NCBI GenBank assembly: GCA_964016885.1 | Contig: OZ024755.1 | Location: 13,144,001 to 13,208,000 of the forward strand | Reading direction: 5' to 3' | Length of the DNA stretch: 64,000 nucleotides | Origin: Eledone cirrhosa | Taxonomy: Eukaryota | Part shown: piece by piece, positions 1-64,000 of the stretch | How positions within the stretch are numbered: position 1 is the first letter of the stretch | Layout: each line of letters opens with the position of its first letter | The notes under the pieces: model-generated | Seen by the model: only the letters and a program-made list of their open reading frames with translations | What the model was told of the DNA's origin: nothing | Databases searched by the model: none | Made by a program: the position numbers and the translations under genes

Positions 1-1418
1 AAGAACAATCATTGTTACATTTTGTATCATGCTAAGGGAGCATGTGTCTGTGGAATGCTCAGCCACTTGCACGTTAATTTCACGAATAAACCGTTTCGTT
101 GTTTGAATAAATGGAAAGTCTGTCGTCGGAATCGCCGGTCAAACTGTGTGTACGTGTGTATATGTATGTATGTATGTGGATGTATATGTGTACATACGCT
201 ATCTGCGAGTGTATATATATATATATTTGTATGTGTACGTGTAGATATTTATGTGCATGTATATTTCTACGTGTATGTGTGTATATTAGTGCATGTGCGT
301 ATGTGTATATATCTGTCTGTGTGCATATATATATTTGTATGTGTGTATAATATTATCTAAAGAATTCCTATTAATGTCACAAACGACAAATAATCGATGA
401 GACAAGGGACACCGTTACGTAGATGTTTGATCAGTTAGAAATAGCAGCCAAAACTCCCTCAGAACCACGCACTACCACCTTAAAACAAAGAATGGCGCGT
501 TGGACAATGGAAGTCCCTGATATACCAAAGAAAAGATGAGCTGGTCATGGCTGGAATGCTCGGCTAAGACAACACTAATAACGTAACAGTTCGCACTGCC
601 TCCAAATATATACAGAACTGCACTGCGTTCAATAAAACATTATTCTTCAAATGAATAGATTAACATACATGCAGACGTGTATGTATGTGTATATATATAT
701 ATATATACAAACGTCAGCGTATATAACATATACGAGCATCTAGGTGTATGTATAGCACACATAGAAATGTCTAAATGCATGCATGTGAGTGTGTATATAT
801 GTATATCACACACATGTACACGTATATGGGTATCTGTGTTGTGTCTGTGGAGGGGAGGGGGTTATAATAAACGTGTAAACGTCTATACATGCAAACATTC
901 GTATATAGACATCCATTAAACATACTATAGTATACATGCATTTATACAAATATATATATATACGCATCCACACAAATATACATACGTGTATGGAAAACAT
1001 AAATGATTTCTAATACTGTTGATATAGGTCATCGAATATTTTTGAATACACTACGTGGTCACTCGACCCGGTAGATATAGATGCAAAATCTCACTCGAAT
1101 CATACATTTTATACGATAAAAAAAAGAGTGCGTACATCTCACATCGTAGGTCCTGATATAAATTTATAATAAATAGACGGGATGGTCACAATTGAGACGC
1201 ATTTGAGCATAATTCTGTTTGATCAGACCAGGCCTGGGGCTAAACAATGCCGATGACAGTGAAATAGAAATGTATGCAGGGAATTTATGCATATATGCAC
1301 AAACACATATGCATGCAATGTGTCAAACGTATATACACACGCGTACATAAATACACAGAGATACAGGGAGAGGGGCAAAGACACGCATGTGTCCACATTA
1401 ATATAATAAATTACCAAC

Positions 1419-1715
1419 CTAGAGTAAGTTGAGAAGAATAAGGCTGAATTGTTCTCCGAGGTAAACCATAGCAGCCCTTCTTTCCAGCCTTAATAATTCC
1501 ACCACCACCAAACAGCCGACTGCTTCAGCTGATGCTGTGTTCTAATAAAAGCCTGATCTTCGGCTGGGAGAAGTCGTCAGATGGAGTCAATAGGCATGTG
1601 AAAGAGTAATTTGAAAATTACTGGCCGGAAACAGTCGTTTTTGTTAAAGCTGGGACAGAAATTACCGATTCCATGAAAGTCTGACACACGACTGGAACTA
1701 ATAGTATCTGCCTGT
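1419..1715 (-). other. candidate 5'UTR exon of the minus-strand gene, containing three short uORFs
   Basis: ttttcAG acceptor at 1716, TAG|GTTGGT donor at 1418, non-repetitive sequence of higher GC. The ATG-initiated ORFs all stop within the exon. Confidence 0.3.
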
Positions 1716-2011
1716 CTGAAAACCACTAGACACATAATCAATTAAACCCCCTCCTCCTCTCTCACTCCCTATTTCTGTAGCCGAGTTTCGTGTGTGAAAA
1801 CTTCTACAACTATATTGATAGTGATGTTGACAACGATGCTATGAATAATGCTAACCTTTATAATACTACTAATAATAATACTGATGTTTGATAATGAAGA
1901 TTTATTAGTTGCTTAAACACGTCTTAGGTTGTTAAGACGAGAAATGAGATTGTGATGGTGTTTGTGCCTTATTTTCGAGGGTATTAGCGACATACATTGC
2001 GATTATCATGA

Positions 2012-2212
2012 TACGAGGGTCGGCTGAAAAGATCATAGGCTCATCAAGACATTCTCATGGAATGACTAAATGTGGTTTAATTTTCAACTTAGTCCATGGA
2101 AAGAAACAATGCAGTTATTGATAAGAGTTGAAATTAATGCAGGCAAGATGATGCACAGATCTAGCATCACTCCTTCATAGTCAGCCTATGAACTTTTCAG
2201 CCGACCATCGTA
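2012..2212. mobile_element. mariner-type MITE
   Basis: TIR CGAGGGTCGGCTGAAAAG(A/T)TCATAGGCT with TA flanks; four copies in the window. Confidence 0.85.
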
Positions 2213-2414
2213 ACCATTATGATGACGGAAGCGCAAAATAACAATAAACAAAAAAAAACGCAACAGCGCGAAGAATACATGCAAATGTAATTATATGAAA
2301 TAATGATTTCTTTATTAACCACAAGGGCATGGACGTAGAAAATACAATAAACATAATACATAAATCGATAGTGCAGTGCTTCATAATTTAGGTCTTAGTA
2401 AAACAGTATTTAAC

Positions 2415-2730
2415 GGTGAATTGACAGAGTCGAACAGACTGCGTTGCGGTATTCGTTCCGGTTCTCTGAGTTCCAATCTCTCTAAAGTCAACTTTGCCTT
2501 TCATCCTTTCGAGGTCGATAAAACAAATACCAGTCAATTACTGAGGTCGATTCTTCCTCTCTATATATATCTCTCACTTTCTATCTTTCTCTGGAAGAAA
2601 TCTGCAGTGTTTTCAGATCTGGAGAAGGATGGGCTCCGCCAGGCTTTAAAATGCTTAAGAAACACCGTAAGCCACTATGACACGCCCGTACGTGTCCACC
2701 AGGAGTTACGAGACCATACCATACCCCATA
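2415..2730 (+). mobile_element. composite SINE with (ACCAT)n tail; copies at 13150-13447 (-), 25320-25515 (+), 54540-54750 (-)
   Basis: Shared SINE core followed by GGAAGAAATCTGC..GATGGGCT..CAGGAGTTACG.ACCATACCAT. Confidence 0.7.
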
Positions 2731-5700
2731 AAGTAAAATGTAATTGCAGTATTTGTTCCAGCTCTTTCTTCTCCGAGTTCAAATCTCGTCGAGGTCAACT
2801 TTTTCTCTAATCATTTCGAGGTGCTATAAAATAAATTACTACATGGATGGTAGAGTTAACCTGTAGTTCTCCCAAACAACCATCACCTGGTCCTGTGGTG
2901 CCTTTCACGGAGTCTACTTTGTCTTATCATTTGTACCAGATTTCCTGTTTGAGGCTACCTTCCTCCCTCCCACCAATTTCGGGAGCCTAAAAAGAATCAT
3001 GTGCAATGTTTTTCCTTTCCTGAAAAACAGACAGTTCTGAAAACCATTTTCAATGCTTGTTTCTTTTCAGCAAATTTTCCCCTCTATTAATTTCCCTTGC
3101 TGAACTTTCACTTTAACCCGTACCAATTCTACAGTTAAGTTAATAAACGAGAGTCACAAAATTACAGAAGTGACCTGCTTTCTACATTAGTAGGAGCTGC
3201 CACTCTGCGAAACAGTGGTTAAGGAGTTCGCTTCGCAATCAAGTCCCAGATTTTATCCCATTGCGTGGCATCTTGAGCACGTATTCTTACCAAACCTCGG
3301 GTCAACCCAAGCCTTATGAGTGACATTCGGTACACAGAAAGAAAGTGAAGCCCATCAGGTGGATTACTCTGGCCTTCACTCTATAAAAGTACTGCTCTGG
3401 TCTTCGCACTACAAAACATGAGTATCACACTGAGCCTCACTCTACAAGACTTCGTTATCTTTCCAACACACTTCCTTTTTTACATTAATTACTTCGCCTA
3501 GTTTAAAACACTACAGCCATCATTCTCTGGCCTTTAGGAGCCTTTGGCGGGGTCCACTCTGTTGCAGGCATTCGACTCATTTCTTCCATTCAAAGATCTC
3601 TCATTCCTTCCTTTTCATCAGTTTTGGGGACCCTGAAAGGGGTCATAAGGCACTGCCCTTTCCCCTCTGACTAAACAGTAAAAAGAATGTACCAACACCA
3701 CATCCCTATATTTATTTACAACATAGGACTAAGACCATGGCATCCCTTTAACTCTTTTGATAAATCCGTCTGAAAAACTAATAAACTTGAACTCGTTTTA
3801 TACATCTGTCTAAAGCTGCACCAGTTTACATATATATGTGTGTGTGTGTGTGTGTGTATACACACACACACACTCACAAAACTACTTATTTTAAGGTGTT
3901 CATACTTATTTAAAAACTCCTCATCAAAATTTTATGTAAGGATCTTTTAAGTCCTGGGCTATAACGAAAAATCTTTGAAAACCATAGACATTTTTTTTTT
4001 TTAATGAGAAACATGATAAAGAAAGGGTTAAAATGTTAGGCCTCCGATTAACATTCATGACGATCAGTGTTGGCATAGTTCAGACAGTACTTGGGCTAAA
4101 TTTTTGGGTCGGTGCACCTAACTTACACGCGTACAACATCCTTGACAGTATTTAAAAAATGGCCATCTGCCTGATAGATAACCAAACCTTCACTCACTAA
4201 CATTCTACAACCTTTTGGCTAACCGCCAGATTGACCTACACCCCCGTATATGCACACAAACAAACAAGCATATCTCTAACTCTATCGCTATTTTCATGGT
4301 TATCTTCCTCCTACTGTCTCTCTACCTTACCCTTATCTATCCTCGCTCGGATCTCCTCCAATCACGACCACCTCCATTATGTTCCACACTCCAGAACCCA
4401 TACTAAACACTGCTCTTTCTAGTATTGCCACCAACAAAAACAGAAAGAAAGGATTCTTTAATTTATAAGGCCAGCCATATTGGCGCATCTCTTGTGTTTT
4501 TTTTACCAGAACTTTACTTTCGGGCGATGATACAAATGTCATCTATAAAGTGCATATGTCGTGAAAATAGCTGTGTTTACATAAGGCATATATAAACATT
4601 TATATTCTCTTTCTCTCACACACACTATCTCCCTAGAGTTCATCTCTTACATGCCAATGTCTATTAAATAATAACCATGTTTTTTTTATGTTTTTCTTTG
4701 ACAGGGGTGGGTGAAGTGAGGTGGAGGAGAGAAATAAGAATTTGTCCCATTCACATTTGTTCTTGTTTTAAAGCCTCCCATACAGATAGGTCTAAAATCT
4801 GTCTCGAGCCCGGAGGATCATCAGGCTAGTGCTTATCCCGGTTACTGTGGCTCCCACCTGGACAAGACGCCAGTCCATCGCAGGGTTAAGAGGTTCACTT
4901 TGCGATCATAAGGTCCCAGATTAGATCCCACTGCGTGACATCTTGAGCAAGTGTATTTACCATAGTTTTGAGTCGACCCAAGCTTTGTAAATGAATCTGG
5001 CTAAACGGAAACAGTGCGGATCCCCATCGGATGGATTGTACTTGTAATTCAAAGGTACAACCTTGTCAGTGCCATCGGCATAGGGCTCACGGGTTTCTAG
5101 GGGCCCACTGAAACTAATTTGTTGCGGAGCGTGCCAGCGTATAACCTTGTTTCATGTGCACACCGGGTATTTCATTATATATTCAAAACCATAAGGCCCC
5201 CTGTACAATAAGTATAGGCGCACATGCTAACATTTCTATAAATTTGGACATGTCTATGGAATACTCAACCACTTACAAGTTAATTCACAATTTCGACGTT
5301 TAGTTGATCGAACAACTGAATGCTCATCGTTGAAACCGACGGGGGATCCATAATCCGATGAGCTAGTTTTTAAAGATGACAAGGAGAATTTCAAAAGTAA
5401 AATGAAATAATTATCATGAGATCACTGCCCCTCTCATGAGAGTTAGCAATTTAAATTGTGAAATAGTTACAACCAGTAATCAAGAAGCAAATTCCTAAAA
5501 GCCTTCTATATAATAGTGAAAGTAAAAAATTCGATATACCGGATGTTTTGATCAAATGATTGTAGTAAATAAGTGAATGGAAAAAGATGTTGGTGTGTAT
5601 ATCTACCCTTGTAATATTTATATATGAGTGTGTGTTCTTGTATGTATTTGCAAGAATATTTTCATCGAATTTTTTTTTAAATTTCAATTTAATATAGAAG

Positions 5701-6360
5701 GCTTATAGGATTTTGCCTCCAAATCTATTACCGAATTCAGTAGCCAGACATGACAGATGGGAGTAAATTATATGGTCATTCACACCTGCGCCCGGGTAGC
5801 GACTGTCCTTATCTGCCCCTCCCCTACTCCATCATTTTGCAACCTCTCTATATCGGAATATTCTTTAAGTTATTGGCATAACTACAGTTTAGTATCACGT
5901 TCCTCACTCACCGATGTTTCCTCTGTTATTTCTTGTAAATCGAGTGACCACATAGTGACTTCCTTTGTTGCTTTTCCCTTTTTAAGATAGCAATGTATGA
6001 TTTGAAGGATATTTGGCTGTTATTTCTAGCAGATGGAGTGACCGCATAGTGACCTCCCTTGTTGACACAAGCTTCTTTAATATTGTTAATTTAATATTGT
6101 CACGTGATGTGAAACCAAAACAGTCCGTTATTTCCCGGATATTTTTCATAGCAGCAATTAATGACGACGTCTACGTGAAATGTAGGGATGATTTTTCATG
6201 TTGGGAAAGGCATGAACATCACAGAACCATTTCTTGCTTGTCACTCTAATTATCTCTGCTATTTCATGTTTATGTAAGGAACCGGCTTCATCGTGTTAGA
6301 ATAGGTGAGGTATTAGTTGATGCATCGTCCCTCTGCTGCTGTTGCTAATGTCCTCGGAGC

Positions 6361-6590
6361 AGGTCTGTGCAAAGCTAGTAATGAGCCCAGGTCAGATGTA
6401 AATTGCAGGACCTCAAAACTGAATAATAAACCCAGGCTAGATGTAAAATGTAGGTTTGTGCAAAGCTGGTAATAAGACCAGATCAGATGTAAAATGTAGG
6501 ACTGTGCAAAGCTGGTAATAGTCCTAGGCTAGATGTAAATTGTAGTACCTCAAAGCTGGTAATAGGTCCAGGCCAGATGTGAAATGTAAG
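6361..6590. repeat. degenerate ~45 bp tandem repeat, 5 copies
   Basis: Recurrent CAAAGCTGGTAAT..CCAGG..AGATGTAAA.TGTAG. Confidence 0.8.
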
Positions 6591-7717
6591 GCACCATTCT
6601 GTATTTTGGTAATCACTAGTAAAATACATGTAATTTATGTATGGGTCATAGGTACGTGTACACGAAGTGTATATGTTGTAGTTATATGTAACAACAGAAT
6701 AAAAAAACTAAAGTTTGCCCCTCACAAAAATGTAAGCCCATGCTAACTGGCTCATCGGACTCCACTCCACCCTACACTCATTTGTGTCTGCTTCGGAAAA
6801 GCATGAATATCACAATTTATTTATTTTTGTTCAGATTCCATATTTCTGCAAAAATCACATTAAATGGATGATTCCGACTAGATGTTTGCTTCACGCTGTA
6901 TATGATCCAGTTGGGTGTTTTACATCAAATTAAATGTGTCATACGATTTTTAAATTTAAAACAGACTGCAGTACAGTATGTCTTTCAGCTATCCAAACTT
7001 TGATAATTACTTGAATAATATACATCAAAATCTGATATTGTACCTAAATAAAAAATATATTAAATACTATGTTGATGGGTGCTGAATAAAACGATGGATT
7101 CACAGCAAACTAAGTTTGCGACGAAGTTTCGATTCTTAGTCAGAATCATTTCAGCTTAGATCGTTTATGGCCCTGGAAGAAAGGCATGCATGGACTATCT
7201 CATTTTTATTCTCTTTCCTCCCGAAATCTGAGCACATGTGCTTGTCTGATTTATCATCACTGACCGCAGCAGGCGCCAATAACTTAGAGCTGTGTAATTC
7301 TGTATATTGAAAAGTTTATACCTAATTAAGTGACTTCATTAATACTGCTACAGCCGATATTTTGCCTAGTGCAACTTGTCAAAATATAAGCCAGAAATAC
7401 ACATCTAAAAAGGATTATAATAATATTGCATATGATGTTGTTTGTTTGTTGTTGTAGCAATTAAACCATTCATTACGATGTGGCGGGAGACCCAGTAAAC
7501 AACACCACATGTAGTAGTAGCATGCTTTCATCGACAAAACAGCCAAGACCGAAACCAAAATAAAAACAAAAAACATTATACTGCAATTAATTAAGACAGA
7601 GAAAAGCAGGGGAAAATGAACGAGTCGGTATATTAAATACTGAAATAAAGACGAAGGCTGGAAGAAGAAGGAGGTGGAGGAGGAGAATAATCGTAATAAT
7701 ACCATGCATCTCCTTAC

Positions 7718-7995
7718 CTTGCAAGACACTCGACTAAATGTGATATAGGGATTTATAATATATGTATATATATATATTTTTTTTTTAAACCTTCCAACTA
7801 TACAACACTCCCCCGACACCAATGTCGATGAGAGAGAAGTAAAGGTAGAAGTGACTAGACGGAAGGGGAGCAGTTATAGAAAGAATAACACAACGAGGAT
7901 GGATGTTTGTGGAAATGGTGATGATGCCAAGCAGGCAACTGACGTTTTCACTTCTGTATAAATGATTGCTCCCTTTCGAACACCGACTTCCGGGA
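7718..7995 (-). promoter_or_regulatory. candidate promoter and non-coding first exon of a minus-strand gene
   Basis: Minus-strand Inr-like TCAGTT (7937-7942), ETS-type ACTTCCGG (7986-7993), TGACGT (7940-7945), strong donor AAG|GTAAGG at 7718/7717, local CpG retention, no ATG in the exon. Confidence 0.45.
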
Positions 7996-8189
7996 TTTTA
8001 ACCGTAATTGGAACATTTCCATAACTTCGGAGTTTGAATAGAAACAAGAGATCATCTTCATTTTGACGAAATTCCTAGCTGTATAAAAGGGAAAAATTAA
8101 TTTGCGAATAATGACAAATAAAACCTACGTGCTTAATCTATATAGGCCAGAATAAGCATGTTATATAGAGAATAAAAATGAAAAACTAG

Positions 8190-8750
8190 TGATATTTATT
8201 TTAATAGAATGCATACACATAAACACAATTTATATTCAATAAAGACACACACACATCACAACATGAGCGTTCGGGGTTTCCCTCTAATACACACGCAGCA
8301 TTACCGCGGGTGACAGCGAGGCTAAGAGGCTGGAATAACCAAGTACACTCGTAAGTATCACCTAATAGCTTGTTAAGGCAAACCGCCGGCAATAACGAGA
8401 ACTTCGATGTCACTGAACCAGCTCCTCCAAATAACTCGAATGTCACAAGCTGAAAAAAAATATAGTTTGTCGATAATTCCTAATATTTAAGGACTTTATT
8501 CTATTCGGCTGCGGATGCAGTGACCCTCCTCTTCACCGCTGCATCCAGAATGTAGGAAGCAGCAAAAGAGTCGCTAACTGTGGCGTCCCAAATGAAACAT
8601 TTACCCCTTTCTTACCCAGGAGCAAAGGGTAAGACTATTTGGTTTCTTCCCATCAATCCGCCTGGTTCCGAAATTAAGAGGACCAATAGGATGTGTGGGT
8701 CGGAGGTTTGTTTAACGGTATTTTCTGAGTGTTTTGTTTATGGGTTAAGG
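8190..8750 (-). mobile_element. decayed 3' end of a CRE-type non-LTR retrotransposon (restriction-like endonuclease domain)
   Basis: Minus-strand translation with stops and frameshifts reads RIDGKKPNSLTLCSW..GKCFIWDATVSDSFAASY..AAE*NKVLKY*ELSTNYIF..VTFELFGGAG..WLFQPLSLAVTRGNAACVL. This matches the RLE pattern RPDG..W..G..WD.T....K..KY....E..G and FQRLS.A..RGNAA. A minus-strand AATAAA follows near 8195. Confidence 0.85.
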
Positions 8751-9472
8751 CAATCGACGGTCTTATTTGCATACATACACACACACACTTAGATGGTGTG
8801 TTGTGGTTGCTGTTTAGCCTTGATTGAGTAAACTTTTAATCAAAGACATGCAAGCCCCTTTCTAAAACAGTTGGGCGTGATTAAGCTGCTATTTCTAGCA
8901 TGCAGAGCATTTTTGTGTCATCTCTCACTTTCACATGGAAAAAGTTTCCACCTCCCCCCTGTATAGTAAATATTCAAAAGTATACCAAAAAATGTTTGGT
9001 AAAAGTATGTTACTGGTTCGTTATTCCAATCTAACCTCCTGTATAATAGGTTCTTCGCATATCTCCTTTAAATATTTTTTGGGGTAGCATATTTTGAAAT
9101 AACTTCTTAATACTCGAAATCCTACATCGTCCAACAAAATTTCCAATTACCCACCATTTTCTGTTCAGTTGCTCATTGTCGACCTAACAGTTGAAATCAT
9201 TCAGGCTGAGAAACCCTGATGTAGAGGCTCCTTTGTTGGTTTGTGATGCGGGACAGATGTTGGTTCATTTAATTCTGTGTCAGACTGACTGAACGGACTC
9301 ATCTGTGACCAAAAGTTTTCCAACCTTGTCTGCATCATCTTGTTCTCAAGATTGTTAGTGTCAGGAAAGGCATCTGGCTGTAACCATTGCCTCAAAACGT
9401 CTTGGCCAATACATGCCAGCATGGAAAAGTTGAGGTGATGACAGATTTTAAAAGTGCTTTTTGATAGGTAGA

Positions 9473-10507
9473 TAGAGGTAACTTGGTCAACTTAGTATAA
9501 TAGAGGTAATTTGGTCAGTTTAGTATAATTAATTGTTTCTACTTTTGGCACAAGGCCAGCAATCACCCAGTACATTACTGGTACTTTATTTTATCGACCC
9601 CGTAAGGATGAAAGGCAAAGTTAACCTCGACGGGATTTGAACTCAGAACGTAACTATGCTAGAAAGCATGACGTCCAATCCTCTACCGATACTGCCATAA
9701 TAGTCAGTAACTTGGTCAGTTTAGTATAATTGAGGTAACTTGGTCAGTTTAGTATAATAGAGGTAACTTGGTCAGTTTGGTATAATAGAGGTAACTTGGT
9801 CAGTTTAGTATAATAGAGGTAACTTGGTCAGTTTGGTATAATAGAGGTAACTTGGTCAGTTTAGTATAATTGAGGTAACTTGGTCAGTTTAGTATAATAG
9901 AGGTAACTTGGTCAGTTTAGTATAATTGAGGTAACTTGGTCAGTTTAGTATAATAGAGGTAACTTGGTCAGTTTAGTATAATAGAGGTAACTTGGTCAGT
10001 TTAGTATAATAGAGGTAACTTGGTCAGTTTGGTATAATAGAGGTAACTTGGTCAGTTTAGTATAATTAATTGAGGTAACTTGGTCAGTTTAGTATAATTA
10101 ATTGAGGTAACTTGGTCAGTTTAGTATAATAGAGGTAACTTGGTCAGTTTAGTATAATAGAGGTAACTTGGTCAGTTTGGTATAATAGAGGTAACTTGGT
10201 CAGTTTGGTATAATTGAGGTAACTTGGTCAGTTTAGTATAATTAATAGAAGTAACTTGGTCAGTTTAGTATAATTAATTGAGGTAACTTCCTCAGTTTAG
10301 TATAATAGAGGTAACTTGGTCAGTTTGGTATAATAGAGGTAACTTGGTCAGTTTGGTATAATAGAGGTAACTTGGTCAGTTTAGTATAATTAATTGAGGT
10401 AACTTGGTCAGTTTAGTATAATAGAGGTAACTTGGTCAGTTTGGTATAATGTAGGTAAATTGGTCAGTTTGGTATAATGTAGGTAAATTGGTCAGTTTAG
10501 TATAATT
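9473..10507. repeat. 28 bp minisatellite AGAGGTAACTTGGTCAGTTTAGTATAAT, ~30 copies, interrupted by a SINE
   Basis: Direct reading of the tandem units. Confidence 0.95.
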
Positions 10508-10944
10508 AAGGAATAATCAACAATAAACGTGTTAAACTTTTCATTAACATACATCTGAAGGAAAGTAGAAAAATAAATGTCAATGCTGATAATAAAGTAG
10601 TAGTAGTAGTTATTGTTGTTGTTGTTTAGCCCCAGGTCACTCTGATCTGAGCCCAATGATCAAAGACATTCCATAAAATACTGCCTCTGAAAATGTTGTC
10701 TAGCCCATACCAATTTGGAAATATCAAGGTAAAAGAACAACGATGATAAAGATGGTTGTGGTGATTGCTGATGTTGACGGTGGTGGTGGTGGCGGCGGCA
10801 GTGAAGGTGGTTGTGGTGATAGTGATAGTAGTGGTGGTGCTGCTGGCGCTTGTGGTTGCGGCAGCAATGGCGATAGCAATAGTGGTGGTGGTGATGATGA
10901 GAGCCAGTTTAATCATTGATAATCCCGCCACCTCATTTTTAATA

Positions 10945-11140
10945 ATAATAATTGTTTCTGCTTTTGGCACAAGGCCAGCAATTACCCAGTGTATTACTGG
11001 TACTTTATTTTATTGACCCCGTAAGGATGAACGGCAAAGTTAACCTCGGCGGAATTTGAACTCAGAATGGCAAGGGCCGTAACTCTATGCGTCAAAGCAT
11101 GGCATCCGACCCTCTACCTATACTGCCAATCCACCGCCCT
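10945..11140 (-). mobile_element. tRNA-derived SINE, abundant family; young subfamily also at 9530-9700 and 35921-36340
   Basis: Minus-strand B-box-like GAGTTCAAATTCC followed by the core TTTGCC(T/G)TTCATCCTTACGGGGTC(A/G)ATAAAATAAAGTACCAG; close match to 36000-36200. Confidence 0.8.
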
Positions 11141-12564
11141 TAATAAAAATATTTTAATAATAATAATTGACAAACATCCAAACAAACGTTTTATATACAT
11201 AACAAAGACAATATTATTGCCGTGTGTGTGGTTTTTTGGTTTTGTTAGTTTTGTTTTTATTATTGTTTTCATCCTGTAAAAAGTTGAAGGACATTTAAGA
11301 CTAGTTTAAAAACAATGCTAACCTGGTGAGACAAAAGGCCTGATGAACAAACATCAATCCTGACATTAAAGCTACATGGGTAATCTTGTATTTACAGCCA
11401 GAGTTCTTTGTTTAAATGGTTTAGACCAAGTCATAGAGTACAGGGCTTCTGTTGTATCAAAGAAGACAAAATAACAATGTAAGAACTCCAAAAGATAATA
11501 TTTTCTGAATTAATGCCAAAAAAAAAAAAGAATTCCAAAGTTTGTAAGGAGAGAAAATATTTAGTTTTTTGGTTTTTATGATTTACCAAATGTTTTATCT
11601 TTATGTATACAAAAATAAGATAGTATTTTTCTTATATAATTCTTTCATTGGATGGTTTGTGCTGTTACTATTGGCCCCTACATACATACATATACATGAT
11701 GGCTGCCCCTTCGTTATGGCCATTGAACGATATAACTTTATTAATAATTATCAATTAATGTTATCGTGCAATGTCTGTGCATGAATATTTTTTTTAAAGT
11801 GAAGAAAGACTGTGCACTGAGCCAATCCCACTCTCTGAGTGACAAGCTATAACCCGAAAAGAAGACGAGATCAACGTCATCGGTAACTACTGAGCTGCAG
11901 TACATACATACATACACATCTTATATCAAGGACGTCTTATTATATTAAAGACATGTCATATTATATTAAATACATATCATATATTAAATATATATACATA
12001 TTATACCAAATACATGTCTTATATCAAAGAGTATAACATGGAACCATCACAGGTATTGCTAGTATAGTTGGACATGTACCTGCTCTCGTTAACAAGAACA
12101 CCATATACATACATATATATATATATATATTTCGTTTCTGAATTTGTTTAGCAAGATTCTTTATCTGAAAACGTGTGTTGAAACCGATATTGTTATACTT
12201 TGGGAGGGTCATGTTGCCAATAAGAAACACACGCACCATATGCTTTCACTCCAACCAAGGGGAAATTTATAAATTTTTAAATTTATAATAAATTGGAGTG
12301 AAAATTGGCAACATGATCATCCTGATCCTCCCAGATTGACTTTGTTAGTTTCAGTAGATCCCGTTAAGGGTGGAAGCAGTGATTCTTTGCTTAAACTTTA
12401 ATCTGTTATTTTAATAAATATTTGCTCTACGGTTCTTATATATTTGATATATATTTATCCTTATCGAGCTCTCTTTGGATTTTAGTCTTCAAATTTATTA
12501 TTATTACTATATATATATATATATATAACAAATAGCTTTATCGCTCTACAAGGCTAAATACAAG

Positions 12565-12782
12565 AAATGTAAATCTGAGTTTTTCAAATATTAATAATAA
12601 TATTCAATTCATTTGCAATTCTTGCTCTTGTGTTGGCATATAAACAAAAAGTTCTGTTTATATGCCAACACAAGAACGAAAATGACCTCGTCATTCTACC
12701 CACTTGGCTTAAGAGACTGTTTGCATAATTGAAAACGAATTGAATATTATTATTAATATTTGAAAAACTCAGATTTACATTT
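12565..12782. repeat. nested perfect inverted repeats (46 bp outer, 21 bp inner) between TA runs
   Basis: 12565-12610 is the exact reverse complement of 12737-12782, and 12626-12646 of 12655-12675. Confidence 0.9.
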
Positions 12783-14340
12783 ACATATATATATACAGTT
12801 TATTGTGCTCACTCTGTTTATCAGAGATCCTTAGATACATATAGGTCACTCCTGTTTTCCAAGTGCCTTGTGTTTATGTCACTTCCTTACATATTAACTT
12901 ATAACTTCTACATTCCAGTCTCTCTCTCCAATTTTATATATTTTCACAGTTCATATTTAACAACTCACTTTCTCTAACCCCTCTAATGAGAAACACAAAA
13001 CACTGGCTATGAGTTTGAAATAAATTTTTTTTAATAATCAAAGATTTGGAGAGATTTTAATAGCTGATTTTCTCATTATTTAGATGTTTTTTTTTAGTTT
13101 AATTTAGCAAAGGCTCTTGTATAAAATTATTATGGAAGTTTTTAGATGAATGGTATGGTATGGTTCCGTAACTCCTGATGGAGTCATAGGGGCGTTTCTT
13201 GGGCATTTAAGTCTGGCAGAGCCCATCCCTCTTCAGGCCTGAGTACAGCAGATTTCTTCCAGAGAAGGAAAGAAAGAAACAGAGAGGAAGTGAGAAAGAG
13301 ATATAAAGGAAGAATCGATCCCCAGTACTAGATTGGCACTTTTTTTATTGACCTCGAAAGAACGAAAGGCAAAATTGACCTCGGCGAGCAGAGAGCCAGA
13401 ACAAATACCATAAAGCATTCTATCTGATGTTCTAACGACTCTGCCAAGAAGAAGATGATGATAATGACGACGTTGACTATGATGATGATCATGACGATAA
13501 TATAAAACTAACAATTTTTTTTTAAATTCTAGATGAGTGGCCAAAAAAACTTATTGAAATTATAAATAATTGTGTGTGTGTGTACATGCATTAATATGTG
13601 TTTGTGTGTGTGCATGTATGTGTGTGCATGCATGTGTGTGTGTGTTTATGTGTGCATGTGTGTGATTGGGAGTAATGAGAGGGGACAGAAGAGAAGAGCA
13701 ATATAAAGAGACAGAGATAAAGTGTGAAAGGGTGAGTAATTACAACTTGAGAGAAGAGAGGAGAAGAAAAGAGTGAATAAATGAAAGAAAGAAAGGAGGA
13801 CAATACAGAAGACCTACAAAACCCAAGAACCTAAATACAGAACTATTTTAACCAAAACTAGAAATTCCCAGAGTAACTTAAGACCTTAGTTCTAAGTCAA
13901 ATGACCTATACATACAACTTGGTTTACTTTTATTTGTAGTTCAACAATTATAAAGTAAAACATCTTTGAAAATTCTGACATTTTAATCTAACTCCAGCTT
14001 TACTCAACTCTTGGCAAGGATGTGCAAATTATAAATTATATCACAGTTTTCAAAATGTCAATTACTTTGGGTATTATTATGAGGAAGTTACTATATACCT
14101 CACCCATCCTCTCCCTCAAAAAATAAAATTATCCTGGTAAAATGTCATAGAAATATCTTTTAAATAATCTATATTTCAATGTTGTTAATCAATAAATTTG
14201 TTATTTGTTTTCATTAATATAATGCAAATAATATATAAATGAACTTCCCTCCACTCGGTTCAACGTTGAATGTTGTAGTTGTTTGATCAACAAGATGGCT
14301 TTCTTGTTAAATTAACATACAAGTAGCCGAGTATCTCACA

Positions 14341-14542
14341 TACGAGGGTCAGCTGAAAAATTCATAGGCTGACCAAGATACTCTCATGGAATAACCAAAT
14401 GAGGTTTATTTTTCAACATAGTCCATGGAAAGAAACAATGCAGTTATTAATAAGAAGAGTTGAAATTAATGCATTCAAGATTTCACAGTTCTAGCATCAT
14501 TCCTCAATAGTCAGCCTATGAACCTTTCAGCCTACCCTCGTA
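14341..14542. mobile_element. mariner-type MITE (same family as 2012-2212)
   Basis: Same TIRs and internal sequence, TA flanks. Confidence 0.85.
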
Positions 14543-15787
14543 TGTATCATCATCACAATTTAATGTCTATTTTCCATGCTTGCATAGGTTAGATGGGCGT
14601 CATTTGGCCAAGACTTGTTCATACACACTGCTTTTGGCTTTGTTTTATGCAGCTGCATGCTCTTCATAATGCCAACCACTTTACAGTGTGGACTAGGTGC
14701 TTTTTTGTGACACCAGCTCAATTACTGTACAGAGTGGACTGGGTGCTTTTTTGTGGCACCAGCACAATCACTGTACAGAGTGGACTGGATGCTCTTCATA
14801 ATGTCAACCACTTTGAAGTGTGTATGTGGAGCTGGCGACTTTGCTGGAAGTATAAGGGCCACATCATGGAGTCAGATGGCCTTGTCAGGAGAAGGACATG
14901 GTGACATCATGTAACAGCAGGAATCTTCTCTATAAGGAACAAGTTGTCTTCTCAGAGCTTCCATTACAGTTTTGGGATGGGGTAGGGGTGGCTTAAGTAT
15001 ATATACTGTACATCTGTATTATTATTATTATTATTAAAGTAAAGCACCAGTAATGCACTGGGGTAGTTGCTGGCCTTGTGCCAAAAGTAGAAATATTACT
15101 TTACACATATTTTGCAAACCTTATGAGAACTCTGAGAGATATCTTGCTCATCAAGTTTCACACTAAAATACGGAAAATAATATTTTTTTCCCACAAATAC
15201 AGTGACATTTTCCCTCTTTATTGTTTTCTTTCTACAAAATATATTTACCACAAATATATCAGATTGCATTAGAATTATTTAATCAGCTTCTTCATGATGA
15301 ACTCATATTAATCTGCAAAAAAGATTATATTTAACATAAGATTATATTTAAAACTAGATGGGATAAAAACAATGCTAAATATTAAAAAGATAAACTTAAT
15401 CCTTTTGTATTCATTAGTAACTGTAGGTCATATTAAGGTAAAACCATTAAGCGAGGGGGTTATACAATTTCTCAAAAACTAGAGTTAATTTGGCAAGACT
15501 ATAGTCATTTTTAAATTCAGCACCAACAAAATACCTTCAGTTTTTCCAAATACTTTTAGTGTTATATATCTACACACATCCATATATGTGTGTCTGTGCA
15601 CGTGCACATGTGTATGTGTGTCCTGGTTAGAATAGGTACACTATATCCTTGTGTGTTGTAAGAAGTAACTAAAAGGGTTAGTGTCAGGAAAGGCAAACAA
15701 CTATAAAACATTGCTTCAAAAAGTTTCACTGAACCCATGCCAACATGGAAAATTTAACAGAAAACAATATATATATATATATATATA

Positions 15788-16080
15788 TATAGGGAAAAAA
15801 GGGGAAATCGAAAATGCAACTGGGGTTTTTTTAAGAATATTTATTTGGTTCCATTACCGGTTTCGCAGTTCTTATGCTTTTCAAAAGTAGAATTGAGATG
15901 GAGGGTTTGTGGTTTTTCTCAATCACAAACCTTCCATCTCAATTCTACCTTTGAAAAGCATAAGAACTGCGAAACCGGTAAAGGAACCAAATAAATATTC
16001 TTAAAAAGACTCCAGTTGCATTTTCGATTTCACCTTTTTTCCTTATACTTTCACTCATGTAGGACATCTCATTTTTTTTT
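15788..16080 (+). mobile_element. foldback element (~125 bp inverted arms plus short 3' tail) carrying a variant hammerhead; Penelope-like remnant
   Basis: Arms ~15788-15914 and ~15921-16047 differ at 8 positions. Preceded by (TA)n. Contains TTGAAAA-GCA-loop-TGC-GAAA-CCGG-TA at 15951-15980. Confidence 0.7.
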
Positions 16081-16636
16081 TCATTTTGGAAAAAAAAATT
16101 CATTTTCTAATAGTGCTGGTGATAACACTGGACCTTTAAATTACATCCAACAGGCTTCCAAACAGTTTCTATCTAACTAATTTCATTCACAGGGCTTCGA
16201 TTGAATATGCACTTGTCCAAAATGCCATGCCGTGAAATCAAACACGGATTCTCATGATTGTGAAGCAAACTTCCTAACCATAGATAAATATATATTAAAA
16301 AAAGTTGATGGGAATAGGAAAATATTGTCAAGCAAAAAACAAATTACATAAAGAAATATATTATAAAAAATGTTTTTTTAAAAAAAGTAGAGTGCGAAGG
16401 GAGATAACTCTCGACTGCTAACACATTTTCTACCTTGACCTTTTTTTCACCAGAAGTCTTGTTTGTAGTCGTGTTGAGGCAGCCAAAAACAGATCCTCCT
16501 CCTCCATAGTTCTCCCGCCGCCACCACCACCAACTATACTTCTCTTCTAACCACCACCACCACCAACTTCTCTTCTACAACTTACCCTCCCCACTATCTA
16601 AAAAGAGAGAAAGAAAGAAAAAAAACCTTAGCTAAC

Positions 16637-16699
16637 ATGCAACCCTACCGGATCATTAAAAAGATGATGTCGTCAGGCAAAGTTATCAAAGATTATCTG
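16637..16699 (+). CDS. APEH: APEH candidate first coding exon 1a (MQPYRIIKKMMSSGKVIKDYL)
   Basis: ATG at 16637, 21 open codons, donor CTG|GTAAGA in phase 0 matching exon 2, in locally CpG-containing sequence. No homology support, so this is an inference. Confidence 0.55.
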
Positions 16700-17540
16700 G
16701 TAAGAACAGCCACTATTTATGATATACCTGCATTCATTTAACTGATCTCGGCAACATTTTAAAGCTTATTTATTCCTCCTCCTACTTTTCTTGCTGTTTT
16801 TAAGATTTTTCTGTTCACCTTCCGCGTGTTCTTTCTTCACTTATATGTTGTTTCTTTTTTTTTTTTTTTAAATTTAATTATTTTCATCTGTTTTGTTGCT
16901 GTTGTTAGTTCTCTCTATCTGCTATGGTTAGCACCGTTGTTTGGCACTCGCTTCTTCTGTATTTGTTGTTTAAGAACATCTACTTTCTCAGTTCTATCCA
17001 GGCTGTTGTGTTTACGTACACATTTAATCATTTGAACTATTAAAATCTGTACACAATTATTCAATTACCGAACAAACCACAGCAAAAATTTTTTTTTTTA
17101 ATTAAAAAAAAAACGAAATCAAATAAAATAACAACAACAACTTTTAAAATGTTAGAGGTTACGGACACTTTATTGCCTGCATATTATTTAAAGTCGTCTA
17201 TTCGTTATTTCATTTGAGCTGAAAATCTGTTATGGAAATGCATGAACATCACATTTTCTTATTTGTTCTCTTCTTTTACTATGTGTCTTAGTGCTTAACT
17301 CAACATTAAGGATGAGAAATATTCTTAAATCAACACATCACTGCATTATATATATATAACGATATTATGTAGGTGTTCGTGTCTGTCAATCAGAATCGCA
17401 GATTACAGATAAATATATTGTTTATTCATGTACAACAACAAATAGAACACCCACATTTTACGCCCACTCACTCAATACATACACACGCATATATATGCAC
17501 ACACACACATATATGCACACACACATATATGAATACACAC

Positions 17541-17586
<46 letters not shown>

Positions 17587-18087
17587 GTGTATGTATATAT
17601 ACGTGCTGTATTTTACTAAAAATTATTTCAGTAGTCAATTTACTCTAATTTCAGCAGAACGTCAACATTTGTTTTCGCCAAAGAATTGTTGTAGAACAAA
17701 TAAACTATAAGTTTTTAAAAAAGCATCTTGTGAAAATATGGCATTTTTTCCTAAAAGACGATTTGTTTTGATTACCTCATAGACATTTGGAATATAATCA
17801 CAGACACACACACAACGCTGTATATACATATATACGTGTGTTCCCAAGATCTTAACTTAATGTTAAAGTGTCCATGTCGACGAGGCATTAACGTTATTGA
17901 GAGTCAATGTTGTTCTTTGCTTATATTTATTTTTCTAATATATATAAACACAAACACACATATATATATATGCACACACATACTCACACATATGTGTGTG
18001 TGCGCGCGTGTGTGGCACAAAGCCTTAATTTCTAAAACCAAAAGGGAGGTTGAAACCGGATCGCAAACCCAGTTCATAGAGAGTATA

Positions 18088-18130
<43 letters not shown>

Positions 18131-19619
18131 TGTATGTGTGTGTGAATTATGGGGAATAATTACCCAACCAGACTTCCATAAAACGTATACATAGATACAC
18201 ATATCGTTTCTTTTTCATCAAATCACTTTCATTTGGAAGATTTCATATACATTTCACTTTTTCAACAAAAGTTTTTTTCTTCTTTTTTTTTATTGTCATC
18301 TCTCGACGAGAAGACTGTTATAATCATCAGGGGTTATAATCATCAACTAGGGAGAAGAAAGAACTGACTTTGAATGATGCATTTTAATGTGAAAAATATA
18401 TTCTAGCCGGTTATAATCTTTCTTCATAGCCTCTAATACACCACATATGAAGGGCTTGCGAAGGACATGAGCACTGTCCCTTCCATCTCATATCATACAA
18501 AACCAATATATTTATATATATATATATTATGAATGCTTACGTAAATATATGAACTTTCTAATACTCGGGAGATAATTGATTTGTGGTTTGTTCGAGCAGA
18601 TCCATGATCAAAAGCATTCCAACCGTAAACAAGCTGTCTTTTTTATTTCGTGATATATATGAGACTGCATTAATAAAGTACCAGTAATGCACTAGGATAA
18701 TTGCTGGCCTTGTGCCAAAAGTAGAAACAATTATCTAATGTGTCGTTCTCATATTTAAGATGGTATTGTGTGGTTTGAGGCTAATTGGCTGTTATTTCTA
18801 GTAGGGCGAGTGGCCGCTTTGAAGCGCGCATGTTGAGAAGATTTAGCAAATTTATTGTATTTTTTAAAAGAAACTTCAACTATTGTATTGCACTTTTTGG
18901 TATGGTATATGAAGTTGCCATCATATTTATTAAGCCTTACTTTACAATTTCACTAATTTAGTGTTTTATATATACACCATATTGTATAAGTCTTTGATAG
19001 TTCCTAATCCAGTTGACAAAAAACGACCTTCCAAATTCAGGTGTGATCGTACTTTGCAGTAAAACTTTAATAGCCCTCATTACAACCGCTGGTTCATTAC
19101 TTTTGGTCACCATTGTGTACGTATGTGAAGTAGCATGTTTTGATAGATCTGAAAAAATGGTGGTGGGAAATAATGTTTCGAATAAGTTATAATTGTAGTT
19201 TAGTCCCAGATCAGCCCTGACTATGTCGTCTTCTTTTTTTTTTCACCACCAGTGTACCCTTCACAGTATTATCCAATGTGTCCTTTTTAAGGGTGCTATT
19301 TTAAAGAAGATTCTGGTTGCTATTTCTTACATGTCAAGCGACCAGCCTGAGTCTTTCACATTGTATTAAGTTCTATCACTGCAAACCATAGCTCTCAAAT
19401 TCTAGTGATTATCCTAGGTGTAATAACATTCTTCCATTATTCCCGATCGTTTACACAAGACTTTTAAGTTATTTGGACTAAATCACCTTTTAATTGCTCT
19501 TTGTAATCCGTCACCTATTAGCTTTATACCTTGAGATGTGACAATATCATACGTGCACGCACCACACACGAACCTGTAAATGTATATATTTATACAAACT
19601 ACACACAGATATATATATA

Positions 19620-19663
<44 letters not shown>

Positions 19664-20119
19664 GTAGTTAATCCTTTACGTAGCCAACTTACCACTTTCG
19701 ATTTAAAGTTAGTTCAAACAAATCCAACACTTTATTATCATTATATTTCCTTTATAGTGTCAAACAAACAGACTGTTAATAAAATAAAGAAACAAGCATA
19801 AAACATTTTTCGTATTTCTTTGGTTAGCTTCATTTGTAATGGAGAAAGTTTGTTTAAACTTCACGTTGAAGGATCGTGAAACTTGTCTCAGCTCTCGTTA
19901 GTCCCTTTTCTTTTGTTCCTGTTTTGGGTTTTATTCTGGGCTTTTTTTTTTCTTTATAGTTTGCCTACACTAACCTCCACTCGGTAAACAATTTGTGCGA
20001 ATTAAATTATATAATGTTTGCAATAAAAAAAAAGATAAGAAGAAAAATGTAATAACGAAAGTAAGGAGGATGGAGGAGATAGCGACTAACTCTGCTTAAG
20101 TCAGTCTATTCCCCAGTCT

Positions 20120-20314
20120 ATGCGGTATATCTCAGCTGCTCCCCGCGGACAAAATGGCGAAGGCATTCATTGCCTCGATGAACAACCAGCGACGCCCGCG
20201 GCATCAGCTGCTCCACATCTCGGGAGCCCCTTTCCTCAGCTGGGATGCATTCCTCCCAATTTTGCGGAGGAAAACGGCAGTTTGGAGACCGGGGACACCT
20301 CATCAACAGATTTG
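20120..20314 (+). CDS. APEH: APEH candidate alternative first exon 1b (65 codons, MRYISAAPRG...TSSTDL)
   Basis: GC/CpG-rich island, Inr-like TCAGTC at 20101-20106, ATG at 20120, donor TTG|GTCAGT at 20315 in phase 0 matching exon 2. Confidence 0.5.
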
Positions 20315-20654
20315 GTCAGTTTTCTCTGCTACTGTGTGTGCCATATGTCAAAAGAATGATGAATAACAAGTCACTGAAAGGTTCATATATAAATGCAAAC
20401 ACCGACCCAACCAATAGTACCCCTGTTAAAGTATTCAAAATTTTAAATTATAGACAATATTAGATTTCTGTAAAATATTTGTCTTATTAATTTGAACATT
20501 AGTTATATCACTAAACTTCTCATAATTAACTTGATTACTTTGATAATTAAAACACAAATGTGGTATATTTTCGTTACAAAAATGGTGATGACAGGATTAA
20601 TATTTTATAGCTATATGTAAGAGTTTAACAGCTGGAATAATGATGGGATAGCCA

Positions 20655-20900
20655 GTGTGTTATGTAATTAGTGTGTTGTGTAGTCACTGTATTGTGTGAC
20701 TCTGTTGTGGGACTGTATTGTGTAGTCAGTGTTGTGGGACTGTATTGTGTAGTCATTGTGTTGTGGGACTATTGTGTAGTCAGTGTTATGTAGTCACTGT
20801 GTCTGTGGAACTCTGTTGTCTAGTCACTGTGTTGTGGGACTATTGTGTAATCAGTGTGTTGTAGGATTGAGTTGTGTGGTCAATGTGTTATGTAGCTGTA
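20655..20900. repeat. degenerate ~15 bp repeat (TGTGTTGTGTAGTCAC-like)
   Basis: Direct reading. Confidence 0.75.
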
Positions 20901-21371
20901 GTATAGGACTAGGTTGTTATGGTTGTTAAACACAGTTTTCAAAGTTCCAGTTTATGGAATATGTGAAAGTATGAGTTAAGCTTGTGTCAAAACTGTGTGA
21001 GTTAAACTGGAGTCAAATATGTGTGAGAGACAAAGAATATGTAATATTATCTATACAAATGTGTATGTTGTTATCTGTGATAGTAAGTTGTTTATTGAGA
21101 GCAATGATCCTCAATGTTAAGATTATGATCCAAATTAGGTAATAATATAATTCTGGAAAGGTTATGAAGACAAAATTTTTTTCTTTTTAAATATTTGATA
21201 ACATGTAAAATGTTTTTGAAAAGTTTAAATAATAAGCTATAGCAGCATAAACATCACAGCACAACATGTTTTCTTCAAACAATAGCTGAGGAATATTCCA
21301 TCAAGAAAAGTCTCAAATGTTAAGTTTGGGGGCAATTTTAAGATAAGCTTAATGTAGATATCACTACTATT

Positions 21372-21680
21372 TGACTGCTTTGTCAAACACGGATCAAGGC
21401 TTTAGTGATGTTAACAGACCACTTTGTCAAACATGGAATCAAGGCTTTAGTGATGTTAACAGACCATTTTATCAAACATGGATCAATGCTTTGGTGATGT
21501 TAACAGACCACTTTGTCAAACATGAATCAAAAATTTGAAGTCAGTAGACCATTTTGTCAAACATGGGTCAAGACTTTACTGATATTAATAGGTCACTTTG
21601 TCAAGCATGGATCAAAAGTTTGCAGTCAGTAGACCACTTTGTCAGACATGGATAAAGACTGCTGAAATTAACTGGTCACT
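21372..21680. repeat. ~44 bp tandem repeat, ~7 copies
   Basis: Recurrent GACCACTTTGTCAAACATGGATCAA. Confidence 0.85.
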
Positions 21681-24245
21681 AATTTTGTTTTAATAATCGA
21701 GGAGAAGAGGATCTATTTGTTCTGAGGTTAAGGTGCTAGACTTTGTTATTTGATCAAGAATTAAAACCTCAACTACAGCTATATGTGTGGGTGTAAGATA
21801 TAACTGTTTAACTAAAAAATAGGTTCAATTATTGAAAGGGTATCCAACTGTAAAAAGAATTACTTCAGCAAAATGTTCAAATCGGTAAAAAAAACTCTAT
21901 GCTTGTATAGAATTTTTGCATCAGTTTTTTTTTTTCATGCTTGTATGGGCTGGCTACATCTGATATCTTTTATACCCAGTTTTTCTTTCAACTCATCTAT
22001 GCCTTGTTGCTCATGCACACTAACATTGGAGATCCAACAGAACATGCTCACTTCATTTCTACCCAGTTTGAAGAAAACTTGGTAGGTTATTTTATGTGTC
22101 ACTAAATAAACAATTCTCTGTATTTCAACATTTAAGAGGTTCCTATATATTTGGTGTTTATTAGTGTAGAAGCAGATGTTGGCTGTTATAAGATACTGTG
22201 TTATATGATATTTGATAATTTCACTGGTGTCCAGTTGAGGCCTACAGCTGGCTGGCCAACATATATGAATGTTGACCTACCAACGTAAGTCTCAGTTTGT
22301 TCCACTTTGATCAATAGAATTCTCTTAAGTCAATAGAATTCTCTTATGTAACTCTGATCTGGCTGTACAAAAAGATATCAAGTGACCATGTGTTTTTTGT
22401 TAGCTTGCAATGCTGGGTTCAAATTCTTTCCCAAAGTAGTTGTTTCTGTTTATCTCAAATGAGTGAGATAAATGTAATTCCCCATTTGAATTAAACTAAG
22501 AATATCATACAATGTGTACAATATTATACAAACATATATATGTGTGTCATCATCATCATCATCATCATCGTTTAACGTCCATCTTCCACGCTTGCATGGG
22601 TTTGGACGTGTGTACAATATCACACGCTTGGTAATATGTACAATATCATACTTTCACAAAGGGTTTTTGGTGCCCATGCTGTGTAGTGAACAGCCACAAA
22701 CGCAGACACCCTCTCATCCTTAACTCCTTTGATCTAGCAGAACATTTAAGATGTGATAGATAGAAGGCTGCACTAGGAGTGATTTGAGGGTGAATTGGCT
22801 ACCATTTCTAACATGATGATTGACTGTCTAGAGGCATCCTCATTGGTCTATTATGGTTTGTTAAAGATAGATGTGTCGGTACAAAGAGATTTTTGTAAGA
22901 TATTATGCATGGTCATATAGTTTCAGGTTCAAATCACTCTGGAGTACCTAGGACTTGTTTCTTCTGTAATCTGGAGTACCTGGGACGTGTTTCTTCTACA
23001 ATAGCCTCAGGTTGACCACAACCTTGTCAGTAAATTTTTGTTGACAAAAACCGTTGTGTGTGTTTGTGTGTGCATGCATCTGGCTCTATATGTCTTCCCA
23101 TTGACACCACTTAAGAAAGTGGTGCCATTTGCTTATGTCTGACATAATATATTCTGCAGTTTAGTACTTTGAGAGATGATCAATGGAATAAGTACCATAC
23201 TTTAAAATAAAGTATGGGTTGGCATCAGGAAGGGCATCCAACAATAGAATTCTGACTCAAAAATATGTCTTGGCTAACTCATGCCAAATTGGGGAAAAAA
23301 TATGTAAAAACAATGGTGTGATTTGAGGGTGATTTGGCTGCTCTTTCTGTCATGTTGTTAGATAAACTGTGTAGTGGTAGCCTTATTAGTTTATGTAGAT
23401 TAGTTTGTAAAAGATAGGTATGTCTGTGTGAACAGCTTTTTGTAAGACAATATGGCATGATTTTGACTGCTATTTCTACCATGTTGGTTCATACATATTG
23501 TGGCTTGTAAAAGACGGGTGTGTCGGTGAAAACAAGTTTTTGGTAAGAAGGACAGACTTGCTAGCTCATGTGTATTAAGGTGTGTAAAAGATAGCTATTT
23601 CTATCTGAACAGTTTTTAAAGACAGTATGGTGTTATTTGAGGGTGATTTTTTGGCTACTATTTCTACGAAGCTAATTGACTATGTGGGGGGTGAGGGCAT
23701 CCTCCGTAGGTCATATATATTACGGTTTGTAAAAGATAGGTGTGTCTGATTGTGTGAATACCTTTAAATTTCCTCTTCTGTTATTTCTGTATGAAAGGTT
23801 ATCTCATTTTACCTACTACACCTGCTCACAGCAGTAGAGTGTTGGCAAAGACTGGAATATTGGCGCTACTTTGGATAGTATTTCTTCTAATTCTGTATTT
23901 GTATATCTCTTTGCTAGCTTACAAACCCCATTACAACTATCTGAATAAATGGAAAGGGCATGAAGGGAGAGGGTATTTTTTCTGGAAGTTTGTATCTCAT
24001 TTAGTTAAGATTCTATTAGGCCATATGGTTTATATGCCAACACCTTTCCCTTATATTTCTATTTACATATTCGACTAATTTAAAACTAAGCCTATATAAT
24101 GCTCCTTAAACATCTTAATTCTCAGCTACATGTCTGTAATTTATTTTGTATGAACTAATTTCTTTTCATTGTGTACTGTTAATTTAAATGTTTACATGCA
24201 TATAAAAAAATATTAAGTGCATCTTCAAATCTTTATTATTTTCCC

Positions 24246-24324
<79 letters not shown>

Positions 24325-24788
24325 TCAGTCTGAGACAAGACATGGTTGGATAACCACATTTGTTCATATGTTCCACATTTTGCTTAGTTTCTAGGGCGAG
24401 ATGCCTTTTCTAAAGTCAACCACTTTACAGGGTGTACTGGGTGCAAAATGTTGGCAAAAGGACAGTTTATTTATTTTTTGTTGTGTTTAAAATGACAAAA
24501 TCCATGTGGTCATTTCTTTATGCGCCCTGCCATATCCCAGTCTTTATTATGGTCAGTTATCTAATCAGTATTGTTTGTTTTTGTTTGTCCTACAAATACT
24601 CTCCCAGATGCTGGTTGTTGGTGCTCCCCCATCCACCTATTCCCATTAACCACCCCTTCCACCTCCATATACTTACTATTGACTGCTCCCTTTAGTTCCC
24701 ATCAACTACTCCTACCCTTACTTTGCTGTAATTCAGCCTCGCTCATGACAACTCTGCTAACTCAATTTGAACTGATCTTTTCTTAGCC

Positions 24789-24848
<60 letters not shown>

Positions 24849-26059
24849 ACATTTTTTTTTGAGGAATTTCCTTCCTCCATCTCTGTTGTATAATTGTATA
24901 ATTTCTCCTTTACTATCCTTCACAGTTCTTGTTCCTTTTCCTCTTTTCTCACTTCCTCTCCTTCCTTCACGCCATTTCAATCATGTCCTTCAAGCAAATT
25001 TGCAAATGAGGAATCTACTTTTACGCAGAGAATTGCCATGTGGTATTTATCTGTGCAATAAAGACAATCTGTCTAGGATCTTGGTCACTCTAAAATGTAA
25101 ATGACTAACACAGGGTAATGAGTCTCAGAGAAATGTAAAATAACCTCTCTAGAATTGATTCCATAAACAAAAACTCAATATAATTAATTTAATTTGACAT
25201 CATCTCTAAAATTATGGAGTGTTTAGTAGAGTTTGCAATGTTACAAGAATTCAAATCAGGAGCTTGCTTTGAGGTTAATATAATCTTTCAAGATGCCCCA
25301 TTTAAATACAACTTTGCTTACACTGGGGTTGATTCTTCCTCTATATCTCTCTCACTTTCTTTTTCTTGCTTTCTATCCTTCTTTGGAAGAAATTTACTGT
25401 GTTCAGACTTGGAGAGAGATGGGCTTTGCCAGGCTTAAAATCCTCAAGAAATGCTGTATACCACTATGACTCCCTACGACTCCATCAAGAGTTATGTTAT
25501 GGGACCATACATAAGTACATACACACTCAGAGAATGAAGCGAAGTGATTCTGACCCTTTTCAAGGCATTTGAGACTGATAAGCCCTTAAACACTAGTATT
25601 TTGAGTCAGGAGACGAGTACCCAGTTTACTCACAAGGCTTGGGGTTACCTGTGATTATGGTAAAGACAATTACCCAAGATTCCACACAGTGGAGTTAAAA
25701 CCCAGCGCTTCATAATGGCAAAGTGACACTTGTAAAAACATGTGTGCATGAATATATTTCATTTGTGTGTATGAGTATATCATCATCATCATCATTGTTT
25801 AACATCCACTTTCCCTGCTAACAAGGGTTGGGTGGGGCTACATAGACCAAGTCAGTACTGAATAGGGGCTACTGATCTCCCAGACAGGTCAGGAATCTGT
25901 GCCTCACTTATGTACGGTCTCATGTTCCACTGAGTGCACAGGAGAGGTTGTCATGTCGTTGACATAACTGAAGGTCTCCCCTGTGTGAGTATGTATGTAT
26001 ATATATATATATATATATACATACATATATATATACATCATCATCATCATCATTATTAT

Positions 26060-26225
26060 TTTATGTCCGCTTTTCCCTGTTTGCAAGGGTGGGATGAGTC
26101 CTATTCAGCACAGGCATCTCTCCATTCATCACGGCCCTTCCTCATCTCCTCTGTGAGCTTCAGCGATCTGAGGTCAGCTCTCACCACCTCCACCCATGAT
26201 TTTCATGGTCTTCCTCTACTGCGTC
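26060..26225 (-). mobile_element. RTE LINE 3' fragment
   Basis: SRGRP*KSWVEVVRADLRSLKLTEEMRKGRDEWRDAC, followed by an (ATG)n tail. Confidence 0.7.
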
Positions 26226-27344
26226 TATCTATATAGGCCTTAAGAATCGGTATTTACCATCTTCTTGTAAGTTCAATGCTTGCCTTCCAGCTTTTCTTGT
26301 GCCTATTATATATTTATATATCTACACATGGTCATGGATACAGTTTGTCTAGCTACTATTAACTGAAGTGTATCCTCTGATCGGTTCGTTTTGCAACTGT
26401 TATGTCATCGAGTGATTGCCAGACAATATGATCAATATTTTGTGTATTGATCAAAATTATTCTTATATATATATATGTGTGTGTGTGTATCTATATATGT
26501 GTGTGCTTATCATCAGCATTAACATCATGTATACATATATTTATCAGGGAAAGGATATATTTGTGGTAAATTTAATGCAATGATACATGTTGATATCGCT
26601 GTATTTTGGCACCAGTGTGTAATTATTGTCTGTAGAACTGGCCTGTAGCCAACACAGAATCTCTGGAGCTTTTAAAAATATTTTTCTAGAATGTGAAACT
26701 TTGCATTGCATTATGGGTACATTTTACATTTCATTTGTTTTTAATTCATTAAATTTTTTAATAAATTTTCACATTCTAGCATGGGTTTAATGTTTCTACA
26801 AATTTCATAATTTACTTTATTTACACACACAAAGAAAAACAATTCATAGCTATGCTAATTATCACAAAGAACCAACAATTAATAATGTTTCTAGTCACTT
26901 AAACCTTACTGCCTCCATTCAGTCAGTATAAATATTGCAATAAGTACCATGGATAGGCATAATTTACCACTAAAATATTCAGTCATTGAAATATATAAAG
27001 TTTGTGGTTAGATACATGTATGCAACTTATCTATTGGATATATAAAACCTGAATTTAGAATAAATACATTGTAAAGGTATGTAAAATGGACTTCTACATG
27101 AGTATGTCAGTATGCATATGGAAAACAGACATTAAATGGTGATTATGATCATGATGAGGACGATGATATACAACAAGAGTTTTAAGGCTATTTTCCCTGC
27201 TAAATCAAAGGTTAACCATGCAGAGCCTTTCATAACAGGCTTCACACTCATCTTAGGGTCATTTTTGAGACAAGGTTTTGCCTTGAATCTTATCTGAAAT
27301 TATTTCAATGTCTGTCCAGGTCATAAGTCATTGCTTTTATTTTA

Positions 27345-27500
27345 ATTGTGTATGAAGTGCAGTGCTGCATGGTATTGAAACATGGGCAGTGATTGTTGAG
27401 GACATGCATAGACTGGAGAGAAATTAATCAACCATGTTTTGTTGGATGTGCAATGTAAATATGAGAGAAAGGCAGAGTTTAGATGAACTGAGGGAGACCC
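27345..27500 (+). mobile_element. RTE LINE internal fragment
   Basis: SAVLHGIETWAVIVEDMHRLERN*STMFCWMCNV..ELRE resembles the RTE post-RT motif LYG.ETW. Confidence 0.7.
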
Positions 27501-28257
27501 TTGTTCTAGCTACTACACACTCAACTACTACTGCCCCAGGCCCTTGTTTTAGCATCTGTACCCTGTATTAATGAACCATTAGTATTTATTGTTTGGTTGA
27601 ATCTTATAGAGTAGAAGAAAAAAATTTCATGTTGGTCATTTATACTAGTAATTAGTATTAAATACATTTTCACTTTGGTGTTTAGTAGCAATACAACTTA
27701 ATTGGTGCTCTTTAATCTTGTCATATTAATTATATACAGGTGAGAACTCTGCTTTAAACAAAGCTTATTACTCTGTTGCATTATGGCTCAGGTAAACTTT
27801 GTGCAATTACACTGATGACTATTAATCATTGTTACCTGCATTTATGGTCATTTAGATCTTACCTATCAAATATATGAAACCTTTTACTTGTTGATTGGTT
27901 GTTTCAAATTTTTGGTTCTCAAATATCTTCCTTGCCTACATCACCATCATCATCATCATCATCTCATCACCACCACCATCCCCACCACTATCATCACCAC
28001 CACTATTATCATCATTACCCTCATCACCATTATTATCACCATCATCATAATCAATAGCATATATTCCAAGATAAATGAAAGCATTGCTTACCCTGTAAAA
28101 ATTATGTAATTATCTTGTATATTTATTGTGGCATAGTTTCATACACTATTAGATTCATTATTATAGTATTTGAATAATAAGATTAACCTTTTAGAATAAC
28201 ATAATAAATTAATAATGGTTTTAACTGTTTATGAATCTGTTAGATTTTATTTTGAAA

Positions 28258-28850
28258 GAGATGGTACCATTGTGTGAGGCTAGTGTCCCTCAGTGAGATG
28301 GTACCACTGTGTGAGGCTAGTGTCCCTCAGTGAGGTGGTACCACTGTGTGAGGCTAGTGTCCCTCAGTGAGATGGTACCACTGTGTGAGGCTAGTGTCCC
28401 TCAGTGAGATGGTATCACTGTGTGAGGCTAGTGTCCCTCAGTGAGATGGTATCACTGTGTGAGGCTAGTGTCCCTCAGTGAGATGGTACCACTGTGTGAG
28501 GCTAGTGTCCCTCAGTGAGATGGTATCACTGTGTGAGGCTAGTGTCCCTCAGTGAGATGGTATCACTGTGTGAGGCTAGTGTCCCTCAGTGAGATGGTAT
28601 CACTGTGTGAGGCTAGTGTCCCTCAGTGAGATGGTATCACTGTGTGAGGCTAGTGTCCCTCAGTGAGATGGTATCACTGAGTGAAGCTACTGTCTCCCAA
28701 TGAGATGGTATTACTGTGTAAGGTTACACACCCTCAAAGAGATGATATTACTGAGGCTCCTGTCCCTCAAAGAGATCGTGCCATTGTGTGAGGTTACAGT
28801 CCTACAAAGAGATGGTATCACCATGTGAGGTTACTGTCCCTCAAATACAC
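28258..28850. repeat. 37 bp minisatellite GAGATGGTA(C/T)CACTGTGTGAGGCTAGTGTCCCTCAGT
   Basis: About 11 near-identical units then about 5 decaying units; no spacers. Confidence 0.95.
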
Positions 28851-31800
28851 AATACCCCATTTGCTTACCATAACAACATTCCACTGATCATCATCATCAT
28901 CATCAGAGATAAAATTACTAATAAGGATTCATGTAATTTTATATTGTGAAGGTTGCTTAAATAAAGGACTACCATTACTCATTATAAACATAGTATATAG
29001 TCCTTTGTAGTATGTTGTACTAGTTATACATATAAAGAGTATCATTAGATAACAGTTAACATCATCATCATCATAATCAGTATGAACTGTGTAACACCTG
29101 TCCTTCTGAACAGCTGTTCATCTGTCTCTGTCGCTAATTTACCTGTCAGATGTGACTTATGAAGATTTGATTTAACTACTTTTTACTTCCATCTAGAAAA
29201 TACATCAGATCTGATCAGCTACTGATTCTCTGCCAAAGCTCAGTACTGATCTTACATCTATGATAGTGCTACTGCTAAACATACCTAAACATACATAGAC
29301 CCATATTACAGTACTGATCTCACATCTAGGATGGTGCTACTGTTATACAAACACACACTCACACAAACACACAACCTCTATTACAGTACAGCTCCCACAT
29401 TTAGGATAGTGTTGCTGCTACACACACACACACACACACTCACACATCCTAGACTCTTATGACTACCACTCCCACATTTTGGGTGGTGTTTACACACGTT
29501 TACTGAGGTAACTGTGATGTGACCACAGCATAGCATAATATACCTTCGGGACATTTGTCTATTATAGATTAACATATTATATATCCTTCCATATACACCT
29601 CTATACTTCATGTATGTATCAACTCCCAGTCAATATCAGTTTTTACCTACCTCATCTATATCCAATCATTGTGCCTAACGTAGAAACAATTATCATTTAA
29701 CATCCATTTTCCATGCTAGCATGGGTTAGACGAGTTGTTCCGTTGTCAGGTCAAGTGTCCATGTCATGCTCATACAGAACTGGTTTCTACAGCTGGATGC
29801 CCTTCCTAATGCTAACCACAATTACAGTGAGTACTGGGTGCTTTTTGTCGTAGAAATAAAATACTAAATAGATTTCTATTGGAACTCAGACCATAAAGAA
29901 CCAGAAGAAAACATTTTGCCCAACTCTCTAATATTTCTGCCACTTCACTGCCATCAACAACATTTATATCTCAACACTTTTGTGTGTATTAGTTATGCTT
30001 GCCTAACTACACCTATCGCAATATCACCAACAGTCTGATGAGCTTATCAGCACAAGGAATATGAATATTTGTGCCAAATAAAAACAATTTTTAAACTGTC
30101 AAGCAATCAATCTTTCTAGTTGAAACAAACAAGATCTGAAGAAATGAAGATTTTATCAAAATTTGGTTGATTCTTATGAGATATCAAACTATCTGAGACT
30201 GCCTCTGGTTCTACAATATGGAACTATTTAAACAACCAGACTTAAGAAACATTGGGAAATTTTTTTAATTGAAATATAGACATCCCAATGCAAGTAACTA
30301 TAATAATAGTTGAGAAATGGAGGCTTTTTAGATAAATATAAACATTTAAACTCTTTCATTACCATATTTCTAATTAAAGGCACTCTATAATTTTCAAATA
30401 ATTTTGAAAATAATCAACAATTTTGAGGGATTTAGTAATATAACTAACTTTCTCATTACTAAGCTGGAGTTTGTGCCTATGTGGAAAGCACCCCTGTTCA
30501 CACTGAGGCCTCTGTCCACTTTTTTCTGTCTCCTGGAGTATTTTACCCAATTTTCTCAGCTATTATCTATAGTGATCGACTTACATCTACATTTAAAATG
30601 AAACTATTTATTTTAAAATTTATCTGAAAATTTTCCATATCTTTATGTTCCAAACACCAGCTTAATAATGAGAAAGTTGGTTTTATTACTAAATCCCTCA
30701 AAAATTTGATTATTTTCAAAAATTATTTTAAAACTAGTATTTTTCATTAGAAATATGATAACAAAAGAGTTTAAATGTTTATATTTATCTTTTAAAAAAA
30801 CTTCCACCCTAATTTTATCATCATCATCATATATCAGAATATTTAAGTTATGCTCCAAACACCAATAAATGTGAGTGGGGGATTGAAGGAATTGCTTTTT
30901 TGGTATCTGATCTAGCTCTGTTTAAATCTCACCTTCTTTTGTCAAGAGTTGTGACCAGTAGATAGTATCAGCTATGGAGATAATTTCCTTAGTCTTATCT
31001 GAAAATAGACTCCTTTCTATTTTTTTCTTTTCTTTAGAAATATGGTAACAAAAGTCTTCAACCATATTTTCTTTGTTTTAGACTTTTGTCTATTTCCAGA
31101 CCAGCTACATATTTATGAAACTTCTACTGATCACTTACACTACAAATAATTGTGATTGTCTTTCAATATAACCATTACAGCATTGAATAACCTGTCTTTA
31201 TCTCTACAACATATGGTTACTGGTAATTGGAGCTTGTTGAGATATCTAGGAAGGAGTAGTATGTAGGATTAATATCAGCTACTAACCTATTATATATACT
31301 CTGTTCTATTGAGCCATCCTTCCTTCTTCTTTCAGTCATCTGTGTGATCTAGGTTGATGAAACACATCTCCACCCCCATCACACCACACCCCCACACCAC
31401 CATGCCCTTCTCTATTGGTTACAGTCAGTTTTATTTACATTATGAAACACAATCCAAGTCAACTAATGTTAAATTTTAATAGACCAATCAGTACACAGAG
31501 AAATCAGTATACTGACCAATCACTGAGTTCTGTATAGGTTTGGCATCATCATCATCGTCACCATCATCACCACTATCACTATCATCATAGTTAAAATATT
31601 GTGATCCATCCATGCCTTTAGTGAAAGACAACAACAACACCTAATCATACTCAGCCCTACCATCTAAACTGGACCCAGTGGGTATAAGAGGGTTTGATGA
31701 CTAGAGAACAAAGGTGAGGATTTTAATATTGACTTCTATGTTATCTACCTTCAGTAGCTACTGCTCTGAACTGAGAGTATGATATGTAGGAGGTGAGGAG

Positions 31801-32679
31801 GGAAAGATTTGATTCACAGTTCTGGAGTTAGTGTGATGGGGTGTAGGGTGAGGGAATATTCAAGAATTCTCTCCCACCCCTATCTTTTTTCTTTCTTTTC
31901 AAATCCAAATTAATTATAATCTTGGAATGATCTCAAATTCCTCAACAATGCTTCAACTTCAGTTGGGAAGCCAAAATCTCCCATGTGTTATATTTCATAT
32001 CTAAACTACTTTGGGTCTTTTATATAATTAACAGCTTCTCGTAAAAAAAAGTTACCAGGGCTTTTTAATGTTGTTTTACTCATGATAAATATATATATAT
32101 ATTCTTGTTACTGTTTAATGAGCAGACCTTTGGTAAAGGGTGTTACCTCATAAACTAAACCTGTGAGATATAATAGTCTATCTTTCAGGCACTTATCCCA
32201 GCTTACCTTAGATATTATTTTCACTGACTCAGCTTCTAAATGTACTGTAAGAATATCAGGGACTCTTTTAGACAAGGCATCAAAGATTACAAATTGTTTA
32301 TTATTTACATAAATGGAGACAAGGTGCAGTTTGCCTTCATGGAAATATGTAAGACATGAATCACTGGCTCACATAAATATTACTTATTAAATCACCAACT
32401 TAATAAAATACTAATTATTACATCACTAGTTCACCAAAATATTACTTACTAAATCACCAACTCACTGAAATATTAATTATTACATTACTAACTTCCTAAA
32501 ATACTTACTAGTTATTACCTCAGATAACTAAAATTAGAGAGGAAATGTTGAGATGATAGCAATATAATATATATATATATATATATTTAAAAGTGAAAAG
32601 AAAATATGTTGTGGAAGTATGACTGAGATAGGAAATGCTTTGTGTGTATTTTTTTTTGTGTAAATCTTATACTGTTGCA

Positions 32680-32710
<31 letters not shown>

Positions 32711-32715
<5 letters not shown>

Positions 32716-32895
32716 AAAAAGTTTAACCCCGACGGCAGAGCTCAAGCCGTTTCGACGGCTATTTCTGGATGTTGAAACGGCTTGAGCTCTGCCATTGGGG
32801 TTAAACTTTTTCCTATTACCCACTCTACTACCCTAAGTATTGACTACTCTGGTGCGTTATGGTCCCTCTGGTTTCGTACCACACCTCCTTCGTTA
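32711..32895 (+). mobile_element. foldback element (46 bp arms plus ~75 nt tail) inserted in (TA)n
   Basis: Arms 32711-32756 and 32771-32816 with three CpG-type differences; TA repeats on both sides. Confidence 0.7.
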
Positions 32896-33347
32896 TATAT
32901 ATATAAACATGTGTTTTAGAAATGATGAGTGAAATTTGAAATTTATGAGAAAGTTTGAAACTTCATGAATTTTTTTGATTATAGGGAAATAAATAATAAA
33001 GCAGCCTCTGTTAGTATCTAATATTTTTATGGCTGTGCCCCAGAATGGCCTAAGCTAGACAGCTGGAAGAGGTAAAAAAGTAAAAGAGTAATAGAAGCTC
33101 CCTTAAAAGAAAACTGGACATTAGCACCTGTGTGATATGAGCCCATATCTTCATGCTTGCTGGGCAAATGTGCTACCATTACGCCGAAGTTCCCATCACA
33201 TTTTCTTCCATTATTTTAAAACTACACATACATAATGAGAAATAAACAAACATGTTATGGAAACAATAAGCAGATTTTGAAATCTATGAGAAAGAAGCTT
33301 CATCAAATGTATTTTTTTACTCTAAATAATAGGGCATATAAGCACCC

Positions 33348-33577
33348 TTAACCCTTTAGCATTCATATTATTTTATATATATACTATTATATTTTCATGG
33401 TAAAGGCTTTACCTCGCTTAATTATCTCACATAATATTGAATCTATGAGATTTTGAAAGTATTTATTTTGAGAACAAAACCTTAACATCAGTTTGAGCGA
33501 CCAGTTACAGCCAGTTTCAACAGAAAGAGCTAGAGAATTCTGGCCGGTTTTGGCCGGTTTGAACATTAAAGGGTTAA
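33348..33577 (+). mobile_element. piggyBac-type MITE
   Basis: TTAA-CCCTTTA...TAAAGGG-TTAA termini; four copies in the window. Confidence 0.8.
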
Positions 33578-33862
33578 TGGAAAAATGAACATAAGCAGCT
33601 GTAGGGTTCATATGCCTTATTATTTAGACCATTTCTCTTGAGTAAAAATAATTTGATGAAGCTTCTAACTTTCTCATATATATATGTAGGAGGTGAGTTT
33701 TATTGTAGTACAATAAAGCAATGCAAATATCAGATAAGTAGCACTCTACAGTTTGTAGGACTGGAGTATAAATAATATAAGATCAAAAGATGGTTAAAAG
33801 AGTTCCAAGATTTAAAACTTCACTATTCACAAGTGTTTTTTAACCTTCATATCATGTATCCC

Positions 33863-33933
33863 TATTTTATCTGATGAAAACGCAGATATCATCTCATGAT
33901 GATATTTGTTTTTGAAATGTGCATAATAAAATA
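33863..33933 (+). ncRNA. type I hammerhead ribozyme motif (Penelope-like pLTR type) in APEH intron 1
   Basis: Stem I TATTTTAT/ATAAAATA, CTGATGA (33871-33877), 16-position stem II with 15 pairs, GAAA (33914-33917), self-complementary stem III ATGTGCAT, AUA cleavage triplet ending at 33925. Confidence 0.8.
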
Positions 33934-34254
33934 CTTGGAACTCTTTTAACCATTTTTTATCTTATATTATATATATATATACACACACGCAATTTTTTTT
34001 TTTTGTAAAATACAAAAATTTTGCATATAAATCTTGGCCTGAGGTTGTACAAAAAAAGAAAATACCACTGACACTGAAATATATTTTCTAAGAGCTTCAA
34101 TAATTAATATATAACTGTATGAAGTGTGTGTGTGTGATGATAGCTACCAAATTTCTTGCTTTTGCTTTTCAAATTAAGTTATTGCCTTGCCAAAGAATTT
34201 GGGATGCTTCCAAATTGTTCCTTTTTGAGCCTTTCTTTAAATATTTCTTTTCAG

Positions 34255-34484
34255 GTAGAGGAAGCCATCTCCATTTACAGAGAATATTCCAAATTCCCTG
34301 TTGTGTCAAGTGCCAAAATTAGTTTTCCAGAAGGTTCATCTCACATCATTGTTAACAGTGAAAGTACTCAACGAGATTTAGAGAGAAGGGAGCAGGTGAA
34401 GTTTAGCCGAAACCATATTCTTACTCATGAACATGGAAAATATTCTGTATTGTATAAAACTCCTCCAACAGAATTATCCAAAGA
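34255..34484 (+). CDS. APEH: APEH exon 2 (VEEAISIYREYSKFP...TQRDLERREQVKFSR...ELSKE)
   Basis: tttcAG acceptor, GA|GTAAGT donor, N-terminal APEH motif TQRDLER. Confidence 0.95.
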
Positions 34485-34677
34485 GTAAGTTCATTCTTTC
34501 ATTCCTTCATTTTATATTCATTCTAGTAATTTATTATTTCTGAAGTTAGCTTTGCCTTTCATCCTTTCGTGGGGAGTCGATAAAATAAAGTACCAGTAAT
34601 GTACTGGAGTCGATTTAATTGACATCCACCCCCCAGACAAAATTTGTTGGCCTTGTGCCTCAATCACAAACCATTAT

Positions 34678-34870
34678 GGGCATGTGGTTAGAATGTCTCA
34701 GGAAAGAATCGAGCAAGATGGTTGGATAACATCCATGAGCTTGGCTGGTCACACTTGGGGATCTAGCCAGATAAGTTGGAGACAGTTGCTTCTGACAGGA
34801 CCCACTGGAGGGAGTGTTTGAGGACTCAGCCCCTCACTCCTTCTCAAGAATAAGTAGGCGAAGAAGAAGA
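34678..34870 (+). mobile_element. RTE LINE 3' fragment with (GAA)n tail
   Basis: GHVVRMSQER..RWLDNIHELG..LETVASDRTHWRECL. Confidence 0.7.
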
Positions 34871-35694
34871 TATTTATTTATTTTGTAGAGCGTTATTGGT
34901 TAGTCAGGAGGAAGAGCCAATGCCCATGACCCTTTTCAGTTTTGGCTGGGATGGTATTAAAAGGGTTAAAATCTATTTTACCATGGAGTAAAAGAGAAAT
35001 CTTTTATGTTTGTGGACAAGAACCAGTGCTGAAAAGTTAAAACTTCTTTTCTTCCCCATGATGAAATATATTATTCCACTTTACTAACTTTGCAACTTCC
35101 CAAGTCTATTGTTCTCTCTTTCTTTCTGAACTGCCATATTTCTGAAACATGAAATATTCTTCAATTAACACTAATTAGTCAGTCATTGTTCATTGTAGTT
35201 GTTCTTCCTCCTCCATTTTCTTTTCTTTTCTTCTTCCTCCTTTTCTTCTTTCTTCTTATCTGTTTCTTTCTTTTTTTTTCTTCCTTCTTTCTTCCACCAC
35301 CATCACCATTTCTCTCTACAATGACCCAGTAAAAGCCAACAAAGGAAGCCCCCCCCCCCCCCCCCCCCCCAAATGGTTGCTCAATTTACTATAAATAGCA
35401 GTGAAATCTCTCTCGCAACACCCCCTACTTTTTAAAAAAAAAAGGTAAGGAAAGGTTGCATAAGATAATGCAATCTCAGATTATACTATGACTGAGAAAA
35501 AAAGATAAGATGGTCAGAACTGGAATGTCTCTTTGATCAGGGCTAACTTAGGTTTAAACAACAATTATGACTCAATCAATTAGCAGCAAATATCCTCAGC
35601 AAGGAACCAATAATGAACATTAACTCTTTGGAGACCAAACCACTTGAAATCACTCCTCTTCCAAGAGTTGTGGGAGTAGAGTTCTCAGACATGC

Positions 35695-35908
35695 CTTCTA
35701 TGCTTTCTAGAGCATCCTGTCAGAAGCAGCTGTCTCCAATTGATCCAGCATCACCTCCAAATTAGGACATCCAAGCTTGAAAATGCTATCCAATCATGTT
35801 GCTCTTGGTCTACCTCTTGGGCTCTTTTCGGTTGGTTTTGCTCATAAAGTCTGTCCAGTGATTCTTTCCTTTGACATTCTAATCAAATGTCCATAGTACC
35901 AAAGCTGT
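35695..35908 (-). mobile_element. RTE LINE fragment (related to 34678-34870, opposite strand)
   Basis: QLWYYGHLIRMSKERI..KSPRGRPRAT..LETAASDR. Confidence 0.7.
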
Positions 35909-35920
35909 GTTAATATTTAT

Positions 35921-36340
35921 AATAATTGTTTCTACTTTTGGCACAAGGCCAGCAATTACCCAGTGCATTACTTGTACTTTATTTTATTTTATTCATATTT
36001 ATAATAATTGTTTCTACTTTTGGCACACGGCCAGCAATTACCCAGTACATTACTGGTACTTTATTTTATCGACCCCGTAAGGATGAAAGGCAAAGTTTAA
36101 CCTCGGCGAGATTTGAACTCAGAATGATAAGGGCCGTAACTCTATGCGTCAAAGCATGGCGTCCGACCCTCTACCGATACTGCCAATCCACCACCCTGCC
36201 AATCCATTAATATTTATAATAATTGTTTCTATTTTAGGCACAAGGCCAGCAATTACCCAGTACAATAATTGTTTCTACCTTTGGCACAAGGCCAGCAATT
36301 ACCCAGTACATTACTGGTACTTTATTTTATCGACCCAGTA
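35921..36340 (-). mobile_element. SINE with locally duplicated 3' segments
   Basis: Full copy at ~36000-36200 plus three extra copies of TTGTTTCTA..TTGGCACAAGGCCAGCAATTACCCAGT. Confidence 0.8.
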
Positions 36341-38740
36341 CAATAATAATGATTATTATTATTCACTATTGTCAATAAGTATGTACTGTTAGTATACACA
36401 AAAAAAAAATTGGCATTTTTCCCAGTATTAGTTTTATTTATTTATTGTTGTTAATATTATTATTACAATTAAAGTAGAGTCGATTAGGTTTAGCAATATT
36501 ATTATTATTATTAAGTTTATTGGCACAACACCAAATTTTACATTATTGGAATGCTGTAATGATATACTTTAGCTCTGTAATTCCTAATTGGAGACAGAAT
36601 GTTCTGTCCCAAGGGAAACTTTAAGTAATTTTTCCCACAGACTATTTCCTATTAAATAAATAGCCAGAAGTATTGAATATTTATAATCATATTTTTATAA
36701 TGAGAGTTGATCTATTTATACATTTATGTCTCCTTTATTAAATCAATCATTTTTACTGAAGGTTTGCATAAAAACTCCTGATTAAAAATAAGGAAAACAA
36801 ATATTGTTTTTTAATTGATAATTCATCATTTAATGTTTGTTTATTCATGCTGGTATGGGTTAGACAGGTCATTACAGCCATGTTTGATTTACTCGATTAT
36901 ATCAAACTCAGAATTTATTTTGTCTAACTGCTTAGTTATGGGACGAACACAAACATAAACACACATACACACATGATGGGCTTCTGCAATGTCTGTCTAC
37001 CAAATTTCATTCACTAGGCATTAGTCAACCCATGACTATGGTAGAAAGCACTTTCCTAAAGTGCCACATAGTGGGATAGAACCCAAAACCAGAACAAACT
37101 GGTTGTGAAAACAAATTCCTTAATGTCACAGCCATGCATGAGACTTTTGTAAGTCAGCTATTTTTGTTGATAGCTTATTTACATACAGTTCACACTTGAC
37201 TGACTAATAATAATTAACAATAACACTAATACAATGTGATCTAAAATAAAGGCATGAATAAATACTTAAATGAAACAGAATTCCTGAAAGTTTCACACAA
37301 CTAGAATATACATTAAAGGCCATGACTTGTAGAAATGTTAGTTTTATTTGTCAGTTGAACAATATGAAATGTTTGACAACAATAAACTTAAGCCTAATAA
37401 TAAACTTTTAATTTTGTATGTACTTTTCCAGTGAATTTATAGATTACAACATTGTTTTTTGACATATAGTACACTTTTGTCTTGGAAGAATAGGAATGGT
37501 ATACAGTTGTAGATGGTTCTTTGTTAGTATTACCATTGACATAACAGTCTCTCTCTTTAATGCTGGAGCCATAATAAAATGCACCCAGTACACTCTGTTA
37601 AGCAGTTGATGATGACACAGAGACAATATAGGTGCAAGAGAGCTCTTTTGTCTTGTTGATGACATGGCAACTTTTCTAGTCCAGGAGCTATGATAAAATG
37701 CTCCCAGTACACCCTGTAAACTGGTTGACACTCAGAGACAGATACAAGCTTTTTAGTTTTATTAATGACCTGAAAACCTTTCTAGTGTTGGAGCCATAAT
37801 AAAATGCACTCAGTACACCCTGTAAAATGGTTAATGATCAGACAATATATATGCAAGCTTTTTACTTTTGTCAAGGGTATGGCAACCTTTCTAGTGCTGG
37901 AATTAAAATAAAATGTACCCTACACATTCTGTTAAATGGCTGGTGTTAGGAAGGGCGTCCAGCTATAAAAACTATGAAACCATGCCAAAAATTGAAATGT
38001 ATGTTTGCTTTACGAGGGTAGTAACTAAAAAAATGAACTGACATAGACTGTAACAACCCATCCCATCCATGGCAACATAGAAAGCAGACATTAAATGATG
38101 ATGATGATGATGAATGCATAAGTTTCACAATAAATTATCCAAAATAAAATTCTTTTGCCAGATTCTTTCATGCTCTCTTACCCTTTCTGATACTAGCCTG
38201 TCTGAAACCACCCTTGATTTTATTATACAAAACTCTCTTTGAAGTGTTCATAATTTTATGGAAGAACTTTTTCTTAAGTAATAACAAAAACGTTATTTTA
38301 CTAAATTCCTCTAATTGTTTCAATTATTTTCAACATTAATTAAAACATATAGGCAATGTATGTATTTAGAAATATGGTAATGAAAGGATTAACAATGTTT
38401 TGACAATTTCTGGTTTACTAATTAGAACAGATATTTTTTCTAAAGTAATGTTCCTGTTATATTTATAATTTTAAATATTTTAGGAATGGTATGCAGCTGT
38501 AGAAATTATGCCATTAATGCCAAAAACAAAAAGTGTTGAGAGGACTCTTCAGTTATGCCAATGGCATGACAACCTATCTAGTGTTGTTGGTGACACAATA
38601 AAATGCACCCAGTACACTCTGTAAAGTGGCTAGTGATAGGAATGGCATCCAGTCATAGAAACCTTGCTAAAAAAAAAAATAGTTGAGATGATTGTTCAGA
38701 GCACTGAATCTGTGATAAATGTTTGGAATATACAAATTTA

Positions 38741-38967
38741 TTAACCCTTTAGCATTTAAACCGGCCATATCTGGCCAGAATTCTCTCACCTCATTTTTTT
38801 CAAACTGGCTGTAACTGGCTCCTCATATTGACGTTAAGGTATTGTTTTCAAAATAAATATCAAAATCTTGTAGATTCAATAATATGTGAGATAATTATGT
38901 AAGATCAAGCCTTTGCCGCAAAAAATACAATAGTATATATAGAGTAATGTAAATGCTAAAGGGCTAA
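38741..38967 (-). mobile_element. piggyBac-type MITE, inverted relative to 33348-33577
   Basis: Same termini; internal sequence is the reverse complement. Confidence 0.8.
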
Positions 38968-39959
38968 ACTAATATTAAACACAACATATTTGTTACAACT
39001 GTTTCGCTGCTTAGAGATTGAGTTCAGTGCTTGCAGCTCAAGAATTCCAACGTTAATGAAGGATTAGATATATAAAATACAAAAAAAAAAACCAACAGGA
39101 ATTCTTAAATATTAATTATGGCAACTGTTAATTAGCTCTGAGCTATGTACTAAATTATATATAGTTTCTCTTCCCACATGTTCACTCGCAGAAGAATAAT
39201 TATATCAATTATGATTAGTGGTTACTTAACGAACAATGACTTTATAAAAATATGAAATTTTATTTGCTATCTTTTAAAAAAAAGAAGCAACACATGAACA
39301 CATATTTATTGTTTCCAGGTTAATTACTCTGCTTTCAGTTGTAACACATTAACAACTTGAATTCCACCAGAACAAATGGATTGCAAATATTTATATATAT
39401 TTGTGCGCATGCCACACACACAGTCAGACAGACACACACTAGATAATGATGATATTTATACACACTTATACATACAAGAATTTATCATCATCATCATTGT
39501 TTTTATATCCGGTTTTTCCACATTTGCATGGGTTGGACGGGTCCTTTTCAGCATAACATCTCTCCACTTGCCACATTCCTTCATCATATTCTCTATCAAG
39601 AGCTTAACAACCTCTCTAATGCTGGGAATCTACATGATAAATGCACCCAGTACACTCTGTAAAGCCATTAGTGATAGGAAGGGCATCCATCTGTAGAAAA
39701 CTAGCGAAACAAATGGTTGGGAAGACTCTTCAGTCTTGGTGTCACGATATAATGTTCTCAGTAGAGTGTGGGATCATATGTTGGATCCCCGACCCAGCTG
39801 GAGATAAGTGGCTTTGACCAGTCTATGATGACACGTCCAACCCTTTTCTAGCAGGGAAAATGGACGCTAAACAATGATGATGATGGCGACAATACTCACA
39901 CACAGAAGGTTATCGCCATTCACCTCTCTCTCTCTCTCTCTCACAGATACACACAGAAG

Positions 39960-40145
39960 AATATCCGCACTCACACACACACACACAAGAATATCTACAC
40001 ACACACAAGGATGTCTACACACACACACAAGGATATCTACACACACACAAGGATGTCTATACACACACAAGGATGTCTACACACACACAAGGATATCTAC
40101 ACACACACAAGGATGTCTACACACACACAGAAAGATATCCACACT
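39960..40145. repeat. ~20 bp CA-based repeat (ACACACACACAAGGAT(A/G)TCT)
   Basis: Direct reading. Confidence 0.85.
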
Positions 40146-41224
40146 CTCTCACATACATAGATGTATGTATACTTACATATATACACCTACCTACCTATCT
40201 ACATACATACATACACGTATACCTATCTATGTGCAGATATTAATCAACATATTGGTTTTAGTATTAATGTGTTGAAGTGTTATTTTTGCTATTTGTGATT
40301 GATGATATTTCTGTGAGAAGTTTCTAGTCACTAGGTCAGTCAGTCAGTATTATTGGTGACCTGCCCATTACTGCTGCAATCTCCGCTGAAGAAAGAATTT
40401 CGGAATTTCTGGAAGTGGTTCATAAAAATTTTATTTATTTTCTTAGAAACCTAGTGACTGTTGAGTTATATATATGAATATATACATGTGTATCTACATA
40501 CATACATATATATATATACACACACACACATAATACATATATATAGAGAGAGAGAAGAAGAAAAAAAAGACAGTAGGAGGGAGAAACAGTGAAGACATAA
40601 AGGGAGAGAGATGGATGTAGACAGACGAAGAAAAATGTTAATTTGTGTACATAGGTGTGTTCAGAGAGGTGTTATCATTCTGATGGTTTTACCATTCTGA
40701 TTTTAAAGTAGTTGAGTGTCTGTTTCTATGCTAAATAGATTGGCTGGCTGGCTGCTTGGCTGGTGGATGGTGACAGATATTAGATTCAGAGCAAGTATAG
40801 AACTTAACTGTATGTTGTATCTGGAGAGATAAGTGATGTACTAAAGGAAAAGAAATGAGCCGATTTTCAGATTAGACCAAAGAAACAATGTTTCCATTTG
40901 TCTTTCCTTTACTGATTCTATCTGCTGGCTGCAAAAAGGTAGGATTTAATGATAATCCCAGTACACCCTGTAATGTGGTTGATGAGAAGGGCATCCAGCT
41001 GTAGAAAACCTGCCAAATAAAGGGTCTGAAAAATTCTTCAGCTATGCCAAAGACATGATAACTTCCCTGGTGTTGGTGTCATGATATCTACACTTGATAG
41101 AGCTCAGGATTGTAAGTTTGATACCAGGCCACCTGGAGGTCAAGGCTCTGCTTAAGTATCGACTACTACATGATATGCCCAACCTTTGCTAGCAGGGAAA
41201 ACATGTTAAACAATGATATATATA

Positions 41225-41577
41225 TATGATGGCTGCCCCCTCGTTATCAAGTATGGCCATTGCACGATATACCATTATTAATAATTATTAATTAATTCTA
41301 TTGTGCAATGCGTGTGCATGAAGATATTTTTTAAAGTGAGGAAAGACTGTGCACTGAACCAATCCCACTCTCTGAGCGACAGTAGCTATAACCCGAAGAA
41401 GAAAAGATCAACATCATCGGTAACTACTGAGCCGCAGGTTTTATATCGGAGTTATCCTAGTTTCCTGAGTTGCCTTCTCCTAGAAGAATGCCCTGACAAA
41501 GGCTAGGGGTCCTTCACTCCCAGTGGTTTAACTGCGCGCTCGGGTGTCCAGCCCGACTATTTCTATGTCCCCGCGCA
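41225..41577 (-). mobile_element. non-autonomous RTE-related element in TA repeats; partial copy at 11695-11900
   Basis: About 210 nt shared with 11695-11900. The minus-strand CTAGGAGAAGGCAACTC..AAACC resembles RTE 5' UTR sequence (recalled, not searched). Confidence 0.6.
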
Positions 41578-41834
41578 TATACATACACATGCACCCATGC
41601 ATATACACATATACATATACATACATATATACATATGCATATACATATTTACACACTTTTGGGTGGCTGTTGACTCTTATGAGTTCTTCCGCTCTTTGTC
41701 AGGTTTTGTTTTTTGTCCTGCAGGGTGTCCAATATCACCCTCCTCACCAAGTAAACTTGGTGGGGTTGCCGACAACCTGACCATGCGACAGGTTGTACTG
41801 GGTTACATGTTACCAGTAGCACTCAAGAGTGACC

Positions 41835-41879
<45 letters not shown>

Positions 41880-42324
41880 TACATACAGACATACATATAC
41901 ACACACACTCATGCATACACATACTATCAAGCGATGGCATTACTTGAAATCGAGTTGCAGCCATCATATATATGTATGTAAAAAGTAAACAGAAATAACA
42001 AAGCAAACAACGCTGTACAATGAAGAAATATATTAGTCTAATGTTTGAAATAATAGGGAAAGGGTCTTAACGTTCAAACACTAGTCCTTCACCAGGCGAT
42101 AGAATGAGAAATAAAAGATGAAATAAAAAGATAAAGAGGGAGGAGAGGAAGAAACACGATAAAAATGAGAAAAAACACTTTGTGTATTTAGTCAGCCATT
42201 AAAATATTGAAATATTTTTCTTATGTAACTTTCCAGTAAGATAAGTTGACCTTTTGTCTTGTGAAAAAAGAATCATAATCATCATTTGATGTTAAATTTA
42301 CACATCTTTCTTGATTTATCTCAG

Positions 42325-42415
42325 ATTATGGAACAAAGAGTCGCCATCGGGGAAGTTACGCTGTATAATTAGACGAGTCACTAACCAAAAAGGAGAAGAA
42401 AAGGATTTTATTGAG
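42325..42415 (+). CDS. APEH: APEH exon 3 (LWNKESPSGKLRCIIRRVTNQKGEEKDFIE)
   Basis: AG/GT boundaries, phase 2 to 0, ESPSG and GEEK motifs. Confidence 0.95.
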
Positions 42416-42609
42416 GTAAATATCTCTCGTTTCTTTTTAGTTTTTTTTTTTTCCATGTCCAAATATTTTCAGAAAATATAGACCAACATATGGTGTATTT
42501 ATTGAGCAGGTTTATATAGCTATCCTCCCTGTTCTGTTGCTATTACAGCAACCATTGCTCTTTTGTATCATTCCAGTCTAAAACTAATTGATTAAACTAC
42601 TTGAGTTAT

Positions 42610-42898
42610 GGAGGCACATGATCTAGTGGTAAGGGTGTTGGACTTACTATCATAATATCGAGGCTTCGATTCCTGGACTGGGTTGTGTGTTGTGTTCTAG
42701 AGCAAAACACTTCATTTCATGTTGCTCCAGTACACTCAGCTGGAAATTAGTACCAGCAATAGCTGGGGCTCTAACCCTGTGATGTACTGGCTTCTTGTCC
42801 AGTGGAAAGACTTGTACTCTCAGTTGCTTCACTCCATGGAAACTTGGATAAGCACCAGCCTGTCGAGTCTCCGGGATTGTAACAGACTTTAGACTTAG
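42610..42898 (+). mobile_element. tRNA-derived SINE, second family; copy at ~61743-61985
   Basis: A-box-like TGATCTAGTGG, B-box-like GCTTCGATTCC, shared CACTTCATTTCA and TACTCTCAGTTGCT blocks. Confidence 0.65.
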
Positions 42899-43527
42899 AA
42901 TTGTGGATGAACAAGACTCAATTTGATAAAACTAATTGAGCTATAGATCAGCAAGAATTAGTTTGATAAAAATTCTTTTGCAAGAATTGGTGTGATTCAA
43001 AATCAAAATGTAGAGAAAGAATCACTCTTTAATTTCTCATATTGGGAAATTTTGTTAACCATATTCTGTTTCTTCTGTTCTAAAGACACTTCTAGAAGCT
43101 GTAAAATCTATAGGTTTTCTCTTCAACTTATGTTTTAACCTTTTTGTGACCATATTTAAAAAAAAATACACTGCTTATGTGTTTCAAATAATTTTGAAAA
43201 TAACCTTCGGCATTTTGTCTTTGAGGCGCAGCCGAAACACCACATTGACTTAGGTGTAGAGTCTGTCACCCTATCCCCTTTTCTTTTGTTGCTTAATAAT
43301 CTTTGCTCTTTCCCTCCTTTTCCTTTGTTTTTTTTTTATTAACGACAATACAATTATTTGTTACTTTCTAAAAGAAAAAACTACATAATTGGCTATTCAT
43401 CTTAAATATCAGTTTCATTAACACTTTTATTTTAGTATCAACTCGATTAATTTCTTGAATAACTCGTTAAAAAAATATTCACATGTTTTTGGAACCTCTT
43501 AAAATATATCTTCTTTGAACTTCACAG

Positions 43528-43606
43528 ATCTGGGAAAAAACGCGAAAAATCTGGAATATTGATGCACTCTCCAAGGAAGTCCATGGGAAAATTTATGAAC
43601 CCGATG
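43528..43606 (+). CDS. APEH: APEH exon 4 (IWEKTRKIWNIDALSKEVHGKIYEPD)
   Basis: cacAG / GTGAGT, phase 0 to 1, HGKIYE motif. Confidence 0.95.
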
Positions 43607-44087
43607 GTGAGTTTAAATGTCTTGTTGTGAAGGTAGAAGGAATAATAGAAGACAGACTGTAATAAGAGAAGGGAGTGAGAGTATGATAGGAGAAGCAGTG
43701 TCAAGTGGATGGTAATGCCAAAAGGCTAGTACTGGAGGGAGTAATGGTAGCAAGTTTATTGGTGAGGGAAAGAGAAAGTGTGTGAGTAGTGAATGGTAGG
43801 AGAGTGAGATGTGTGTTAATGCTAGCCATCCCTCCCGCTTGTGGATGACTAACAGCATAAAGAGGATGATAGTAGAATGTATGAGGTACAAATAGATCTG
43901 ATACAAACCCTCATACATAAATGTTGTGATGGGATAGGGAAGTAAACTGAAAAAGAGCATATAGTCCACCTTGCAAGGTGGTAGTGCTGATGCAATGACA
44001 AAAAATACCCAAAGCACCCTGTAAGGTGGTAGTGCTGTTCTTTGCTGTATAGGGGTCAATTTGGAAATGTAAAACATATTCTAATAG

Positions 44088-44308
44088 ACATTATGTATAT
44101 ACAGCTGATCTTTTGGACTTTTACAAAGTGCTGAGAGGATAAAGGATAAAGTTAATATACAGAGATGCTATAAAATAGGGTGAAGACCCTTAAAGACTGA
44201 AAAAGAAATTGCCAATAGTCAATGGCAACTTCTTTTTCATCTTTAAGAATCTTCACCTTATTTTATAGCATCTCCACACATGAGCACACCACTTTTTTCT
44301 TTATATTA
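44088..44308 (+). mobile_element. foldback element with 12-bp target-site duplication
   Basis: Arms 44162-44214 / 44223-44274, tail CACACATGAGCACAC, flanking ATATTCTAATAG at 44076-44087 and 44309-44320. A second copy of the right arm plus tail lies at ~63790-63855. Confidence 0.8.
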
Positions 44309-44477
44309 ATATTCTAATAGGTTTTTTTAAATATATTTTTTTGTTTTGTTTCTCTTCTATCTCATTCATCTCTCTTCACCCTTTCCATCCTCCAGCTAAA
44401 CAAATTATTTCTAAATCATCTTTTAAATAGGGATTGTGTGTTGTTTCTTGTATATGAAATAAAAACGTTATTTACAG

Positions 44478-44629
44478 GTCAGTTTGGCTCACTGGAATGG
44501 TCGGCTACTGAGAAACGGTTGGTTTACATTGCGGAGAAAAAATTGACCAAAGCTACATCGTTTTTTGATGCTAAAAACACTTCAAGAACTCCTGAAGATG
44601 AAAACAAACCAAGTGAGGCAAAAGCTAGA
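44478..44629 (+). CDS. APEH: APEH exon 5 (GQFGSLEWSATEKRLVYIAEKK...EAKAR)
   Basis: tacAG / GTGAGT, phase 1 to 0, FGxLxWS and YIAEKK motifs. Confidence 0.95.
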
Positions 44630-45035
44630 GTGAGTAACAATAAATATATTGATGATCATGATGGTAGTGATGGGAATGATGATGGTGGTGCTGGTTGTGG
44701 CAGTGATGATAATGATGATAATGCTGGCATGTGGTGTCATTTATGGAGTAAGATAAAGTGACTTGCTCAAGGATACCTGATACGAGAATCAAACTCACAA
44801 CCTCATGATTGCAAGCCCAACGCTCTTACCACTAAGCCATGCACCTTCACTCTAGCATAAATTCCTCGTGTACAATGTAACTTTTGTCCTGTAGGAGTCA
44901 CAAAAAAAATTTTGAGACAAATTTTAAAAAAATATTAGTGTCTTTTATGGTAGGTAATATGGTGTGTGTTATGAATGTTAAATATTTTTTTTAAATCTTG
45001 AAATTTTTTTATGAAATAAACTTCATCAATTTCAG

Positions 45036-45179
45036 GGTGACCAACATCTTTTACATGAAGATTGGGGAGAAATGTTGGTTGGAAAACATCATCCTATTGT
45101 TGCTATATTAGATTTAGAAGGATCAACCCCTGAAATCAGTTTGTTAGACTGTGTTTCAGATGATGTGTCTCTTGGACAG
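45036..45179 (+). CDS. APEH: APEH exon 6 (GDQHLLHEDWGEMLVGK...DVSLGQ)
   Basis: ttcAG / GTAAGA, phase 0 to 0, EDWGE motif. Confidence 0.95.
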
Positions 45180-45517
45180 GTAAGAAGCTCTCACATACAA
45201 AGTGTTTCAATTAATTTCGAAAATAATAAATTTTGAGGAGTTTAGTAAAATAACGTTTTCATTAATAAGCTGTTGTTTGGAACATTACTTAACAAAAATT
45301 TCTTACATGACATCATAATGGAAGGTTTTTAATATAAGAACACTTTAAGGTAGACAGTTTTGTTTCATAGAAACATGGGCAGTTTCAGGTAGTTTAATAT
45401 TAAAAAGGTTAAATATGAACTCTCTACAATTAGACATTAATAAACAGATTCAGCTGTCTTAAATCTTGCTTGTTAATGGTGTATAATCTTCCTTGTGTTG
45501 TTTCTTTAATTTTATAG

Positions 45518-45609
45518 GTAAGATGGGCCCCTGATGAGACAGGTCTGTTGATGGTTGGTTGGTCACATGAACCCTGGAGGCTGGGCCTTACATATTGTCC
45601 AATCAGAAA
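45518..45609 (+). CDS. APEH: APEH exon 7 (VRWAPDETGLLMVGWSHEPWRLGLTYCPIRK)
   Basis: tatAG / GTAAGT, phase 0 to 2, VGWxHEPxRLG motif. Confidence 0.95.
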
Positions 45610-46904
45610 GTAAGTTAATTTCTCTTGATAAAATTTCTTTATTTCAAAGAGGAAAAAAAAGTATATGTATATATATTTAATGTAGAATATGAGATTGATA
45701 CACTCCATACTGTATTACTAAGGCAGAAATATATATATAATCATTGTTTTTATGTCTGATTTTTCATGCTGGCATGGGTTGGACAAGACCATCTAGAAGG
45801 AGCGTAATTCTTATTAACTACTACTCTGATCTAAAACAACCTGTCCAACCTATATTAGCATGGAAAAACATCTACAATAATGATAATGATGGAAGGATAT
45901 ATCTAAGCAAGACATGGTCTCCCCAACTCATCTTGAAAGAATGTAACTCTTATTAAATACTGCTCTTGTCTATAACGACCTGTCCGACCCATACTAGCAT
46001 GAAAAAACAAACCTACAATGATGATGATGATGATGAAGTCAGATATTGGTCAAAGATGGCAACGGTTTCCTGTCCACTTCATTGTTTCATGATAAACGTT
46101 GTTGCTATCATATTACATCTAATTATACCTGCTGATATTGTCTATATTGTTTGGCACTGATGAATGAGTTTCTATGAAAAACCTGCTCACTGATTCTCTT
46201 ATTCAAGCAAATGTTTTCTACTTGGTTACTTTATATCTGTTTATCAAATTGCTTTGATCAGTTATTGAACCGTGACTCGTTACATGCCTCACTAGTTACT
46301 TTTAAACAGTCTATCCATTCATCTGTAAACACCTTCAAGCAAGTCATAACAAAACCATTCCATTTGAGTTAGCAGAGACTATTTTTATAAACCTATTTAC
46401 CATACATCAGAAGATGCTGGAGTGACCAGGTTTAGGAGATCAGCAATGTTTTCTCTCCACCTCACATGATACACCATTCTGAAAATAGTAGATGTGGATG
46501 AGGACTTCTTATTAAAGTTATTTAACTCTTTCTAATGAAATATGGTTAACACAACCAATATGTTTCAGTTAATTTTTAAAATAAAAGTTTGGAGGAATTT
46601 AGTAAAATAGCTAACTTTTCCATTAGTAAGCTTATACTTGGAACATTACTTAACCAAAGGTTTTTATATTAAATTTTGATGGAAGGTTTTAATACAAATA
46701 TGACCAATTTATAATGGGCAATTTTGTATCATAAAACCATTTGAAAATCTGTATTAATTAGGTTTATTATCCTCATCATCATTGTTTAATGTCCGCTTTT
46801 CGTCTAACCCATGCAAGTGTGGAAACATAGATGTTAAATGATGAGGAAGAGGATTTTCTATGCTTGCATAAATTTTTATTCAGTGTACTATATCTATATT
46901 TTAT

Positions 46905-48240
46905 GTTTATTATAAAGTCTACTATATCTATATCTATATATTATTTAGGATTATTATAAAAACTACTATATCTATATATTATTTAGGGTTATTATAAAGT
47001 CTACTATATATATATTATTTAGGGTTATTATAAAGTCTACTATATATATATATATTATAAAGTCTACTATATATATATATATATTATAAAGTCTACTATA
47101 TCTATATATTATTTAGGGTTATTATAAAGTCTACTATATATATATTATTTAGGGTTATTATAAAGTCTACTATATATATATATATTATAAAGTCTACTAT
47201 ATATATATATATTATAAAGTCTACTATATCTATATATTATTTAGGGTTATTATAAAGTCTACTATATATATATATATTATAAAGTCTACTATATATATAT
47301 ATATTATAAAGTCTACTATATATATATATATTATAAAGTCTACTATATCTATATATTATTTAGGGTTATTATAAAGTCTACTATATATATATATATTATA
47401 AAGTCTACTATATATATATATATTATAAAGTCTACTATATATATATATATTATAAAGTCTACTATATATATATATATTATAAAGTCTACTATATCTATAT
47501 ATTATTTAGGGTTATTATAAAGTCTACTATATATATATATATTATAAAGTCTACTATATATATATATATTATAAAGTCTACTATATATATATATATTATA
47601 AAGTCTACTATATATATATATATATTATAAAGTCTACTATATCTATATATTATTTAGGGTTATTGTAAAGTCTACTATATCTATATTATTTAGGGTTATT
47701 GTAAAGTCTACTATATATATATATATTATAAAGTCTACTATATATATATATATTATAAAGTCTACTATATCTATATATTATTTAGGGTTATTATAAAGTC
47801 TACTATATATATATATATTATAAAGTCTACTATATATATATATATTATAAAGTCTACTATATATATATATATTATAAAGTCTACTATATCTATATATTAT
47901 TTAGGGTTATTATAAAGTCTACTATATATATATATATTATAAAGTCTACTATATATATATATATTATAAAGTCTACTATATATATATATATTATAAAGTC
48001 TACTATATCTATATATTATTTAGGGTTATTATAAAGTCTACTATATATATATTATTTAGGGTTATTATAAAGTCTACTATATATATATATATTATAAAGT
48101 CTACTATATATATATATATTATAAAGTCTACTATATATATATATATTATAAAGTCTACTATATATATATATATTATAAAGTCTACTATATCTATATATTA
48201 TTTAGGGTTATTGTAAAGTCTACTATATCTATATTATTAT
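46905..48240. repeat. 1.3 kb compound AT-rich minisatellite with two unit types
   Basis: Units TTATAAAGTCTACTA(TA)n, with or without an ATTTAGGGTTA block. Confidence 0.95.
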
Positions 48241-48337
48241 TTGTTGTATAACAGAGACAACGATATAAAACAAAAGTGTTTAAATGATTTCTTTATTTGT
48301 AATTTGATGATGTTCATCTTATTTTTTTCCTCCCCAG

Positions 48338-48381
48338 GAGTCAACTGTATTTTGCTCAAACATCAGGGGAAGATATTAAGT
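48338..48381 (+). CDS. APEH: APEH exon 8 (SQLYFAQTSGEDIK)
   Basis: Pyrimidine tract plus cAG, GTAAGT donor, phase 2 to 1 fits neighbours. Confidence 0.85.
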
Positions 48382-48855
48382 GTAAGTATAATTAGCATAT
48401 ATGATATATATAATCATTATCATTTGTATATATATATATATGCATTTTATTAAGGCTAAATCGTGAGTCTTGTTACTCTGGAGTTTTGCCTGCTTATCAC
48501 AGTGTCATCATCATTTAATAATATATAAATATAATCATTATCATCATCATTTTACATCTAAGGACCACACCCTGTTCATACATTCTATTTTGCCACAGTT
48601 TCTATAGTTGGATGCCATTCCTATTGCCAGCCACTTTACAGGGTGAAGTGGGTGCATTTTCAGTTGTTTGATTAACTGAATCCAACTATAATAGAAGACA
48701 CTTGCACAAGGTGCCATGCAATGGGACTGAACCCCAAACCACAGAGTTGCAAAACAAACTCCTTAACCACACAGCCACAGCTATATCCATGCCTTTATAT
48801 GTTATATGTTTAATGAATATTTTCTTATGTCTCAGTTTGTTTTAATCCTGACTAG

Positions 48856-48974
48856 GTTTTGGTGGTGAGGATAAAGCTGTACGATCTCCAACCTTTAGCC
48901 CTGATGGAACGAAGGTTGTCTACATGGATAATCCTTCATCTGGACCACACTATCAGTGCAGCCGATTGTTAATG
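48856..48974 (+). CDS. APEH: APEH exon 9 (CFGGEDKAVRSPTFSPDGTKVVY...GPHYQCSRLLM)
   Basis: actAG / GTAAGT, phase 1 to 0, AVRSPxFSPD and PHxQCS motifs. Confidence 0.92.
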
Positions 48975-48999
48975 GTAAGTAGTGGTTGATAAAATACTT

Positions 49000-49568
49000 G
49001 TTCTTGTGTTGGTGTCCAACCAGGGTGATTTCAGCCAACACCAACCAGTGCATTGAGCCAGGATGGCTTGAGCCAGCACCGGACAGTCTATTGTACTTGT
49101 GTTGGTGTCCAACCATGGTGGCTTGTGATAACACTAACCAATACAATGTACTGAAGGTGGTGTCCACCCAGGGTTGCTTCAGCCAGTGTATTGTATATAG
49201 GTTGGTCTCCACCCAGGGTGGCTTGAGACAGCACTGTCTAGTGTATTGTACATAAGTTGGTGTCCACCCAGAGTGGCTTGAGACAGCACTGTCCAGTGTA
49301 TTGTACATAAGTTGGTATCCACCCAGGGTGACTTGAGACAGCACTGTCCAGTGTATTGTACATAAGTTGGTATCTATCCAGAGTGGCTTGAGACAGCACT
49401 GTCCAGTGCATTGTACATAAGTTGGTATCTATCCAAGGTGGCTTGAGACAGCACTGTCCAGTGTATTGTACATAAGTTGGTCTCCACCCAAGGTGACTTG
49501 AGACAGCACTGTCCAGTGTATTGTACATAAGTTGGTGTCCACCCAGGGTGGCTTCAGCCAACACCAAC
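49000..49568. repeat. 55 bp minisatellite in APEH intron 9
   Basis: CCAGTGTATTGTACATAAGTTGGTGTCCACCCAGAGTGGCTTGAGACAGCACTGT, ~7 good units plus degenerate units. Confidence 0.92.
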
Positions 49569-49687
49569 AGTTGATAATGCCAGCTTATATTATCAACTGT
49601 TTATCTCACCATTCACCTTGTCCCTTTCTTCTGACAATTGCCAACCTTGACCTTTGCTGAACCAACTTTGTTTCTCACATATTTCAG

Positions 49688-49745
49688 ATTGACTGGACCA
49701 ACAAAGAAACAAAAGCTGTGTTGGACATTGTTGACCAAGCCAAAG
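49688..49745 (+). CDS. APEH: APEH exon 10 (IDWTNKETKAVLDIVDQAK)
   Basis: ttcAG / GTAGGT, phase 0 to 1. Confidence 0.92.
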
Positions 49746-50331
49746 GTAGGTTTACATTAATTATTGAATTTTATTTTTTTTTTTATGTAAATACAGTTTA
49801 ATAGAAAAAGAAAATTTAGATTGAGAGAAAGAATGGAATATAAAATAGGAAAATATAAAGAAAAAACAACAAACCTCCAAATAAGTTACTCTCCTCTTGG
49901 TCCCGGCCAACAGGATGGATGATATATTGCCCTGGGATCGGGAGGGAGGGGTTAGTAATATAACTCATTAAGCTGATGTTTGGAGTATAACCAAATTTTC
50001 TTAGATAAAATTATGATGGAAGGTCTTTAGATAAATATAAACTCTTTAAAACAACCAGTTTTCTATCAGAACCAGGGATGATTTCATGAAGTCTAGTATC
50101 AAAATGTTTAAACTAGGCTTTGAAACATAACTAAACAAAGGTTCTTACATAAAATTATGGAAAGACTTTAGATAAATATTTACACTTTAAAACAAACATT
50201 TTTCTATCATAGAATCAGAGACAGTTTCAGATTGTTAGGTATGAAAAGGATTAATATATATATATATTTGTTGTTGAAGAATTTCTAAACACCATTTAGC
50301 TAAATGTTGCTGTTTCCTGTTATTTTTAAAG

Positions 50332-50432
50332 ATGGTGAATTTGCTGGAGTTTTTGTTCATAGTCTTCCTGATCGCTGCTGGTCATCCGACAGTAAAAGAT
50401 TGGTTTTCAGCACAGTCTGCCAATCTCATTTG
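50332..50432 (+). CDS. APEH: APEH exon 11 (DGEFAGVFVHSLPDRCWSSDSKRLVFSTVCQSHL)
   Basis: AAG acceptor / GTAAAT, phase 1 to 0, LPxxCWSxDS motif. Confidence 0.93.
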
Positions 50433-50721
50433 GTAAATATATCTTGTTTATTTTCTATACTTCATTATTTTCTGTATACATAAACATATTGCATATGAGT
50501 CTATATATGTTTTTATTTTGAATCACACTGTGTCCGTGATATCACTAATTAACACTAGCCAGTCAAGCCTGCTACATATGAAAATAATTTTTTGCGGCAT
50601 GAAATGGAGACTGAGCAATCATTCCTTTTTCTGTAAATAATTTCTTTAGATTTAATGCAAATATTTATTTTTCTGTAAAATATATCATTAAATTAAAGTG
50701 ACCATTGCTTTTCTTTTGTAG

Positions 50722-50773
50722 GCTGCTGTAGTTGTTAATACAGAAACTCAGAAAGTAATGAGGATTAAATCTC
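50722..50773 (+). CDS. APEH: APEH exon 12 (AAVVVNTETQKVMRIKS)
   Basis: tgtAG / GTGAGT, phase 0 to 1. Confidence 0.88.
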
Positions 50774-51804
50774 GTGAGTATTTTAAACTGTTTCTATTTA
50801 TAGGTACTGGGTTGACAAGGGGCTGTGTTGATGAAGTGCTGGGTTGACAAGGTACAGTTTTGATAGTACTGCAAGGTACTGCATTGACAGTATACTAGGT
50901 TGATGAGGTACAGCAAGGTGCAGTAATTAAGATGAAATATATATTTTATTCACAGTTGTATAAATATTCCAAATTTTTTATAATTCTTACAGAATGAAAA
51001 TATAAACACAAATAATATATACAATTAATTATTGCTAGGAACCTTATAAATATTATACAGAAAAATATATAAACAAAGCGAGGGGAAAAAAAAAAAAAAA
51101 ATTCAACACTAAGTGCATCTCAGCCATAGCACTTTATTCACTGTTGCCAGGTTTATATCTGCTTTTCTGTGATGATGTAAATTAGATGACATTTTATTAT
51201 GAGGCAGTATTCTACAGTTGGATACTTTTCCTGATGTCAAAGCCTACTTTATTTTGAAGTATAGTACTTTTATTCCACTGGTCTTAAGCTACAAGACAAC
51301 CTTAAACTTTTGATACAAAGTCACCTGAAACCACTTATGGTTTTACAATACAAAACTTTGTTAGAAATGTAGAAATCCAAACATAAATTTGCTTCACTGA
51401 TAATATTAGAAAATCTGGTAAAGTTTCCTTAGGGACAAAAAAATCTATATTTTACTCAATTTTCTAATGCAATTTTCTGTAGCAAATCTGTGTTTGGATT
51501 TCAATATTTCCAATTTCAAACCATCCAAACACCTCGATAAATTGTAAGATTTGTTTGCAAAACTATATTTTTTTACTTTTATATTTATCTAAAAGCTTTC
51601 CATCCTAGTTTTATATTAAAAAAAAAACATTCGTAAAGTTATGATCCAAATACCAACTTAATGAGAAAGTTATATTACTAAATCTTTCCAAATTCTTGAT
51701 TATTGTCAAAATTATTTGAAAATAATAGGCAGCCTCTTTCATTAGAAATATGGTAACTATAAGATCAACAATTTATTTTAATCCCATATTTTCCCCTCTT
51801 CCAG

Positions 51805-51896
51805 CTGAAAGTGGTGTAAGTGCCTTACAGATATTAGATGTACATCATGACCATATTGTTGCCCAGTTCTCTGCTCCAAACCAACCTCAGTATTTG
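51805..51896 (+). CDS. APEH: APEH exon 13 (PESGVSALQILDVHHDHIVAQFSAPNQPQYL)
   Basis: tccAG / GTAAGT, phase 1 to 0, VAQFSxP motif. Confidence 0.93.
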
Positions 51897-52201
51897 GTAA
51901 GTCATGAAATCGTCTTTCCATCTTCTTTACTTAAATCTCTTATTTCTATACATATTCATATTTATGTTGCAAGAACAACATAGAAAACTTGCCAAACAAA
52001 GAGTCATGAGGACTCTTCAGTTATGTCAAAGACATGACAACCTTAGTAGTTCTGATATGATAAAATACACCTAGTGCATTTTGTAGAGTGCAGGAACCCC
52101 TGTTACATCTGGAGGTTCGGTAACTCCAATTAAATGTTTAACCCATCCGACTCATGCAAGAAGGAACTATAGACATTAAATGATGATCTATATCTTTCCA
52201 G

Positions 52202-52346
52202 GTGATTGGTCATCTACCACCAGAAGGAGAGGAGAATAATATAGAATGGGTGAAATTAGATGCTGAAATCAATCATAAGCTGGATGGTATCACAGTAGAA
52301 TTATTGAAACATAAACCAATTGATAGCATGATTAATGAAGAATTTC
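52202..52346 (+). CDS. APEH: APEH exon 14 (VIGHLPPEGEENNIEWVKLD...INEEF)
   Basis: tccAG / GTAAGA, phase 0 to 1. Confidence 0.93.
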
Positions 52347-52401
52347 GTAAGATAATTTTATTTTCTGATTGATTTCATGAACCTGTTGGTATTTTATATC
52401 T

Positions 52402-52797
52402 TAACCCTTTTGTAATAAACTGTCTAAAACCACCCCTGCTGTAGTATCATAGAACCAAGGCCCTGGTTTTATGATAGTACAAAGTTATTTACTTTAAAGT
52501 GTTTATATTTGTTTATACCTTTGTTAATTATGTTCCAAACACCAGCCTAACCCTTTTGATACCAAACAATCTAAAAACACCCCTAGTTCTACAAAATTAT
52601 GCTGATAATTTTAAAGTGTTTATATTTACCTAAAAACCTTCCATCATAATTTTGTGTAAGAACCTTTAAGGTATGCTCCAAAAACCAGTTTAATAACAAG
52701 AAATTTAGTTATATTACTAAATCTCTTCATTTTCTTGGGTATTTTCAAAAGTCATAAGCAGCGCTTTTCATTAGAAATGTGGTGACAGAAGGGTTAA
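52402..52797. mobile_element. second TTAA-flanked MITE family; fragments also at ~30340-30800, 38175-38395, 45200-45415, 46520-46740, 49950-50255, 51610-51760
   Basis: TTAACCCTTTT...AAGGGTTAA ends and shared TGTTCCAAACACCAG / TTACTAAAT / AGAAATATGGTAAC blocks. Confidence 0.65.
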
Positions 52798-53382
52798 TTT
52801 ATTTTAAATCTTAATGTTTTTTGGTGTGTTGCAATATTTTTAATTTCTTTACAACAGAACAGATTTCATTGACCCTTTAAACTCACCCGAAACTGCTCCT
52901 ATGAAAGTGTTTAAATTTAAATTCTAATCTTGAACTAAAATCTCATTATTACATAATAGATGAAAAATAATATTAGATTTCAGTAGTTATATATTTGTAT
53001 TTATTGCATTTGTATGTTAGCTTATAGCTAACTGCTTCAATATACGTTTTTTTACTATGGAAATATTATTATATTCATCTATAAACTGTGCCAGTAGCCT
53101 TCAACCTTTTTTCACAATATGAACCTCCAATTATTACTGGGAGACTTATAAAGAACCCTTCAACTCGATATATACATACACATAATTTTTCAATGTTATT
53201 AAAAATAAAACTACACCATTTCATAAAGGAATAACATATTCAAGTAACAGCTTTATAATATCATAAAGATATGTTAAACTTTACTGACAAACTCTGTAGG
53301 GGCCTCCTTTTTACTGATCAACTCCTAAATATTTTAGTGAACCCTTTGTGTTCATATGAACCTAGGTTGGAGACCACTAAAC

Positions 53383-53561
53383 TACAAGGGTTAGCTGAAA
53401 AGTTCATAGGATGACCCAGATACTCTCATGGAATGACCAAATGAGGTTTATTTTTCAACATAGTCTCTGGAAAGAAAACTATACAGTTATGAATACAAAA
53501 AGTAGAAATTAATGCATACAAGATTTCACAGCAATAGCATCACATTTTCATAGTCAGCCTA
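53383..53561. mobile_element. mariner-type MITE, right end truncated
   Basis: Same family; the right TIR stops after ATAGTCAGCCTA. Confidence 0.8.
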
Positions 53562-53638
53562 CCAAAGTATATAACCAAATATGTATATTTAGTCATGTTT
53601 AAATCTGATATTTTGTGTATATTTGCAATTCTTTGCAG

Positions 53639-53719
53639 CTGATCTGGAATTTGAAAGTATTTTCTTGAAGCCATCTGAATGTGCTGACTCTAAGTTTCCC
53701 CTTGTTGTCTGGTCACATG
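53639..53719 (+). CDS. APEH: APEH exon 15 (PDLEFESIFLKPSECADSKFPLVVWSH)
   Basis: tgcAG / GTAAAT, phase 1 to 1, leads into HGGP. Confidence 0.95.
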
Positions 53720-54033
53720 GTAAATATTTTCATATTGTTTATATCAGTGTTTTTTAAACATCTTTTACAATGACCCACAACAGTTCCTGTTGTGGGTCAC
53801 TGTAAAATATATATATAATGGGCTTCCACACAGTTTCTATCAACCAAATTCCTTTCACAAGGCATTGGTCAACCTAAGTCTATACTAAAAGACACTTGCC
53901 CGAGGTACCACACAGTAGAACTGAACTCCTTAACCAGACAGCCATGACTGTGACTTGTTTTTATTGGTTTTCTTTCTTTACTGTATTTTCTGTCTGTGTT
54001 AAAAGTAAATATCTCCATCACTTATATTTTCAG

Positions 54034-54114
54034 GTGGACCGCATTCAGCTTTCATGGGAGACTTTCAGTTATACCCATCAGCAATGTGTTCTTGTGGCTT
54101 CGCTGTTTTATTAG
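54034..54114 (+). CDS. APEH: APEH exon 16 (GGPHSAFMGDFQLYPSAMCSCGFAVLL)
   Basis: ttcAG / GTAAGT, phase 1 to 1, HGGPHS oxyanion-hole motif. Confidence 0.96.
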   Translation: MDRIQLSWETFSYTHQQCVLVASLFY

Positions 54115-54224
54115 GTAAGTAATGTCTATTTTTCAAATTAATTCTTAACATTCTCTACCACATTAAACTACATTAGCAAGACATTCTTTATGTATATATG
54201 GACTTATAACTCCTTTGTCGGTGT

Positions 54225-54472
54225 ACATAAAAGAGTAAGATTTTCTGGCTACTGCCATCATGCCACCTCTGAGGCTGTGTCCCCACTATTGCTTTGGAAA
54301 CCACAAGCAGTCACTAATAACAGGGGGCGCAAGCTCTCCTATCCTGATCTCATCTCCAGAGATTCTGGTATTGAAATCCAGGACTTGGCAACGGCAATGA
54401 ACGACAGACCCACATGGAGGTCAATTATTGAGTCACTTTCAGCTGAGGCCACTGGATGATGATGATGATAAT
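54225..54472 (+). mobile_element. RTE-clade LINE 3' fragment with (GAT)n tail
   Basis: RVRFSGYCHHA..LLLWKP..RGRKLSYPDLISRDSG..AMNDRPTWRSII, then stop and GAT repeats. Confidence 0.8.
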
Positions 54473-55141
54473 GCAACATATAACGTATTTTAGGTGCTTT
54501 AAACCTAACAGAACCCATCCCCTTTCTAAGTCTGATCACAGCCAGTTCTTCGAGAGGAGAGTGATAGATAGGAAGTGAGAAAGAGATATAGCGAAAGAAT
54601 TAGCCTAGTAGTGGACTGGTATTTTTATTGATCTCGGAGGTATGAAAGACAAAGTTGATCTCAGCCAGATTTAAACTCAGAGAGTATAAAGTGCCAAAAC
54701 ACACATGGCGAAACATTGTACTCAACATTCTAATGACTGCTGATTTGCCACTTAAGCAAAATACTCTAGAAAAATATAAAATAGCACTATGATTAAAAAT
54801 TAAAGTATTTACTCGAGTACTGCAAATTTTCATAAATAATTTGTCCACTTGAAGAGAGAATGAGGATGTGTCAAAGACATGACAACCTCTCATGTGCATT
54901 TGGTAGAATGTGAGGCCATAGATAAGCGAGCCGACAAATCCCTGGCTTGTCTGGGAAATCAGTAGCCACTGCTTCAGTACTGAGTTGGTCTGTGTAGACT
55001 CATCCAACCCTTGCTAGCAGGGAAAATGGATGTTAAAATAATGATGATGTGGTGGAAGGGTAGTTTATTCTATGCTCAACATCCTGCAGAATCAATTCTT
55101 ACATGTAATATTTAAATACTTCTTTGTATATTCTATTTCAG

Positions 55142-55230
55142 TAAATTATCGTGGTTCTATTGGATGTGGTCAGAACTCCATTAAATCTCTTTTGGGAAAA
55201 ATTGGTCAACAGGATGTACAAGATGTCCAG
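55142..55230 (+). CDS. APEH: APEH exon 17 (VNYRGSIGCGQNSIKSLLGKIGQQDVQDVQ)
   Basis: ttcAG / GTGAGT, phase 1 to 0, NYRGSxGxG motif. Confidence 0.96.
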
Positions 55231-55453
55231 GTGAGTCAGTTATGAGGCCTCAATCACTGATGTTGATGTTTAGCTGATAAAAAGCAGAGTTGACTTCAGC
55301 AACATTTGAACATCTCTCATTGTCCAATGTAACACATCTATCCTTATTCAATATAATTCATCTATCACTGTCCAACTTGTTTCTTATGCCATAGCTCAAT
55401 ATGTTTGTTTCTTACAACATTATTCAATGTCTCAATGTTGTTTCTTGTTACAG

Positions 55454-55564
55454 TTTGCTGCTGAATCATTACTGAAACTTGATTACATTAATGAAAATCA
55501 TGTCACCGTGATTGGTGGTTCCCATGGTGGCTTCCTTGCTTTACATTTAATTGGTCAATATCCA
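55454..55564 (+). CDS. APEH: APEH exon 18 with catalytic Ser (FAAESLLKLD...VIGGSHGGFLALHLIGQYP)
   Basis: tacAG / GTAAGT, phase 0 to 0, GGSHGG with Ser codon at 55520-55522. Confidence 0.97.
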
Positions 55565-55715
55565 GTAAGTATCACACAGTTATCTTTTCTTCCCTTACAA
55601 TTAATTATATTGATCATAATCATCATTTATACAGCAGTATGAAACTTTTATTGTGTCATTTTGGTAAGTTAAGGCTCCATGTTCAAACCATCACTAGTTA
55701 CCTCAGAGTCAACTA

Positions 55716-55906
55716 TAGTATATACTCGAATATAAGCACCCCCACCTTATTTCATGTCTGATAAATGGACAAAAATCCAAACCCCCATTTATAAGCCAAG
55801 GCAGCTAATCAACACATTGTTTAGATGGCATTTACCATCATTTCTTTTTTTTTGGGGGGGGGGGGGGGGGTCACAAGTTCCCTGGCTTATATTTGGTATA
55901 TATTGT
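55716..55906. mobile_element. pogo/Tc1-like MITE; related copy at ~57576-57753
   Basis: Degenerate TIRs TATATACTCGAATATAAGC / GCTTATATTTGGTATATA. Confidence 0.5.
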
Positions 55907-56057
55907 ATTTCACTAAATATTCAAATTAATTAATTTAGTTGACAAAATGTCAGAGATACCTGCTTATATTTTCATAACTATAACATCTTTAAAGTGATAA
56001 AAATCTATTAAAAAAAAAAAAATCAAAGATCTGAATATTGCATTTGTTTACTTTCAG

Positions 56058-56106
56058 GATTTTTACAAAGCAGCTGTTTGCAGAAATCCTGTGACTAGTT
56101 TGCTTA
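56058..56106 (+). CDS. APEH: APEH exon 19 (DFYKAAVCRNPVTSLL)
   Basis: ttcAG / GTAAGT, phase 0 to 1, RNPV motif. Confidence 0.94.
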
Positions 56107-56546
56107 GTAAGTATTTTGTTTGTCTGAAGTCTTATCACATTATATCTCTTTGTCTCTTCCTTACTGCTAAATCACAGGCAGCGAATTGGCAGAGTCGTTA
56201 GAACATCGGATAGAATGCTTTGTGATATTCTTTTTTATTCTCTGTTCTCTAAGTTCAAATCCCGCCGATATCAACTTTGCCTTTCATCAATTTAAAGTCG
56301 GTTAAAAAAAAGTACCAGTTTAGTACTAGGGTCAGTGCCTTTGATAATTTGTCCACAAAGTGGAACTGAGACATACCACCTAAACTGGAGTGTAGAGGTT
56401 GTCTCTTCCCCCATTCCCTTTACTTTTGTTATTTTTTCTTTTTTTTTTCTTTTTTATTGCAAACTTTATATAATTTAATGGAAATTTGTTAAATGAAATG
56501 TTTGATTAGACTCGGTTCTTAATGAATCTTTTGTTTTGTATTGCAG

Positions 56547-56577
56547 CCATATTTGGATCCTCTGACATTCCAGATTG
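56547..56577 (+). CDS. APEH: APEH exon 20, 31-nt small exon (TIFGSSDIPDW)
   Basis: tgcAG / GTAAGT, phase 1 to 2, SDIPDW motif. Confidence 0.94.
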
Positions 56578-57129
56578 GTAAGTACCAAACCATTCCACCC
56601 AAACATTTGTATTATGTAAATTATCTATAGTTATAAATCCAGAATACTATACATCTTCATCATCATGTCTGCTTTCCATGTTGGCAAAGGTCAGATGGGT
56701 TATAATGGAGTGAGACTGGACTGGTCCGAGGCAGGACTGGTCTGAGGCAGGACTGGTCTGAGGCAGGACTGGTTGGAAGACCACATCATGCTCAGTCATT
56801 CCATTAAACTGTAATAATGTAGGGTTGGAAAGACACTTCAGTCATGCTGGGAACTTAACAACCTCACTAGTGCTACTTCAATGATAAAAAGCACCCAGTA
56901 CACTCTGTAAAGTGGTTGGTATTAAAAAGAGCATCCAACCATATAACCCATGCCAAAATTGGAACATATAAGCAAAACATCTGATAGAAGAATAGTGAAT
57001 GAGAATTTAACAAATTCAAGAGGAAAAACAGAAATTCTAGTGAGATATCTAAAGTAGATTCCTTGGTATTTTTAACACTTGGATTTCCAGTTGTTCCTCA
57101 TAGCAAGTAGGTACAGTTCATACACAATC

Positions 57130-57356
57130 TAACTTAACCACATAACCATGCCTCAGTCCAATTCAACCACATGGCCATTAAGTCCAATTCAAGCATATGG
57201 TCATACCTAAGTCCAATTCAACCACATAGCCAAACCTCAGTCTAACATAACCACACAGCAATATCTGAGTCCAACGTATTAACCTCACAGCCATGTTAAG
57301 TCCATCTTAACCACACAGTCATACCTTGATCCAACTTAACCACACAACCACACCTG
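57130..57356. repeat. degenerate ~28 bp tandem repeat, ~8 copies
   Basis: Recurrent AACCACA.AGCCA.ACCT.AGTCCAA. Confidence 0.75.
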
Positions 57357-57421
57357 CTTCCATGGATTCTATTTACATTGAATGTTCCCCTTTTTTACTT
57401 GATATTGTTTTATATTTTCAG

Positions 57422-57524
57422 GGCTTTTGTTGAATGCGGTCTGGATTACAAACATGGCAAAGTTGCTGACATGGAAAGTCTAGAAGCTTTCTGGAAGATG
57501 TCTCCAACTCGATATATTGATCAG
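57422..57524 (+). CDS. APEH: APEH exon 21 (AFVECGLDYKHGKVADMESLEAFWKMSPTRYIDQ)
   Basis: ttcAG / GTAATA, phase 2 to 0, SPxRY motif. Confidence 0.94.
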
Positions 57525-57983
57525 GTAATAACAATATTGGCTGTCATTTGATAAGATTGGCTTTTGGCAACATTTACCATGTATACTCGAATATAAATTT
57601 AGGAATATGTGACCAGGTCGGCTTATATCAATATATATATCAATATTTTGATGATTTTCACCAACTTCAAATTCTACGTAGATAAGGTTTGGATTTTTCC
57701 CCATTTTTCAAACATAAAATAGTGGGGTCAGCTTATATTTGATTATATACAATAGTTTTTAAAAGGTCATCATTTTCATCATTATTACCACCACCAGTAA
57801 CACCGATACAATCATCACCACCACTACAATCACCATCACCATCACAACCATCATAACTATGTCTATGCAGGAACTGGTACGAACCTCTTTCATTTTAAAC
57901 AATGTTTTCTTTACACAAATGTGGTGTTCTTTTTTGTTTTGTTTTTATAGGCTTTTACTATATATTTTGTTTATTTTTACCAG

Positions 57984-58090
57984 GTCATTACACCAACAAT
58001 GTTTATGGTTGGCACTGCTGATCTTAGAGTCCCACCAAAGTCTGCACTTGAATTCTACAAAGCTTTAAAAGCTCGTAAAGTCCCTGTCAG
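57984..58090 (+). CDS. APEH: APEH exon 22 with catalytic Asp (VITPTMFMVGTADLRVPPKSALEFYKALKARKVPVR)
   Basis: accAG / GTTTGT, phase 0 to 2, DxRVP with Asp codon at 58020-58022. Confidence 0.96.
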
Positions 58091-58210
58091 GTTTGTTAAT
58101 TCATGGCAGATTTTTATTTTTCTTATCTTTAATTTATGGATAGAGTTGTAGTTAGATGAAGTATATATATATTTATATATATATGGTTTTTCCTGGCGGC
58201 AGCATATCAA

Positions 58211-58320
58211 TAAATCGGATTTCATCTGAGGATACCGTTCTCATAACAACAACAAATGCATGAAAGACTTCTCGATTGCATGGAGAATCGTGGAAATAGT
58301 TATAATGATTAAACGATTTA
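58211..58320 (+). ncRNA. type I hammerhead ribozyme motif in the last APEH intron
   Basis: Stem I TCAT/ATGA plus distal TAAATCG/CGATTTA, CTGAGGA (58226-58232), stem II TACCGTTCTC/GAGAATCGTG, GAAA (58293-58296), stem III ATAGTTAT, AUA triplet ending at 58304; flanked by TA repeats. Confidence 0.75.
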
Positions 58321-58343
58321 TGTAACATCAGCATTTTATTTTG

Positions 58344-58395
<52 letters not shown>

Positions 58396-58570
58396 CAATG
58401 AAAACAAAAGGCAAAGTTAAGTGCTTAATCAGCTTGTTGTTTTATGACTGTTTTAGAAGGTTGATTGATCATGATAAATCAATACAGTAACTATTCGGTA
58501 GTAGTTATGTAACTCCATAACATTGGTTTCGATATGATAAATCCATCTCCCCATCTTTTATATATATCTG

Positions 58571-58784
58571 CTAGCATCCGGCCAGAATTTTCTCGCTACT
58601 TTCTGTTCAAACTGGCCATAACTGGTTGCTAAATACTGTCGGTATGGTATTGTTCTCAAAATAAATTATAACATCATCAATATCTTGTAGATTCGATATT
58701 ATGAGAGATAATTATATTAGATAAAAAGCCTTTACTTCTAAAATACAATATTTTAGAAGTATAATGTAAATGCTAAACGGTTAA
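58571..58784 (-). mobile_element. piggyBac-type MITE, left end eroded
   Basis: Same family, ends AATGCTAAACGGTTAA. Confidence 0.75.
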
Positions 58785-58828
58785 TGCTCTAATAATCTTC
58801 TCTATTTTTCTCTCTCTCTCTCTTTCAG

Positions 58829-58931
58829 ATTTCTATCCTATGCTGAAAACAGTCACCCACTAAACAAAGTAGATGCAGAAGCTGATGCCTTTGTCAACAT
58901 TGTTTCTTGGTTCTGGTATTACATCTGTTGA
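58829..58931 (+). CDS. APEH: APEH last exon with catalytic His (FLSYAENSHPLNKVDAEADAFVNIVSWFWYYIC*)
   Basis: ttcAG acceptor, His codon at 58854-58856, TGA at 58929-58931. Confidence 0.96.
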
Positions 58932-59080
58932 CCTGTGGAATATATTTCTTAAATCCCTGCTAATTCCTCTAGCAGCTTTGCTGGTTTGCTGATTTCCTCC
59001 CTGTTCTACCTTTGCCCTACCTACTGAAACCTGCAGCAGCACCACCAACACCACCACTACCACTTCTCATTAAAACAAAA

Positions 59081-59092
59081 AATAAAAATAAA
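59081..59092 (+). promoter_or_regulatory. candidate polyadenylation signals (tandem AATAAA) of APEH
   Basis: AATAAAAATAAA about 150 nt after the stop codon; the AT-rich context makes chance occurrence likely. Confidence 0.4.
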
Positions 59093-60363
59093 CTTTAAAA
59101 AATCTGTTTTATTCTTTACAAATAGTCAAGTTGTTTATAACTGCTTCCAAAGAATTTTTCTTTCCAGTTTAATTTCAAATTTTCCAATTCATATAGCCAC
59201 TAGTATACATACATTCTCTCCCTCTCTCTCTACACACACAAGTCTATCAGTAATGGGTTTGTCACTTTCTTTAGAATAGAATCCCAGAAAGAAAGAAATG
59301 GAAAGAAAAATGTTAAATTGTTTTTAAAAAGAAGTTTATCATCTGTTGGTTTAATTTTAATGTTTTTACATTCATTTTCCATGTTAAAATGGATTAGATG
59401 GTTCTGAAAACTTGAATATTCAAATGAATTGTTGAAGTATTTCATTAGTTGGATGCCCTTCATCTTGAAATGAGAAAGTGTGTATTTTTCAGCTTGGTAG
59501 ATAAAGGTATGCAAGGTAGTTGTTTTCTTTGACCTGCGGCACAACACAAGACTGCTGAAAAAAAAAAAGAAGAAAAAAACACATGAACTTGTCATAAAAT
59601 TGAATAATAATTTCTTGATCTCTCGTGGATCTCTTAGTCAAATTTTACCTTCTGCTGAATATTTCACAGTAATTCTGTTTTTAAATTAAGTTACGTTAAA
59701 AACAAAAAAATGATTATTTTCTTCTTCTAAATCATGAAAATATATAACAAAATTTTCAATATTTATTGATTTTAAAAAAAAAATTTTATGAAAGTCTTTT
59801 TGTTAGTGTATATGTTTCTGTTTTCATATATTTTTCAAATTAGATTTTACTAATAGTGTGACTAAATTATTTTTAAATGGTTAACAGAATTGTGTAGATC
59901 TCAAAAATTCTTAATTAGCATATTGTTGTTTTTCAATGGTACCTTTTGGTTATTAATCATAATCATAGACTTTTTATTAATTGATATTTTTCAATGCCAA
60001 GTTTTATATGTTGCAATTGAAGATTTTTTAAAAGGAGTTCAGTTATGAGAGCTTACTAAGAATGGCTGTTAAAATTCTATCCCTATTGTAAAGCCCTATA
60101 TTTAATATTTGTGAGAAATTGATATAAATTTTGATACTAATGTTGTAATATAACTAAAGAAATACTTTGAGATAGAAATAATATACGTTTCATTATTGAG
60201 ATGTTATTAATGTAATATAACTGAAGATTTACTTTTAGAAATAGAAATATATATATTTCGTTATACGATGTTATTCGTGTAGTATAACTGAAGATACTTT
60301 CAGATAGAAATATGTTTTATTATGGGATGATATATGCATGTATTATGAGTGGGGAAATACTTT

Positions 60364-60582
60364 TATGAGGGTCGGCTGAAATGTTTATAGGCAGAAAATT
60401 TCATAGGCTGACCAAGATATTCTCATGGAATGACTAAATGAGGTTTATTTTTCAACATAATCCCTGGAAAGAAAACAATGCAGTTTATTATTAAGAAGAG
60501 TTGACATTAATGCATGCAAGATTTCACAACTCTAGCATCAATCCTTCATAATCAACCTATGAACTTTTCAGCCAACCTTGTA
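60364..60582. mobile_element. mariner-type MITE
   Basis: Same family, with a small internal duplication in the left TIR. Confidence 0.8.
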
Positions 60583-60702
60583 TATGTTTCGTTATGAGAT
60601 ATGAATATAATGACTGGGGAAATAATAATAGAAATAGATATATGTATTTAATTGATAAGCATTACCTAATTTACTTAGTTTTATAACAAGCCTTTACCTT
60701 TC

Positions 60703-60914
60703 TTTACCCTTTAGCATTTACATTACTCTATATTTACTATTGCATTTTCATGGTAAAGGCTTTATCTCACATAATATCGAATCTATGAGATTTTGATATT
60801 TATTTTGAGAACAATACCTTAACATAAGTATACGTGGCCAGTTATGACTAGTTTGAACAAGAGCAGTGAGAGAATTCTGGCCGGATACAGCCGGTTTAAA
60901 TGCTAACGGGTTAA
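60703..60914 (+). mobile_element. piggyBac-type MITE
   Basis: Same family and orientation as 33348-33577. Confidence 0.78.
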
Positions 60915-61420
60915 TGTTCTTTCCTTCTTTTTCTACACTTCTTCATTGTCATGTTCAAAATAATATTTTGTTTTCCCAATACTTTTTACCCATCTTCCAG
61001 TCCTGCTGCCATGTCTGGTATCATCTCATGTATTGCAGCTTTATAAATCATACCCGTGTTTAACTATCCCATTTTTATAAATGTTGATCTTGAAAAATTC
61101 TACAAAATCAAAGCTATTATCTTTAAAGTATTTATATCCTATAAGGATAAGATGTAAACCTCAGTGTAATATATATTTTTACAAGCAGTACATAAGGATA
61201 AGGAATATGTCCTAGGGCATATCAAGCCTTCCAGCGCTAAGGGTCTTTGGAGGCTTAAGCCCCTCCAATAATTTGTTTTCATATACTTGTGCTTTGGTTT
61301 TTACTATACTTATTTTCTATTGACTCTAAATATGTTAGTACAATCATGTTTTTAATTTCTTTCTTAGTCTCATATTGGTGATAAAAAAAAAGTGTGAGCT
61401 TGTAATAATACACATGCACA

Positions 61421-61453
<33 letters not shown>

Positions 61454-64000
61454 CACACACACATACATATAAGTATATATATATATATACTTAAGCTCCT
61501 CCCCACCAATCCCAAAACTGCAATGGAAGCTCTGTATATGTATTTACAGGTAACCCATAGATATATGAGATATACCTTAAGATATAGTATATGTTTTTTA
61601 TGGGAAATTCATAGGGGGTAAGAGATATACCCCAGGGAATATACTAATGCAGAGTTTATAGATTTCACAAAGGAAATATCTTGGTAAATATATGAATAAA
61701 ACATGTCCACTTAGATGGATCCATTATAAAACTCAGTGTGTAAGGTGCAGAGCCCAATGGTTAGTTTTGGCTCATGAGTTTGATTCTCTAACTGCATGGT
61801 GCATTGTGTCACACTTCATTTCACTCAACTAAAAAATAAAATGAGTACTAGCAACAGCATATGTGGGTTAACCTTGCAATGGACTGGTGTCTCATCCAGG
61901 AGAACGTCTAGTACTCTCAGTTGCTCAATACCAATGAAACCAGGATAAACTCCAGCCTGATAAACGTCTGGGCTTAGGACAAATTATATAACTCAGAACA
62001 ATATTTTACAAAGTTTAGTATTTGCATATTCTGGGGTTGATACACCAGAATATTGATTCGATGGTAAACTAACAACTTTTTTTTTTTTATAGCAATAAAT
62101 ATATATTTTTACATATATTTATTCAAAAACCAAAGAGATTTTTTTTTTTCTTTTTTCAGAATGATTTTTTTTTTTTTTTCCAGTTTCAAATTATTCGTGT
62201 ATGTTGCTGTTGTGGTTATGCTAATTTAACTGGCTTCAATTACCTCTACCACTAGAATAATTTAATAGAAGAAAACTACTGTAGTTTGCTTGAGGCAATG
62301 TAGAATGTGTTATAGCAATGCAGATTAAATATTAAATATAAACAAATAAAGATATTGAAAGGTTATTTTATAAATATCTAATTGAATGGGAGACAAGCAC
62401 AATCCATTTAAGAGCATTCCACACAGTTTCTATGTACTCAGTTTCATTCACAAGGTTGTGTCAACCCAAGGCTATAGTAGAAGACACTTTCCTGATATGC
62501 CACACAGTGGAATCAAACTCTTGATCATGTAATTGTGAAGCAAACTTCTTGACCATTAGCCATACTGCTCAAGTACTTCTTAACTAGAAATACACAAATT
62601 TGTTGCCATTCAATTTACAGAAGTAAATTATTTTTGCCTCTTATTCAGCATATTTGGAACTGGAGTTATTGTAGGTATCATAGATACCCTGTTGAGACTA
62701 GGCAGATTTTATTACTTTGAAAATAGTGAAGTTGATTGTGTTGGAAATCTTAAACATTAATTCGTAAAAGACTGAGAGATATAGAACCAAATACAATGAA
62801 ATACTTACAGTAGATATAAGCTCACAATGTCTAGTCTATGATTTCTAGTTGCTTATATTATTCAAATGAAAATAGATAAGTAAATGCAAGTACTTTAAAG
62901 GCCATCTTCCTTGCAAAATTATGAAAGCTTCATACTCATCATGGAGTCTTTTCTGGAGTAATGTTTTACAGCCTGATGACCTTCCTGGTGCTAACCCCTT
63001 TTAGTTGCCTCTTACAATACACTGAAGTACACTTTAGCTATTCTAGACTGGTTACTCACAACATTGAACAGATTAGAGTGATATACACTTAATTATAGAT
63101 AAAAATATAAAAATTCCAAGCCATCATGTCAGTGACAGGGATTTATGACTGTATATATGTATTTATAGCCATAAATATGTAGATTCCCAAGTTGTGTCAG
63201 GGGAGGGGGGTCTACAGTTAAAAAAAGGTATTCAATACATTGGTAGAGTATAGGCATCTTTATTATATATAAAAATGACTTCTCCAGGACTAGAACTACT
63301 TCATACGAATGAAACCGTTCTACATCTGTGGAAGTCATTTCTATATATAATAAATATCATGTAATGAGTTTTGTTTCTGCAACTGAGTATATACACACAC
63401 ACATATATATATATATATATATGTGTGTGGTTAACTTTATTTGTAAGCCTTCCACATCTACAAATCTGCAAAGTTCTGCCCTAAACACTTTCCATAAAAT
63501 TCTAGACACTTTTTTTTTTTTTTATTCAAGGCCTCTCACTTGCCAGGTTTGTTGCCAAAAATAAAATATGTAAAATTTTAGAAACAAAATATTTTATTTT
63601 TAGTATGTTAACTGTGTTTTTCTTTTTTTTTTTTTTCCGTCTTAAATCTGTTAAAAGATTATCAAATACCACAATACAATTTTCCAAACTTCAGTACGAA
63701 AAGATGGCTACAAATTTATGCTGGCATTGTGTGTGTGTAGCTGGTATCTATGAATATGGAGTTCGTTTCCTGCTAGCAACTTTGTTTTCTATCTTTAAGG
63801 GTTTTCAACCTATTTAATAAGCTATTTTATAGCATCTCAACACATGAGCACACTATTATATATATATAGTTCAAGGAGACAACAAACAGAGGTACAAAAA
63901 GTCTTATTAGTTTCACACTTTATATGGAAAAGGAGAAAGTTCAACATGTTGGGCTTAAGCCCTACTTCAGGAGTACGAAATAGATATGTATGTGTATATA

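Follow-up and report, generated by a model that had tools for sequence, protein, structure and literature searches.

A hammerhead motif of probable Penelope-like origin in an intron of Eledone cirrhosa APEH

Penelope-like elements are known for a build of pseudo-LTRs, a tail and inverted copies, and hammerheads in their repeats, including those of an octopus family of the Hydra clade, have already been published. According to Craig et al. (2021, PMC8557442 / bioRxiv 2021.04.23.441226), the Hydra clade is marked by DKT and CxCX5C, the absence of the CCHH motif, (TA)n targets and a hammerhead. For the minimal hammerhead of a Schistosoma Penelope-like element, PMC4209133 reports no cleavage of the single motif and weak cleavage of dimers; it also describes the G-C first pair of helix II as highly conserved in other Penelope-like motifs. 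The pair is not obligatory. The hammerhead of PAc (Poseidon of Anolis carolinensis; Frangieh et al. 2024, PMC11167929) requires protein and is dispensable for insertion, and AUA is listed as a natural hammerhead cleavage triplet (PMC1636495). A 2-bp helix III with a tetraloop has been likened to invertebrate hammerheads, most of which are described as cleaving well as monomers, and a second-hand account has it that intronic hammerhead cuts do not block splicing. The motif described here would be an ordinary relic of a Penelope-like repeat and is probably a passenger.

We analyzed a 64,000-nt stretch of Eledone cirrhosa contig OZ024755.1 (positions 13,144,001 to 13,208,000), hereafter called the window. 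Reading of its + strand at 33863-33933 revealed a type I hammerhead core with helix I open, sense to the gene APEH. The core consensus (CUGANGA, GAAA, U16.1 and H17 in the standard hammerhead numbering) is present throughout, with CUGAUGA at 33871-33877, GAAA at 33914-33917, A17 at 33925 and the cut triplet AUA ending there. Helix I (33863-33870 with 33926-33933) consists of eight Watson-Crick pairs, A-U throughout, and helix II (33878-33913) of three A-U pairs, a C.U mismatch, 12 pairs and a 4-nt loop. The G10.1-C11.1 pair expected at the start of helix II is A-U in this motif. Self-pairing of the helix III palindrome AUGUGCAU is predicted to span all 8 nt, including two G.U wobbles, at -6.0 kcal/mol. 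The first-pass annotation, made from the letters, had described a full core with an AUA site at 33925, a perfect 8-bp stem I, a long stem II with A-U instead of G-C as its first pair, and a stem III able to pair over 8 nt with a second copy; our reading agrees on each point, the last being a prediction.

The motif was the only descriptor match in the window, while 200 local shuffles gave 0.005 matches per window at a helix I of at least 5 and zero at at least 7; the 96-mer around the motif had a folding z of -2.9. Rfam returned no family at the gathering score for the window, and hammerhead families were absent among the seven weak matches obtained at E<=10. A chance origin of the motif was considered and ruled out by the shuffles, by the count of a reversed control and by covariation relative to shuffles, the latter two given below. 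The features are collected in Table 1.

Table 1. Coordinates in the window of the hammerhead motif, the insertion that carries it and the neighbouring coding exons.
Feature	Position	Strand	Remarks
APEH first coding exon	16637..16699	+	exon mapping
Left (TA)n target flank	33676..33685	.	sequence, alignment of copies
Inverted arm, 89-nt tail	33686..33774	-	in full-length elements between pseudo-LTR and ORF
Inverted arm, repeat part	33775..33809	-	reverse complement of 33934-33967, with its end 8 nt 3' of the cut site; in pre-mRNA predicted to clamp the ribozyme on both sides
Direct arm, pseudo-LTR of the Penelope-like element without tail	33810..33967	+	start shifted inward by a few bases relative to the 5' end typical of the family
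Type I hammerhead motif	33863..33933	+	descriptor match, folding, covariation across subfamilies; predicted cut between 33925/33926
Helix III palindrome AUGUGCAU	33917..33924	+	apparent CpG-decayed form of the subfamily's AUGCGCAU; monomer 2 bp + tetraloop, dimer 8 bp
Right (TA)n target flank	33968..33981	.	target duplication indistinguishable inside the microsatellite
APEH second coding exon	34255..34484	+	PDB and Octopus bimaculoides APEH match, exon mapping

The gene that hosts the motif is APEH, encoded on the + strand (match to PDB 7px8, E 3.6e-5; 92% to Octopus bimaculoides APEH), whose coding exons span 16637 to 58928 and all lie inside the 64-kb window. The predicted cut site is 329 nt upstream of coding exon 2, in an intron (16700-34254) of 17,555 bp. 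The motif had earlier been placed about 330 nt before exon 2 in a long first intron; distance and length stand, and 'first' holds for the coding introns, as coding exons were mapped. A 3,253-nt contig of sequencing run X4, the kind of which is not on record, covers within the window 34254-34484 only, and thus lies exactly on exon 2 as spliced RNA would. Among the matches listed for the run X4 contigs, where an empty-site allele was sought, there was no joint across the insertion. Pfam called no family on the APEH exon, and a search of the genome for APEH_N gave zero matches, with the controls likewise silent. A candidate first exon near 7900 was rejected: no run X4 contig lies there, and the first coding exon is instead the one at 16637. 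The same region (7700-7960), outside the APEH coding region, contains a short frame at 7900 and, near 7719, a minus-strand site that resembles an exon donor. Elsewhere, a GC-richer stretch inside the APEH intron (20090-20463) is open in all three + frames. Further high-copy repeats lie beside the insertion (33335-33600) and exon 2 (34540-34875), the former recurring at about 38740, 58580 and 60760.

The motif sits in a 282-bp insertion within (TA)n, on a direct pseudo-LTR (33810-33967) that follows an inverted tail and repeat end (33686-33809). When the genome was searched with 33700-34100, 2,248 candidates emerged, and the 40 that were scored yielded 40 near-full-length places at 86-100% identity. 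All 30 aligned copies adjoin a TA-type microsatellite and have the two-arm build, with a junction that varies from copy to copy. A 52-nt pattern across the repeat end and tail had 487 exact genome matches, and among the first 30 such loci arms frequently extend into a pyrimidine-rich region or join reverse-transcriptase frame fragments. One copy (L040:1480-1620), a single case, is inverted perfectly about the predicted cut site. Compared with the majority of its 29 best matches, which were chosen for likeness, the window copy differs in 9 of 266 columns, five of them at the junction. Because these changes are few, the window insertion appears to be a young copy, with about 4 changes in 266 columns.

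The repeat is very abundant. A 13-mer comprising helix I and core (the exact 5' half) had 59,000 genome matches, against 115 for the reversed control; in 40 regions chosen from its first listed places, with some neighbours skipped, 30 of 50 occurrences showed the full core and the 3' strand, across several subfamilies. The exact 3' half with the perfect palindrome AUGCGCAU, which is the form of the subfamily, occurs in 23,157 genome copies. The core is kept by 121 of 139 full-span subfamily copies, 100 of which also keep the perfect palindrome, and the first helix II pair of the 121 is mostly A-U or G.U. The motif is thus not the single copy that would mark a host-domesticated ribozyme. The palindrome variant of the window is present in 489 copies, and its mirror variant, for which full self-pairing is impossible, in 470. 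Given that these numbers are nearly equal, the variant bears no apparent sign of selection, and the symmetry is consistent with CpG sites having decayed neutrally once inserted. The palindromes of sister subfamilies are weaker than that of the window copy (-2.2 to -3.2 against -6.0 kcal/mol), and therefore the CpG change need not, judging by predicted energies, disable the window copy.

We also investigated the parent element. A search with one reverse-transcriptase (RT) frame fragment gave 25,528 candidates, and the 150 that were scored included several open frames of >800 codons. We fetched 10 regions, selected for long frames. The tail lay directly 5' of the frame in eight of them and a sense repeat followed the frame in nine; both tandem and inverted arrangements were found, with periods of 3.7-3.9 kb, and same-strand repeat copies in the fetched loci recur at 3.1-4.1 kb. 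Full-length copies have a single ORF with RT and C-terminal GIY-YIG between pseudo-LTRs, as expected of an EN+ Penelope-like element, which the window copy does not, and their pseudo-LTRs are only 85-92% identical to the window repeat. Partial tandems, inverted 5'-truncated copies and a tail at one end likewise correspond to the Penelope-like build. An 821-codon frame contains DKT in place of DKG, YRDD and a CxCX5C linker (CNC-RIKNK-C); it lacks the CCHH motif and has a single Cys inside the endonuclease motif, between its two halves. Together with these features, (TA)n insertion and the presence of a hammerhead match the Hydra clade, and the motifs of the frame align by eye with the Hydra-1_Obim rows in the supplement of Craig et al. 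Neighbours of the frame in a protein atlas (0.95-0.98) carried GIY-YIG, RVT_1 and HTH_animal on part of their members, with GIY-YIG on 26-50% of members in five rows. Pfam called neither RT nor GIY-YIG on the element proteins, including the 821-codon frame, and a PDB search with this frame gave no relevant match; the domain names used here come from the motifs, the atlas neighbours and the published alignment. By its motifs and the by-eye comparison, the element appears to be a Penelope-like element with Hydra-clade marks. A literature search for a description of this family by name found none, and a catalogued entry in Repbase/Dfam is possible. Other Penelope-like frame fragments were seen close to copies of the repeat (minus-strand frames near the repeat in L011; L036:3-815; L037:1-855).

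Next, we scanned 397 kb of loci by core letters and spacing, with pairing not required. This gave 197 core-anchored matches, 136 of them distinct and forming 24 clusters, against 6.1 per shuffle. The distinct matches, most of which are kin and not independent, were paired in helices I, II and III in 91, 90 and 89% of cases, against 39, 43 and 38% in shuffles. In an alignment of 10 rows, hand-picked and so favouring the result, 16 of 21 pairs changed on both sides; none of 500 shuffles reached this, and all slid controls were lower. Family covariation, which the first-pass annotation had named as a check, is therefore present, and together with the paired helices it indicates that selection maintains the ribozyme in the element family. 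Three covariation-backed helices with helix I open make this a type I hammerhead, whose helix II exceeds the length that the canonical loop 1-loop 2 contact allows. Because the two central bases of helix III covary yet cannot pair within the hairpin, this covariation points to a dimer. The earlier caution that a lone copy may need a partner seems right: we judge a second copy likely to be needed. Among the 15 clusters from loci L001-L160 in which helix I is paired, 9 have three helix II pairs and next to them a C.Y mismatch, with covarying pairs on either side; several clusters are kin. The conserved mismatch at helix II position 4 is a candidate tertiary-contact site. Some other hammerhead families of this genome have G-C as the first helix II pair. 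Unrelated families with other helix I/III sequences were encountered in random flanks (L005, L009, L033, L057, L061, L064, L104 and L114); since several turned up in this way, the genome holds many more hammerhead families.

The ends of the arms were examined in two sets of loci. In L031-L100, for which the search pattern left out short tail arms, 4 of 113 arms ended within 2 nt of the cut site, which is about the expectation for an even spread, and 30 of 113 ended at a fixed self-complementary site 124 nt upstream of it, possibly a transcription start or a template-switch hot spot. The pile-up of arm 5' ends can be seen at the reference L035:1000-1632 and corresponds to about 33810 in the window. 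Among 30 BLAST-picked loci, three of the 30 tail arms ended at the cut site and 25 were shorter. The idea that the hammerhead cut sets the inverted-arm end, suggested by two loci (L003 and L017), was rejected, as most arms run through and, in L031-L100, only 4 of 113 end there. These statistics are in line with results on PAc, in which uncut RNA was found to serve as the template. If the present element behaves like this anole one, its protein would nick (TA)n DNA, reverse transcription would begin at two sites within the RNA, one that includes the 89-nt tail and one that does not, and the two cDNAs would be joined in inverted orientation. At APEH both cDNAs would have been short, so that only repeat sequence entered the intron. 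In the multi-copy RNA of the element, the ribozyme may act in dimeric form by way of the helix III palindrome, perhaps aided by protein; the lone intronic copy would be partnerless, and transcription would proceed beyond the 3' splice site in a matter of seconds.

We then considered whether the intronic copy can cleave. A second hammerhead motif was sought on both strands of the window and none was found. In folding, the active monomer fold lies 3.9 kcal/mol above the minimum, and the helix I pair probability is 0.50-0.76 in the 71-mer alone and 0.00 in contexts of 162, 306 and 761 nt, as is that of the monomer helix III in these contexts; the value is also 0.00 for the 162-nt repeat alone, so that it does not separate the window copy from active copies, and equilibrium folding ignores co-transcriptional folding. 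From the observed insertion anatomy, link to the element ORF, copy counts, covariation and palindrome decay, we conclude that the motif is very probably a pseudo-LTR hammerhead derived from a Penelope-like retrotransposon that has a high copy number and bears Hydra-clade marks. It remains in a short inverted insertion that lacks the ORF, and likely cuts APEH pre-mRNA rarely or never. Its origin from the element is nearly certain, and the effect on APEH is likely to be negligible.

An unlikely alternative keeps the same origin and lets the copy cleave enough APEH pre-mRNA to be measured, whether as a monomer, in trans with family RNA or helped by protein. All core bases are intact, but the first helix II pair is A-U where other Penelope-like motifs keep G-C. 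A cis partner is absent from the window, whereas the 23,157 perfect-palindrome copies are possible partners, with a predicted duplex of -8.6 kcal/mol between the window and family palindromes; Penelope-like minimal-motif dimers, however, cleaved weakly (this and the G-C pair from PMC4209133). The element has many long open frames and protein assistance is known for PAc (PMC11167929), yet no arms pile up at the cut site. Such a cut would be incidental and mostly harmless, because the inverted arm, 37 positions of which are predicted to pair at >0.9 around the motif, would hold the halves and splicing would tolerate slow cuts. Even less probable is that expressed element RNA, by palindrome pairing in trans, or element protein switches on the cleavage of lone intronic copies. 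If this were true, retrotransposon activity would lead to cleavage of the APEH pre-mRNA, and possibly of thousands more in octopus, and a hammerhead variant would exist in which a long helix II with a conserved C.Y mismatch replaces the usual loop contact.

The first-pass annotation had proposed that the motif, if active, would cut the APEH intron and could affect splicing or output. We regard such a co-opted intronic ribozyme, tuning APEH as in CPEB3, as very improbable. The sense orientation, which has even prior odds, the intact core, the first coding intron and the CPEB3 precedent would suit it, but the next exon is 329 nt away, against 9,931 nt for CPEB3 (PMC10274809). At the mammalian rate quoted there, polymerase crosses 329 nt in about 5-6 s, compared with a half-life near 50 s (k 0.8/min) for an efficient coral hammerhead. 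Moreover, the proposal does not fit a young end repeat of a Penelope-like element, in a family of tens of thousands of copies, without a cis partner and with symmetric, apparently neutral CpG decay of the palindrome as the sole change in the motif. Finally, a non-LTR retrozyme monomer, spreading as small RNA circles released by cleavage at successive hammerheads, is hardly credible: a length of about 300 bp, low GC and a type I motif resemble animal retrozymes, and retrozymes are argued to derive from Penelope-like repeats, but short head-to-tail units (150-450 bp) are absent in the window and the mapped loci, copies recur at 3.1-4.1 kb, and the unit is an inverted two-arm insertion with ends that differ from the cut site and a repeat attached to a coding element.

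The reading as a passenger Penelope-like hammerhead gives the locus a modest value, which lies in a very abundant, not obviously catalogued Hydra-type family with many long open frames. Several of its subfamilies covary at the unpairable centre of helix III, an observation in favour of the dimer model. Since it has tens of thousands of motifs, this genome could be used to test whether sense-strand hammerheads are purged from introns. The ultraconserved intronic hammerheads of amniotes are reportedly single-copy, on the sense strand of a host intron and conserved between species. The CPEB3 ribozyme (PMC10274809) shares the sense strand of a host intron with the present motif but is single-copy and conserved between species, unlike the young mobile copy described here.

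With the non-LTR retrozymes (Cervera and de la Pena 2020, PMC7229834), the repeat shares a type I motif in an AT-rich repeat of about 300 bp; it differs in having no short tandem arrays in the loci mapped, inverted arms and a link to an autonomous ORF. PAc (PMC11167929) shares the tail explained by two internal RT starts, AT-rich targets and no evidence of a hammerhead cut defining the inserted ends. However, it belongs to another clade, and its ORF starts inside the ribozyme instead of about 150 nt after the cut site. The min-HHR of metazoan Penelope-like pseudo-LTRs (Cervera and de la Pena 2014, PMC4209133) share the setting in Penelope-like repeats, mostly solo and genome-wide, as well as a long helix II, a palindromic 15.2-16.2 region and the dimer model. 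The window motif differs from them in its 8-nt helix III, because of which it is not minimal, in a helix I of 8 bp against 4-5, in lacking the bulged base after position 9 and in the replaced G10.1-C11.1.

Near counterparts are also found in Hydra-clade Penelope-like elements and their hammerheads, among them Hydra-1_Obim of Octopus bimaculoides (Craig et al. 2021, PMC8557442). In that description, they share with the Eledone cirrhosa element a type I motif near the 3' end of the element, a self-complementary helix III with many members cutting after A, (TA)n targets, DKT with CxCX5C, and inverted 5'-truncated copies. Hydra-1_Obim has its own hammerhead, and this family differs by eye from the Eledone cirrhosa element in protein and motif. 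Relative to the Hydra-clade elements so described, the Eledone cirrhosa element has a unit of 3.7-3.9 kb instead of 'generally <3 kb' and a tail of 89 nt instead of the usual 30-40, and it is further distinguished by a 15-bp helix II, a C.Y mismatch at position 4, an A-U first pair and a very high copy number.

Follow-up and report, generated by a model that had tools for sequence, protein, structure and literature searches.

A type I hammerhead motif in the last APEH intron of Eledone cirrhosa, very probably a truncated fragment of a Penelope-like element

The window analysed here is a stretch of 64,000 nucleotides (64 kb) of Eledone cirrhosa DNA. Its exon 34255-34482 matches acylamino-acid-releasing enzyme (E = 2.7e-5), which identifies the host gene as APEH. 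The last coding exon matches residues 700-727 of the enzyme weakly (E = 0.12) and its histidine aligns with residue 707, which we take to be the catalytic His. The intron preceding this exon contains a hammerhead motif in the sense orientation, and a sequence-only reading of the window had proposed that cleavage there would separate the exon of the catalytic His. The locus raises the question of whether the motif is a genuine hammerhead, how it entered the intron and whether the gene is affected by it.

Architecture of the motif

The features of the locus, including the hammerhead of another Penelope-like element (PLE) in intron 1 of the same gene, are as follows.

33863..33933, + strand: the other APEH hammerhead (intron-1 motif), of another, younger PLE family that shares the architecture
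58091..58828, + strand: last intron of APEH (GT..AG), in which the fragment lies, from a spliced contig and the sequence
58162..58184, no strand: left (TA)n run, putatively part of the insertion target
58187..58350, + strand: 3' fragment of a Hydra-clade PLE, truncated 5' (pLTR region, optional tail absent), from family comparison
58211..58225, + strand: helix I, 5' strand (distal part 58211-58217, internal loop, proximal part 58222-58225)
58226..58232, + strand: core CUGAGGA (C3-A9), from the sequence
58233..58292, + strand: helix II region, 60 nt (U·G, A-U, C-G, a C·C mismatch at 58236/58289, then 6 pairs)
58293..58296, + strand: core GAAA (G12-A15.1), from the sequence
58296..58303, + strand: helix III word ATAGTTAT (family word ATAATTAT)
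58304..58305, + strand: predicted scissile bond, after A58304 (AUA triplet), placed by the hammerhead consensus
58305..58320, + strand: helix I, 3' strand (proximal part 58305-58308, loop TTAAA, distal part 58314-58320)
58351..58392, no strand: right (TA)n run, putatively part of the insertion target, also reported by TRF
58829..58931, + strand: last APEH coding exon, His codon at 58854-58856

The motif has a true type I architecture, as had been claimed. The segments C3-A9, G12-A15.1 and U16.1-H17 lie between three helices, and the open end is in helix I. The cores and the site are found where the sequence-only reading placed them (CTGAGGA at 58226-58232, GAAA at 58293-58296 and the ATA triplet at 58302-58304). 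The interrupted stem I, with TCAT/ATGA at 58222-25/58305-08 and the distal TAAATCG/CGATTTA at 58211-17/58314-20, is present too, and so are the TA runs on both sides of the insert. Two details of that description require correction. The self-complementarity attributed to AUAGUUAU exists through two G·U pairs only and is not fully Watson-Crick. Stem II does open with U·G, but part of its supposed large loop can pair, since three pairs, the C·C mismatch and six more pairs can form (58233-42/58283-92). The U·G opening is no defect of this copy either, 34 of 66 family copies having U·G and 26 having U·U at the same position.

A strict descriptor finds two matches in the window (33871 and 58226) and none in 150 composition-matched simulated windows, both strands included, a contrast that is overstated because the descriptor was written after the motifs had been seen. 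The simulations speak against a chance match in an AT-rich repeat without ribozyme ancestry. Such a match would be in keeping with the Rfam hammerhead models, which give the motif no score at the gathering threshold or at E<=10 (two irrelevant chance matches and nothing else appear at E<=10), and with its weak folding z-score of -0.5 to -0.9. The pair probability of helix III in the monomer is 0.0 in all four contexts folded, and only a dimer helix is possible.

The dispersed family and its element

Copies of the 166-bp insert are dispersed, with 1803 first-look candidates, of which 40 were scored, and 51 matches. Near-full-length family matches are 88-96% identical to it, and the closest dispersed copies 92-96%. 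A family alignment was built from 94 HSPs, 67 of which span the motif and were kept. The core (11 core bases and H17) is intact here, as it is in 45 of the 66 other copies, and its intactness is therefore no sign of domestication. A multicopy family that keeps the core, on which the sequence-only reading had staked the motif beforehand, was thus found. The copies terminate in TA runs or close to them, a further tail of about 100 bp is carried by 16 of 67, and a head-to-head inverted partner is present at 11 of the 40 scored places. On walking 5' of the insert the number of candidates drops from 1803 to 340 and then to 73, as 5' truncation predicts. Directly behind the TA run of one family copy there is an unrelated high-copy repeat (L015:1300-1500; 1031 candidates, 93-98% identical).

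The sequence shared 5' of the motif enters a decayed ORF on the same strand, with an RT thumb, a linker and a GIY-YIG endonuclease. These domains were assigned through motifs and by eye against the alignment of PMC8557442; Pfam gave zero matches for the pieces of the PLE ORF or their homologues. At locus L064/L071 the RT thumb, the endonuclease, a UTR of about 1.15 kb and a 94.6% identical motif are found in one piece and on one strand, and in 20 of 30 family loci the motif lies downstream of the endonuclease. An RT followed by a GIY-YIG endonuclease, with a sense-strand hammerhead in the 3' repeat, is the arrangement of EN+ PLEs, whose 5' truncation, inverted 5' copies and optional 3' tail are also seen in the family. 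The linker, CNCRNPSNC, has the form CxCX5C, and CxxC and CxH are present around conserved E and N. According to Craig et al. (2021, PMC8557442), the Hydra clade has (TA)n targets, a sense type I hammerhead near the 3' end and, at the C terminus, a GIY-YIG domain with CxCX5C, CxxC and CxH. Judged by its protein motifs and (TA)n target, the element that supplied the motif is a Hydra-clade PLE. Assignments to Neptune and Naiad were dropped because the endonuclease is C-terminal and has Hydra-type motifs. TRF reports no tandem unit at the motif, and the tandem units, each with a hammerhead, of a non-LTR retrozyme were not found there.

A full-length intact element of the family was not recovered, and the N-terminal motifs RWK/DKT were not seen among the recovered loci. 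RWK/DKT is present in the ORF behind the hammerhead of a sister family (locus L107), and RWR/DKT in the homologue P0002. The homologue search yielded six proteins among 476 candidates, 41-49% identical, one of them from Argonauta hians.

The endonuclease of the sister family has 50-56% amino acid identity to that of the family described here, and the insert has no blastn match to the sister family. In 16 of 20 loci the latter carries a hammerhead of its own at a distance of 1.26-1.59 kb behind the endonuclease, with TCAC/GTGA as helix I and ACATGTGT as helix III. In the family of the intron-1 motif (1699 candidates, full-length matches 96-99% identical), 3 of 15 fetched loci have the hammerhead about 1.16 kb behind an endonuclease with 43% identity. 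The two APEH motifs had been called unrelated; this holds for the primary sequence, but the architecture is the same and both stand about 1.15 kb behind homologous Hydra-type endonucleases. That sequence-unrelated PLE families have this architecture at the same place but build it from different base pairs effectively refutes a chance match, the probability of which we regard as very small. Because sequence-unrelated families carry the hammerhead behind the endonuclease, it is, as judged by this cross-family comparison, selected within the element. Within the family of the last-intron motif the core is conserved to 0.968, compared with 0.885-0.91 in the loop and flanks. This excess was rejected as a proof of selection, since the flank values contain subfamily differences and alignment noise. 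Among 66 family copies, 53 have A-T and 10 have T-A at the distal helix I pair 58213-58318.

State of the intronic copy and splicing of its host

Two rare changes weaken the fold of the copy in the last intron. T58288, a position occupied by C in 62 of 66 copies, changes a G-C pair of helix II to G·U. At 58299 the copy has G, where A is found in 63 and G in none of the 65 other copies that have a letter there, and the palindrome is broken. Helix III is palindromic in the family (ATAATTAT in 54 of 66 copies) and remains so in this copy by way of the two G·U pairs. At 37 C the helix III homoduplex amounts to +0.4 kcal/mol, against -2.6 for the family word; at 20 C the word of this copy pairs with itself through G·U at -2.05 kcal/mol. 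The 64-kb window contains no second copy of the same family, and the predicted pairing with the helix III word of the intron-1 motif is negligible. A predicted hairpin with GUUCUCA traps the core in the 121-nt motif (p about 0.99), and in the fold of the whole intron the probabilities of helix I and helix II are near 0. The competent fold is 6.4 kcal/mol less favourable than the ensemble, a larger gap than in 23 of 31 scorable copies, where 32 of the 67 copies could be scored in a model without tertiary contacts, dimers or proteins. This penalty is a weak argument because the family median is also high (4.95).

Folding is much more favourable for the intron-1 hammerhead (z of -2.9; its competent fold is 2.6 kcal/mol above the ensemble), which on these predictions is the better candidate for activity. 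An inverted fragment (33767-33813) lies beside it, and the helix III of the intron-1 hammerhead is ATGTGCAT in the window and ATGCGCAT in 11 of 15 loci. Both sense hammerheads of APEH have a change from a Watson-Crick pair to G·U in the dimer palindrome (58299 and 33919). The paired changes could reflect selection against active intronic copies, or chance, as there are only two cases and the intron-1 variant occurs in two other loci.

The splicing of the last intron is documented by contig 9 of sequencing run X4 (3253 nt, depth 42), which joins 58090 to the last exon and the 3' UTR and also lacks the preceding intron; as one assembled contig from one run that is not on record as RNA, it attests the presence of the spliced form and not its efficiency. 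Read ends at 58262/58264 and 58300 were considered as marks of cleavage and rejected. They stem from RAD-seq DNA and fall on ATGCAT and the AATT of the family, which are presumably restriction sites of the RAD-seq enzymes. Further high-copy repeats, of very high read depth, are found in the last two introns and the 3' UTR (57600-57750, 58440-58500, 58575-58790 and 59030-59065).

The proposed effect on the exon of the catalytic His is not upheld by these results, which describe a passenger fragment with two weakening changes, no partner of its family in the window and a spliced mRNA containing the last exon. A domesticated ribozyme, limiting full-length APEH by severing the last intron, would agree with the sense orientation, the intact core, the place upstream of the His exon and the second sense motif in the gene. 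Against it, the copy is a young repeat with close dispersed relatives, and its rare changes weaken the fold and do not improve it. Two motifs in one gene are to be expected, because related motifs occur about once per 60 kb; the counted patterns give at least 1.1 motifs per 64 kb and P(>=2) = 0.30. Moreover, spliced mRNA is present, and introns cut by a slow hammerhead can still be spliced (work cited in PMC2995048). We regard domestication as highly improbable.

The motif is not a product of chance, but neither is it an APEH-specific device. It is very probably a type I hammerhead from the 3' end of a PLE, a lone truncated fragment in the TA repeat of the last APEH intron that is likely to cut rarely or never. 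In transcripts of an intact element, two hammerheads in tandem or inverted arrangement would pair their 8-nt palindromes to form a shared helix III, the protein of the element possibly helping, and the dimer would be cleaved after AUA. The copy in APEH would have arisen by target-primed insertion at (TA)n with 5' truncation, followed by neutral decay. In this copy helix III could not form without a partner, and the core would be held in the competing hairpin. The reading of the fragment as a near-silent passenger is also based on the behaviour of its relatives. A single PLE hammerhead of S. mansoni does not cleave and its dimers or multimers cut weakly (PMC4209133), while the Anolis PLE hammerhead cuts only with the protein of the element, and RNA-seq ends at its site were not seen (PMC11167929); the splicing of introns cut by slow hammerheads points in the same direction. 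APEH itself is most likely unaffected by the motif.

Occasional cutting in trans, or with the help of a PLE protein, has a small probability; the exons would be spliced anyway and the output of APEH would be unchanged. Since the 11 core bases and H17 are intact, the sequence is compatible with catalysis. The helix III word still pairs with itself through G·U, protein help has been demonstrated for another PLE hammerhead, and run X4 holds short pieces of other family members along with spliced contigs. The missing cis partner, the negligible pairing predicted with the intron-1 word and the predicted misfolding all weigh against such cutting.

The helix II mismatch and comparison with known hammerheads

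A survey of 168 loci (579 kb) for hammerheads whose helix III is self-complementary over 8 nt and whose helix II region has at least 20 nt gave 82 distinct motifs in 14 clusters. The helix II region is 26-78 nt long across the clusters. Pairs 2 and 3 of helix II form in all 14 clusters with varied bases, and pair 1 forms in 11 of 14, so that the first position, which varies within the family of the last-intron motif, is variable across clusters too. At position 4 a pyrimidine-pyrimidine mismatch, in most cases C·C, is found in 12 of 14 clusters, or in 10 of 12 without two clusters that came only from loci fetched with a mismatch-demanding pattern. Two clusters and one further family do not fit the mismatch pattern.

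Genome-wide, the ATATATAT helix III class with C·Y at position 4 has 47,306 matches (5 in the reversed control), compared with 659 for C·R (control 53) and 2,397 for a non-C base (control 113). The C·Y mismatch is found in 47,306 of the 50,362 matches of the class, counts that are dominated by a few large families, in clusters that share ancestry; the exceptions among the matches listed are mostly single-base variants within the same families. The difference from the reversed control is a further argument against a chance match in the APEH intron. At least 50,000 hammerhead-core matches have the ATATATAT helix III, and 1,195 have ATARTTAT. The further family that does not fit (G000:C1:13104527-13104600 and similar) has the ATAATTAT helix III with helix II unpaired in the same register, and at loci L120 and L126 hammerheads with a short helix II, one of them of the published minimal type, coexist with the long-helix class.

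The hammerheads with C·Y at pair 4, a variable pair 1 and an 8-nt self-complementary helix III are likely an undescribed subtype, since a search of incomplete coverage found no description of a C·C or C·Y mismatch in helix II in the hammerhead and PLE literature. Taken alone, the subtype is somewhat favoured as a selected structural feature, and comparison of the sequences suggests that the conserved C·Y is likely a selected docking or protein-contact site. The genome holds at least ten sequence-divergent clusters in which one non-canonical feature is kept and the surrounding pairs have changed. The mismatch clusters allow a mutational study of the activation of slow PLE ribozymes. This abundant class would escape descriptors requiring G10.1-C11.1 or a short helix II. 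There is a slim chance that a PLE protein or a partner RNA switches on the C·Y subtype and that its 50,000+ copies, many of them intronic, act as latent cut sites in host pre-mRNAs, including that of APEH, when the elements are expressed; cleavage of host RNA with an effect is the unlikely part of this proposal.

The amniote intronic hammerheads HH9 and HH10 are single-locus and deeply conserved. They are similar to the motif in APEH in that both are sense hammerheads in an intron and have an extended helix I with an internal loop. Unlike them, the APEH motif is part of a young multicopy repeat, lacks a helix III as a monomer and receives no score from Rfam.

Non-LTR retrozymes, as described in bioRxiv 10.64898/2026.07.22.740005, are tandem repeats with at least two ribozymes, and about 43% of their copies in Xenopus are intronic. 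The type I hammerhead, the origin from a PLE pLTR and the frequent location in introns are shared with them; the APEH insert, unlike them, is a single fragment. Cervera and de la Peña (2014, PMC4209133) described minimal PLE hammerheads located in pLTRs and present as thousands of dispersed single copies from truncated PLEs, with inverted pairs 100-700 bp apart, a palindromic helix III and a dimer model. The pLTR location, the dispersed truncated copies, the inverted pairs and the palindromic helix III are common to these and to the family of the last-intron motif. In the consensus of that paper a base after A9 is unpaired, the pair G10.1-C11.1 is conserved and helix III mostly has 4 nt. The APEH motif has neither the unpaired base nor G10.1-C11.1, and its helix III is an 8-nt palindrome. 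The optional 3' tail is also longer here, about 100 bp compared with the 30-40 bp described for PLEs.

The Hydra-clade motifs listed in PMC8557442 have helix II regions of about 12-26 nt and show, by eye, no C·Y at pair 4, compared with 60 nt and the mismatch here. The 3' UTR of more than 1 kb likewise distinguishes the present element from the Hydra motifs listed there, and six short motifs from the families studied were not found in its supplement, in which line breaks could hide them. In other respects the Hydra-clade hammerheads of Craig et al., including that of Hydra-1_Obim from Octopus bimaculoides, have the same group features as the motif in APEH. The ORFs of the family resemble the published alignment by eye, and the published hammerheads are often without G10.1-C11.1 too. 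Common to both are a short, near-palindromic helix III and a first helix II pair that is often not G-C.
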